From NCBI GenBank assembly GCA_963558405.1, contig CAUWGC010000007.1, positions 1 to 64,000 on the forward strand: a stretch of DNA of 64,000 nucleotides. Reading direction: 5' to 3'. The position numbers and the translations under genes are program-made. Shown piece by piece: positions 1 to 64,000 of the stretch (its first letter is position 1; each line of letters begins with the position of its first letter). The notes below the pieces were generated by a model, which ran no database searches, was not told where the DNA came from, and saw nothing but the letters and a program-made list of their open reading frames with translations. The DNA is from an uncultured Clostridia bacterium (GTDB lineage: Bacteria > Bacillota > Clostridia > TANB77 > CAG-508).

Positions 1-123
1 TATCAATTCTATCATTTTAATAAAATTATTTTTGCAAAAAACCGAAACTTAAATTGTTTATCTCTTTACAATTTTAAATTTTATGTTATACTAATAGATA
101 AATATTATTATTAGGAGGAGAAG

Positions 124-897
124 ATGATAGTATATAGTGATGAAGAAGGATTTATTAAACCAAGAGGAATAAAAAATAACGATGGAATTCATGATCCTAG
201 TATTAAGTTACCACATATAGCAGTTGGAGTATTTTCAGAACATTTATTCAATTATGTTGTAAAAAAATACGAATGTAAAAAAATTGGCGAATTAATGCAA
301 AAAAGACCAATTTATATTTTGAAATATAAAAATATAGAATTTACTTTTTTTATTGCAGGAATTAGTGGACCTTGGATAAGCCAAGATATTGAAGAACTAT
401 ATTCTAATGGGGTAGATACTCTTATTATTTTTGGAAATTGTGGAGTATTGGATAAAAAAATTGAAGATTGTTCAATTATAATTCCAAATAAAGCTTTTAG
501 AGATGAAGGCACAAGCTATCATTATATGCCAGATTCAGAATTTGTGGAATTGGATAATCAATATAAAGAATTATTTAAGGAAATATTGAAAGAGTATAAG
601 TTTGATTATTCAGAGGGAGCTACTTGGACAATTGATGCTTTTTATAGAGAAACTAGAGAAAAAATAGAAATGTATAAAAAGAAAGGCGCTGTTTGCGTTG
701 AAATGGAAGGAGCTTCAATAGGAGCGATTTGTAAATATAAGCATATAAATTATTTTACATTTTACTATGCTGGAGATAATTTAGATTCTGGAGAGTGGGA
801 AGAAAGAAGTATAAATCAATTATCAAATTTTGATAAAAAAGTAAATGTACCAGTACTTGCATTGGAATTGGCGTATAGAATTGAAAAAAATAATTAA
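124..897 (+). CDS. Nucleoside phosphorylase (PNP/UDP family)
   Basis: Motifs RDEGTSYHY, TWTIDAFYRET, VEMEGA; AGGAGG RBS. Confidence 0.85.
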   Translation: MIVYSDEEGFIKPRGIKNNDGIHDPSIKLPHIAVGVFSEHLFNYVVKKYECKKIGELMQKRPIYILKYKNIEFTFFIAGISGPWISQDIEELYSNGVDTLIIFGNCGVLDKKIEDCSIIIPNKAFRDEGTSYHYMPDSEFVELDNQYKELFKEILKEYKFDYSEGATWTIDAFYRETREKIEMYKKKGAVCVEMEGASIGAICKYKHINYFTFYYAGDNLDSGEWEERSINQLSNFDKKVNVPVLALELAYRIEKNN

Positions 898-898
898 T

Positions 899-938
899 AT
901 AAAAACCACGAAGAATTTAAGAAATTCGTGGTTTTTAT
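899..938. terminator. Bidirectional intrinsic terminator
   Basis: ATAAAAACCACGAA...TTCGTGGTTTTTAT inverted repeat between convergent genes. Confidence 0.7.
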
Positions 939-954
939 ATTTGAAATATAAGAT

Positions 955-1362
955 TCAGTTATTTTTTATTAATTCAATATATTTATTTATTAGATATTTT
1001 ATATACCTCAAATTTATTTCTGAATTGAATTTTTCTAGACCATTGTTAGTAATTTTATTATAATAGTTTACATTTTCAGAAGATGTAAAATCAATTATAT
1101 CGTTTTTAGATACATTATTTGCTATTAAATAAGAATAATAATATATGTTATTAGAGAGAAATTCCACTTCTAATAAAGAAATATTATAATATTTATGTAT
1201 CAAATCTTCTTTTATTAATTTTATTATTTCTAATCCATTTTTGGGATCTAAAGATATTTTATATTTTTTTTCTAAGTTTTTTCTTATTTTATTACTAACA
1301 TTTGATATCTCAATTAATTCATTTAGTGCATCTTCTTTTAAGAAACTTTGGTTATTATTCAA
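955..1362 (-). CDS. Hypothetical protein
   Basis: 135-aa ORF with GGAGGGG RBS; no motif recognised. Confidence 0.55.
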   Translation of the reverse strand: MNNNQSFLKEDALNELIEISNVSNKIRKNLEKKYKISLDPKNGLEIIKLIKEDLIHKYYNISLLEVEFLSNNIYYYSYLIANNVSKNDIIDFTSSENVNYYNKITNNGLEKFNSEINLRYIKYLINKYIELIKNN

Positions 1363-1384
1363 TTTTTTCCCCTCCGATGTATTG

Positions 1385-1624
1385 TTATTTATTATTGTTT
1401 TTATTTTTTAAGTATTTGTATAATTCATATAAAATAATTTCTATAAGTGATAAAAATAAAAAGATTATTACTTCAAAAGTGACATTACCGAATGTTAACA
1501 TATATGTTTTTAAAAGAATAATATTACTAATGCCTAGAATTTTTGTAATAGTAAAAGCAATAATAATATTTAAAATAGAGAAAAAAAGTATTGAAAATAA
1601 TTTTTTAAAACTTTTTTTATTCAT
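1385..1624 (-). CDS. Small two-TM membrane protein
   Basis: Two hydrophobic stretches; AAGGAGG RBS. Confidence 0.6.
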   Translation of the reverse strand: MNKKSFKKLFSILFFSILNIIIAFTITKILGISNIILLKTYMLTFGNVTFEVIIFLFLSLIEIILYELYKYLKNKNNNK

Positions 1625-1759
1625 AACACTTCCTCCTTTACTTTGTATTATTTAGTGAGAACAATAATTCTAACACATACGAATTGTAGGGATTTTGAAC
1701 TTTTATCGAATAAGTACTATATAATTACAAATACTATCTATAAAAAGGTGGAAGGTAGT

Positions 1760-1978
1760 ATGAAAATTATTGCAAATAATTACAGCCCAAAAGAGTTAAT
1801 TCGTATTATTAGAGAGTGGACAGAATTAACGCAGAAAGATTTTGGAAAGTCTATAAACCGTAGTGAGAAAGGAATTCAAGCTTTTGAATTAGGTACAAGA
1901 AATTATGATGTGAAAACACTAATTCAAATAGCTAATACACATGGTTTAAAAATTACAATTGAAAAGGAAGAAAAATAA
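1760..1978 (+). CDS. XRE-family HTH regulator
   Basis: IREWTELTQKDFGKSI...IQAFELG; ATG at 1760 after a GAAGG RBS. Confidence 0.8.
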   Translation: MKIIANNYSPKELIRIIREWTELTQKDFGKSINRSEKGIQAFELGTRNYDVKTLIQIANTHGLKITIEKEEK

Positions 1979-2051
1979 GAAGAGAGATTATTCTATCTTC
2001 CTTTTTTTATGTTCTCTCTAAATGTAATATTTATTATATCATAAATAAAAA

Positions 2052-2080
2052 ATAAAATCGCAAGTTTCTTGCGATTTTAT
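2052..2080. promoter_or_regulatory. Perfect 13-bp inverted repeat, candidate operator
   Basis: ATAAAATCGCAAG-TTT-CTTGCGATTTTAT just upstream of an XRE gene. Confidence 0.5.
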
Positions 2081-2140
2081 GAAAAAAGTCAATTTTTCTG
2101 AAATAATTATTTTAATTGTTAAAGAAAAGGAGAACTTTAA

Positions 2141-2389
2141 ATGAAAGAAATAAGAATTGGTAATATTTTGAAGAATATGAGGAATATAAATACAAATTTA
2201 ACGCAAAAAGATATAGGTAAAAAATTATCTTTATATGATACTACTATTTCAAGTTATGAAAGGGAAAATAGTCAACCGGATTTTCAGACAATTGTAAATT
2301 ATGCAGAAGTTTGTGGCTTTGAGATTAAATTATTTAATAAAAAAATTGGAAAAGAGATGTCATTAGAAGAGATGTCAAAAGAATTATAA
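2141..2389 (+). CDS. XRE-family HTH regulator
   Basis: LTQKDIGKKL...TISSYERENSQP. Confidence 0.85.
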   Translation: MKEIRIGNILKNMRNINTNLTQKDIGKKLSLYDTTISSYERENSQPDFQTIVNYAEVCGFEIKLFNKKIGKEMSLEEMSKEL

Positions 2390-2449
2390 TAATATAAAGT
2401 TTTTTAGAAACAATTTAAAAAAAGTAATTAGAACTCTGTTAAGTTCTAA

Positions 2450-2722
2450 TTACTTTTCTTTTTTATTTTTTAACCAACCCTTAGCTTCAACATCATTAAA
2501 CCTACTATCAGCAAAAAAATCAGACAAATTAGTTCCCAAACCCTCACAAATATATAATAGGTTTTCTAATCTAATCGTTTTAGTTTTTCTATTAAGAAAA
2601 AGTGTAAGGGTAGAATTATAAATACCTGTAAGACTTTCTAGTTTATATATAGAAATATTTTGTTCATTCATTAATTCTCTGATTTTTAAAGCAACTAGAT
2701 CAGAAAATTCCATAATTATCAA
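2450..2722 (-). CDS. XRE-family HTH regulator
   Basis: IRELMNEQNISIYKL...TIRLENLLYICEGL. Confidence 0.85.
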   Translation of the reverse strand: MIIMEFSDLVALKIRELMNEQNISIYKLESLTGIYNSTLTLFLNRKTKTIRLENLLYICEGLGTNLSDFFADSRFNDVEAKGWLKNKKEK

Positions 2723-3011
2723 TCCTTTCTAAAATTATAAATAATTTTATCAAAATAAAAATAAAAAACCTCTCAATAAATTGAGAGAAATACATTTAAA
2801 GTAGTTCATTTTTTTTATTTGATATGTTATAATAGAAAAAAATGTAAAAAAACGAAATATTATGTGAAACAACCCAAATAGAGAGGAGGTAATATACAAT
2901 GTAAGTTTTTTATAAAAATTAAATATAATAAAATTCACATTCATTACGAAAAGTTTCTTAAGTAAAAATGAAAAAAGAATAACTTATTATTAATTGTAAA
3001 ATCAATAATAA

Positions 3012-3269
3012 TTAATCAAATAGCTTATCGGTATTTTCAAATATTTGCTCGTAGGATATGTTTAAAACTTTACAAAAAGCAATAATTTCGAAGTCCTTTA
3101 ATAAAAGTTTTTCATTTTCTATTTGCGAAATGTCAGAATGATAAATATCTACGCCTAATAGTGCAATTTTATTAGACAATTCTCTTTGAGATAAACCTCT
3201 TAGTTCTCTGTATTTTTTTATATTTTTACCTATAACATTTGATTTACCGTTTAATTTTTTTACTTGCAT
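3012..3269 (-). CDS. XRE-family HTH regulator
   Basis: IGKNIKKYRELRGLSQRELS...ISQIEN. Confidence 0.85.
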   Translation of the reverse strand: MQVKKLNGKSNVIGKNIKKYRELRGLSQRELSNKIALLGVDIYHSDISQIENEKLLLKDFEIIAFCKVLNISYEQIFENTDKLFD

Positions 3270-3709
3270 AGTTGAATCCTTTCATATTAATTATTATGAT
3301 ACATTTTACAATATTTATTTATTTATATTGGTAGACTATTTCAAGCAAAGACTGAATTAGAAATATATTTTTGGGAAAAGTAGGAAAAATGAAAGAAAAA
3401 AGAAAATTCATAGATAAAATATGTAAAAAGCAAAATTTTGAAGATATATTGTTAAGAATAAAATTATCAAATAAAAAATTAACAATGAAAAATATATTTA
3501 AAAGTATAGAAAACAATATAGAAATAGAGGATCTTCAAAAAAGGAAGTTATATGAAGAATTGTATGATTATATTGATTATATGAATAAATGTTACAAAAA
3601 AAATCTCAAAAATGTTTTTATTTTAGGAATAGAAGAAACATTAAAAGAGATATATATAAAAAGTGATGATAAAAAGAGAAAATCGAAAAATAGAAAAGAG
3701 GAAAGAAAA

Positions 3710-4123
3710 ATGAAAGAAATCATAAAAAAAATAGAAACAAAAGGAATTATTAGGAAGTTAGATGAACTTGGAAGAATTGTAATACCGATTGAATACAGAC
3801 ATAATAAAATAGTTGATGGTAAAACAAAGGTTAAAATTGACAACATTGAAGATTTTGTTGTAGTAGAAGTATTAGAGGATAATATAAAAACATTTACAAG
3901 AAGATTTGATGACTTAGGAAGGATTGTTGTACCAGCTGAAATAAGAGATAGACTAAACTGGCAAAAAAAAGATGAAATCGAAATATGGGAATATGGTAAA
4001 TATCTAATATTACAAAAAACAAAAAAAGAATGCGTATTTTGTGGGAATAAAAAAAATCTTATAAAATATAAAAATGATATGATTTGCCAAAAGTGTAAAG
4101 AAGACTTAATTAATATTAAATAG
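3710..4123 (+). CDS. Tandem AbrB/SpoVT-domain protein with C-terminal Cys4 zinc motif
   Basis: GIIRKLDELGRIVIP and RRFDDLGRIVVPAEIR; CVFC...CQKC. The ORF is open from 3371, but the ATG at 3710 has a GAGGA RBS. Confidence 0.8.
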   Translation: MKEIIKKIETKGIIRKLDELGRIVIPIEYRHNKIVDGKTKVKIDNIEDFVVVEVLEDNIKTFTRRFDDLGRIVVPAEIRDRLNWQKKDEIEIWEYGKYLILQKTKKECVFCGNKKNLIKYKNDMICQKCKEDLINIK

Positions 4124-4247
4124 TATTTGGAAGTCTTATAGAAAAAAGAAGTTGTAAGCTTAATTATATTTCTAAATATATAAATTGACACGAGGTTATG
4201 AATGTAGTACAATTCATTAAATAAAAGATTTAGTAAAGAAGGAAAAT

Positions 4248-4808
4248 ATGAAAGAGTTTGAGATTACTTTTGAAGTATATAATGATATTAATGTATTAAA
4301 AAATGAATTAATAAAAAATAAATTTTATTATGTCGAAGAATTTGTTTTAGATGATATTTATATGTATAATCCATTAAATAATGAATTTGGTGTAAATGAT
4401 GGAAAGATTACAAATACTTTAATGCTCAGAAGCATAGATGACGAAGAAACAGAAATTATTTGTAAAAATAGACAATATAAAAATGGTCTTGAAATTGGAA
4501 CAGAAAAGACAACATTAAAAGTAGAAAATATAGAAACGGCAGAGAAACTTTTAAACTCATTGGGGTATAAGAGATTCTTAAGAATGATAGACAAAAATTA
4601 TAAATATGAAAATGATAATTATAATGCAATTATTCAAGAAGTAGAGGGATTAGGTCTATTTTTGGAGATTGAAATAAAGAATAGTAAAGATGCAGAAGTA
4701 GAAATTCAGAGATTGATAGAATTTGCAAAATCATTAAATTTGAAAATTGGAACAAAATTTGATGTTAGGAAAGCAGAACTACTATATAAAAAGATTAATA
4801 ATAATTAA
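4248..4808 (+). CDS. CYTH-domain (class IV adenylyl cyclase/triphosphatase-like) protein
   Basis: N-terminal EFEIT (ExExK-like), LGYKRFLRMIDK, EVEGLGLFLEIE. Confidence 0.75.
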   Translation: MKEFEITFEVYNDINVLKNELIKNKFYYVEEFVLDDIYMYNPLNNEFGVNDGKITNTLMLRSIDDEETEIICKNRQYKNGLEIGTEKTTLKVENIETAEKLLNSLGYKRFLRMIDKNYKYENDNYNAIIQEVEGLGLFLEIEIKNSKDAEVEIQRLIEFAKSLNLKIGTKFDVRKAELLYKKINNN

Positions 4809-4905
4809 AAGGTTGTTATATTGGCTAGAAGACTATAAAAACTTTACAAAATTAACATAAAGTGGTACAATAAATATGTGTAACATAATATAAGGTGGTG
4901 TTTAC

Positions 4906-5784
4906 ATGAGTGATACCAATTTGAATTTATATAAAATTTTTTGTGTAGTAGCAGAGTCAAGGAATTATAAGGAAGCAAGTGAAAAATTATTTGTTTCAGA
5001 ATCAACTATAAGTTCCCATATTAAGAACTTGGAGAATAAATTAGATATAACTTTGTTTTATAGAGAAAAAGATGGATTAGTATTAACTATTGAGGGAAAG
5101 AAGTTATATGATTCTATGAGTGAAAAGATAAGGGACATAGAATTTGCAGAAGAATCATTAATTCAAGAATGCGATTTCTCAAAAGCAAAACTTACAATAG
5201 GATGTCCTTCTCACATTTCTATTTCATATTTAGCAAAATGTCTAAAAAAAGTAAAAGAAGATTATCCAGATTTAAAAATTGATTTAGTTGGAGCATCTAA
5301 TTATTCAGGATTAATAGATAAACTTCAAAAGCATTTAGTAGATTTTATAATATTAGATGTTATACCAAATGAAGTTCAAAACGAAATAAAGGTAAAAGAA
5401 CTTAAAGACATAAATAATGTTTTTATATATAACAAACCTTTAAAAATAGATAATTTAAAAGAACTTGAAAATTATAATTTTATACTTAACTTTGAAAATT
5501 CAATTTCTACAAAGCAACTATTTGAGTGTTTAAATAAATATGATGTACATATAAAAGCAGACATTCATTCAGATATAACAGAAATGAGAATAGAAGAAGT
5601 AAAACAAGGACAGGGAATAGGATATGTTATAAAAGAGGCGACGGAAGATGCAATAAAAAATAGAGAATTATATGAAGTTGAATTGCCAATTTCATTGCCT
5701 AGAATAAAGATTAATTTATTATATATAGATAAATATCTTACAAAAATGGATAAAATATTTATAAAAAAATATTTGGAAAAATAG
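4906..5784 (+). CDS. LysR-family transcriptional regulator
   Basis: NLNLYKIF...ASEKLFVSESTISSHIKNLENKLDITLFYR; 292 aa. Confidence 0.9.
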   Translation: MSDTNLNLYKIFCVVAESRNYKEASEKLFVSESTISSHIKNLENKLDITLFYREKDGLVLTIEGKKLYDSMSEKIRDIEFAEESLIQECDFSKAKLTIGCPSHISISYLAKCLKKVKEDYPDLKIDLVGASNYSGLIDKLQKHLVDFIILDVIPNEVQNEIKVKELKDINNVFIYNKPLKIDNLKELENYNFILNFENSISTKQLFECLNKYDVHIKADIHSDITEMRIEEVKQGQGIGYVIKEATEDAIKNRELYEVELPISLPRIKINLLYIDKYLTKMDKIFIKKYLEK

Positions 5785-5925
5785 ATTATTAAAAAGAATA
5801 TTCTGCATGAATATTCTTTTTTGATGGAAAAAAATAGAATTCGACTTTGAAATTTTGAAATGTACTTTTAGTATATTCAGGTGTATAATTATTATGTAAA
5901 TTTATAAAGGAAGTGTCATTTTGAA

Positions 5926-7104
5926 ATGGAAAAACTAAAAGTATGTTGGAAGATAACAACAAAATGTAATCAAAATTGTAAATATTGCTTTGGATTTAAT
6001 AATATTGCTGATTTATCTTTTGAAGAAAATAAAAAAGTATTAGAAAATTTAATAAGAAATGGAATTAATCATATAACATGGACAGGTGGAGAAGCTGTGC
6101 TATATCCTAAAGTAAATCAATTAATGAAGATTTCAAAGGAAAAAGGAGTACACAATAAACTTGTAACTAATGGTATTTTCTTATCAAAAAATGATAATGA
6201 ATATGTCGAAGATATTTTGAATACATTAGATGAAATTAACTTATCCATAGATTCTACTGAAAATGAAATAAATATGGCACTTGGAAAAGAAAATAATCAT
6301 TTTGAAATAATTAAAAACTTATTGAATAAAGTAAAAGAAAAAAATATTAAAGTTGGAATAAATACAGTTGTTAGTAAACAAAACATTGATAAGTTAGCAG
6401 AGTTGGGAGAATTTTTAAACAATTATAAAATAGAAAAGTGGAAGTTTCTTAAATTTATGCCTATAAGAGAAAGATCATTGGAGAATAAGGAATTTTTTGA
6501 AATTAGCGAATCTGAACTTGAAACTAAAATAAAAGAGTTAAGAGACTTTGAAAATATAAATAAAGTTGAATATAAAAAACAAAGTGAATTTGAAAAAAGT
6601 TTAGTAGTTCTTCCAAATGCTGATATTATACAAACACAAAATGGTAAAGATCACTATTTTGGAAATGCATTAAAACAAGATGTAATAGAATTTAAAGGGT
6701 TAGGAAGTAAAATTAGAACTTTAATAGCACATAGCGATATAAAAATAATTGATAATATTGTAAATAATATGAAAAAATTAAATTATATTGATATAATAGA
6801 TGTATCAAGTGATGGAAAAGATACATTAAATAAAATCGTTAATCTAAAGCCTGAAATGGTATTTGCAGAATATAATTTTTCTACTATGGATGGATTTGAT
6901 ATTATTAAACATTCTAAAGAAAAATTAGATAAAAATATTCCTATATTTAATATGATTGTAGATAATAATTTTGAAGAAGACAATATTGATAAAATGTATG
7001 ATCTTATAGGAAATAAATTAAATTGTATTATACCAGAACAAACATCAATCGAAAGAGCTGTAGACATTATGAAAGATTATAAAGAATACAAAGAAACTAA
7101 ATAA
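5926..7104 (+). CDS. Viperin-like radical SAM enzyme fused to a C-terminal pseudo-receiver domain
   Basis: CNQNCKYC (CxxxCxxC), TGGEA, LSIDS, INTVV, KWKFL; C-terminal KIRTLIAHS...[16 protein letters not shown] receiver-like pattern. Confidence 0.75.
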
Positions 7105-7132
7105 ATGAAAAAAATAATAGGTAGGGTAAAAA

Positions 7133-7840
7133 CTATCTATTATTTTTTGTGTTTAATAAATAATTAATGCTTACTTCTAAAAATCTTCTTGGAGTAACAT
7201 CTTCGTTTTTTTCAAAAAAATTTAAAATCGAAAATTTTGGTATATCATCTTTTTCTTTAAATGAATTTAAAGATTTTAATGTTGTTCTAAAAGAGGAACG
7301 AATACCTCCTTTTGTCGTTTTAAAATCTTCGCTCACTAAAGTATAAAGTGTATCTATATCATAAGTTAATTCTGGATGGTAACAACATTTTACTATTGCA
7401 TCTCGAACTTTTTCTGAAGCAGGAGATTTTACAGGTATATTTGTTCTTAAAAACAAAGAATCTATTTTTTTATCAAGTGTAAATTGTGACATTTCTTCTA
7501 CTGTATCATAAACATCTTCGTATTCAAAAGGTTGGTAAAATGTTTTATATAGTTTTGATACATTTGAAATCTTAGGATTTTCATTGGGTGTACTGGAAAT
7601 AAGAATTGTGTTACAATTAGTTTTTTCATTTCTGCTATAAGATAATTTATCTAATATAGTGATGTAGTTTTTCAAATTCGTATCAAGTATAAATATATCA
7701 GGCTTAATTTTATCATAATATTTTAGTGCAGAAACTTCATTATTAGATTCTAATATTTTTAAGTTATTATCATTAGCAAGATACTGGCAAAGCTTCGTTT
7801 TTTCTTTACGGCTTTGAGTTGCTATAAGAACCTTAACCAT
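7133..7840 (-). CDS. Spo0A-like response regulator (degenerate receiver plus Spo0A C-terminal domain)
   Basis: KVLIA...KPDIFILD; C-terminal LDKKIDSLF...VRDAI...LYTLVSEDFKTT...IRSSFR...TPRRFL parallels Spo0A_C. Confidence 0.65.
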   Translation of the reverse strand: MVKVLIATQSRKEKTKLCQYLANDNNLKILESNNEVSALKYYDKIKPDIFILDTNLKNYITILDKLSYSRNEKTNCNTILISSTPNENPKISNVSKLYKTFYQPFEYEDVYDTVEEMSQFTLDKKIDSLFLRTNIPVKSPASEKVRDAIVKCCYHPELTYDIDTLYTLVSEDFKTTKGGIRSSFRTTLKSLNSFKEKDDIPKFSILNFFEKNEDVTPRRFLEVSINYLLNTKNNR

Positions 7841-7960
7841 ATTATCCCCCTGAAAATTTCAAAATCTGATAATATTATAACACAATATTTATGTAAACAC
7901 AATACAAATTTGGTAAAATTTAGTAAAAAATACTGATTAAGACATTGGCAAACATGAAAT

Positions 7961-8001
7961 TTGACCAATTGTTGACCAAAGATTAACCAAATATAAACCA
8001 T
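7961..8001. repeat. Four phased direct repeats with 11-bp period
   Basis: TTGACCAA (7961), TTGACCAA (7972), TTAACCAA (7983), TAAACCAT (7994). Confidence 0.6.
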
Positions 8002-8246
8002 TTAAACAATAATTTTTTAAACTAACTATAATTTCTATTAGGACAAATAGTCTTTGAGAGCAAGGAAAATAATACTTGAGATAAATTTTAATATACAACT
8101 GAAATTTAAGAGAGTAAAAATAAAGACTATTTGTAAGGAAGTGAGAATATGTAAAATATATTTGGTGAAAGTAAATAAATTTAAAATTTATTTTCCTTTC
8201 TCTTTTAGATATTTGTTCAATTTAAAAGATTGGAGAAATAGAAAAA

Positions 8247-8681
8247 ATGGAAAGGAAAAATTATTTAAAAGAAGAATTATCAAGAGAAGAAAAAGCATAT
8301 TTAATGAGAATAATTGTTAATGTTAGAAAAAAATATATTAGGGACAATTACGATTATATAAACCGTACAGATATTAACTGGGATTCTTGTGCCGATATGG
8401 AGAGTGAATCATTGTTTGAAACTGTATTGAATAATTGTGTAAATGAGTTAAAGTCTGCAATTGAATTTGAGAAACTTTTTTCTGATGAAAAATTATATAA
8501 TATTGCTAAAGCGCTATCTAAAAAAGAAAAGATGGTGCTTTTTTCATTGTATAAAGAAAATAAAAGCGTAAATCAAACGGCAATAGATATGAAATTAAGT
8601 AGAAGTACAATATGGAGAATTAAAAATGAAGCTCAAGAAAAAATTATGAAAAAGTTATTAGGAGGAAATAAAAATGTTTAA
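8247..8681 (+). CDS. Sigma-70 region-4-like protein (Tn916 Orf7/YvrI-like)
   Basis: ALSKKEKMVLFSLY...SVNQTAIDMKLSRSTIWRIKNEAQEKI. Confidence 0.7.
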   Translation: MERKNYLKEELSREEKAYLMRIIVNVRKKYIRDNYDYINRTDINWDSCADMESESLFETVLNNCVNELKSAIEFEKLFSDEKLYNIAKALSKKEKMVLFSLYKENKSVNQTAIDMKLSRSTIWRIKNEAQEKIMKKLLGGNKNV

Positions 8682-8850
8682 TAATTTTGATTTAAGTGAT
8701 GATGAAATTTTAAAGATAATAAATGATTATAAGCCATTTATTATTAAAACGAGCACATTAAAAGATGGATTTGATGAGGATTTAATGCAGGAAATTAAAT
8801 ATATAATTTATAAAAGATTAAGAAAAAATAGAAAAAATTATAAAAAATGA
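8674..8850 (+). CDS. Small Tn916 Orf8/RsoA-like partner protein (58 aa, not in the ORF track)
   Basis: MFNNFDLSDDEILKIINDYKPFI...FDEDLMQEIKYIIY; GGAGG RBS; overlaps the upstream gene. Confidence 0.6.
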   Translation: MFNNFDLSDDEILKIINDYKPFIIKTSTLKDGFDEDLMQEIKYIIYKRLRKNRKNYKK

Positions 8851-8902
8851 AACATCCATACTTGAGACTAGGATTTCTATATATAGAAGGAGGTAGAAGA
8901 AA

Positions 8903-9172
8903 ATGGATGATAAAAGAGAAAGTAAAGAGGTTTTAGAAATAAAAACATCTAAGAAAAATTTAAAAGAAACAACAAAAGTAAATTCAAAAGATGAACTAGA
9001 AGTTATTATTGCATATTCTCAAATAGTAGTTTATACATTACAGAATAGTGCAACAGAACTTACACCAAAAGCTATTAGAGAAGAAGTAAAAATGTTTTAT
9101 AACAAATTTGGAAATGAAAATGTAAAAAAGATGGCAAATGCTATTTTGAAAGAGAAAAAGGAGAAAAAATAA
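8903..9172 (+). CDS. Hypothetical protein
   Basis: 89 aa; AAGGAGGT RBS. Confidence 0.6.
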   Translation: MDDKRESKEVLEIKTSKKNLKETTKVNSKDELEVIIAYSQIVVYTLQNSATELTPKAIREEVKMFYNKFGNENVKKMANAILKEKKEKK

Positions 9173-9173
9173 A

Positions 9174-9332
9174 ATGTTAAAGTATATTGTTTTTTCTGTA
9201 ATCTCTTTCATACTAGGAATTTTTACAAGAGAGATTATAGAAATTTTAGAAAGAAAAAAGAAGTATGAAAGAATAAAAAAATTAAATGAACAAGATTTTA
9301 AAAAGGCAACAAAAAATTTAGAAATTAAATAG
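9174..9332 (+). CDS. Small membrane-anchored hypothetical protein (52 aa)
   Basis: MLKYIVFSVISFILGIFTRE...; AAGGAG RBS; translated by hand. Confidence 0.5.
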   Translation: MLKYIVFSVISFILGIFTREIIEILERKKKYERIKKLNEQDFKKATKNLEIK

Positions 9333-9401
9333 AGTTTTACTAAAGCTCTATTAGTTTCTTCATGTATAAAAGTTGTTAGTAAAAAGTTGCAGGAGGTTAC
9401 T

Positions 9402-18954: not shown

Positions 18955-19779
18955 ATGAGGATAAAAATGAAAAGAAAAACAATATTTTTTGTTATATGTA
19001 TTTTACTTCTTAGTATTCTTGAAAACATATTTATAGTGCCAGTTCAAGCAATTCCAAACAATAATCCAGCACTAAAAGAACTAAAAAGTAATATAGGAGA
19101 GTTAAATCCAAAATTTGATTACTTAACAGTTGATTATAGCATTGTAGTACCAGAAGAAATAGAAAATATCGAAATAACAGCAATTCCAGAGGAAAAGACA
19201 TCAAAAGTAGAAATAAGCGGAAATGAAAATTTGGTTTTAGGACTAAATACTATAAAAATAGATGTAACAGCAGAAGATGGAACAAGTAGAACTTACACAA
19301 TTAGAGTAACAAAAGGAAATGTTCAAAAGGCAAATACAAATTTAAAAAGTTTAGTTATTGAAAATTATGAATTAATACCAGAATTTAGTAATTCGGTTAC
19401 AGAATATATTCTTCCTATAGAAAAAGATGTAAAATCATTACAAGTAGATGCAATTCCTGAAAGCGATAAAGCGACCGTAAAAATTACAGGACAAGAAAAT
19501 ATTTCTGGAAATGATGAGTTAATCAGTGTACTTGTAACTGCAGAAGATGGCATTACTAAAAAGCAATATAATATTATTGCAACCAAGGGAAGAACAGAAA
19601 TGCAAGAAGAAAATGAAAATAAACAAGCTATTGAAGAAAATATAACTTCAAAACAAGATTATTGGTTTGCAAAATATGTTATATTTTCAGTAATTTTAAT
19701 AATTGTTCTTATTATTGCACTTCGCATTTTACAGATAAAAAGAAATAAAATAAAGGAGAAGGATGATGGAGAAAACTAA
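18955..19779 (+). CDS. Membrane-anchored protein with two cadherin-like beta-sandwich domains
   Basis: Signal peptide; repeated VTAEDG.T..Y motifs; C-terminal TM plus basic tail. Confidence 0.75.
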   Translation: MRIKMKRKTIFFVICILLLSILENIFIVPVQAIPNNNPALKELKSNIGELNPKFDYLTVDYSIVVPEEIENIEITAIPEEKTSKVEISGNENLVLGLNTIKIDVTAEDGTSRTYTIRVTKGNVQKANTNLKSLVIENYELIPEFSNSVTEYILPIEKDVKSLQVDAIPESDKATVKITGQENISGNDELISVLVTAEDGITKKQYNIIATKGRTEMQEENENKQAIEENITSKQDYWFAKYVIFSVILIIVLIIALRILQIKRNKIKEKDDGEN

Positions 19780-20968
19780 AATATTTATGTTACTCATATT
19801 AGCTATATTTATATTATGTTTTTTAGTTACATCTTTTAAAAATGTTAGTTTGGCATCAGAAAATGATAAAATAATTATTGCATTGGATCCAGGACACGGG
19901 GGAAAACAACCAGGAGCAGTTAACGGAAGTTTAGTAGAAAAAAATTTAACTTTAAAGGTTGCAAACTACATAAAAGAATATTTAAGCGAATATGATAATG
20001 TAGAAGTTGGACTAACACATAATGGATTACCAAGTAATCAAGAGTTAAAAATTTTTGACAGAGGAGTTTACGCAAGAAATATTAAAGCAGACATGCTAAT
20101 TAGCTTACACTTTAATTCTAGTACAAGTAGTGAACCAAATGGAGCAGAAGTATATGTAACTAATTGTGATGCATTACCAAAATACAAAGAAAACTGTACT
20201 TCACTTGCAAATAAGGTATTAAATAATATTTCAAAACTTGGAATAAAAAATAATGGTGTAAAAACAAGAGTTATTACAGGGGACAAAACAGATATTTATT
20301 ATCCAGGATGTGCAGCAGATTGGGATGGACCAATAAGATATGCAATGCGTGGTACTATGATAGATGATGGTATTACTTCTATTTTAAAAAATGGACAAAA
20401 AGTACAAGTTTCAGCAGATACATCAGCTGATGTAAAAAATGGAGAAGGAGTGCCGGGGATTTTAATAGAACATTGTTACATAAATAATGATAAACAATAT
20501 ATTGACACAGAAGAAAAAATAAAAGCACTTGCTAAAGCAGATGCAGATGCAATTATAGAACATTATGGATTAAAAAAAGAAAGTAAAGTAACAGTAAAAA
20601 AAGATGAAGAAAAGAAAATAGTATTAGTAGAACCACAAGTTGGAAAAAAAGAACTTTTAAAATATTTACCTAATGCCATAGTAACTAAAAATGATGGAAA
20701 AAATATAGAAGATGATTCTTTAGCAACAGGCTATATAGTAAAAGATTCAAATAAAACATACCAATTGGTAAAATTAGGTGATGTAAATGGAGATGGAAAA
20801 GTAACTGTAAATGATTCATTAAGAATATTAAGATATTGTTCAAAAGAAATAACATTAGAAGGAAGTTTTTTACAAGCTATAGATGTAAATCGTGATGATA
20901 AATATACAGTTAAAGATTCATTAAGAATTTTAAATTATAAAGCTAATATTTCAGAAATAAAATTATAA
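19763..20968 (+). CDS. N-acetylmuramoyl-L-alanine amidase (Amidase_3) + dockerin
   Basis: IALDPGHGG, EKNLTL, ISLHFNS, ILIEH; C-terminal dockerin. Confidence 0.88.
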   Translation: MMEKTKIFMLLILAIFILCFLVTSFKNVSLASENDKIIIALDPGHGGKQPGAVNGSLVEKNLTLKVANYIKEYLSEYDNVEVGLTHNGLPSNQELKIFDRGVYARNIKADMLISLHFNSSTSSEPNGAEVYVTNCDALPKYKENCTSLANKVLNNISKLGIKNNGVKTRVITGDKTDIYYPGCAADWDGPIRYAMRGTMIDDGITSILKNGQKVQVSADTSADVKNGEGVPGILIEHCYINNDKQYIDTEEKIKALAKADADAIIEHYGLKKESKVTVKKDEEKKIVLVEPQVGKKELLKYLPNAIVTKNDGKNIEDDSLATGYIVKDSNKTYQLVKLGDVNGDGKVTVNDSLRILRYCSKEITLEGSFLQAIDVNRDDKYTVKDSLRILNYKANISEIKL

Positions 20969-20981
20969 GGAGAGTGCGAAA

Positions 20982-22454
20982 ATGAAAAAAATTATATTAA
21001 AAATTATTTTATTAGGAATTTTAATTTTAAGTGCTAATGTAGTTATTTCAAATGCGGCTGTAACAGGAACAAATGCAACCATAAAACCGGGAGAACAGGC
21101 AACAATAACTATAAAGTCAGATAAAAAATTAGGTTGCTTTCAATTAGAATTAACAGATTTAGGCGGATTAGAATTTGTAACAAGTTCTGGTGTTGCTGGA
21201 AGTACAGGAAGTGGAAGTAAAACAATTACATATGCTAGTAGCGAAGGAACAACTAGTATGGCAACATTTACGGTAAAAGCTCCTTCAAATGCGACAGCTA
21301 AAACATATAGTGTTAAATTTTCTGCTATTGACATGGATGATCCACAAGAAGGTGGTTCAGTACCTGGAACAGCAAGTGTTACATCAAAAATTACAGTTAA
21401 AGCAGAAGAAACAACACCACCAGATAGTGGAAATCAAGGAGGAAATACAGGAGGAGAAACAACACCACCTGCTCAAAAATCTAGCAATGCAAATTTAAAA
21501 ATGATTGTAACAGAGCCAGTTGACTTTAGTGGATTTAGATCAGATAAGACATCTGGATACGAAGTAACAGTAAACAATGATGTGGATAGAATTACATTTA
21601 AAACAACAAAAGAAAATGATGGTGCTACATTAGGAAAATGGGTTAATAAAGCAAATTCAGATTCAGGATATTCTTGGGTATATTTAGCAGAAGGAAGAAA
21701 TGAAATAAGTATGACAGTTACAGCAGAAGATGGTACAACAAAGAAAACATATACAGTAGTAGTAAATAGGTTAGCTAAAGAAGATAATGAGCCAAACAAT
21801 GAAGAAAACAATCCAAATGAAGAACAAAAGCCACAAGAAGAGCAAAAAGAATTAGCATTAGAAGCTTTGGCAATTGATGGAATAACATTATCACCAGAAT
21901 TTAAGTCAGATGTTTTTGAATACACTGCAAGATTAGAAGATTTATCTGTAAAAAGTTTAAAAGTAGATGCAAAATCTACAATAGAAGGTGCTACAGTAGA
22001 AGTAACAGGAAATGAAAATCTAGTAGAGGGAGAAAATACAATAACAGTCTTACTAAAATACGAAGATAAATCAGCTACATATCAAATAACAGTTACAAAA
22101 GCTCCAAAAGAAGAAGAGGAAACAACAAATACTTTATCAAATACAACAGAAACTGCAGCTACAGTAGACAGCAATAAAAAAAGTGGAATCAGTTTACCTG
22201 CGATTATTGGAATTGGAGTAGTTGGAATTATTGCTTTTGCTGCACTTATTGCACTTATTGTTACTAAAGTTAAATTTAGAAAACAAAATGAAGGTGTAGA
22301 ATTAAACTTTATTGATGATATGCAAAACGAAGATACAAGTGGAAAAGTTAGAATTAGACAAAATGGAGAAGATAAAATAGAAATAGAAGATAACGATAAT
22401 AATGATGATGATAAAAACAATAGAGGAAAAGGAAGAAGAGGAAGACACTTCTAA
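20982..22454 (+). CDS. Membrane-anchored surface protein: cohesin-like N-domain, cadherin-like domains, TM, ...GRRGRHF tail
   Basis: Signal peptide; TIKPGEQATITIK...ATFTVKAP beta-sandwich; Pro/Gly/Thr linker; VTAEDG repeat; C-terminal TM. Confidence 0.65.
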   Translation: MKKIILKIILLGILILSANVVISNAAVTGTNATIKPGEQATITIKSDKKLGCFQLELTDLGGLEFVTSSGVAGSTGSGSKTITYASSEGTTSMATFTVKAPSNATAKTYSVKFSAIDMDDPQEGGSVPGTASVTSKITVKAEETTPPDSGNQGGNTGGETTPPAQKSSNANLKMIVTEPVDFSGFRSDKTSGYEVTVNNDVDRITFKTTKENDGATLGKWVNKANSDSGYSWVYLAEGRNEISMTVTAEDGTTKKTYTVVVNRLAKEDNEPNNEENNPNEEQKPQEEQKELALEALAIDGITLSPEFKSDVFEYTARLEDLSVKSLKVDAKSTIEGATVEVTGNENLVEGENTITVLLKYEDKSATYQITVTKAPKEEEETTNTLSNTTETAATVDSNKKSGISLPAIIGIGVVGIIAFAALIALIVTKVKFRKQNEGVELNFIDDMQNEDTSGKVRIRQNGEDKIEIEDNDNNDDDKNNRGKGRRGRHF

Positions 22455-22568
22455 ATAAATAAAAAGAAAAAGTTTCTTATTTATAAAAGAAACTTTTTCT
22501 TTTACCGTATATTTTGCCAAAATACTTGAAATAATCGAAAAACAAATATATAATTATAAAAGTTAATT

Positions 22569-22644
22569 GCTACTGTAGCTCAGTTGGTAGAGCAACAGAT
22601 TCGTAACCTGTAGGTCGCGAGTTCGATTCTCGCCAGTAGCTCCA
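22569..22644 (+). tRNA. tRNA-Thr(CGT)
   Basis: Cloverleaf GCTACTG/CAGTAGC; D-arm GCTCAGTTGGTAGAGC; anticodon loop TT-CGT-AA; GTTCGA T-loop; encoded CCA; upstream TTGAAA-N17-TATAAT. Confidence 0.95.
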
Positions 22645-22886
22645 TTAAGTAAAATCGTTGCACCAGACGAAAACATTGATAAATCAACTGTAAAGGTTGA
22701 TTTTACTTGAAAAGCAATTATAAAACTTGCTAATTTTAAATTAAATTTTATTGAAATATGTCTTTCTTAAATAATTGATATCGCACATTAATTTAGGTAA
22801 AATAGTGTATAATTTTAATAAGCAGTCATATAATATTAATGTCAAATTTAGTTTGACAAGTTAAATATTGTATGTTAAAATATATT

Positions 22887-22963
22887 TAACTTAACCCTCT
22901 ACTACTTTTGTAGTAAGACGGGAGCCTAAATGATTTTGGAGAGTTCTAGCAACTCTCCTTTTT
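22887..22963 (+). ncRNA. Candidate small RNA convergent with the PemK-like gene
   Basis: TTGACA(22853)-17-TAAAAT(22876) with extended TG; hairpin 22895-22922; terminator GGAGAGTT/AACTCTCC + T5. Confidence 0.5.
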
Positions 22964-22974
22964 AAGTACTATAA

Positions 22975-23664
22975 TCATTTCGTAAAGTATTTGATAATTT
23001 GTTTATCAATCAAATCAAGTGATTCACTAGATATTTTTACATTTCTTCGCACGGTATCCTTGAAAATTCTTTGTTTGCTAATTGTTGTTATTTGATTAAT
23101 TAAAGCAATACTGTCTTTTTTCATTTTACTAATTTCTTTTTCCATTTTTTCAATATACTTTTGTTCTTTTTCTATTATATTTTGAATGCTAATAGGAATA
23201 TCTTCTATTTTTTCTAATTCATCTAGTATTTGTTGCAATTTGCTTTTCTCTTTTTCAATTTTTCTTTGGAACATGTTGTAAAGTTCCTTCCCAAGATTTA
23301 CAGAAGAAGAATCATATTTTTTATTATCTTTTCTAGATGTTAATGGAATAACATTTAAAGCACCATTTCTAGTATTATCATATTTATTTAATACAATACA
23401 ATAATGTAATCCACCCAATTCATTTCCAATATTAAAACCCAAGTTTACTTTTATCACATCACCACGAGAGTACATGCCTGATTTTGCAATATTGAATGTT
23501 TTTTCTTCATCGTGATATTCTGCAAAGTCATGTATCCAATATGCTAATAAATCACTTTTTTTATATTCATTTAATTCTATATGTTTAAGAAATGACAAAT
23601 CTAATCTAGTTAAAGAATTATCTTTGTGAATGATTGCATTATTCTTCAATTTGATTTGGTTCAT
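22975..23664 (-). CDS. PemK/MazF-family toxin-like protein with coiled-coil insert
   Basis: RGDVIKVNLGFNIGNELGGLHYCIVL, VIPLTS, QITTISKQRI. Confidence 0.8.
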   Translation of the reverse strand: MNQIKLKNNAIIHKDNSLTRLDLSFLKHIELNEYKKSDLLAYWIHDFAEYHDEEKTFNIAKSGMYSRGDVIKVNLGFNIGNELGGLHYCIVLNKYDNTRNGALNVIPLTSRKDNKKYDSSSVNLGKELYNMFQRKIEKEKSKLQQILDELEKIEDIPISIQNIIEKEQKYIEKMEKEISKMKKDSIALINQITTISKQRIFKDTVRRNVKISSESLDLIDKQIIKYFTK

Positions 23665-23898
23665 AATATTAGCTCCTTATATTTTTACAACATTATAACA
23701 AACATTTGTTTATTTTACAATATCTATTGAAAAATAATTTTATTATTGCCATTTATAAAAACTAATAATTTAAAATATTTACTTGTACAAAAATAAATTT
23801 TATGTTATATTTAAATCAACAAATCAAAACACATAAAAATTGTAATATTTGCAGATATATTTGTTAACTATTTTATAATATTTTAGGAGGAATATTTT

Positions 23899-24534
23899 AT
23901 GTCAGATTTAGCCCCAAAAATAGAAAAATTTAATGAGAAAAAAGATAATAAACCTTTTCAACATATAATTTTGGCATCTCAATCTGCTGTTCGTAAACAA
24001 CAGCTTATAGATGAAAATATACCTTTTGAAGTAATAGTTAGTAATGCTGATGAGACACCTGATAAATCTAAGACTTTTAAAAACCAGTTAGCTGAAATTT
24101 CAATGCGTAAAGCTAAAGTGGTTTTTGAAAAAACAATAGATAGAGGTTTACGACTTATTATTGCTGCAGACCAAAATATAGTATTTAATAATGTTATGTA
24201 TGGAAAACCAAAAACAATTGACGACGCACGTCGCCTTATTACTAGTATGATGGGTAAAGAAGATGTTTATGCTTACACAGGAAATAGTATATTATTAGCA
24301 GAAGGTAAAAACATCCTTCAAAGCATAAATATTACTGATGTTGCAAGAATGAGCGTTGATAAAATTACTGAAAATGAACTTGAATCTTATTTAGAAAATG
24401 AGAAATGTTTGAATTATTGTGGAGGAATTTCAATTTCAAATTCAGACTTTATACATCTTAAAGAAGGTAGAATGTCAACAGCAATGGGTATGACGTTAGA
24501 ATATGCAAAAGAAATGATGTCTAATCTTAATTAA
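23899..24534 (+). CDS. Maf-family nucleoside triphosphate pyrophosphatase (divergent)
   Basis: IILASQS..R, NADET, IAADQ.I...YGKP. Confidence 0.75.
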   Translation: MSDLAPKIEKFNEKKDNKPFQHIILASQSAVRKQQLIDENIPFEVIVSNADETPDKSKTFKNQLAEISMRKAKVVFEKTIDRGLRLIIAADQNIVFNNVMYGKPKTIDDARRLITSMMGKEDVYAYTGNSILLAEGKNILQSINITDVARMSVDKITENELESYLENEKCLNYCGGISISNSDFIHLKEGRMSTAMGMTLEYAKEMMSNLN

Positions 24535-24820
24535 AAGAATCAACAAGGCATATTTCTATAATGTCCATTGTATTATTGTAAGTAGAGATTTGGGAATTTT
24601 CAAAGATAAGTACATATTGTAATTAAGTGGTACAGAAGAGAACATTCAAATGTTTATACAATGTCTTAAAGTTGAAGGATTTAAGATAATAGAATAGTGT
24701 AAAAATAAAATTGATGCATCTGTCGTTAAGGATTGCACCAATTTTATTTACTTATAAGAATATCTAAAAAATTATTAAAAAATTATCAATTTTTCTTAGA
24801 AATATGGTATAATAACTAAT

Positions 24821-25078
24821 ATGGGAAAGGTTGTGAGAAAGGTGCAAAGAGAGATAACCATTAGAGAATTTGAAAATGTTGTTAGCAATACTGATGATAT
24901 AGAACCTATGATTATAAAAAGAGAAAATAAAAAAGATTTATTAGTAATTAGTTTAGAGCAATATCAAAAAGATATGTTTTTTAGCAAACTTGAAAAGAGT
25001 AAAAGAGAATATAAAGAAGGAAAAGTTCATAGTGCAAGAACTGTTTTCAAGGGATTGAGAGAAAAGTATGGATATTAA
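24821..25078 (+). CDS. Phd/YefM-family antitoxin
   Basis: EPMIIKR...LLVISLEQY; overlaps the downstream toxin gene. Confidence 0.7.
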   Translation: MGKVVRKVQREITIREFENVVSNTDDIEPMIIKRENKKDLLVISLEQYQKDMFFSKLEKSKREYKEGKVHSARTVFKGLREKYGY

Positions 25079-25391
25079 TAATTACGAAATAATATTAACT
25101 GATACAGCTAAAGAAGAACTTGAAGAAATATACGAATATATATCTAAACATTTAATTGAAGATAAAGCAGCTAATAGATTAATGAAAAAAATTGAACAAA
25201 ATTTTTTAAGATTAGAACAATATCCATACTCTTGCATTGAAGTAAATATAAAACCTCATAATGAAGTATATCGTAAATTAGTTATAGATAATTACATTGC
25301 ATTATATGAAGTTGATGAAACATATAAGCAAGTAGTTGTATATAGAATTTTATATGGAGGAATGGATTATTTAAAGATAATGGAAGACTAA
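25068..25391 (+). CDS. RelE/ParE-family toxin
   Basis: YEIILTDTAKEELEEIYEYI...YRKLVIDNYIALY...VYRILYG. Confidence 0.85.
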   Translation: MDINNYEIILTDTAKEELEEIYEYISKHLIEDKAANRLMKKIEQNFLRLEQYPYSCIEVNIKPHNEVYRKLVIDNYIALYEVDETYKQVVVYRILYGGMDYLKIMED

Positions 25392-25567
25392 AAATCTTTC
25401 CATTTTTTTATTAAAATAGGTATATAAAAAATTCAAAAACTTAGACAAAGTTATAATACAATACTTACTTGAAAAAAATCAACAAAAAATGGTATAATAT
25501 AAATGCTAAAATAGTAAAACGAAATTAATAATTATTAGATTATAAAAGAAAGATAGAGGAAACTGAT

Positions 25568-26473
25568 ATGGGATTTTTTGATAAATTAAAACAGGGATTA
25601 AGTAAAACTAAAGATTCATTTAATGAAAAATTAAATGATATATTTAGCGGATTTAGAAAAGTAGATGAAGAATTATTAGAGGAATTAGAAGAAGCATTAA
25701 TAATGTCTGACGTAGGTGTAGAAACATCTTGCAAAATAATTTCAAATTTAAGAAATAGAATAAAAAAAGAAAAATTAGAAGATGAAGAACAAGTAAAAAA
25801 TGCCTTAAGAGAAGAGATGGAACATATATTAGATGATGTAGATAATACTTTAAAATTAAATACAAATCCATCTGTTATTTTAGTTGTAGGTGTAAATGGA
25901 GTTGGAAAAACAACTTCAATAGGTAAAATTGCAAATAGATTAAAACAAGATGGCAAAAAAGTAGTTATAGCAGCAGCTGATACATTTAGAGCAGCAGCTG
26001 TTGAACAGTTAGAAATATGGGCTAATAGAGTTGGCTGCGATATGGTAAAAAAACAAGAAGGAGCAGACCCTGCTTCTGTTGTATTTGATGCAATAAAAAT
26101 AACTAAAGAAAAAAATGCAGATGTATTAATATGTGATACAGCAGGAAGATTACATAATAAAAAATATTTAATGGATGAATTAATAAAAATAAAAAAAGTA
26201 ATAGATAAAGAATTACCAGACGCTAATAAAGAAATATTAGTAGTATTAGATGCTACAACAGGACAAAATGCTATTCAACAAGTAAAGGCATTTAAAGAAA
26301 CAGTAGATATAACAGGTATAGTTCTTACAAAATTAGATGGAACAGCTAAAGGAGGAGTAGTATTAGGAATTGTAGAAGAAAACCATATTCCAATTAAATT
26401 TGTTGGTGTTGGTGAACAAATAGAAGACATGGAAGTATTTAATAGTAAAGATTTTGTAAAAGCAATTATATAA
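25568..26473 (+). CDS. ftsY: SRP receptor FtsY
   Basis: GVNGVGKTT, DTFRAAA, DTAGR, TKLDGTAKGG. Confidence 0.97.
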   Translation: MGFFDKLKQGLSKTKDSFNEKLNDIFSGFRKVDEELLEELEEALIMSDVGVETSCKIISNLRNRIKKEKLEDEEQVKNALREEMEHILDDVDNTLKLNTNPSVILVVGVNGVGKTTSIGKIANRLKQDGKKVVIAAADTFRAAAVEQLEIWANRVGCDMVKKQEGADPASVVFDAIKITKEKNADVLICDTAGRLHNKKYLMDELIKIKKVIDKELPDANKEILVVLDATTGQNAIQQVKAFKETVDITGIVLTKLDGTAKGGVVLGIVEENHIPIKFVGVGEQIEDMEVFNSKDFVKAII

Positions 26474-26490
26474 ATATTTAGGAGGAAAAA

Positions 26491-29316
26491 ATGGAGCAAG
26501 AAAAAACAAATAAAAATATTACAAAAGATAAAGAAGAACATGTACAAAAGAATAGCAAAATTAGAATAATTATAGTAATTGCATTTTTAATGTTTTTTGC
26601 ACTTGCAACTTTTATTTCTTTAAGAGGAAATTATTTAGAAACTTTAGAAATAGGCGAAAACTATTTAACAGTATTTTGGAAAAATGTAAGATATAAGTAT
26701 ATAACAATGGGAACAGTTTTTTTAGTTCTATTTATTGTTTTATATATAACAAATAGAAACATAAAAAAAGGATTAAAAATCTTTTTTGAAGAAGAAAAAA
26801 AGGTAATGCCAAAACTTCCTAATAAATCAATTTCTTTAATATTAGGAGCTGTTATTAGTGTTTTAGTATCTGGACCACTTTCAAAGCAATTTATGTTAAT
26901 GTTTAACAATGCATGGTTTGGAAAAAATGATCCTATCTTTGGAATGGATATAGGTTATTACATTTTTCAAAAGCCATTTATAGAAATTATCCTTTTAGGA
27001 GCATTAGCATTAATAGTTGGTCTTACTATATATACAGTAATATATTATATTGTTGCTTTTAATGTCTTTTTTGATGGGGTTGATAGACAAACTTTAAGAA
27101 AAAGTAAATTTATCAAACAAATCACAAAAAACATAAAAATTGTAGTTATCATTTTAGCATTGATGACATTAATAAAAACACAAGACGTATTAGTAAATAA
27201 ATTTTTAAAATTAGAAGATGGATACGAGCTATATGGGGCAGGTATTACAGATGTTACTATTAAATTATGGGGATATAGAATTTTAAGTTTAATAATGGTA
27301 GTATCAGTTTTTATGGCAATACACTTTTTTAATAAAGATCAAACCAAAAAAGTTGTTATCTCTATTTTAGTTGTTCCTGCATATTTAATAGGAATGGCAG
27401 TAATAATGTTAATATTCCAAGTTGGATATGTAAATATAAATGAATTAGATAGACAAAAAAATTATATAGCAAAAAATATAGAATTTACACAAAATGCTTA
27501 TAATATTGATGTGGAAGAGATAAATGTACAATATTCTGGTACAGTAAACTCAAACGAAATAGAATCATATAAAGATATAATCAATAACATTGCTGTTGTA
27601 GATAAAAGTTCAGTATTAAAAGAATTAAAAACTTCACAAACAAGCAAAGGATACTATACTTTTCGTGATGCAAGTATAGCTAAATATCCTATTAATGGAG
27701 AAGAATCATTAGTATATATATCACCAAGAGAAATTATTAGTACTGAGGGAAATAGAACATATAATAATAAAACATATGAATACACACATGGATTTGGAGC
27801 AATTGTAACTTCTGCAACATCTGTTTCAGAAGCTGGAACTTCTAAATACATTCAAACTGGATTTTTAGAAGAAAATCAAGAAATACAAATTAAAGAACCT
27901 AGAATTTATTTTGGACTAGAAACCAACAATACAGTAGTAACAAATAGTAAAAACAAAGCAGAATTTGATTATCCTATGTTAAATTCAAATACAGCAGAAA
28001 ACACGTATAATGGACAAGCAGGATTATCATTAAATTTTATAGATAGATTAATTTTAGCAATAAAAGAAGGAGACTTAAACCTTGCACTTTCTGGAAATAT
28101 AACTAATGAAAGTAAAATATTAACAAATCGTAATATTATAGATAGAGCTAAAAAAGTAATGCCATATTTAATTTATGATCAAAATCCATACTTGGTTGTA
28201 AATGATAATGGAGAACTAATATGGGTATTAGATGCTTATACAGTTACAAACAATTACCCATATTCTCAAAAAAGTACAATAGAGGTAGAAGGAGTAAAAC
28301 AAGAAATAAATTATATAAGAAATTCTGTTAAGGTTTTAATTGATGCATATGATGGTACAATTAAGTTTTATATAACAGATAGAACTGACCCTATTATAAT
28401 GGCATATAATAATATTTTTAAGGGATTATTTACAGAAGAAGAAATTCCTAAAGATATTAGTAAGCATTTTGTATATCCAAAGTTTTTATTTGAAGTACAA
28501 ACAGAAATTTTAAATAGATATCATAAAGTACAACCTGATGTATTATACAGAGGAGACGATACATGGAGTATCGGAACTCATAAAGCTAATAGAACTAGCA
28601 CAATTACAAAAGAAGAAATAGAACCATATTATACTATGGTAAAAAATGAAAATGGTAAAAATGAAATTGGTTTAATGAATGTATATACACCTTATGGAAA
28701 GCAAAATTTAATTTCATATGTTGTTGGTACACATGAAGAAAAAAATACAGGTACTTTAAAACTATATAAGTTTATATCAGATAATAGTATCCTTGGTCCA
28801 ATGCAATTAGACACACAAATAGAACAAGACGAAACAATAGCTAAGGAACTAGATGCAATAAATGCAAATGGAACAAAAATAACAAAGAAAATACTAGTAA
28901 TACCTGTTGCTAATACTGTGTTATATGTAGAACCAATTTATCAAGTATATTTAAATGAAAAAGAACAAATTAATGTACCAGCATTAAAAAAGGTTATTGT
29001 TGCATCTGGAAATAAAGTAGCAATAGGAGACACATTAAAAGAATCTTTAAATAATTTACTTTCTCAATATGCAGTAGATATAGAAGTTGAAGATACTGAA
29101 GACATAGAAGGATTAATAAATGCAATTATAAAAGCAAATACAAATCTACAAAATTCTAGTGCAAATAATGATTGGGAAATGGTAGGAAAAGATTTAAATA
29201 AATTACAAGGATTAATTAATAAATTAGAAGAATTAGTAGAAGAAGATAAAAAGAATAACGAAATAACAGATATACAAAATACGGTTACTTCTGATAATAA
29301 TGTGATAGATTTTTAA
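26491..29316 (+). CDS. UPF0182-family membrane protein
   Basis: N-terminal TMs; DPIFGMDIGYYIF, YTHGFG, EPRIYFG, NYIRNSVK, DAYDGT. Confidence 0.85.
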   Translation: MEQEKTNKNITKDKEEHVQKNSKIRIIIVIAFLMFFALATFISLRGNYLETLEIGENYLTVFWKNVRYKYITMGTVFLVLFIVLYITNRNIKKGLKIFFEEEKKVMPKLPNKSISLILGAVISVLVSGPLSKQFMLMFNNAWFGKNDPIFGMDIGYYIFQKPFIEIILLGALALIVGLTIYTVIYYIVAFNVFFDGVDRQTLRKSKFIKQITKNIKIVVIILALMTLIKTQDVLVNKFLKLEDGYELYGAGITDVTIKLWGYRILSLIMVVSVFMAIHFFNKDQTKKVVISILVVPAYLIGMAVIMLIFQVGYVNINELDRQKNYIAKNIEFTQNAYNIDVEEINVQYSGTVNSNEIESYKDIINNIAVVDKSSVLKELKTSQTSKGYYTFRDASIAKYPINGEESLVYISPREIISTEGNRTYNNKTYEYTHGFGAIVTSATSVSEAGTSKYIQTGFLEENQEIQIKEPRIYFGLETNNTVVTNSKNKAEFDYPMLNSNTAENTYNGQAGLSLNFIDRLILAIKEGDLNLALSGNITNESKILTNRNIIDRAKKVMPYLIYDQNPYLVVNDNGELIWVLDAYTVTNNYPYSQKSTIEVEGVKQEINYIRNSVKVLIDAYDGTIKFYITDRTDPIIMAYNNIFKGLFTEEEIPKDISKHFVYPKFLFEVQTEILNRYHKVQPDVLYRGDDTWSIGTHKANRTSTITKEEIEPYYTMVKNENGKNEIGLMNVYTPYGKQNLISYVVGTHEEKNTGTLKLYKFISDNSILGPMQLDTQIEQDETIAKELDAINANGTKITKKILVIPVANTVLYVEPIYQVYLNEKEQINVPALKKVIVASGNKVAIGDTLKESLNNLLSQYAVDIEVEDTEDIEGLINAIIKANTNLQNSSANNDWEMVGKDLNKLQGLINKLEELVEEDKKNNEITDIQNTVTSDNNVIDF

Positions 29317-29377
29317 TCTAAATTTGGTATAAAAAAACAAAAATAAACCACCCTAAATTAAAAGAGGTGGTTTATTT

Positions 29378-29674
29378 TTGTTAATCAAGATAAAAAAAGA
29401 GAAATATGAAATTTTAAATAAAAATATAGATAAATTAAATTATTTATTAGAGAAGAAAAGAGTTTTAGAGTTAATAGAATTACTTGGAAATCGTAGAGAA
29501 CTTTTTTTAAGAAATCTATTTTCTGGAATGTTTAAAGGAATTGGTATTGGAATTGGATTTACAATTTTAACAGCAATTTTACTTATTATATTACAAAAAA
29601 TAGTTGCTTTAAATATTCCTGTAATAGGAAAGTGGGTTTCGGATATTATTGATATTGTAAATCAGAGTAAATGA
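29378..29674 (+). CDS. Small membrane protein (DUF5665-like)
   Basis: NLFSGMFKGIGIGIGFTIL...NIPVIG. Confidence 0.6.
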   Translation: MLIKIKKEKYEILNKNIDKLNYLLEKKRVLELIELLGNRRELFLRNLFSGMFKGIGIGIGFTILTAILLIILQKIVALNIPVIGKWVSDIIDIVNQSK

Positions 29675-29792
29675 AGTAAATGGTATGCCCAAAATTAAAG
29701 AAAAATTATTTTAACAAAAATATAAAATCCTATTTCTTTTTTTATATATTTTGTATATAATGTATCAGAGAAAAAACAAATAGGAGGAACAA

Positions 29793-30386
29793 ATGAATTT
29801 ACCAAATAAGTTGACAGTGTTTAGAATTATATTAGTGTTTGTAATGGTGGTGTTTTCTTTTTTATACATACCAGGAGAGTTTTTAGGAGTGCCAATTGTT
29901 TTTTGGGCTTTGGATTTTATTTTTATATTAGCTTCTATAACAGATAAATTAGATGGTTATCTTGCTAGAAAAAATAATCAAATTACTACATTTGGAAAGT
30001 TTGCTGATCCTTTGGCTGATAAAATATTGGTATTAACAGCAATGCTATTATTAGTACAAGATGGAAGACTTCCAGCGGTTATTCCAATTATTGTTTTAAT
30101 TAGAGAATTTGTTGTTTCTGGTTATAGATTAATTGCAGTAGAAAAAGGTGGAATGGTTATAGCTGCTAATATATGGGGAAAATTAAAAACAGTTACTCAA
30201 ATGTTAGCTATAATTTTAGCTTTTGTAGATGTTAATAGTTTTGGAGCTATATTTAGTGGTGATATAAATGGTTTTGCTTTTGTACTTAACTTATTATCTA
30301 CATCCCTTATGACAATTTCTACTATTGCTACTATTTTTTCAGGATGGAGTTACGTAAAAGAAGGAAAAGATTTATTTAAAGAATAA
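29793..30386 (+). CDS. pgsA: CDP-diacylglycerol--glycerol-3-phosphate 3-phosphatidyltransferase
   Basis: MNLPNKLT, DKLDGYLARK...FGKFADPLADK. Confidence 0.93.
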   Translation: MNLPNKLTVFRIILVFVMVVFSFLYIPGEFLGVPIVFWALDFIFILASITDKLDGYLARKNNQITTFGKFADPLADKILVLTAMLLLVQDGRLPAVIPIIVLIREFVVSGYRLIAVEKGGMVIAANIWGKLKTVTQMLAIILAFVDVNSFGAIFSGDINGFAFVLNLLSTSLMTISTIATIFSGWSYVKEGKDLFKE

Positions 30387-30395
30387 AAAATATAA

Positions 30396-32417
<2,022 letters not shown>

Positions 32418-32426
32418 GGAGTTTAT

Positions 32427-32666
32427 ATGGAAAATTATACATTTGAAAAAATGGAAGAACAGCTAAATCAAGGATTTCAGATTTATTTTACTTATGTTAA
32501 AAATCGTTATTTAATATTTAAAACAGCAGAAAACTGTTATACACAACAGCTTATTTCTGTACATGATAAAAACCCACAACCAAGAATGATGGTAATTACT
32601 TTTAAAAGAATAAAAGAAATGTTTCCTTTTATGGAAGAGATTGAATATAAAGTAAGAAATGATTAA
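32427..32666 (+). CDS. Hypothetical protein
   Basis: 79 aa, in operon context with AAGGAG RBS. Confidence 0.6.
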   Translation: MENYTFEKMEEQLNQGFQIYFTYVKNRYLIFKTAENCYTQQLISVHDKNPQPRMMVITFKRIKEMFPFMEEIEYKVRND

Positions 32667-32685
32667 ATAAAAGAAGGATTAGAAA

Positions 32686-33273
32686 ATGAACAAGCAAGAA
32701 TTAGAAAAAATAAAAAAAGAAGCATTAGAAGAACATATTCCAATTATTATGGATGATACACTAAATGTAGTTAAAGAAATTTTAATAAATATTAAGCCAG
32801 AAAATATATTAGAAATTGGAGCAGCAGTAGGGTATTCTGCTATTTGTTTTTCGGAGTATCTAAAACCAAATGGAAAAATAGATACTATTGAAAGAGAAGT
32901 AGATAGAATTAAACAAGCAAAAATTAATTTTAAAAGAGCAGAAGTAGAAGATAAAATACATCTATATGAAGGAGATGCAGTTGAAATTCTTCCTACATTG
33001 CAAGAAAAATATGATGTTGTTTTTATAGATGCATCAAAGGGTAAATATCCATTCTTCTTAGAACAAGCATTAAGAATGTTAAAACAAAATGGAGTTATTA
33101 TAGCTGATAATGTTCTTTATAAAGGATATGTTATGAGTGATTATAACAAACATAAACAAAGAACAGCAGTAAGAAATTTAAGAGAATATATTAAAAAAAT
33201 ACAAGAAAATCCAGAGCTAGAAACTAAAATTTTAGAAGTTGGGGATGGACTTGCTATAAGCAAAAAAATATAA
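32686..33273 (+). CDS. SAM-dependent O-methyltransferase (YrrM/TrmR-like)
   Basis: ILEIGAAVGYS, VFIDASKGKY, IADNVL. Confidence 0.85.
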   Translation: MNKQELEKIKKEALEEHIPIIMDDTLNVVKEILINIKPENILEIGAAVGYSAICFSEYLKPNGKIDTIEREVDRIKQAKINFKRAEVEDKIHLYEGDAVEILPTLQEKYDVVFIDASKGKYPFFLEQALRMLKQNGVIIADNVLYKGYVMSDYNKHKQRTAVRNLREYIKKIQENPELETKILEVGDGLAISKKI

Positions 33274-33332
33274 AGATAAAATAAATCATACAATATATTA
33301 AATAAATTATATTGTATGATTTTTTTGTTCTC

Positions 33333-33899
33333 CTATAATAAATAATATCCACAAGAAATAATAGTATCTGCAATAAAAATAACAATAAGTATGCGTAGGA
33401 TTGTAATTTGTATAACATAAGGTATTTTAGAAAGTAATAAATTAATTTTTCTTTTAAAAAATGGATGAATATGGTTAATAAATAATATAGCTATAATTCC
33501 CCATGCAAAAGAATAAAAAATACTAATTCTACCATTTAAATTCATAAAATCTTGAGTGTAATCCCACCAATGCATTGCAAACAAAGCATCTAATCCAAAA
33601 CTTACAATATATTCAAAAACAGAAAATACAATAGCAGAAAGGAAAAAAAGTGCAATTGAATTTTTTTTGTATTTTCTAAGAAAAATGCAAATAATAAGAG
33701 CACCATATCCATAAATAGGACAAAGTGGGCCAAACAAAAATCCTCTATTAGTAAAATGTCCTAAAACAAATAAACTATATAATGTTTCTAAAGACCAACC
33801 TAAAAATGCATAAATAAAGAAATAAACACAATAAGTTTGAGCTTTATTTAATCTTATTTTTTTTTCTTCGGTATCTTTTTTAGAAATAACTTTTTCCAT
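33333..33899 (-). CDS. Putative ABC transporter permease (CmpB-like), paralog of the gene at 16150
   Basis: RGFLFGPLCPIYG, WWDYT, NLNGRI. Confidence 0.8.
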   Translation of the reverse strand: MEKVISKKDTEEKKIRLNKAQTYCVYFFIYAFLGWSLETLYSLFVLGHFTNRGFLFGPLCPIYGYGALIICIFLRKYKKNSIALFFLSAIVFSVFEYIVSFGLDALFAMHWWDYTQDFMNLNGRISIFYSFAWGIIAILFINHIHPFFKRKINLLLSKIPYVIQITILRILIVIFIADTIISCGYYLL

Positions 33900-34021
33900 A
33901 TGACATCCTCCAATGTATTTATAATAGCAAAAAAACAAATAAAATACAATATATTTTTTAGGTTATATGATTAATCTTAATAAAAATGGAAAAAATATAC
34001 ACAAGAAGGAGGAAAATATCT

Positions 34022-34651
34022 ATGGTATTTTTTTTGATAGTACTTGGAATTTTAATCTTTTTCTTAGTAGTATTTTTTTTGATATTATTTTCAGATATAA
34101 ATATTAAAATACAAAATTTAAATGTTGATAGTGAAAGAAAAATTAATAACCAATACTTTTCTTGTATTATTGTATGTAAAGTTTTTGGGAAAATTCCACT
34201 TTTAAAATATAAAATTCCAATAGAAAAATTTATAAATAAAGTAAAAGATAAAGAATGGGAAAAAAATAATTTAAAGAAAATTGAAAAAGTAGGTGGTATA
34301 AATTTTTTAAGAGAATTGATTAAAAATTTAAAAGTGAAACTAGTTCAACTAAAGTTTAATGCAAATATTGGAATAGAAGATGCAGTAATTACATCTTTAA
34401 TAGTAGGAACTTTTAGTGCTGTAATTTCTATAATATTTTCAAAAATTGCAATTATAGAAAAGAAAAATAAATTTTATTACAAAATAAATCCTGTATACAA
34501 CAAAAATATGTACAAAATAGAGCTTGATTGTATAATTAGAGTAAAAATGGTACATATTATATCTGTAATATATATGGTATTAAAAAAGAAAGGGGAGAAG
34601 AAAAATGAGCGAACATCCAATAGAAGGTCTTATGAATACGGCTATGAATAG
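34022..34651 (+). CDS. YtfI/DUF2953-like sporulation membrane protein
   Basis: N-terminal TM; IGIEDAVITSLIVG; directly upstream of ytfJ. Confidence 0.65.
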   Translation: MVFFLIVLGILIFFLVVFFLILFSDINIKIQNLNVDSERKINNQYFSCIIVCKVFGKIPLLKYKIPIEKFINKVKDKEWEKNNLKKIEKVGGINFLRELIKNLKVKLVQLKFNANIGIEDAVITSLIVGTFSAVISIIFSKIAIIEKKNKFYYKINPVYNKNMYKIELDCIIRVKMVHIISVIYMVLKKKGEKKNERTSNRRSYEYGYE

Positions 34652-35252
34652 TATTAAAGACATGGTTGATGTAAATACAATAATTGGAGAGCCAATTGAA
34701 ACTTCAAATAATATTATAATTATACCAATTTCTAAAGTGGGATTTGGATTTGCAGCAGGTGGTAGTGAATTTAAAGGTGAAACAGTAAATGAGTATACTA
34801 AAAAAGAAAAAGAAGAAGAAATACAGTATAGATTACCATTTGGTGGAGGTAGTGGAGCAGGAGTTAGTATTACACCAATCGCATTTTTGGTAGTACAAAG
34901 TGGTACAGTAAAACTATTACCAGTAAGTCATAGTTCAGCTATTGATAAGTTACTAGATTATGTACCAGATTTAGTAGAAAAAGCCAATAATATGTTAAAT
35001 AAAACAATACAAAACAAAAAGGAAGAGGCACAAAGAAGAGACAAAATAGTAGAAAAGCTAGATAAACAAACTTTAAATCATATAGTAAAAGAAACAGCTT
35101 CTAAACCTGAACAAATTGTAAATAATATAATTAAAACAAAGCCAAGGAAAAACAAAATAACAAAGCCACAAGTTCAAAGTTATGAATTTGAATATGATGA
35201 GACAATTCCAGTAGAAAACTATGTAGATAATGAAGATGATATAGAAGAGTAA
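34605..35252 (+). CDS. ytfJ: Sporulation protein YtfJ (GerW family)
   Basis: MSEHPIEGLM...DVNTIIGEPI...SKVGFGFAAGG...FGGGSGAGVSITP. Confidence 0.92.
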   Translation: MSEHPIEGLMNTAMNSIKDMVDVNTIIGEPIETSNNIIIIPISKVGFGFAAGGSEFKGETVNEYTKKEKEEEIQYRLPFGGGSGAGVSITPIAFLVVQSGTVKLLPVSHSSAIDKLLDYVPDLVEKANNMLNKTIQNKKEEAQRRDKIVEKLDKQTLNHIVKETASKPEQIVNNIIKTKPRKNKITKPQVQSYEFEYDETIPVENYVDNEDDIEE

Positions 35253-35336
35253 AAGTTTAAAGCAAATAAAATAATTCTAAAATACCTTTCAAAAGAATAT
35301 CTATAAAGTAGATATTTAAAATTGGGAGGTATTTTT

Positions 35337-36611
35337 ATGGTGATTCATAAAAAAATAAGAATAATAGTTAGTTTATTCATTATTTTTAATATTATATTTT
35401 TGCCTATTGCAAAAGCTACAAATGATAGTATTTATGTATGGAATAATAATGGAAATAAAATAGATACAAGCAATAGAACTACAGATGCAATACAAACAAC
35501 AGCAGAAGCAAGTAATAATGTACCAAATAAAACAGATACACTAGGACTTACATCAGGAAGTGCTATTTTAATAGAGCAAAATACAGGAAGAATATTATAT
35601 GGAAAAAATATTCATGAAAAATTAAGACCTGCTAGTGTAACAAAAGTAATGACAATATTGCTAATTATGGAAGCAATAGATTCTGGTAAATTATCATATT
35701 CTGATAAAATTCCATGTAGTCAAAATGCAACAAAAATGGGTGGTTCTCAAATTTGGCTAGACACAAAAGAAACTTTAACTGTAGATGAAATGCTAAAAGC
35801 AATATGTGTTGTATCCGCAAATGACTGTACAGTTGCAATGGCAGAATACTTAGCTGGAAGTACAGATGCATTTGTAGAAAAAATGAATAAGAGAGCCAAA
35901 GAATTAGGTATGAATGATACAACTTTTAAAAATTGTCATGGATTAGATGAAGATGGGCATTTAACATCAAGTTATGATATTGCACAAATGTCAAGGGAAT
36001 TATTAACTAAACATCCAGATATAAAAAAATATACTACTATTTGGATGGACTCATTAAGAGATGGAAAAAGTCAATTAGTAAATACCAATAAATTAATTAG
36101 AAATTATACAGGAGCAACAGGATTAAAAACAGGATCTACATCTCTTGCACTATATAATTTATCTGCTAGTGCTACAAGAAATAATTTAAGTTTAATTGCA
36201 GTAATTATGAAAGCACCAACAACCAAAGATAGATTTAATGAAGCGGAAAAATTATTAGATTATGGTTTTAATAATTTTTCATATAAACAATTAAGTAAAA
36301 AAGGAGAAGAAGTAGGCAAAGTTACAGTTATAAAAGGTATAGAAAAAGAGGTAAAAGGAATAATAGAAAAGGATTGTGGAACATTGTTAAAAAAAGGAGA
36401 AGAAAAAGGAATTGTTCAAGATATTAGAATAGACGAGAATAAAACAGCACCGATATTAAAAGGCCAAAAAATAGGTGAAATAACGTATTCTTTAAATGGA
36501 ACAACATTGGAAAAAGTAAATATAATAGCTGAAAAAGATGTTCCTAAAATTGCATTTACAAGTATGTTAAGTTATATTGTATATGAATGGTTTACTCTTT
36601 TTAGAAGTTAA
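35337..36611 (+). CDS. dacF: D-alanyl-D-alanine carboxypeptidase (DacF-like)
   Basis: SVTK, SAN and KTG motifs; MGGSQIWL. Confidence 0.8.
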   Translation: MVIHKKIRIIVSLFIIFNIIFLPIAKATNDSIYVWNNNGNKIDTSNRTTDAIQTTAEASNNVPNKTDTLGLTSGSAILIEQNTGRILYGKNIHEKLRPASVTKVMTILLIMEAIDSGKLSYSDKIPCSQNATKMGGSQIWLDTKETLTVDEMLKAICVVSANDCTVAMAEYLAGSTDAFVEKMNKRAKELGMNDTTFKNCHGLDEDGHLTSSYDIAQMSRELLTKHPDIKKYTTIWMDSLRDGKSQLVNTNKLIRNYTGATGLKTGSTSLALYNLSASATRNNLSLIAVIMKAPTTKDRFNEAEKLLDYGFNNFSYKQLSKKGEEVGKVTVIKGIEKEVKGIIEKDCGTLLKKGEEKGIVQDIRIDENKTAPILKGQKIGEITYSLNGTTLEKVNIIAEKDVPKIAFTSMLSYIVYEWFTLFRS

Positions 36612-36657
36612 TAATTACAATAAAAAATTAAAGGTTAAAATCAAACCTTTAATTTTT

Positions 36658-37896
36658 TTAATTATTTATTGTTATTAATTTATTAGTAAAGTCTAGATTA
36701 GCAATAGAATCATATTCGTATCCTAATGTATAAACATTTGTTGCAAAAATATCTTTTTGAAGCATATTTAGTAAATTTTTATTAGGATTACTGTCCATAA
36801 AACGTTTAACAGAAGTAATAATTGGTAATTTGGGATTAGAAATTGCAATATCAGACAATAATTTTTTACCGTTATTGTTTAGTGCTAATACACGAACATA
36901 AGGTACATGTTTCCTTGATAGTGCCATGTCTTTTTTTGTAATTCCTATTAGTGTATATAGTAAAATTCTTTTTATTCTTGTTTCTGTATATCGTTTAGTT
37001 TTTATTTTAGAAATCAATTCTGTAATACTGTTACAAGAATTAGCAGAATCTTTAATAAGATTTTCTAAACCTTCTGTTACATCTGGTAAATTTGCTATTT
37101 CTTCACAGGTCATTTTTCTAAGACAATATAAAATTTCTTTTTCAAAACATTTTAGAGATGAAACAACATTTCCTTTTTTAATACAATTTTCTAATATAGA
37201 ATAAGAAAATCTAGGAAGAAGTGAAGAAGTTTGATTTGATTTATTTTTTTCTATTAATTTTCTTATATAACTAGCACTAGATATATTATCCTCAATAGTT
37301 AGTTCATCATGCTTTGGACCTAATCTTTCAATAGAAAAAGGTATCATCCTACTACGAAGTCTTTTTAATGCTTTTAGATATTCAATTCCTAAAATATTGT
37401 TAGGAGATGAAAGAACATTTGCATATTTTCTAATATCATTTAAATACATAAGTAGAGCATTTTCTCTGGCTTTAGGGTAAGAAATACCTTTGCTTAGTTC
37501 ATGATTTAAAATTGAGATATATTCAGCAGGTTCTTGGTATAAAATTTCTGCAAATTCATTTAATATATTAAGATTTGAAGCTTCGGCTCCAAAAGAAAAA
37601 GTGTCAACAATAGATAAAGAATCTAATAATTTAATAGCACCTTCTGCAAAATTTTCAGCACTTGAAATACTATAAACAGTTGGTAATTCTAAAACTAAAT
37701 CTATTCCGTTTAAAACAGCCATACCAGCACGGTCCCATTTATTTATAATAGCTGGTTCACCACGTTGTACAAAATTTCCACTCATTACAGCTACAGAATA
37801 ATTACATCCAGATTGTTTTTTTGATTCTTCAAGATGATAAAAATGTCCATTATGAAAAGGATTATATTCTGCAATAATACCTAAGACACCAGACAT
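36658..37896 (-). CDS. tmcAL: tRNA(Met) cytidine acetate ligase (HIGH nucleotidyltransferase)
   Basis: IAEYNPFHNGH, MSGNFVQRGEP, PNNILGIEY. Confidence 0.85.
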   Translation of the reverse strand: MSGVLGIIAEYNPFHNGHFYHLEESKKQSGCNYSVAVMSGNFVQRGEPAIINKWDRAGMAVLNGIDLVLELPTVYSISSAENFAEGAIKLLDSLSIVDTFSFGAEASNLNILNEFAEILYQEPAEYISILNHELSKGISYPKARENALLMYLNDIRKYANVLSSPNNILGIEYLKALKRLRSRMIPFSIERLGPKHDELTIEDNISSASYIRKLIEKNKSNQTSSLLPRFSYSILENCIKKGNVVSSLKCFEKEILYCLRKMTCEEIANLPDVTEGLENLIKDSANSCNSITELISKIKTKRYTETRIKRILLYTLIGITKKDMALSRKHVPYVRVLALNNNGKKLLSDIAISNPKLPIITSVKRFMDSNPNKNLLNMLQKDIFATNVYTLGYEYDSIANLDFTNKLITINN

Positions 37897-38014
37897 AAAT
37901 GTACCTCCTTTTATACATAACTTAGAATAAGAATTAATTCTAAATATTGTACAATGATTAATTTATTGATATAATATCATAAAAGAAATAATTTTACAAA
38001 TGAAAGGAACAAAA

Positions 38015-38449
38015 ATGGAAAAAGTAATTATATATACAGATGGTGCTTGTTCTGGAAACCCAGGACCAGGTGGCTGGGGGGCAATTTTAATGTATCAAGA
38101 ACATAAAAAAGAAATTTACGGGGGTAAAAAAGATACAACAAACAATGTAATGGAGCTTACAGCTGCAATAGAAGGACTAAACCTGTTAAAATTTCCATGT
38201 GAAGTGAGTTTATATAGTGATAGTGCTTATTTGGTAAATGGTTTTACTAAAGGATGGATTTACAATTGGAAAAAAAATAATTGGAAAACAGCAAGCAAAG
38301 AACCAGTAAAAAATAAAGAATTATGGGAAAAATTATATGATTTTACTAAAATACATAAAATTACTTTTATTAAAGTAAAAGGGCATAGTGATAATGAATA
38401 TAACAATAGATGTGATGAGCTTGCAAGAAAGGCTATTACAGAATTATAA
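38015..38449 (+). CDS. rnhA: Ribonuclease HI
   Basis: [33 protein letters not shown]. Confidence 0.95.
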
Positions 38450-38464
38450 AGAGAGGAAAATAAA

Positions 38465-38729
38465 ATGAGAGGATTTTATGCAGGGTCTTTTGATCCGTTT
38501 ACAAATGGACATTTAGCAATTGTAAAAAAAGCATCACAATGTTTTGAAAAGATAATTGTAGGAATTGGTGTAAACACAGATAAAAAACGATACTTGTTAT
38601 TTTAGAGCAGGAAAATTAGGATATTTATCATCAAGTATGGTAATGGAATTATATAAATATGGAAAAACAGTTGAAAAATATGTACCTAAACCAGTATTAA
38701 AAATACTAGAAGAAAAAAGAAAAGAGTAA
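38465..38729 (+). pseudogene. coaD: Phosphopantetheine adenylyltransferase with internal deletion and frameshift
   Basis: [16 protein letters not shown]...NTDKKR then stop at 38603; +1 frame from 38589 gives [22 protein letters not shown]...YVP; central part missing. Confidence 0.8.
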
Positions 38730-38734
38730 GAGGA

Positions 38735-39328
38735 GTGAAAAGTATGAAAATAATAGGTTTAACAGGAACATCAGGAGCAGGAAAAAGTACGGTTAGTGAA
38801 ATACTAATGAAAAAATATGGAGCAGAAATTATTGATGCAGATAAAGTAGCTAAAAAGTTAAGTAAAAAGGGAACTATGTATACAAAATCAATAATTAAAA
38901 GTTTTGGTGATGAAATTTTAGATTGGCAAGGTGAACTAAACAGAAAAAAACTTGCTAACATTATCTATGAAGATGAAAAGAAAAGAGAACAATTAAATCA
39001 GCTTACTTTTATTTATGTTGTAGGAGAAATAAAAAAACAAATAAATAAATTAAATCACAAAAAAATAATTGTTATTGATGCTCCATTATTATTTGAAAGT
39101 AAATTAAATCAAGTTTGTGACTTTGTAATTGCTGTTATAGCTAATAAAGAAAAAAAGATAGAAAGAATTTGTAAAAGAGATGGTATTTCTAGAGAAGAAG
39201 CTATACTAAGACTAAATGCGCAAAACACAGATGAATTTTTTAAAGAAAATAGTGATTATATATTATATAATCAAGAAGAAAAAGAAGACTTAGAAAATCA
39301 AATAGCAAGCATAAAAATATTACAATAA
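38735..39328 (+). CDS. coaE: Dephospho-CoA kinase
   Basis: IIGLTGTSGAGKS, LNRKKL, IDAPLLFE. Confidence 0.92.
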   Translation: MKSMKIIGLTGTSGAGKSTVSEILMKKYGAEIIDADKVAKKLSKKGTMYTKSIIKSFGDEILDWQGELNRKKLANIIYEDEKKREQLNQLTFIYVVGEIKKQINKLNHKKIIVIDAPLLFESKLNQVCDFVIAVIANKEKKIERICKRDGISREEAILRLNAQNTDEFFKENSDYILYNQEEKEDLENQIASIKILQ

Positions 39329-39442
39329 TGTTACAAATATTACTTTTTTGTAACATTATTGAACTTATGTGAAAATTAGAATATAATGTAGGAAACAAAG
39401 GGGTAATTGCAGGAAAATATATAAAACACATAGGAGGAAGTT

Positions 39443-40036
39443 ATGGAAACTTTTGCTGAATACATACTTTCTGAAAAAAATCATATAAGAAAAATGGAAA
39501 TTGTATATTATTTACAAATGAAAACAGGAATTTTCTACGATAAGTCTGTAGTTTTTAAAACAGAACTTGCAAAGTTATTTTTAGACCATATGAATTTAGA
39601 TGTAGATGAAAATACTGTAATAACAGCATGCCTATTATATGCCTGCAAAAAAAGTGATGACCCAACAGATTTAGAAAAAGTAAAATCATATGCAAAAGAC
39701 GGTTCTAAATATTTAGCAAGTTTAGGATTTTCAAAAAGGTTTTGCAAAATATGTGAAGAAGCAAACAGATATAGCGGTAGCATAAATAGAGAAAAAGAAA
39801 GCGATATTTTAGAGTTAGTTGACCAGTTTGGAGGAATGCTATTACATCGTCCAGAAAGAATTGCTTTTAAAATTGATGAAGCAATGGTTCTTTTGGAACA
39901 TAGAAATCTAAAAGGAAAAAATAATAGATATCTAGAAAAATTTAAACAATTTATAGAGATGATGGAAAATATAAAAGTAAATGGGTTAGGAAATGGAATA
40001 ATTACCGATTTACAAGAAAGGATGAATGTAGCATGA
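39443..40036 (+). CDS. Hypothetical protein (degenerate HD-fold-like)
   Basis: TACLLY, G.KYL..LGFS...C, ILELVDQF resemble the HD-domain layout without the metal ligands. Confidence 0.5.
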   Translation: METFAEYILSEKNHIRKMEIVYYLQMKTGIFYDKSVVFKTELAKLFLDHMNLDVDENTVITACLLYACKKSDDPTDLEKVKSYAKDGSKYLASLGFSKRFCKICEEANRYSGSINREKESDILELVDQFGGMLLHRPERIAFKIDEAMVLLEHRNLKGKNNRYLEKFKQFIEMMENIKVNGLGNGIITDLQERMNVA

Positions 40037-40203
40037 TATCAGAAGAAATACAAAAAAGCACAGTACAAGCTATAAGAGAAGCAGAAGCAACAGGTAGAAT
40101 TATAAGAAAAGCACTTGAAGAAAGAAAAACTAAAGCAAATGATCAAACAACAATAAATCCAGCAGATTTAGTAAGAGATATAAAAGAAGAAATGGAAAAA
40201 TAA
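40033..40203 (+). CDS. Small hypothetical protein (56 aa)
   Basis: ATGA overlap with the upstream stop; MISEEIQKSTVQAIREAE... Confidence 0.5.
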   Translation: MISEEIQKSTVQAIREAEATGRIIRKALEERKTKANDQTTINPADLVRDIKEEMEK

Positions 40204-40275
40204 TCACAAAAGATAAGAGGTTAAGTTTTAACCTCTTATCTTTATGAAAAAATAAAATAAGAAAGGAAATAAAAA

Positions 40276-41472
40276 ATGAAAGAAATATTTGCAGATTTAC
40301 ATGTACATATAGGAAGAAGTGAAAATAATAAACCAATTAAAATAACAGCAGCAAGGTCTTTAAACTTTGCAAACATAGCTAAAGAATGTTGCGATAGAAA
40401 AGGTATTCAAGTAGTAGGAATTGTAGATTGTGCTTCTCCATATGTTATAGAAGATATTGAAAACTTTTTAAGAAATGGTGATGCATACGAAATAGATGAT
40501 GGAGGAATTATATATAAGGATAAAGTATGTATATTATTGGGAAGTGAAGTAGAAACTTCAGAAATAAATGAAAATGGAAAAACAGGAACAGCACATAGTG
40601 TATGCTTTTTCCCTAGATTAAATGACATTAAAAACTTTTCAAAAGAAATGTCAAATCATATCCATAATATGACACTTAGTACACAAAGAGCAAATATTTC
40701 TGCATATGATTTATTAGATATAGTAGAAAAATATAATGGATTTTTAATGCCAGCTCATATTTTTACTCCTCACAAAAGTTTTTATGGAAAATGCACTAAT
40801 AGACTAGAAAGAATTTTTAAAGAAAAATACTCTAATATTTTTGCAGTAGAATTAGGATTAAGTTCAGATACATTTTTAGCTGATGAGATTTCTGAACTAG
40901 AAACAAAAACTTTTGTAACAAATTCTGATGCACATTCTCTTCCTAAAATAGCAAGAGAATATAATAAAATGCTAGTAGAGAATATTAGTTTTAAAGAGGT
41001 AAAAAAAGCATTACAAGGGCAAGATGGAAGAAAAGTTTTAGATAATTATGGTTTAGATCCAAAACTTGGAAAATATCATAGAACTTACTGCGAAGTTTGC
41101 GGAAAAAATATTAGTGGACTACCACCTGTAACTACATGTGATACATGTGATAGCAGAAACATAACAATGGGAGTTTTTGACAGAATAGAACAAATAAAGG
41201 ATAAAAAACAAACTAAAAGTCCAGAAAATAGACCACCATATATTTATCAAATACCATTAAATTTTATTCCAGGTGTAGGTGGTAAGACAATAGAAAAATT
41301 ACTTAATCATTTTGAAACAGAAATGACTATATTACATAAGGTTTCAAAAGATGATATAGAAGGTGTAGTTGGAGAAAAAACTGCAAATCTTATAATAAAA
41401 GCAAGAAGCGGACAAATGCAAATACAAGCTGGCGGTGGAGGAGTATACGGTAAAGTATGCTCTAAAGATTAA
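40276..41472 (+). CDS. YqxK/TIGR00375-family PHP-domain protein (endonuclease Q-like)
   Basis: ADLHVH, PAHIFTP, NSDAHS, GKYHRTYC. Confidence 0.85.
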   Translation: MKEIFADLHVHIGRSENNKPIKITAARSLNFANIAKECCDRKGIQVVGIVDCASPYVIEDIENFLRNGDAYEIDDGGIIYKDKVCILLGSEVETSEINENGKTGTAHSVCFFPRLNDIKNFSKEMSNHIHNMTLSTQRANISAYDLLDIVEKYNGFLMPAHIFTPHKSFYGKCTNRLERIFKEKYSNIFAVELGLSSDTFLADEISELETKTFVTNSDAHSLPKIAREYNKMLVENISFKEVKKALQGQDGRKVLDNYGLDPKLGKYHRTYCEVCGKNISGLPPVTTCDTCDSRNITMGVFDRIEQIKDKKQTKSPENRPPYIYQIPLNFIPGVGGKTIEKLLNHFETEMTILHKVSKDDIEGVVGEKTANLIIKARSGQMQIQAGGGGVYGKVCSKD

Positions 41473-41549
41473 AAAAATAAAATAATATAGTTCTAAATCT
41501 TATCTTATGGAATACACATTATGTAGAAACTAAAAACAGGAGGAATAAG

Positions 41550-42194
41550 ATGAGAGAAGAACCTAAGAAAAGAGAAAAATTTAAAAATATTATAGGAAAT
41601 CATATTGTTAATAATCTAACAGAATATGCTATTGTAATCTTAATGTTTTTTATAGGAGTTATACTAGGAATAATATTTATAAATAATATTAAAGAGGAGC
41701 AAAGTAAAGAATTAGAAAGTTATATTAATACATTTATAACTTCTTTAAAAGATGGAAGCAGTATAGATAAGGTAAGCCTTTTGATGCAATCTTTAAAAAA
41801 TAATATTGGACTAGGAATACTGTTATGGTTTATAGGATGTACTGTAATAGGAGTTCCTATAATATATTTATTAATTGCTTTTAGAGGTTTTTGCCTAGGA
41901 TATACCATTTCAGCTGTAATAGCTATTATGGGAGTAGGAAAAGGAGCATTATTTATTTTATCTAGTATGCTACTTCAAAATTTTTTCTTTATACCATGTA
42001 TTTTAGCATTAGGAGTTAGTGGTATGAAATTGTATAAATCTATTATGAAAGATAAAAGAAAAGAAAACATAAAATTGGAAATAATAAGACATACAATTTT
42101 TTCTGTTATTATGATTATGATACTTGCATTATCTTCGGTAGTAGAAGTATATGGTTCTTCAAATATTTCACAATTTACTATAAAATATTTATAA
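41550..42194 (+). CDS. spoIIM: Stage II sporulation protein M
   Basis: Multi-TM; IGVP...FRGFCLGYTI; synteny with yqxK and xerD. Confidence 0.85.
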   Translation: MREEPKKREKFKNIIGNHIVNNLTEYAIVILMFFIGVILGIIFINNIKEEQSKELESYINTFITSLKDGSSIDKVSLLMQSLKNNIGLGILLWFIGCTVIGVPIIYLLIAFRGFCLGYTISAVIAIMGVGKGALFILSSMLLQNFFFIPCILALGVSGMKLYKSIMKDKRKENIKLEIIRHTIFSVIMIMILALSSVVEVYGSSNISQFTIKYL

Positions 42195-42321
42195 TTTTTT
42201 GAAAAACTCTTTACAATTTTGACCGAATTTGATATAACATAAGTGTTAATTTATGTTAAGTTAAAAAAGGTTTTGCATTACCACAAAAATGTAAAATTTT
42301 CTAGGAATAAGGGGAGCAAAA

Positions 42322-43203
42322 ATGGAAAAACAAATTAAACTTTTTTTAGAATTTATTCAAAATGAAAAAAAATTATCAGACAACACATTACAATCTTATA
42401 AAAGAGATATTGTACAATATCAAAATTATGCAGAAAAAAATAGATTAAATTATGCTAAAGCAAAAGAACAGGATCTTAGAAATTACTTAGAATACTTAAA
42501 TAGCATAGGTAAAAAAACATCTACTATTTCTAGAAGTTTAGCATCTATTCGTTCTTTCTATCAATTTTTATTAAGAGTTAAAAAAGTAAAAAAGGATCCA
42601 ACAGAAAATATAGAATCACCAAAAATAGAAAAAAAAGCCCCAAGCGTATTAACTGCAAAAGAAGTAGAATTACTACTAGAACAACCTAAAGATATAGATT
42701 TAAAAGGAACACGTGATAAAGCTATGTTAGAATTTGCTTATGCAACAGGAATGCGTGTAACGGAAATAATATCACTTAACATAGACGATGTAAATTTAGA
42801 AGAAGGATATGTAGTTTGCAAAACAGGAAATAAACAAAGAAATATTCCATTAGGAACTATTTCACTTAATGCATTAAAAGAATATGTTACAGATGCAAGA
42901 AAAGTAATGATAAAAAATGAAAATGAAACTTCATTATTTGTAAATGTAAACGGAGGAAGATTAACAAGACAAGGATTTTGGAAAATAGTAAAATATTATA
43001 AAGAACAAGCCCATATAGAAAAAGATATAACACCACATGTATTAAGACATTCTTTTGCAACGCATTTGTTACAAAATGGTGCAGATTTAAAATCTATACA
43101 AACAATGCTTGGACATTCTGATATATCATCTACACAAGTTTACATGCAATTTCAAAATGAAGGACTAAAAAATACATATAAAAAAGCACATCCAAGAGCT
43201 TAA
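42322..43203 (+). CDS. xerD: Tyrosine recombinase XerD
   Basis: RDKAMLE..YATGMRVTE, TPHVLRHSFATHLL.NGADL, LGHSDISSTQVY. Confidence 0.9.
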   Translation: MEKQIKLFLEFIQNEKKLSDNTLQSYKRDIVQYQNYAEKNRLNYAKAKEQDLRNYLEYLNSIGKKTSTISRSLASIRSFYQFLLRVKKVKKDPTENIESPKIEKKAPSVLTAKEVELLLEQPKDIDLKGTRDKAMLEFAYATGMRVTEIISLNIDDVNLEEGYVVCKTGNKQRNIPLGTISLNALKEYVTDARKVMIKNENETSLFVNVNGGRLTRQGFWKIVKYYKEQAHIEKDITPHVLRHSFATHLLQNGADLKSIQTMLGHSDISSTQVYMQFQNEGLKNTYKKAHPRA

Positions 43204-43234
43204 AAGTATAAACAAGCAATAATAAAAGCGCAGT

Positions 43235-43271
43235 AAAAAAGATGGACTACATGATGTAGTCTATCTTTTTT
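43235..43271 (+). terminator. Intrinsic terminator of xerD
   Basis: AAAAAAGATGGACTACA-tga-TGTAGTCTATCTTTTTT. Confidence 0.7.
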
Positions 43272-43285
43272 GAGCTGATTAATGT

Positions 43286-43370
43286 AAAAAAACACATCTG
43301 TTAACTTTGACGAGTCAGATGTGTTAAACATTTAACTTGGCAAGCCACGTTTGTGGTTTCTCCATTTCCT
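43286..43370 (-). ncRNA. Candidate small RNA or 13-aa sORF transcript
   Basis: Perfect TTGACA-17-TATAAT on the minus strand (43405-43377); terminator AACACATCTG/CAGATGTGTT + T-run. Confidence 0.55.
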
Positions 43371-43476
43371 ATTTTTATTATACATATATTAATTAATTTT
43401 GTCAAATAATTTTGGGGTAGATATTTTTTTTCTCATATGATATAATCCTAAAAAAGAAAAATGTGAAAGGGAAAAA

Positions 43477-44454
43477 ATGAAAAAAGTAAGTGTAATAGTT
43501 CCTGTATATAATAAAGAAAAATATATAAAAAAATGCTTAGATTCATTGATAAATCAAACATTACAAGAAATAGAGATTCTTGTTATTAATGATGGTTCAA
43601 CTGATGGTAGCGAGCAAATTATTAAAGAATATGAATTAAAATACGAAAACAAAATCAAATATTTTAAAAAAGATAATGGTGGACTTTCTGATACTAGAAA
43701 TTATGGAATAGCAAGAGCACAAGGAGAATATATTACTTTTATAGATAGTGATGATTTTATATTAGATACAATGTTAGAAGAAATGTATCAAAAAGCAGTA
43801 CAAGAAAACTTTGATGTGGTAGCTTGTAATGTAATGTTAGTTTATCCAAATAAAAAAATAATAGTAAGAACAGGTATAACTGAATCAAAAAAGCTAGCTT
43901 TGGAAGACAAAAAGAAAATATTATTAGAATCTTATCCTATTGTATGTAATAAATTATATAAAACAGATATATTAAAAGATAAAATATTTTTTAAAAAAGA
44001 TATTTGGTTTGAAGATGTAGTATTTATGTTTGATGTAATACCAAATATTTCAAGCATTGGAGTTATAGAAAAGCCTTTTTATCAATATATGCAAAATACA
44101 GATTCTATTACATATACATACAATAAAAAATTATATGATTTTATATATAATATGGATGGTATTATAGAACAGTATAAAGCAAGAGGTATTTATGAAGAAT
44201 ATAGAGATGTTATAGAATATGCATATGTAAGATATAGTTATGCAACTTTTGTTAAACGATTAGCAAAGAGTAAAGATAAAAAAGAATTTCTTAAAGGAGT
44301 AAAATTTGCGTGCAAAAAAGTAAACGAAAAATTTCCAAACTATAAAAAAAATAAATATATATTGGAAAAAAGAAAGAAAAATATATATTTAAAACATTTT
44401 AATTTAGGAATTGCAAATATTATATATTATATAGAGAAAAATAAAATGAACTAA
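43477..44454 (+). CDS. Glycosyltransferase family 2
   Basis: SVIVPVYN, DGSTD, NGGLSD.RN, FIDSDD. Confidence 0.9.
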   Translation: MKKVSVIVPVYNKEKYIKKCLDSLINQTLQEIEILVINDGSTDGSEQIIKEYELKYENKIKYFKKDNGGLSDTRNYGIARAQGEYITFIDSDDFILDTMLEEMYQKAVQENFDVVACNVMLVYPNKKIIVRTGITESKKLALEDKKKILLESYPIVCNKLYKTDILKDKIFFKKDIWFEDVVFMFDVIPNISSIGVIEKPFYQYMQNTDSITYTYNKKLYDFIYNMDGIIEQYKARGIYEEYRDVIEYAYVRYSYATFVKRLAKSKDKKEFLKGVKFACKKVNEKFPNYKKNKYILEKRKKNIYLKHFNLGIANIIYYIEKNKMN

Positions 44455-44517
44455 ATTTCCAAAATTTGAAATTGACAAAAATTGTAGAAAAAGCTAGAAT
44501 TAAATAGGTGATAACAA

Positions 44518-45723
44518 ATGAAGCACAAATATATAAATATTTTTATAATTTTTTGGATAATTGCAATTATTATACTTTTTGTATATTCAAATATTATTGT
44601 AAAAGAAGTAAGTTATGCTACTTATGCAGAAGAAAAACAAAATATTTATCAAGAGCCTAATAGTACAATTCCTGATATTCAAAAAATAATAGAACAAAAC
44701 ACAAAAGAAAATAATGATAAAAGAGAGGAAATAATAAAAGAAGAGTTTGATTTAGAATATATAACTAAGTATCAAAATAATAATCAACTTTCTAAAAATA
44801 CAATTAGAGTAATACAAGAAGGAAGTATAGGAAGGCAGCAAAATATTATAAAAAAAATATACGAAAAAGATACATTAATAAGTGAAGAACAAATTGGAAC
44901 AGTAATAATAAAACCAGCTATTCCTAAAATTGTAGAAATAGGAACTGGAAGTAGTAAAAAAGAGTATACAGTAAAAAAAGGAGATACTTTATATGTAACA
45001 TCAGAACTTTTAAGTATAAGAGAAGAACCAACAGAAATATCTGAAAAAATAATAACTATTCAAAAAAATGAAGAAGTAGTAGTTATTGAATTAGGTGATA
45101 CATTTTATAAAGTAAAATACAAAAATTTTACAGGATATGTACAAAAAGATTGTTTAACAAACCAAAAAGAATTAGATTCTAATCTAATTGAAGAAACAGA
45201 AGAAAGTAAAAGTTCACAAGAGTTATTAAAAAAATTAAGTAAGGATATGGAATTAAATAAAAAAAGTGGACTTTCTTTGGAACAATTTCAAAAAGTATTA
45301 TCAGATAATAAAGATGTAAACAATGTATTTAAAGATAATGCACAATATTTTTATTATATTGAAAAAGAATATAATATTAATGGAATATTTGTAGCAGCAG
45401 TAGGAATTCATGAAAGCGGATGGGGTACATCTTCTATTTCTTTAAGAACAAAAAATCTTTTTGGATATGGTGCTTATGATAGAAATCCAGGAGAAAATGC
45501 ATATACATTTGATACATATGCAGAAGGAATAGATTTATTAGCTAGAGTATTTACAAAATATTATATAAATCCAAAAGGAACACCTATTTATGGAGGTGAA
45601 AAAGCAGTTGCTAGCCATTATTATGGTTCTACTGTTGAAGCAGTAAATAATGACTATGCTACAGATAAAGGATGGGCAAATAAGGTATATAATATTATGA
45701 GTTATTTATATAATAAATTATAA
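44518..45723 (+). CDS. G5 + SH3 + glucosaminidase cell-wall hydrolase
   Basis: VIQEG...KIVEIGT (G5), LSIREEP (SH3), HESGWG...NLFGYGAYD...YATD. Confidence 0.8.
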   Translation: MKHKYINIFIIFWIIAIIILFVYSNIIVKEVSYATYAEEKQNIYQEPNSTIPDIQKIIEQNTKENNDKREEIIKEEFDLEYITKYQNNNQLSKNTIRVIQEGSIGRQQNIIKKIYEKDTLISEEQIGTVIIKPAIPKIVEIGTGSSKKEYTVKKGDTLYVTSELLSIREEPTEISEKIITIQKNEEVVVIELGDTFYKVKYKNFTGYVQKDCLTNQKELDSNLIEETEESKSSQELLKKLSKDMELNKKSGLSLEQFQKVLSDNKDVNNVFKDNAQYFYYIEKEYNINGIFVAAVGIHESGWGTSSISLRTKNLFGYGAYDRNPGENAYTFDTYAEGIDLLARVFTKYYINPKGTPIYGGEKAVASHYYGSTVEAVNNDYATDKGWANKVYNIMSYLYNKL

Positions 45724-45750
45724 GGTTAGTTATAATGTAGGAGAAAAATT

Positions 45751-46602
45751 ATGTTATTTGAAAATAAAAAAACTAGAGTTTTAGCTTTTGTAGGACCTTC
45801 GGGAACAGGAAAAAGTTATAGAGCACAAATGGTTGCTAGTGAAAATAATATTAATTATATTATAGACGATGGATTATTAATAAGAGGAAATGAAGTAATT
45901 GCAGGTGTTTCAGCAAAAAAAGCACCTACTAAAATAGAAACAGTAAAACAAGCTTTATTTTTGCAACAAGAAAAAAGAGATGCTGTAAAAAAAGCAATAA
46001 AAAAATATAGACCAGAAGGAATACTGATATTAGGAACATCTGATAAAATGGTAAAAGAAATAGCATCTAATTTAGGATTACCTGAAATAGAAAAAATTAT
46101 TTATATAACTGAAGTAGCAACAGAAGCCGAAATGGAAACAGCAAGAAGAATACGTGTTACACAGGGAAAACATGTTATACCAGTTCCAACATTTGAAATA
46201 AAAAAAGATTTTTCAGGATATATATTAGATCCATTGCAGATATTTAGATTTAGAAGCGGAAGTAAACCATACATATCAGAAAAATCAATTATAAGACCTA
46301 CTTTCAGTTATTTAGGAAATTTTACAATATCTGATACAGTGTTTAGACAAATAATAGAATATTTAGCAAAAAAAACTCCTGCTATTTATAGAATATTAAA
46401 AGTAAGAATTGAAAATTATGGCGAAGGACCATATATTTATATGGAAGTTTCAATTGTATTTGGCAATAATGTAATTACAACATTAAGTGAATTTAGAAAT
46501 AGATGTGTAAAAGAAATTGAAAATGCAACAACAATGAATGTACAAAAAATAGAAGTTATAGCTAAAGAAATTTATGTTCCTAAAAAAGAAGAAAATAAAT
46601 AA
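45751..46602 (+). CDS. P-loop protein with Asp23-like C-terminus
   Basis: GPSGTGKS, IIDDGLLI, GKHVIPVPT. Confidence 0.7.
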   Translation: MLFENKKTRVLAFVGPSGTGKSYRAQMVASENNINYIIDDGLLIRGNEVIAGVSAKKAPTKIETVKQALFLQQEKRDAVKKAIKKYRPEGILILGTSDKMVKEIASNLGLPEIEKIIYITEVATEAEMETARRIRVTQGKHVIPVPTFEIKKDFSGYILDPLQIFRFRSGSKPYISEKSIIRPTFSYLGNFTISDTVFRQIIEYLAKKTPAIYRILKVRIENYGEGPYIYMEVSIVFGNNVITTLSEFRNRCVKEIENATTMNVQKIEVIAKEIYVPKKEENK

Positions 46603-46620
46603 TATTGGAGGAAAAAAGAA

Positions 46621-47292
46621 ATGTCTTTTATTATAGCAATTGATGGTCCAGCAGGTACTGGAAAAGGTACTATTACAAAATTATTAGCAGAAAAATTAAA
46701 TTTAGTAAATATAGATACAGGAGCTACATATCGTTCAGTGGCATTGGCAATGTTACAAGAAAAAATAAATTTGAATGAAATAGAAAAAGTAGAAAAGCTT
46801 TTGGAAAATATAAAAATAGAATTAAAAAAAATAAATGGAGAAGATAAAGTATTTTTAAATGGAGAAGATGTAACAACCAAAATTCGTAATGAAGATGTAA
46901 CAGCCTTTGTGTCACAAGTATCTGCAATTAAATGTGTTAGATTAAAAATGGTAGATTTGCAAAGAAAAATGGCAGAAGGAAAAGATGTAATAATGGAAGG
47001 CAGAGATATTGGAACATATGTATTTCCAAATGCTGATATTAAATTCTATATTGATGCCGATGTAGAAGAAAGAGCTAGAAGAAGATACGAACAAAACAAA
47101 AGTAAAGGAATAGATATATCATATGAAAATGTTTTAGAAAATTTAAAATTTAGAGACGAAAATGATAAAAATAAAGAAATGGGAGCATTAAAAGTTGCTA
47201 AAGATGCTATTGTAATTGACACAACTAATATGACTATTGATGAGGAAATAAATAAAATAATTAAGCAAATAAAAGAAAAAAGGAAGGAATAA
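46621..47292 (+). CDS. cmk: Cytidylate kinase
   Basis: IAIDGPAGTGKGT, DTGATYR, MEGRDIGT. Confidence 0.95.
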   Translation: MSFIIAIDGPAGTGKGTITKLLAEKLNLVNIDTGATYRSVALAMLQEKINLNEIEKVEKLLENIKIELKKINGEDKVFLNGEDVTTKIRNEDVTAFVSQVSAIKCVRLKMVDLQRKMAEGKDVIMEGRDIGTYVFPNADIKFYIDADVEERARRRYEQNKSKGIDISYENVLENLKFRDENDKNKEMGALKVAKDAIVIDTTNMTIDEEINKIIKQIKEKRKE

Positions 47293-47294
47293 AA

Positions 47295-47981
47295 ATGGAA
47301 GAACAAAAAGATAATAAAACAGTAAAAAAAATGACAAAAGAAGAAAGAAAAGAAAAAAAAATATATTCTGTTAGAAAAGAAACAAAATGGAAAGCTTTTT
47401 TAAGATGTATTATTAAAAATTTGATTAATGGTTTTTACCATATAGTATTTAGAATAAAAATTGTAGGAGAACCAGTACCAAAAGAAGGAGCATATATTAT
47501 TTGCGCAAACCACATTAACTATTTTGATGCTGTAGCAGTGGTAACATCAAATAAAAGAAGAGTATATTTTATAGCAAAGGAAGATTTATTTCATAACGGA
47601 TTTTTAAATTGGCTTGCACATATATTTGATGTTATTCCAGTAAAAAGAGGAAAACAGGATTTGGAATCAATGAAACGTTCTTTAGCAGTTTTAAAAAGAG
47701 GCGATTTATTAGGACTTTTTCCAGAAGGAACAAGAAAAGGAATTGCTAAAAACGGAAAAATAAAAAATGGTGCAGCGTTTATGGCACTTAGAACTGGAGT
47801 TCCAGTAATCCCATTAGGAATACAAGGTACATTTAAACCATTTAAAAAGACAATATTAAATTATGGAAAGCCACTAGATTTTAGCAAATATCAAAGTAAA
47901 ACACCAGATAAAGAAGTTTTAGAAGAGGTATCAAATGAAATTATGAACAATATTATTATGTTGACAAATGAAGGAAAGTGA
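47295..47981 (+). CDS. plsC: 1-acyl-sn-glycerol-3-phosphate acyltransferase
   Basis: NHINYFD, FPEGTR. Confidence 0.88.
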   Translation: MEEQKDNKTVKKMTKEERKEKKIYSVRKETKWKAFLRCIIKNLINGFYHIVFRIKIVGEPVPKEGAYIICANHINYFDAVAVVTSNKRRVYFIAKEDLFHNGFLNWLAHIFDVIPVKRGKQDLESMKRSLAVLKRGDLLGLFPEGTRKGIAKNGKIKNGAAFMALRTGVPVIPLGIQGTFKPFKKTILNYGKPLDFSKYQSKTPDKEVLEEVSNEIMNNIIMLTNEGK

Positions 47982-48046
47982 TATATAATAAAAGGCGTTT
48001 TAAATAAACGTCTTTTATAAGTATTTTAATAGAAAAAGGTGAAAAG

Positions 48047-49126
48047 ATGGAAAACAAAAATCAAGAAATAAGCTTTAAAGAATTATTTGAAAATTCTTTA
48101 AAAGAAGATAAAAAAATAGAAAAGACTGTAACTGGAACTATTATCGAAATTAATAGAAAAGGTGAAATTTTTGTAGATTTAGACTATAAAGCAGACGGAA
48201 TAATACCAAAAGAAGAACAAATAGAAGGTAAAGATTTTAAAGTTGGAGAACAAATTACTTGTGACGTTTTAAAAATGAATGATGGTTTTGGTAATGTTCT
48301 ATTATCATATAAAAGATATAAATCAAGAAATGCAAAAAAAGAATTTGAACAAAAAGTAGAAAATAATGAAATTTTTGAAGAAAAGATTACAGAAGTTACA
48401 GAAAAAGGATTTGTTATACTTCTAGATGGAATTAGAATTTTTATTCCTTTTTCTCTTGCTGGATTAAATAAAGGAGAAAATGAAAAAGAATATTTAGGAA
48501 AAACTGTACGTTTTCGCATTGTTGAACAAGATTTAAAAACAAGAAGAATTATAGGATCAATAAAAGCTGTTTTAGAAGAAGAAAATGAACAAAAACAAAA
48601 AGAATTTTGGGAAAATGTAAAAGTTGGAAATGAATACATTGGAATAGTAAACAGTATAAGTAGTTATGGAGCTTTTATAGAAATAGGACCTGTTAAAGGT
48701 TTATTACATATTTCTGAAATGGCATGGGGTAGAAATGAAAAACCAGAAGACATTTTAAAACAAGGTCAAGAAGTTAAAGTTTCCGTTAAAGCAGTAGACA
48801 AAGAAAACAAACGTATAATGCTTACATATAAAGAAAAAGGTCCAAATCCTTGGGAAAAAATAAATGAAAAATACAATATTAATGATATTGTAAAAGTAAA
48901 AATTGTAAAAATAATGCCATTTGGAGCATTTGCAGAATTAGAAAAAGGAATAGAAGGACTTATACATATTTCACAAATTACAGAAAGAAGAATTACAAAA
49001 CCAGAAGAAGAATTGCAAGTTGGAAATATAGTTAATGCAAAAATAATAGACTTAGATACAGAAAATAAAAAATTAGAATTGTCAATAAAAGAGTTAGAAG
49101 GAACTTCTAACGAATATAAAGAATAA
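48047..49126 (+). CDS. rpsA: Ribosomal protein S1-like (four S1 domains)
   Basis: YGAFIEIG...GLLHISE, FGAFAEL...GLIHISQ. Confidence 0.8.
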   Translation: MENKNQEISFKELFENSLKEDKKIEKTVTGTIIEINRKGEIFVDLDYKADGIIPKEEQIEGKDFKVGEQITCDVLKMNDGFGNVLLSYKRYKSRNAKKEFEQKVENNEIFEEKITEVTEKGFVILLDGIRIFIPFSLAGLNKGENEKEYLGKTVRFRIVEQDLKTRRIIGSIKAVLEEENEQKQKEFWENVKVGNEYIGIVNSISSYGAFIEIGPVKGLLHISEMAWGRNEKPEDILKQGQEVKVSVKAVDKENKRIMLTYKEKGPNPWEKINEKYNINDIVKVKIVKIMPFGAFAELEKGIEGLIHISQITERRITKPEEELQVGNIVNAKIIDLDTENKKLELSIKELEGTSNEYKE

Positions 49127-49157
49127 AACAATAAATAAAGAAATAGGGGTAATTAAA

Positions 49158-50981
49158 ATGTATAACAAAAATATTAGAAATGTTGCAATAATTGCACACG
49201 TTGACCATGGAAAAACAACATTAGTAGATGCTATGTTAAGACAAAGTCATGTATTTAGAGAAAACGAACAAGTACAAGAAAGAGTAATGGATTCAAACGA
49301 CTTAGAAAAAGAAAGAGGAATTACAATTCTTTCAAAAAACACATCTGTTATGTACAATGGAATTAAAATTAATATTGTAGATACTCCAGGACATGCTGAT
49401 TTTGGAGGAGAAGTAGAAAGAGTACTAAAAATGGTAGATGGTGTAGTTCTACTTGCAGATGCATTTGAAGGAGTTATGCCACAAACAAGAGAAGTATTAA
49501 AAAAATCATTGGCATTAAATCTAAAACCTATTGTTGTTATTAACAAAATAGATAGACCAGGAGCAACACCTTTAAAAGTAGTTGATGAAATTTTAGATTT
49601 ATTTATTGATTTAAATGCAACTGATGAACAACTAGAATTTCCTGTAGTATATGCATCAGGAAAAAATGGATATGCAAAAATGAATTTAGAAGACGAATCT
49701 GACAACTTAACATGTCTATTTGATACTATTGTAAATACTATAAATCCACCACAATGTGAACAAGAAGGACCAGCTCAAATGCTAGTTTCAAACATAGATT
49801 ATGATGACTATTTAGGAAGAATTGGTGTTGGTAGAGTAGAAAGAGGTACAATAAAAGCTGGTATGACAGTTGCAATATGCAAAAAGGAAGACAAAGTTAT
49901 AACAGGTAAAATAGCAAAACTATATACTTATGAAGGACTTAAAAAAGTAGAAAAAGAAGAAGTTGGAGCAGGAGACATTATCTCTTTTGCTGGAATTAGC
50001 GATTTAAGTATTGGAGACACAATTTGTGATCCAGATCATATAGAAAAAATACCTTTTGTTGATATTGACGAACCAACAGTATCTATGACATTTAGTGTTA
50101 ATGATGGACCTTTTGCAGGAAAAGAAGGACAATTTGTAACATCTAGACATTTAAGAGATCGTCTATTTAAAGAACTAGAAAGAAATGTAAGTTTAAGAGT
50201 AAAAGAAACAGACAGAGCAGAAAGTTTTGAAGTATCTGGTCGTGGAGAACTACATTTATCTGTTTTAATAGAAACTATGAGAAGAGAAGGATTTGAACTT
50301 TTAGTATCTAGACCAAAAGTTATTATAAAAGAAATAGACGGTGTTAAATGTGAACCAATGGAAAAACTAGTAGTAAACGTACCAGAAGATTGCATTGGAA
50401 ATGTAATAGAAAAATTAGGAAGAAGAAAAGGCGAAATGGTAAACATGGAACCAGCAGAAGCAGGACATACAAAGGTAGAATTTAGAATTCCAGCAAGAGG
50501 ATTAATTGGATACAGAACAGAATTTATGACAGATACAAAAGGAAATGGAACAATGAATAGTGTTTTTGATGGATATGAACCATATAAAGGTGAAATTCAA
50601 TCTAGAACAAGAGGAACAATTGTAGCGTTTGAACAAGGAACATCAATAACTTACGGATTATACAATGCACAAGAAAGAGGAGAACTATTTATTGGTGCTG
50701 GAGTAGACGTTTATGAAGGTATGATAGTAGGATTGAACTCTAGAAATGAAGATATTTCTATAAATGTATGTAAAGAAAAACACTTAACAAATACTAGAGC
50801 ATCTGGTTCAGATGATGCACTTAGATTGGTTCCACCAATTGAATTTTCATTAGAAAAAGCAATTGAATTTATTGCAGATGATGAATTGGTAGAAGTTACA
50901 CCAAAAAACATTCGTTTAAGAAAGAAAATATTAGATACAAAAACAAGAGAGAGAATGACAAACAGAGCAAAGAAAAATTAA
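49158..50981 (+). CDS. typA: Translational GTPase TypA/BipA
   Basis: AHVDHGKTT, ERGITIL, DTPGHADF, NKID, GRGELHL. Confidence 0.97.
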   Translation: MYNKNIRNVAIIAHVDHGKTTLVDAMLRQSHVFRENEQVQERVMDSNDLEKERGITILSKNTSVMYNGIKINIVDTPGHADFGGEVERVLKMVDGVVLLADAFEGVMPQTREVLKKSLALNLKPIVVINKIDRPGATPLKVVDEILDLFIDLNATDEQLEFPVVYASGKNGYAKMNLEDESDNLTCLFDTIVNTINPPQCEQEGPAQMLVSNIDYDDYLGRIGVGRVERGTIKAGMTVAICKKEDKVITGKIAKLYTYEGLKKVEKEEVGAGDIISFAGISDLSIGDTICDPDHIEKIPFVDIDEPTVSMTFSVNDGPFAGKEGQFVTSRHLRDRLFKELERNVSLRVKETDRAESFEVSGRGELHLSVLIETMRREGFELLVSRPKVIIKEIDGVKCEPMEKLVVNVPEDCIGNVIEKLGRRKGEMVNMEPAEAGHTKVEFRIPARGLIGYRTEFMTDTKGNGTMNSVFDGYEPYKGEIQSRTRGTIVAFEQGTSITYGLYNAQERGELFIGAGVDVYEGMIVGLNSRNEDISINVCKEKHLTNTRASGSDDALRLVPPIEFSLEKAIEFIADDELVEVTPKNIRLRKKILDTKTRERMTNRAKKN

Positions 50982-51072
50982 AACTAAAACCCCTTTAGAT
51001 AAATAATCTAAAGGGGTTAAAAAAATAGTAGATAAATTAAAAATAGACCACTTTTTAGTGGTCTATTTTAAA

Positions 51073-52074
51073 CTATAAATCATATCCAGTTTTTTTGATA
51101 ATTTTATCACTAATTCTTTTTACGGTATCAGATGGTTCATAATTTTCTTCATTAAATAATTCTTTATGAAGTCTTTTTACATTTTCCTCCAAAGTAACAG
51201 GAACTCCATACCATAAATCTAAAGTAATACCTTTTGTAACATAAGGCCAACCATAACTTTCACCTACATTGTAAGACATAATATCTGGTATTAAAGAAAG
51301 AATTTCTCCACTACTAATATTTGTACGAACATGTGGTAACATAGTATCTGCTAAAGAATTTAATTGACTAATACTTAATGTTTTTGCTTTTTCAAATACA
51401 GCTGTAAGAACATCTCTCATACGTTCAGTACGTTTATAATCACTATCAATTTTTCTAATTCTGGCATAAGCTAAAGCTTGAGTGCCATTTAAAGTATATG
51501 TACCAGCAGAACTAATTCCAGGAATTTGAGTCGCTTCTGCTGATGTAACAGACATTTTAATTCCACCAATAGCATCTACTACTGTTTTAACAGTATCAAA
51601 GTTTACTGTAACATATTCAGTAATATTTAAGTCTAAATTTTTATTTATACTATTTAAAGCAAGTTTAGGACCACCATAAGCATAAGCATGTGTAATCTTA
51701 GTTAAACTATCATCAACCTCTAAATAAGTATCACGATAAATAGAAAGTAATCTTACATCTTTAGTTTTTTCATTAATACTTACAATAATAATACAATCAC
51801 TTCTAGAACCTTCAAAAGTATCACTTCTTGCGTCAATACCTAATAAAGCTATATTACGATAACCAGATAATTTTTCTTCTACACCGGAATTTACTTCAAT
51901 TTGATCAGATGTTAGTTCTTTGTCATAATCTACTTTTCCTAATTTATCTGTAACATACCAATAACCAGCAGCTAAGACACCTCCAAATATAATTAATAAA
52001 ATAAGTAGAATAATCAAAAATACTTTTAAAAATACAGATTTTTTTGTTTTTACTTTTGTTTTTTTCTCGCTCAA
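51073..52074 (-). CDS. LCP (LytR-CpsA-Psr) family protein
   Basis: N-terminal TM; RSDCIII, SIYRDT, ALAYARIR, DYKRTERMR. Confidence 0.9.
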   Translation of the reverse strand: MSEKKTKVKTKKSVFLKVFLIILLILLIIFGGVLAAGYWYVTDKLGKVDYDKELTSDQIEVNSGVEEKLSGYRNIALLGIDARSDTFEGSRSDCIIIVSINEKTKDVRLLSIYRDTYLEVDDSLTKITHAYAYGGPKLALNSINKNLDLNITEYVTVNFDTVKTVVDAIGGIKMSVTSAEATQIPGISSAGTYTLNGTQALAYARIRKIDSDYKRTERMRDVLTAVFEKAKTLSISQLNSLADTMLPHVRTNISSGEILSLIPDIMSYNVGESYGWPYVTKGITLDLWYGVPVTLEENVKRLHKELFNEENYEPSDTVKRISDKIIKKTGYDL

Positions 52075-52202
52075 AATAATTTCCCTCTTTCTATTTTAAA
52101 TTTAATAATATATATTATATACATTAAATAATAAAAAGTAAAGAAATAAATTATGAAAATTATTAATAAAAATGTAAAAATTGGAATAGAAAAGAAAAAA
52201 GG

Positions 52203-52263
52203 TAAAATAAAATAAAATAAAATAAAAGATTTTGTTGCAAAAAAAAATATGATGAGATATAAT
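52203..52263 (+). promoter_or_regulatory. SigA-like promoter of the polysaccharide locus, with (TAAAA)5 upstream and an A9 run
   Basis: TTGCAA(52235)-17-TATAAT(52258); (TAAAA)5 at 52203-52227. Confidence 0.55.
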
Positions 52264-52295
52264 TAAGAAGATTAAAAAAGAAGGGGTAATTTAAA

Positions 52296-54194
52296 GTGAA
52301 TAATACTTCAGAAGAACAAAAAAATATAAAAGTTGAAAAAAAAATCCATCGAAAAATTAGAAAAGTTATACTTAGGATAATAGATGTTTTAGCAATTATG
52401 CTTGCATACTATTTAACTCAAATTTTTTTAACAAATACATTCTGGAATTATAATTATGACTTAATTCAATCAATTATAAATACAATTATTATTTCAATTA
52501 TAGTATATCAAGCTTTTTTACAATTATTTGATGTATATAAAAATATTACAATATATGAAAGTAGTAAAGAATATTTTACATATGGACTTGCGTGTCTGAT
52601 ATCATGTGATGTGGTATCAATGTTGGGAATAATATTTAATTTAAATATATTAAGTGCAAAAGAAAATTTATTGGCTGGTATTCTTACAGGAATTATTATT
52701 ATTTCATATAGAGTGGTAATTCGTTTTATACTAACAAATAGCATTATGGTAAAACCAAATGAAGACAAAAGAAGAAACCTTCTTATTATTGGAGGAGGAG
52801 CTGCAACAAGAGATATTGTCAAAAAAATAAAAGAAAGTATGCAGGATAGTTACTATGTTGTAGGTATTATTGATGATGATAAAAGCAAATTAAATTGTAG
52901 TATTCAGGGAGTAAAGATATTAGGAAATAGAAATGATATTATAGAAATATCAAAAAAATATAATGTTGATGTAATATTTTTCTCTATTTCTAGTATAAAT
53001 CCAAAAGATAAAAAGGATATATTAAATATATGTCAAAATACAGGTGCAAAATTAAGAATATTACCTAGTACAGAAGACTTAATAAAAAATAAAAATATAA
53101 TGGAAAATTTAAGAGATGTTGAAATTGAAGACATACTTGGAAGAGAACCAATTGTATTAGATAATAACAACATTGGAAGTTTAATAGAAGGTCATACTGT
53201 AATGGTAACTGGTGGCGGTGGATCAATAGGCTCAGAACTATGTAGACAAATAATGAAGTATAACCCAAAAGAACTTGTTATTGTTGATATTTATGAGAAC
53301 AATTTATATGATATAGAATTGGAATTAAAAGCAAAATATAAAAAAGCTAAAATAGATGCTATAGTTGCAAGTGTAAGGGATAAGAAAAAGTTAGACAGTT
53401 TATTTGATACTTATAGACCATATTTGGTATTCCATGCAGCAGCTCATAAGCATGTGCCTTTAATGGAAACAAGCCCATTAGAAGCTATAAAAAATAACGT
53501 ATTTGGTACATATAATGTAGTAAATTGTTGTGATAAATATAAAGTAAAAAGATTTGTACTTATTTCTACAGATAAAGCAGTAAATCCAACTAATATTATG
53601 GGAGCAACAAAAAGAATGTGCGAAATGATTGTTCAGGCCAAAAATAGAGGCAGTGAAACAGAATTTGCAGCAGTTAGATTTGGAAATGTATTAGGAAGTA
53701 ATGGGTCAGTAGTACCACTATTTAAAAAACAAATAGCAGCCGGAGGACCTGTAACAGTTACACATAAAGAAATTACAAGATTTTTTATGACAATTCCGGA
53801 AGCAGTACAATTGGTTTTACAGGCAATTACATATGCTAAAGGTGGAGAAATATTTGTTTTAGATATGGGAGAACCAGTCAAAATATATGATTTAGCTGTT
53901 AGTTTGATAAAATTATCGGGATTAGAACCTAACGTGGATATTCCAATAGAAGTAACGGGATTACGTCCAGGAGAAAAATTATATGAGGAATTATTAATGT
54001 CAGAAGAAGGATTACAAAAAACTGAACATAACAAAATTTTTATTGCGGAACCATTAGATATAACAATGGAAGATATAGAAAATAAATTAGAAAAATTAGG
54101 TAATATTATTCAAAATGAAAATACATCTATAAAAGATATAAAAACTACAATAAAGGAAGTTGTTCCAACATATAAAGAAGAAAAATTACACTAA
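52296..54194 (+). CDS. UDP-GlcNAc 4,6-dehydratase (CapD/PglF family)
   Basis: N-terminal TMs; TGGGGSIGSEL, HAAAHKHVP, STDKAV, RFGNVLGS. Confidence 0.92.
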   Translation: MNNTSEEQKNIKVEKKIHRKIRKVILRIIDVLAIMLAYYLTQIFLTNTFWNYNYDLIQSIINTIIISIIVYQAFLQLFDVYKNITIYESSKEYFTYGLACLISCDVVSMLGIIFNLNILSAKENLLAGILTGIIIISYRVVIRFILTNSIMVKPNEDKRRNLLIIGGGAATRDIVKKIKESMQDSYYVVGIIDDDKSKLNCSIQGVKILGNRNDIIEISKKYNVDVIFFSISSINPKDKKDILNICQNTGAKLRILPSTEDLIKNKNIMENLRDVEIEDILGREPIVLDNNNIGSLIEGHTVMVTGGGGSIGSELCRQIMKYNPKELVIVDIYENNLYDIELELKAKYKKAKIDAIVASVRDKKKLDSLFDTYRPYLVFHAAAHKHVPLMETSPLEAIKNNVFGTYNVVNCCDKYKVKRFVLISTDKAVNPTNIMGATKRMCEMIVQAKNRGSETEFAAVRFGNVLGSNGSVVPLFKKQIAAGGPVTVTHKEITRFFMTIPEAVQLVLQAITYAKGGEIFVLDMGEPVKIYDLAVSLIKLSGLEPNVDIPIEVTGLRPGEKLYEELLMSEEGLQKTEHNKIFIAEPLDITMEDIENKLEKLGNIIQNENTSIKDIKTTIKEVVPTYKEEKLH

Positions 54195-54205
54195 GAGGTA
54201 TTAAA

Positions 54206-54682
54206 ATGAAAAAAATAATATTTAGAATTATTATTGTTATACTGTTAGGAATAACTTGTGGAGGTATTTTTTACTTTTCTCATCAACCAGCGGACAAATC
54301 AGATAATACAAGTGGAGAAGTAATAAAAGTAATAATAAATACGTTTTCATATACTAGAAATTTAGATCAACATCAAAAAAAAATATTGCAAGATAGAATG
54401 CAACCTATCATTAGAAAATTGGCACATTTTTCAATCTATACTATTGTAGGGGTATTAATAATGACTTTTTCTAGTACTTTTGATTGGAGATTAATAAATA
54501 AGTTAAGTGTGAGCATAGGATTTGGAATTATATATGCTATTTCAGACGAAATACATCAATATTTTATACCAGGTAGAAGTTGTCAGATAACAGATGTATT
54601 AATAGATTTATTAGGAATAGTATTTGGAATTACATTTGTTACTATTATAAATAAATATAATAAAATTAATAAGGAGGAATAA
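54206..54682 (+). CDS. VanZ-family membrane protein
   Basis: RKLAHFSIY, DEIHQYFIPGR. Confidence 0.85.
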   Translation: MKKIIFRIIIVILLGITCGGIFYFSHQPADKSDNTSGEVIKVIINTFSYTRNLDQHQKKILQDRMQPIIRKLAHFSIYTIVGVLIMTFSSTFDWRLINKLSVSIGFGIIYAISDEIHQYFIPGRSCQITDVLIDLLGIVFGITFVTIINKYNKINKEE

Positions 54683-54686
54683 TAGA

Positions 54687-55892
54687 ATGAATATACCATT
54701 TTCACCACCGGATATATGTGAAAAAGAAATAAACGAAGTAGTGGATACATTAAAATCAGGATGGATTACAACAGGTCCCAAAACAAAAAAATTAGAAAAG
54801 GACATTGCAAGTTATTGCAATGTCAAAAAAGCAGTTTGTCTAAATTCGGCAACCGCAAGCTTAGAACTAACACTTAGAGTATTGGGAATAGGAAAAGGTG
54901 ACGAAGTTATTGTTCCTGCATATACATATACTGCATCAGTTAGTCCAATTATACATGTTGGAGCAAAACCTGTTCTAATTGATATTCAAAAAGATTGCTT
55001 GGAAATGGATTATGATAAATTGAAAGAAGCTATTACTGACAAGACTAAAGCTATTATACCAGTTGATATAGCAGGAATTTTATGTGATTATGATATAATT
55101 TATAACATAATAAGAGAAAAACAAAATATATTTAAGCCTACCCCTAATTCTTTACAAGAAAAATTTAATAGAATAGTAATAATTGCTGATTGTGCACATG
55201 GAATTGGTGCACAAAGAAATGGAAAAATGGCAGGAGAAATAGCAGATTTCACAACATTTTCTTTTCATGCTGTTAAAAATTTGACAACAGCAGAAGGTGG
55301 GGCAGTTGTATGGAAAGATGTAAATGGAATAGATAATGAAGAATTATATAAAGAATACCAATTATTATCATTGCATGGACAAACTAAAGATGCATTACAT
55401 AAAAATCAAATAGGTGCTTGGGAATATGACATAATTACACCTGCATATAAGTGCAACATGACAGATATTAATGCTGCACTTGGTTTGGCACAATTGTCAA
55501 GATATCCACAATTATTAAAACGAAGACACGAAATAATAATGGAATACAATAAAGCTTTTGAAAATGAGAAAATACAGATTCTACCACATGTAACTCGTAA
55601 TGCTATTTCTTCTGGACATCTATATATAGTAAGAGTAAAAGATATTTCAGAAGAAAAGCGAAACGAAATTATTATAAAAATGGGAGAAAAAGGTATTTCA
55701 TGTAATGTTCATTATAAACCAATTCCAATGTTAACCGCATATAAAAATTTAGGATTTGATATAAAGGAATATCCAAATGCATATGACTTTTACCATAACG
55801 AAATAACATTACCGTTATATAGCATATTAACAGACGAACAAGTAAGATATATTATAGAAAGTTTCAAAGAAATATTAAAGGAGACAATATGA
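54687..55892 (+). CDS. DegT/DnrJ/EryC1/StrS sugar aminotransferase
   Basis: SGWITTGP, DCAH, SFHAVKNLTTAEGG. Confidence 0.92.
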   Translation: MNIPFSPPDICEKEINEVVDTLKSGWITTGPKTKKLEKDIASYCNVKKAVCLNSATASLELTLRVLGIGKGDEVIVPAYTYTASVSPIIHVGAKPVLIDIQKDCLEMDYDKLKEAITDKTKAIIPVDIAGILCDYDIIYNIIREKQNIFKPTPNSLQEKFNRIVIIADCAHGIGAQRNGKMAGEIADFTTFSFHAVKNLTTAEGGAVVWKDVNGIDNEELYKEYQLLSLHGQTKDALHKNQIGAWEYDIITPAYKCNMTDINAALGLAQLSRYPQLLKRRHEIIMEYNKAFENEKIQILPHVTRNAISSGHLYIVRVKDISEEKRNEIIIKMGEKGISCNVHYKPIPMLTAYKNLGFDIKEYPNAYDFYHNEITLPLYSILTDEQVRYIIESFKEILKETI

Positions 55893-56587
55893 TTTTAAAA
55901 AAGTGGGATGATATTCCTGAAAAATTAAAAAATGATAAAGTAAAAGAATATTATGACTTATTGAATAAGAAAAAAATTCAACTTATCTTAAAAAGGTTTT
56001 TTGACATTGTTGTTTCAGGAATAATGTTAATAATATTATCTCCAGTTTTCTTAATATTAGCAATAGCAATAAAAATGGATTCAAAAGGGCCGGTGTTTTA
56101 TAGACAAAAAAGAATCACACAATACGGAAGAGCATTTTATATTTTTAAATTTAGGACAATGATATACAATGCTGATAAAGTGGGAACATTGGTGACAATT
56201 GGAAAAGATCCTAGAATTACAAAAGTTGGAAATAAAATAAGAAAGTGCAGATTAGATGAGATCCCTCAATTAATTAATATTTTTTTAGGAGATATGTCTT
56301 TTGTAGGAACAAGACCAGAGGTAGAAAAATATGTTGAATATTACACTGATGAAATGAAAGCAACGCTATTATTAAAAGCTGGAGTAACTTCTACAGCTAG
56401 TATTGAATATAAAGATGAAGATGATATTATTTTAAAATATTTAAAAAAAGGTGAAAAAATTGACAATATATATACAAAATATGTTTTACCACAAAAAATG
56501 TTATGGAACCTAAAGGATATAAAAGAATTTAGTATTTTAAAAGATTTAAAAATAGAATTTAGAACAATAGTAGCTGTTTTAAAATAA
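55889..56587 (+). CDS. Initiating sugar transferase (bacterial sugar transferase family)
   Basis: KRFFDI, FKFRTM, DPRIT, RLDEIPQL, MSFVGTRP. Confidence 0.92.
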   Translation: MILKKWDDIPEKLKNDKVKEYYDLLNKKKIQLILKRFFDIVVSGIMLIILSPVFLILAIAIKMDSKGPVFYRQKRITQYGRAFYIFKFRTMIYNADKVGTLVTIGKDPRITKVGNKIRKCRLDEIPQLINIFLGDMSFVGTRPEVEKYVEYYTDEMKATLLLKAGVTSTASIEYKDEDDIILKYLKKGEKIDNIYTKYVLPQKMLWNLKDIKEFSILKDLKIEFRTIVAVLK

Positions 56588-56603
56588 AATTTGGGAGGAA
56601 ATA

Positions 56604-57584
56604 ATGTTAGTAACGTTTATTATAGTAGCATATAATGCAGAAAAGGTAATAGTAAATTGCTTAAAATGTTTAGAAAATCAAAATTATCCTCATGATCAAA
56701 TAGAGGTTTTACTTGTAGATAGTAATTCAACAGATAAAACAAGAGAAAAGATGATTGAATTCAAACAAAAATCACATAGTTTTAAAAGAATAGAAATTTT
56801 AGAAAATGAAAAAAAGACTTTACCTTGTGGTTGGAATGTTGCATTAAATAGTGCTGAGGGAGAAGTAATTGTGAGAGTGGATGCACATTCGACATTTCCA
56901 AATGATTTTATTAACGAAAATGTAAAAGAAATCCAAAATGGCGAGAATATAGTAGGTGGGCACAGAATAAGTGTAACAGCAGATGATACACAATGGCAAA
57001 AAACATTATTAATTGCAGAACAATCATTATTTGGGAGTGGAATTGCTAAATATAGGAGAACAGATAAAAGAGAGTATGTAAATACATTAGCACATGCTAT
57101 GTATAGGAAATCAGTATTTGACAAAGTGGGTAAGTATAATGAAAAGTTGGCTAGAACAGAAGATAATGAAATGCACTATAGAATGAAAAAAGCTGGCTAT
57201 AAATTTTTATTGTCACCTAATATAGTTTCTTATCATCATGTTAGAAATTCTTTAAAAGGAATGATTAAGCAAAAGTATGGAAATGGAAAATGGATTGGAA
57301 TAACTATGAAATATTGTCCAAAATGTTTTTCTATATATCATTTTGTACCATTTTTATTTGTATGTGGAATTTTAATAAGTATTATAGCTGCAATATTAGG
57401 ATTTCCGGTGTTATTATATATATTGTTGGTAATGTATGGAATGTTTAATTTATTAAATTTAATAATTATTTTTATTAATAATAAATTTTCAATTCAATAT
57501 TTAGTACTTCCATTTATATTTTTAATTTTACATATAAGTTATGGATGGGGAACAATAGTAGGTCTAATCAAGAAAAAAAGATAG
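56604..57584 (+). CDS. Glycosyltransferase family 2 (ExoA-like)
   Basis: VDSNSTD, RVDAH, RTEDNE; C-terminal TMs. Confidence 0.85.
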   Translation: MLVTFIIVAYNAEKVIVNCLKCLENQNYPHDQIEVLLVDSNSTDKTREKMIEFKQKSHSFKRIEILENEKKTLPCGWNVALNSAEGEVIVRVDAHSTFPNDFINENVKEIQNGENIVGGHRISVTADDTQWQKTLLIAEQSLFGSGIAKYRRTDKREYVNTLAHAMYRKSVFDKVGKYNEKLARTEDNEMHYRMKKAGYKFLLSPNIVSYHHVRNSLKGMIKQKYGNGKWIGITMKYCPKCFSIYHFVPFLFVCGILISIIAAILGFPVLLYILLVMYGMFNLLNLIIIFINNKFSIQYLVLPFIFLILHISYGWGTIVGLIKKKR

Positions 57585-57595
57585 GGAGATAGAAT

Positions 57596-58693
57596 ATGAA
57601 GTTAGGAATTATTACACATTATGATGTACATAATCATGGAGCATTGTTACAGTTACACTCATTAAAGACAGTATTAAAGTCATTAGGACATGAAGCTATC
57701 GCATTAAGATTTAAGCATAATTATGATTTCTTAGATGGTGATGCTGAAAACAAATATAATATCACATTAAAGTCAATACCTTTTTATATAGGTTATTTGT
57801 TAAAAAAAGGTTTACCAATTACGTATTTTAACTACAGAAAGAAAAAAATATTAGATAATTTTAAAGCAGAAAGAGAATTAGTTGGAGATTACTATTCACA
57901 TTCAAAAGATATAGATGCTATCTTTATCGGAAGTGATGAAGTATTTAGTATAGAATGTGGTATAGTTCCAATTCTTTGGGGATTTGGTTCTACAACGAAG
58001 AATATTTATTCTTATGCTGCATCATTTGGACCTACTACCTTGGAATGGATAAAACAAAAAAATGCAACAGAATTTATTAGAGGTGGAATATCAAATATAT
58101 CTAAAATTTCTGTTAGAGACGAAAATTCTAGAAAAATTATTGAAAATTTATCAAATAAGCAAGTAGAAATGGTTTGTGATCCTGTTATTTTATATGGATA
58201 CGAAAAAGAAATAAAAGAATTTACAAAGCCGGAAAATTATAAATATATTTTGATATATTCCTATGATAATAACATGAATAAAGAAGAAGAAATAAAAAAA
58301 ATAAAAGAATTTGCAGACAAAAGAAATTTAAAAATTATTTCTGTAGGATTTTATCATAAATGGTGTGACAAGTCTATAAATGTTTCTCCAATAGAATTGA
58401 TAAGATATATAAATGGTGCAGAGTTGGTAATAACAGATACATTTCATGGAAGTGTTATATCTATTATTACCAATAGTGAATTTATCACTAAAATTAGAGG
58501 AAATGGGAATAAGTTACGTTTCTTATTAAAGCAACATGGATTAGAACATAGAATAACTGAAAATTTTGAAAATATAGAAGAAATAGTGAATACAAAAATA
58601 AACTATGATAATGTTAATAAAATTATAAAAAATGAAAGAGAAGAATCAATTAAATTCTTAAAGTCATGTTTGGAGAATAACGTTAATGAATAA
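57596..58693 (+). CDS. Polysaccharide pyruvyl transferase family protein
   Basis: NHGALLQ, IGSDEVF, YAASFG, SVRD, DPV, TDTFHG. Confidence 0.85.
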   Translation: MKLGIITHYDVHNHGALLQLHSLKTVLKSLGHEAIALRFKHNYDFLDGDAENKYNITLKSIPFYIGYLLKKGLPITYFNYRKKKILDNFKAERELVGDYYSHSKDIDAIFIGSDEVFSIECGIVPILWGFGSTTKNIYSYAASFGPTTLEWIKQKNATEFIRGGISNISKISVRDENSRKIIENLSNKQVEMVCDPVILYGYEKEIKEFTKPENYKYILIYSYDNNMNKEEEIKKIKEFADKRNLKIISVGFYHKWCDKSINVSPIELIRYINGAELVITDTFHGSVISIITNSEFITKIRGNGNKLRFLLKQHGLEHRITENFENIEEIVNTKINYDNVNKIIKNEREESIKFLKSCLENNVNE

Positions 58694-59906
58694 TATAAAT
58701 GATGAAGAAGAAAAAGTAAATACTTGTACTAGTTGTGGAATGTGTTCAGCTATATGTCCAAAAAATGCAATAAATATGGAAATAAATAAATATGGATTTT
58801 ATAGACCCATAATAAACAAAAATAAATGTATTAATTGTGGTCTGTGTAAAAAAGTATGTTATAAATATGATATTGAAAATGAAAAAAAAGAAATAAATCC
58901 AGATGTATATGCAGCATATTCAAAAGATGAGGAGATACTAAAAACATCAACATCTGGAGGTATTGCTACAATTATAGCAAAAGAGCTTTTAAAACTTAAT
59001 TATGCGATTGTAGGTGTAAAATATGATTTGACACGAAATATCGCTATTTCTAAAATAATAAAATCAGAAAAAGAATTAGATGATTTAAAAGGATCTAAAT
59101 ATATACAATCTTATACACATGATGCTTTTATGGAAATGATAAATGACAAAACTTCTCAAAAATATGTTGTTTTTGGATTACCATGTCATATATATTCTGT
59201 TAGAAAATATATGAAAATTAAAGAAAATAGAAATAAATATGTATTAATTGATTTGTTTTGTCACGGTTGCCCAAGTATGAACCTATGGCAAAAATACTTG
59301 AAAGAAATAAATAAAAAAAATAAAATTTCAGACATAACAAAGGTGAATTTTAGAAGTAAAGAAAAAGGATGGCATGAATATTGTATTTCAATAGAAAATA
59401 AAAGTAAAAAATATGTTTCAAATTCAATGGATGATTTTTACACATTATTTTTCAGTGATTTAGCTTTAAATGATAGTTGTTATAACTGTACATTAAGAAG
59501 TTCTTTCACATATACTGATATACGATTAGGAGATTTTTGGGGAGAAAAATATGATACTAATACTAAAGGAATATCAGCATTAGTATTATGTACTCAAAAA
59601 GGAAAAGAAATTTTTGAATTTATTAAAGATAATATAGTATATAGTGAAGAAAAGATTGATATTGTTGTGGAAAATCAATCTTTTGGTAAAAAATATGAAA
59701 TTGATTTTAAAATGAGAGATTTAATATTAGAGAATTTATCAAATAATAAATTAAGCATAAAAGAAGCAACAAAAATGTATAAAAATTCTTTAAATTTAAA
59801 ACAGAAGATAAAAAGAAATATAAAAGAAATATTTTATTTAGTTCCACAAAAAAATAGATTATATATAAAGAAGATATATCATAAAATCAAGAAAGGAATT
59901 AATTAA
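58686..59906 (+). CDS. 4Fe-4S / F420 hydrogenase beta-subunit-like (FrhB) protein
   Basis: CTSCGMC..ICP, CINCGLCKKVC, STSGG, GSKYIQS, DLFCHG.PS, DIRLGDFWG. Confidence 0.85.
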   Translation: MNNINDEEEKVNTCTSCGMCSAICPKNAINMEINKYGFYRPIINKNKCINCGLCKKVCYKYDIENEKKEINPDVYAAYSKDEEILKTSTSGGIATIIAKELLKLNYAIVGVKYDLTRNIAISKIIKSEKELDDLKGSKYIQSYTHDAFMEMINDKTSQKYVVFGLPCHIYSVRKYMKIKENRNKYVLIDLFCHGCPSMNLWQKYLKEINKKNKISDITKVNFRSKEKGWHEYCISIENKSKKYVSNSMDDFYTLFFSDLALNDSCYNCTLRSSFTYTDIRLGDFWGEKYDTNTKGISALVLCTQKGKEIFEFIKDNIVYSEEKIDIVVENQSFGKKYEIDFKMRDLILENLSNNKLSIKEATKMYKNSLNLKQKIKRNIKEIFYLVPQKNRLYIKKIYHKIKKGIN

Positions 59907-59908
59907 AA

Positions 59909-60874
59909 ATGAAAATGTTCAGTATTATTATTCCATGTTATAATGCTTTTAAGTTAATGTCAAAGAATTTAAATAATTTAGAAAATCAAACATCAAAAGA
60001 TTTTGAAGTGATAATTGTAGATGATTGTTCAACAGATAATTCTTATCAGGAATTATTAGATTATTCTAAAAAAAGTAAAATGGATATAAAAATTATAAAA
60101 AATGAAAGAAATTTGGGACCAGGTGAAACTAGAAATAATGGAATAAGAAAAGCAGAAGGCGAATACATTTTCTTTATTGATTCAGATGATTATATAGAAA
60201 TTGATACTATAGAAGAATTAAGTAATATAGTAAAGAAAGAAAAAGCGGATTGTATATTTTTTGATTATTATATTGATAAAGCAAAAATGGTTACCAAAAG
60301 AAATGTATTGGATAATATAAATGAAGATTTTTGTAAATCTGATGCTTTAATATATAGTTCTGGCACTACATTAGGGAAGGTTTATAAATTAAAAAATATC
60401 AAAGAAAATAATATTAAATTCCTTGACTTAAAAAGAAACGAGGACATGCCATTTAATAAAGTAGCAATAGCGTATAGCAACAGTTTCTTTTATTTAAGAA
60501 AAAATTTATATCATTATGTTATGAATAATAATTCTCTTATGCATAGAAATGAATTACTAGATGAAAATAATGCTATCAAAGCCTTTAAATATGTAAAGGA
60601 AAGAATAGGAGAAAAATTTCCATATGAAACAGAAGCAATTTTCATAAAGGAATATTTATATGGAACAATTACAACTGTAACTCAAAAAAAAATGTCAAAT
60701 AAGGAATTAAAAAAATACATAATTAAAACTTCTAAATTATATGAAAATTGGTACAGAAATAAAAGTATTTATAGACAACCTATACATGTGAGAATATGTT
60801 TAAAGTTGATAAAACACAAAAATATTTTTTTATTAAAACTATTAATGAAAATTAGAAAAATATTTGTAAGATAA
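59909..60874 (+). CDS. Glycosyltransferase family 2
   Basis: SIIIPCYN, DDCSTD, FIDSDD. Confidence 0.9.
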   Translation: MKMFSIIIPCYNAFKLMSKNLNNLENQTSKDFEVIIVDDCSTDNSYQELLDYSKKSKMDIKIIKNERNLGPGETRNNGIRKAEGEYIFFIDSDDYIEIDTIEELSNIVKKEKADCIFFDYYIDKAKMVTKRNVLDNINEDFCKSDALIYSSGTTLGKVYKLKNIKENNIKFLDLKRNEDMPFNKVAIAYSNSFFYLRKNLYHYVMNNNSLMHRNELLDENNAIKAFKYVKERIGEKFPYETEAIFIKEYLYGTITTVTQKKMSNKELKKYIIKTSKLYENWYRNKSIYRQPIHVRICLKLIKHKNIFLLKLLMKIRKIFVR

Positions 60875-60877
60875 AGG

Positions 60878-61990
60878 ATGAAAAAAATGATAAGTTCAGT
60901 AATTATTTATGGTGTTACATTTATCATAGCACTAGTTTTTATGTATTTATATGATAATAAATATAAAAAATTGGAAAAAAATAAAATATTAAAAGGTTTA
61001 TGTATTTTAGGAATTATTTTACCACCAGTATTACTTGCAGGTTTAAGATATGGAATTGGAATTGATTATGAATCTTATGTAATTAATTATAATTATATAG
61101 CAAATAATATTTCTTTTAACATTATATTTAATTTTTATCAAGAACCACTTAGTATGGTTATATATATATTAGCAAAATTGATTTTTAATGACAGTGTAGG
61201 TTTCTTTTTACTTTCAAGTTTTATTACAATTTTATTCGTTTTCTTAGGCATAAAAAAATACAAAGATAAAATTAATTTGACAGTTGCTTTATTCATCTAC
61301 TTTATGTTTTATTATGGTGTATCATATAATGCTGTGAGACAATGTATTGCAGTTTCAATTATCTTTTTTGCTTATCAATATGTAATTGATAAAAAATTTA
61401 TAAAATATGCTATATGGATTATTATAGCTGGATTATTTCATAAATCAGCATATATTTTTATGTTAGTTTACTTTCTATGTCCAAGGAAGGAAACTAAATA
61501 TTCAAAAAAAATAGATTTACTTTATTATGCTATTATTGTATTAAGTCCTATAATAGTTCCAATTGTAGTAAAAATTATACCAGTAATTACCGACTTTTTA
61601 GGAATTTATAGCAGTTATGCAAGTAAAGAGATAGTAGTAAAGTATGGTTTTTTGTTATATATAATTCCTACATTGATTCCAATATTTATATTCAAAAAAA
61701 ATATATTAAAAGAAAATTATCGTTACAACTTTTTTATAAGAGTAATATTGTTGCAAATTCCGTTACAATTCGCAGCAAATTATATTGCTTATGTAGATAG
61801 AATTGCTTTATATTCTTCAGTTGTACAAATAGTACTAATACCTATAATGATAAAATCTATTGAAAATATAAAAATGAAGAAGCTGATAACAACAGGTGTT
61901 ATTGGATGGTATTTATTTTACTATGTAGTAATGTTTATTTATTTAAATTCAAATGTTACATATCCATATACTAGTATATTTTTTAGATAG
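60878..61990 (+). CDS. EpsG-family polysaccharide polymerase (Wzy)
   Basis: Multi-TM; LRYGIGIDY, RQCIA, FHKSA. Confidence 0.8.
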   Translation: MKKMISSVIIYGVTFIIALVFMYLYDNKYKKLEKNKILKGLCILGIILPPVLLAGLRYGIGIDYESYVINYNYIANNISFNIIFNFYQEPLSMVIYILAKLIFNDSVGFFLLSSFITILFVFLGIKKYKDKINLTVALFIYFMFYYGVSYNAVRQCIAVSIIFFAYQYVIDKKFIKYAIWIIIAGLFHKSAYIFMLVYFLCPRKETKYSKKIDLLYYAIIVLSPIIVPIVVKIIPVITDFLGIYSSYASKEIVVKYGFLLYIIPTLIPIFIFKKNILKENYRYNFFIRVILLQIPLQFAANYIAYVDRIALYSSVVQIVLIPIMIKSIENIKMKKLITTGVIGWYLFYYVVMFIYLNSNVTYPYTSIFFR

Positions 61991-61999
61991 GAGAATAAA

Positions 62000-62941
62000 A
62001 TGAAAATAAGTGTTATTATACCAGTATACAATGTAGAAAAATATATAAAAAAATGTTTAGAAACTGTAAAAGAACAAACATATAAGGATATAGAAGTAAT
62101 TATAGTTAATGATGGTACAAAAGACAATTCTCAAAATATAATTAATGAATTTGTTAAAAAAGATTCACGTTTTAAGTCATTTATAAAAGAAAATGGTGGA
62201 TTATCTGATGCTAGAAATTATGGAACTCAAAAAGCAACTGGAGATTATATTATTTATTTAGATTCTGATGATTTTTGGGATTTAGATTTATTGGAAAGAT
62301 TAGTAGAACAAATAGATTCAAATAAGGAAATACCAGATTTAATATATTTCCCCAAAAGGATAATAACAGAAAATGAAAAATTTATTAAACAAGAAAATGT
62401 ACCTAATATTAGTATGGAAACAGGAGAAAATGTAATATCAATTTTAAGAAATCTACATATTACATTCGAAACGGCTTGGTGTTATTTAATAAATAGAGAA
62501 TTTTGGAATAAAAACTCATTTCAATTTGAAAAAGGAAAATTACATGAAGATATAGGTATTATGCCAATTGTATTAGTACAAGCACAAAAAGTATCTGTTG
62601 TTAATAATTCATTTTACAATTATGTTCAAAGAGAAGGTAGTATAACCAATAATACCAATTATCAAAATTTATTAAAGCGACTAAATGATTTATTATACTT
62701 TTATGATGTTTATCAAGAAAAATTGACAAAACTTAATGTAAGAAATAAAACAAAAAAAATATTAGAGGAATATATTGCATCAGGAGTATTACAGAAAGCT
62801 TGTTTTCTAAAAGAAAAAGAATTCAAAGAGTATAAAGAAAAAATAAAAAATAGAAAAGTATTATCTAAAATTTATTGTACATCTTTTAGAAGTATAATAA
62901 AAAGAATTTATTATATATTAAAATTGTATTTATTATGTTAA
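62000..62941 (+). CDS. Glycosyltransferase family 2
   Basis: SVIIPVYNVE, NGGLSDARN, LDSDD, HED. Confidence 0.9.
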   Translation: MKISVIIPVYNVEKYIKKCLETVKEQTYKDIEVIIVNDGTKDNSQNIINEFVKKDSRFKSFIKENGGLSDARNYGTQKATGDYIIYLDSDDFWDLDLLERLVEQIDSNKEIPDLIYFPKRIITENEKFIKQENVPNISMETGENVISILRNLHITFETAWCYLINREFWNKNSFQFEKGKLHEDIGIMPIVLVQAQKVSVVNNSFYNYVQREGSITNNTNYQNLLKRLNDLLYFYDVYQEKLTKLNVRNKTKKILEEYIASGVLQKACFLKEKEFKEYKEKIKNRKVLSKIYCTSFRSIIKRIYYILKLYLLC

Positions 62942-62954
62942 AGGAAAGGTATTT

Positions 62955-64000: not shown

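Follow-up and report, generated by a model that had tools for sequence, protein, structure and literature searches.

The gene at 5926-7104 of the window, the whole 64,000-nucleotide stretch of DNA from an uncultured Clostridia bacterium that was analysed, encodes a viperin cousin fused to a phosphorylation-dead receiver domain, an arrangement that is undescribed. The gene lies in the middle of a conserved cargo module carried by a small serine-recombinase element of gut Clostridia, and its neighbourhood carries most of the functional information. Our preferred interpretation, held tentatively and with slightly less than even confidence, is that this mobile module pairs a radical SAM enzyme of nucleotide type with transcription factors to which it is physically tied. 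The relevant features are:

4248..4808, forward strand: CYTH-like protein of 186 aa (resembling triphosphate-tunnel enzymes or class IV cyclases), with which the module opens
4906..5784, forward strand: LysR-type transcriptional regulator, 292 aa (HTH_1 2.3e-15, LysR_substrate 7.9e-14)
5791..5823, forward strand: terminator-like hairpin and U-run, directly after the LysR stop codon
5926-7104, forward strand: radical SAM-pseudo-receiver gene, 392 aa, ATG start, no internal stop
5926..6690, forward strand: radical SAM domain (aa 1-255), of the viperin-sister 'C-W-N/K' clade
5965-5988, forward strand: codons of the CX3CX2C motif (C14, C18, C21) of the radical SAM domain
aa 54-56 of the radical SAM domain: GGE motif (G54-G55-E56)
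6712..7104, forward strand: pseudo-receiver domain (aa 263-392) and stop codon; no acidic pair and no phospho-Asp
7133..7840, reverse strand: Spo0A-like pseudo-response regulator of 235 aa, its stop codon 28 bp from that of the convergent radical SAM gene
8247..8681, forward strand: small sigma-70 region-4-like or HTH protein (weak HTH_7 and Sigma70_r4 matches; TIGR02937 1.2e-6, below cut-off)
10046..11695, forward strand: large serine recombinase (Resolvase 5.6e-23, Recombinase 3.9e-19, Zn_ribbon_recom 8.4e-9)

A single ORF joins a viperin-like radical SAM domain to a pseudo-receiver in 40 of 61 loci (these being related elements, not independent ones, and three SPASM-type fusions being set apart from the tally), and the fusion is present in all of the best 120 homologues listed, which are 392-412 aa long and match the window protein at 67-100% identity and 99-100% coverage. 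Together these observations rule out an assembly or annotation artefact. In a representative library, 1504 proteins matched the window protein at E≤1e-10, and the clade recurs in gut Clostridia from humans and livestock. The sole return from the ESM Atlas was the protein's own cluster, automatically named 'Molybdenum cofactor biosynthesis protein A (Fragment)', and homologues at JGI bear the name 'MoaA/NifB/PqqE/SkfB family radical SAM enzyme/CheY-like chemotaxis protein'. The reading of the sequence alone that preceded this analysis (hereafter the sequence-only reading) did not know the fusion from described systems, and a search of the full-text literature likewise found no description of it, although the supplementary tables of Shomar et al. 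and Bernheim et al. may list members of the clade.

The resemblance of the N-terminal domain to viperins, first noticed from motifs, was borne out by profile, sequence and fold comparisons. Pfam Radical_SAM matches residues 9-164 (E 4.5e-22), and the top NCBIfam match is NF038283, 'viperin family antiviral radical SAM protein', which covers residues 4-251 at 121.6 bits and so misses its cut-off of 180. The PADLOC pVip models score the window protein at 135 and 134 bits; with these models the window clade reaches 135-168 bits, as against 223-262 for two annotated pVips. The best sequence matches among solved structures are viperin-like enzymes and viperin (9dfu, 7.6e-15; 5vsl, 1.6e-11). An AlphaFold2 model of the protein (mean pLDDT 92.8) has the viperin-type fold: its top Foldseek match is mouse viperin (6q2p, E 1.3e-14, TM 0.75 on target), and the top 12 are all viperins or viperin-like enzymes, with TM 0.74-0.83 on target. 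The window genome also encodes a paralogue that scores 139.4 bits against NF038283; in a scan of 401 sampled Bacillota genomes, none yielded a match above the viperin cut-off, and the highest scores came from these two copies (139 and 122 bits), with MoaA-like proteins next at around 90 bits. The best E-value among 46 sampled clade members was 2.9e-50, equivalent to about 172 bits when scaled from the E-value rather than read as a printed bit score.

Alignment with pVips reveals that CX3CX2C, GGE and other columns of the SAM-binding core are conserved, and that the family consensus 'PNGD...T.N' retains the PNG/PNA strand and later Asn of the viperin C-terminal extension. Related loci contain 35 fused ORFs with a length of 380 aa or more, and none has lost the cysteine motif, which, together with the conserved SAM-binding core, argues for selection on catalysis, and the window radical SAM domain appears from its residues to be catalytically competent. 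The cluster cysteines have disappeared from P0145 and P0195, two distant relatives with a fusion in which the pseudo-receiver is retained; hence catalysis is not universally required.

Differences are found at the substrate-facing positions. A motif that defines viperins, N-(aromatic)-H, immediately precedes the cluster cysteines; its N and H are invariant in 27 sampled pVips, where the window protein has C7-W8-K9, and the two polar positions are occupied across the clade by C (93%) and N (56%). In total, 15 columns that are at least 85% conserved, and mostly invariant, in these pVips are replaced in the window protein, among the replacements being (numbered in M. hollandica and then in the window protein) K146 to G144, R122 to K121, R171 to K171, Q176 to K176, E219 to K217 and Y228 to S225. 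The C-terminal R-G tail conserved in pVips is missing. The substitutions named by the sequence-only reading, CWK for N-Y/W-H, HITW for K/R-I-N-F and G-I-N for K-I-N, all proved real in the alignments.

Phylogenetic analysis placed the window protein neither in the pVip clade nor with MoaA. In both a FastTree phylogeny of 164 rows and a quick IQ-TREE phylogeny of 70 rows hand-picked from these, the pVips, sampled mostly from archaea with one Treponema sequence, formed one clade (support 99) that excludes the window protein, which lies in a separate clade (support 99 and 98, respectively). Both clades are nested in a group that excludes MoaA (support 100 in each tree), with the MoaA-like sequences as the outgroup and the backbone of the trees unresolved. 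The 164 rows comprised representatives of at least 235 aa with CX3CX2C, a rule that left out P0145 and P0195; every fourth pVip match that reached 265 aa; and 22 MoaA-like ORFs from 29 loci. MoaA, the GTP 3',8-cyclase, is also a nucleotide-acting radical SAM enzyme and is the second-best named family in NCBIfam; however, at 81.5 bits the window protein falls far below the MoaA cut-off of 284, and it lacks the C-terminal auxiliary cluster. As judged by these alignments and trees, the protein represents a large unnamed clade that is closely related to the antiviral viperins yet outside them, with a systematically re-tooled active site. The proposal of a viperin-like enzyme with altered substrate contacts therefore stands as regards the relationship and the changed positions, but not as regards membership of the viperin family proper, given the score below 180 bits, the absence of N-x-H and the position outside the pVip clade.

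It is unlikely, in our estimation, that the protein is a true prokaryotic viperin making 3'-deoxy-3',4'-didehydro-NTP chain terminators against phage, with a C-terminal domain that merely tunes activity. Such an identity would suit the best matches by HMM, PDB sequence and fold, the part of the C-terminal extension that is kept, carriage as cargo of a mobile element with PemK or ToxN in sister loci, and kinase associations in the clade that resemble the linkage of pVips to kinases; it is opposed by the subthreshold score, by exclusion from the pVip clade in two trees, and by the loss of 15 conserved pVip columns, including both polar N-x-H residues, and of the R-G tail. What the window protein shares with pVip (NF038283) and viperin/RSAD2 is the partial-barrel radical SAM fold with its C-terminal extension, the CX3CX2C and GGE motifs and, in some clade members, kinase linkage; beyond the differences in score, clade, N-x-H, basic or polar pocket residues and tail, its pseudo-receiver fusion and its LysR, CYTH and Spo0A-like neighbours are absent from the available portions of the pVip descriptions. 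Eukaryotic viperins with a CYTH fusion (4), compared by description only, likewise combine a viperin-type enzyme with a CYTH-type (triphosphatase or cyclase) function, whereas in the window the CYTH-like protein is encoded by a separate upstream gene, beside an enzyme from outside the viperin clade. The OpnA enzyme of Ophion, also compared by description only, has PHP and PRTase partners in Pseudomonas (bioRxiv 10.1101/2025.09.30.679545), and this system is described with no receiver, LysR, CYTH or Spo0A-like partner, unlike the window module.

We regard as very improbable a role as a peptide (RiPP) or cofactor maturase of the MoaA, PqqE or SkfB kind, in which the regulators would only control a biosynthetic operon. 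The 'MoaA/NifB/PqqE/SkfB' element of the JGI naming points in this direction, as do the presence of SkfB and SuiB among the Foldseek matches (E 1.7e-11 and 4e-10, respectively) and of a SPASM-type radical SAM protein in the same slot of other loci. However, the window protein has neither a SPASM nor an auxiliary-cluster domain, viperins outrank all maturases in sequence and in fold, and no precursor-peptide, transporter or protease gene was noticed among module ORFs of at least 60 aa.

The C-terminal domain had been described as a degenerate Spo0A-type receiver, and this description was upheld. Pfam Response_reg matches it weakly (E 0.006 and 17.2 bits with the whole protein, 19.9 bits with the domain alone; cut-off 30.2), and a profile of ten homologous domains matches solved receivers, namely CheB (4e-9), VraR (1.9e-8), CheY (around 1e-7) and Spo0A (4.5e-7). 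When modelled alone, the domain (pLDDT 91.9) adopts the (beta-alpha)5 fold of CheY, with elements in the DSSP order E-H-E-H-E-H-E-H-E-H, and its best Foldseek matches are all receivers (NarL, AraT, CheB and Spo0A; TM 0.72-0.86 on target). Within the window genome, the canonical receiver closest to it belongs to the bona fide Spo0A. BLASTP found no similarity between the pseudo-receiver and the Spo0A-like neighbour's own receiver (E 0.63).

The residues required for phosphotransfer are replaced. In a HMMER alignment to CheB, A-H-S lies opposite V-D-D and the Glu of MVFAE occupies the phospho-Asp column; the acidic pair column, H-S in the window, is mostly H-N or Y-D in the family, and comparison of the family alignment with the strands of the model suggests that the Thr/Ser and Lys columns of receivers are also without a conserved counterpart. 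The Glu, which the sequence-only reading took for a phospho-mimic, is not a family trait: among the best 120 homologues listed, 110 have Lys at the phosphoacceptor column and only the ten closest have Glu, and a pattern count over 38 of 49 unique ORFs from related loci gave K in 28, E in six, Q in three, N in one and Asp in none. As the positive charge of Lys cannot mimic phosphate, 'pseudo-receiver' is the better name. A related pseudo-receiver (45-49% identity) is found in other loci on an unrelated SPASM-type radical SAM protein occupying the same gene slot, the best match of which is MoaA at 61.7 bits, with no nucleotide-specific signature.

The conserved module runs in the order CYTH-like, LysR, radical SAM-pseudo-receiver and a convergent Spo0A-like pseudo-regulator. 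Across the 61 loci, LysR is upstream of the radical SAM gene in 55, the CYTH-like gene in 47 (several of the 14 without it being cut by contig ends) and the convergent Spo0A-like gene is present in 58; given the kinship of these loci, such synteny could reflect linkage alone. The window LysR scores 56.7 bits to HTH_1 and 52.0 bits to LysR_substrate, both above the cut-offs. In two proteins from other lineages (P0159 and P0177) a LysR of the same subfamily is fused to the radical SAM domain, and the full-length window LysR is 44% identical to the former (E 2e-63) and 32% to the latter. The hairpin that follows it has a 13-bp stem (-12.2 kcal/mol, z -6.15), which none of 200 shuffles equalled, and similar hairpins with a T-run were seen by eye after LysR in the displayed related loci; a consensus terminator scan reported none, missing the 5791..5823 hairpin because its G-C rule was not satisfied there, and a promoter scan was uninformative (43 sites against 36.3 expected). 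Three stretches, 4885-5654, 5929-6752 and 7249-7651, are matched at 94-99% identity by contigs from one chicken-gut metatranscriptome library, a weak hint only, as contigs from an RNA library are no proof of transcription; nothing should be read into the uncovered stretches.

Whilst a Pfam search with the CYTH-like protein was empty at E≤0.01, a profile of 16 orthologues picks out five CYTH proteins of known structure (E 1.1e-6 to 4.5e-3), among them 2een (1.1e-6), 1yem (1e-4), the class IV adenylyl cyclase 3n0y (3.7e-4) and the triphosphate-tunnel protein 7ns8 (4.5e-3), with a possible sixth in 2dc4 (0.021). Residues E5, R61, K73, E140, E142, K175 and E177 are invariant or nearly so in the family, the first ExExK reading E-x-T-x-K/E, and a fusion at one locus (L065) has a weak Pfam CYTH match (E 0.066). 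Elsewhere in the clade, a PfkB kinase serves as a fusion partner (L088), a P-loop kinase adjoins a standalone member and a LysR gene (G038), and a related radical SAM gene on an E. coli plasmid adjoins a deoxynucleoside kinase and NudI. These associations, with the CYTH-like neighbour, point to a nucleotide theme. Two neighbours at a further locus (L004) had been guessed to be CYTH and NUDIX proteins; neither Pfam at E≤0.01 nor the CYTH profile found anything in them, phmmer against the PDB gave 1yem alone (E 0.018), and these identities are possible at most. The guess of a NUDIX box in P0200 was unsupported by Pfam.

The convergently encoded neighbour has a C-terminal domain resembling the DNA-binding domain of Spo0A: residues 127-228 cover the whole Spo0A_C model (E 9.4e-5; 22.8 bits, cut-off 25), with a weak Response_reg match and 24.7 bits to TIGR02875 (cut-off 200). 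Its 24 aligned orthologues lack the acidic pair and carry D, N or G at the phosphoacceptor column. A genuine Spo0A is encoded elsewhere in the window genome (375 bits). When the pseudo-receiver and the Spo0A-like protein were modelled as a complex, the score, which is the model's own confidence, was 0.88 (0.88, 0.85 and 0.88 in separate runs), whereas the best of three controls scored 0.01; contacts agreed between runs at 87% or above, and the partner had a pLDDT of at least 90. The score mark was reached by 58 of 80 solved complexes and two of 110 mismatched pairs, counts that give only a rough calibration as the prediction here used our own alignments; moreover, since the packing of receivers against effectors is known from solved full-length response regulators, the high score may partly reflect memorisation by the model. 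The predicted interface pairs pseudo-receiver residues 83-134 (approximately aa 340-391 of the protein) with residues 123-143 and 190-204 of the Spo0A-like protein. The conserved columns of the pseudo-receiver are not enriched in this interface, which holds six of the 26 and makes up around a quarter of the domain. On the basis of this model, the pseudo-receiver probably grips the DNA-binding domain of its Spo0A-like neighbour.

In Spo0A itself, the unphosphorylated receiver inhibits the protein's own DNA-binding domain. The window domain shares the receiver fold with Spo0A and atypical response regulators, and its neighbour the Spo0A_C-like domain; it differs in lacking the acidic pair and phospho-Asp, with mostly Lys in the family, and in being attached to an enzyme rather than an output domain, such that the contact with a DNA-binding domain is predicted in trans. 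The LysR fusions, the convergent Spo0A-like gene and the retention of the pseudo-receiver where the radical SAM domain has been swapped all point to transcription factor coupling.

The same observations bear on an alternative to which we give a low probability, namely that the radical SAM domain serves chiefly to sense SAM, redox state, oxygen or a nucleotide, and that the protein regulates the life cycle of the element or the development of the host by sequestering Spo0A-family DNA-binding domains, with no diffusible product of importance. Consistent with this are the transcription factors to which the clade is repeatedly fused or linked (LysR in the fusions, and the Spo0A-like partner of the pseudo-receiver), the cysteine-less P0145 and P0195, the constancy of the pseudo-receiver when another type of radical SAM domain replaces the first, and the regulator-rich element in a host with a bona fide Spo0A. 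By contrast, the presence of CX3CX2C in all 35 full-length fusions and the conserved SAM-binding core speak for an active enzyme, and the CYTH-like gene conserved alongside, like the kinase fusions, is a pointer to small-molecule metabolism.

Under the preferred reading of an enzyme coupled to transcription factors, the radical SAM domain, with a 4Fe-4S cluster and SAM, would modify a small molecule of nucleotide type, bound differently from the way viperin binds NTPs, as the contact residues invariant in viperins have been replaced. The pseudo-receiver would be a phosphate-free docking domain, its alpha4-beta5-alpha5 face binding the Spo0A-like DNA-binding domain, and through this docking we infer that enzyme and transcription factor would control one another. 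LysR would be the second transcription factor partner, probably sensing the substrate or product and driving the enzyme's own promoter. The role may possibly be an inducible conflict or anti-phage function among the cargo of the element. A more specific version, in which LysR reads a modified nucleotide produced by the radical SAM enzyme with the help of the CYTH-like protein, while the pseudo-receiver restrains a Spo0A-family DNA-binding domain, would constitute a new mobile circuit, and is offered as speculation that is more probably wrong than right by some distance. Were it true, the pseudo-receiver would copy in trans the manner in which the Spo0A receiver silences its own output domain, and substrate, SAM, cluster integrity and perhaps phage infection would be fed straight into transcription; host sporulation could come under the control of the element should the pseudo-receiver also bind the genuine Spo0A of the host. 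Radical SAM enzymes are not usually tied to transcription factors again and again, as this clade is through its LysR fusions and, by prediction, through the hold of the pseudo-receiver on a Spo0A-like regulator; the pattern suggests that radical chemistry and gene control are directly connected. In addition, the module offers a testable example of the function of a phosphorylation-dead receiver domain, and of a mobile element with look-alikes of master sporulation regulators. Viperin is one of the few immune enzymes common to bacteria and humans, hence its nearest unexplored relatives are an obvious place to seek new antiviral or signalling nucleotides.

Positions of approximately 900-13340 of the window, which include the module, have no counterpart, short repeats apart, in a genome of the same genus (G001). 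A prophage origin is unsupported, as searches of phage records, plasmid records and IMG/VR were near empty: at protein coverage of at least 80%, none of 48 matches in phage records and none of 223 in plasmid records remained, and an IMG/VR scan with P0001 gave no match. No known defence system was called in the module, where PADLOC yields only the sub-pVip score, and this, with the scarcity of the element in phage and viral collections, counts against the preferred reading. Scanning IMG/VR with the pseudo-receiver alignment recovered a single contig (L115, 11.8 kb), in which no phage structural genes were noticed and which carries the same cassette. The element is rich in regulators, with XRE, AbrB-like and sigma-like proteins, and in sister loci it carries PemK or ToxN. 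The sigma-70 region-4-like gene at 8247..8681 is conserved in related loci, and one or two large serine recombinase genes are found at the same end of these; the recombinase at 10046..11695 is likely to be the mobility gene of the element.

The gene under study, a single open reading frame of 392 codons without interruption, encodes a radical SAM (rSAM) domain followed by a pseudo-receiver, and its neighbourhood is the main new information:

4248-4808, CYTH-like protein
4906-5784, LysR
between LysR and the rSAM-pseudo-receiver gene, a strong hairpin with a U-run
5926-7104 (+), rSAM-pseudo-receiver protein
7133-7840, convergent, 28 bp past the rSAM gene, protein of 235 aa that combines a degenerate receiver with a Spo0A_C-like domain
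beyond the Spo0A-like gene, a small sigma/HTH protein, then further HTH proteins
10046-11695, large serine recombinase

Bases from about 900 to 13340 of the window are absent from a genome of the same genus (G001), and essentially none of the element is present in phage, plasmid and viral collections; hence the region looks like a small integrative element carrying the module as cargo. Directly upstream of the module, 3371-4123 encodes a 250-aa protein with an AbrB/SpoVT-type domain (MazE_antitoxin, 1.6e-9), so that, with the Spo0A-like and sigma-like genes, the element has look-alikes of three sporulation-transition regulators. Past the recombinase lies an ORF (11733-12686) with a hydrophobic pilin-like N-terminus and no Pfam or NCBIfam match; as its first 150 or so bases (11733-11890) have copies, 70-86% identical, on numerous contigs in three related genomes, the ORF is a member of a multi-copy gene family. 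Upstream of the rSAM gene, a dyad of the form TTGA-N5-TCAA was noticed by eye in several related loci, after the terminator hairpin of LysR and ahead of a TATAAT box; it is of the T-N11-A type, a candidate LysR-box-like site, and in the window (intergenic region 5827-5925) the corresponding place reads TTGAAATTTTGAAA.

The rSAM domain occupies the first c. 255 residues (Pfam PF04055, E 4.5e-22). The sequence-only reading had called it viperin-like, and viperins came first in HMM, sequence and structure searches alike. Of the named families, viperin matches best (NCBIfam NF038283, residues 4-251, 121.6 bits), with MoaA second (81.5 bits); the PADLOC models of prokaryotic viperins (pVips) score 135 and 134 bits; the closest sequences with a solved structure are viperin-like enzymes and viperins; and an AlphaFold2 model (alignment of 56 homologues, mean pLDDT 92.8) is matched best in Foldseek by viperins, headed by the mouse enzyme with CTP (6q2p, E 1.3e-14). 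SkfB, SuiB, BlsE and MoaA also appear in that search, ranked below the viperins, and it seems very improbable that the protein is a peptide or cofactor maturase.

Whilst viperin-like in its nearest named family and its fold, the protein appears from several comparisons to be a close outsider to the viperins, not a viperin. It falls below the curated NF038283 cut-off of 180 bits, which was exceeded in none of 401 genomes sampled across the phylum; the two highest scores in that survey, 139.4 and 121.7 bits, belong to two copies in the window's own genome (G000), the next being MoaA-like proteins at around 90 bits. The PADLOC models give 223-262 bits for two annotated plasmid pVips, against 135-168 for members of the window clade. 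In trees rooted on MoaA-like proteins (FastTree, 164 rows; IQ-TREE quick, 70 rows), the annotated viperins form one clade in both (support 99), and the window protein lies in a separate, well-supported one (54 rows at 99 and 18 rows at 98, respectively). Both clades fall within a group excluding MoaA (100), the backbone between them not being resolved, and the viperin sample is limited to mostly archaeal sequences and one Treponema protein.

Across 66 columns at least 85% conserved in 27 pVips, the protein keeps the rSAM core (CX3CX2C, GGE, N82, S107-x-D-S, G120, H125, N146-T147, W172-K173); replaced are N10, H12, N55, F56, P61, G106, R122, K146, P169, R171, Q176, N184, E219, Y228 and G235 (M. 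hollandica numbering), and the pVip-conserved C-terminal R-G tail is absent. Most replacements are common to the window clade, whose hallmark ahead of the first cysteine is C-W-N/K-I-T; alignments place C-W-K for N-x-H, H-I-T-W and G-I-N where the sequence-only reading had them. As several viperin-invariant basic residues are replaced, the phosphate tail may be bound differently, or the substrate may not be a triphosphate. That the protein is a true viperin, making ddh-NTPs and tuned by its second domain, has the family and fold matches in its favour but is unlikely in view of the cut-off, the trees and these columns. The clade is large: a representative library gave 14061 matches to the query at E<=0.001, 1504 at E<=1e-10 and 76 at E<=1e-30, and standalone proteins of 250-300 aa are the majority of the best 150 matches listed.

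The company of these enzymes appears nucleotide-flavoured. A profile of the CYTH-like neighbour finds solved CYTH proteins and class IV cyclases (1.1e-6 to 4.5e-3), a PfkB kinase is fused to the rSAM clade in P0128 (locus L088, 6348-7994), and in a distant genome a P-loop kinase adjoins a standalone clade member and LysR. On an E. coli plasmid (L050, NZ_CP045714.1, 3971-5968), a related rSAM gene of the wider viperin-related group (D-F-R for N-x-H; PADLOC pVip 105 bits) apparently shares an operon with the genes for a deoxynucleoside kinase and NudI, located between toxin-antitoxin pairs of this conjugative IncF plasmid. OpnA, part of the three-gene Ophion anti-phage system, is, according to its preprint (bioRxiv 10.1101/2025.09.30.679545), like the window protein a viperin-related rSAM distinct from viperin.

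The last c. 130 residues match Pfam Response_reg weakly. A profile of ten homologous C-terminal domains finds solved receivers, Spo0A among them (E 4e-9 to 1e-7), and the domain modelled alone (pLDDT 91.9) has the (beta-alpha)5 fold expected of a CheY-like domain, its best Foldseek matches all being receivers (TM up to 0.86). The label 'Spo0A-type' also proved apt: the nearest canonical receivers in G000 are those of the genuine Spo0A (contig C6:1281-2087, TIGR02875 375 bits) and of one Spo0A-like paralogue. Spo0A-like paralogues lie at C5:52614-53381 and C2:47709-48389 (90 and 54 bits), apart from those in both modules of this genome. A-H-S in place of the acidic pair and the acceptor-column Glu were correctly read, but the view of this Glu as phospho-mimic did not hold: among the 120 best homologues listed, it is restricted to the window protein and its nine closest, the other 110 having Lys. 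In the related loci this column is K in 28, E in 6, Q in 3 and N in 1 of the 38 (of 49) unique ORFs matched by the pattern, and Asp is found in neither set; the acidic-pair positions of relatives are H-N, Y-D, H-S and similar. We read the receiver as dead rather than phospho-mimetic.

The pseudo-receiver alignment, used to scan a single genome of each species, returned 64 loci, 61 of them clear relatives, all in gut Clostridia-type metagenome-assembled genomes (from humans, mice, rabbits, chickens and others). ORFs were labelled by BLASTP against the window proteins and the tally hand-corrected; the 61 are related elements, and their counts are not independent trials. Forty have the viperin-like domain and pseudo-receiver as a single ORF, in three the same pseudo-receiver is joined to an intact SPASM-type rSAM, in 11 this SPASM-type gene is split or fragmented, and in five the viperin-like and pseudo-receiver genes are separate (two being rSAM-PfkB kinase fusions of 548 aa); in two the arrangement is indeterminable. 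The Spo0A-like gene is convergent and directly downstream in 58, with LysR upstream in 55 and the CYTH-like gene in 47, several misses being contig ends.

The pseudo-receiver, kept at 45-49% identity where an unrelated rSAM replaces the viperin-like domain and retained in two distant relatives without cluster cysteines, is the constant part of the fusion. Such constancy would suit a protein that mainly senses and regulates and has no product of importance, and the conserved rSAM core of the window protein would not; we consider this reading unlikely. The distant full-length relatives P0145 (392 aa) and P0195 (405 aa), with three cluster cysteines lost and the pseudo-receiver well conserved, are possible pseudo-enzymes. 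P0134 (326 aa) joins a phage-integrase SAM-like N-terminal domain to the last c. 60 rSAM-domain residues and the pseudo-receiver, and could stem from a rearrangement or from chimeric assembly.

Members of the rSAM clade in other lineages carry an entire LysR as a direct fusion (P0159 and P0177, by Pfam), and their LysR moieties match the window LysR over its full length at 44% (E 2e-63) and 32% (E 3e-40); these are a classical fusion link between two adjoining genes. By length, P0223 and P0241 are possible further examples, and P0252 fuses the clade to a BpsA_C/aminopropyl-transferase-like domain. The Spo0A-like neighbour is a pseudo-regulator too, having no acidic pair and D, N or G in the acceptor column. 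Complex prediction for one pair, this protein and the pseudo-receiver (alignments of 24 and 10, respectively), scored 0.88 (runs 0.88, 0.85 and 0.88; best of three controls 0.01). Of 80 solved complexes 58 attain that mark, and of 110 mismatched pairs 2 do; these counts apply only roughly, as our own alignments were used. At least 87% of contacts agree among runs, and partner pLDDT is at least 90. The predicted interface joins alpha4-beta5-alpha5 of the pseudo-receiver (residues 83-134, about 340-391 of the window protein) to residues 123-143 and 190-204 of the neighbour, in its Spo0A_C-like domain and outside its receiver; conserved pseudo-receiver columns are not enriched there. The score is the model's confidence, not a measurement, and memory may contribute, since receiver-effector packing is known from solved regulators.

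The LysR fusions, the constant pseudo-receiver and the predicted complex point in the same direction, to a putative coupling to transcription factors. We tentatively favour a nucleotide-type rSAM enzyme of a viperin-sister clade within a mobile-element transcription-factor circuit, in which the Spo0A-like neighbour would dock on the pseudo-receiver and LysR would be a second partner of the enzyme. No printed description of the fusion or module was found in full-text searches of the literature or in passages of the two nearest papers.

PemK occurs in many of the related loci. ToxN-type domains belong to type III toxin-antitoxin and abortive infection systems; in 15 loci (L059, L065-L069, L076, L077, L079, L080, L083-L085, L090 and L111) the CYTH-like domain makes up the C-terminal half of an ORF of 366-384 aa, and a ToxN-type domain the N-terminal half (ToxN 1.1e-42 at L065 4922-6076, the one of the 15 on which Pfam was run). 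The stretch recurs near-unchanged in pig, bovine and other gut metagenomes, and separate contigs from a single RNA library of chicken gut cover LysR, the enzyme gene and the Spo0A-like gene, which hints weakly at expression. A single IMG/VR contig (L115) has the cassette, with a CotJC/manganese-catalase-like ORF (9125-9535, by eye) after two recombinases.

G000 has a second, paralogous whole module on another contig (C5, L011 3-7933), in the order serine recombinase, PemK-domain protein, sigma-like, Spo0A-like, rSAM-pseudo-receiver (411 aa, 43-45% identical to the window protein) and LysR; the slot of the CYTH-like gene is taken by a standalone receiver of canonical type (158 aa, Response_reg 8.1e-8). 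Adjoining this module, at L011 9203-10549, are ORFs whose products resemble, by eye, a bAvd-like accessory protein of four helices and a reverse transcriptase, possibly a diversity-generating retroelement.
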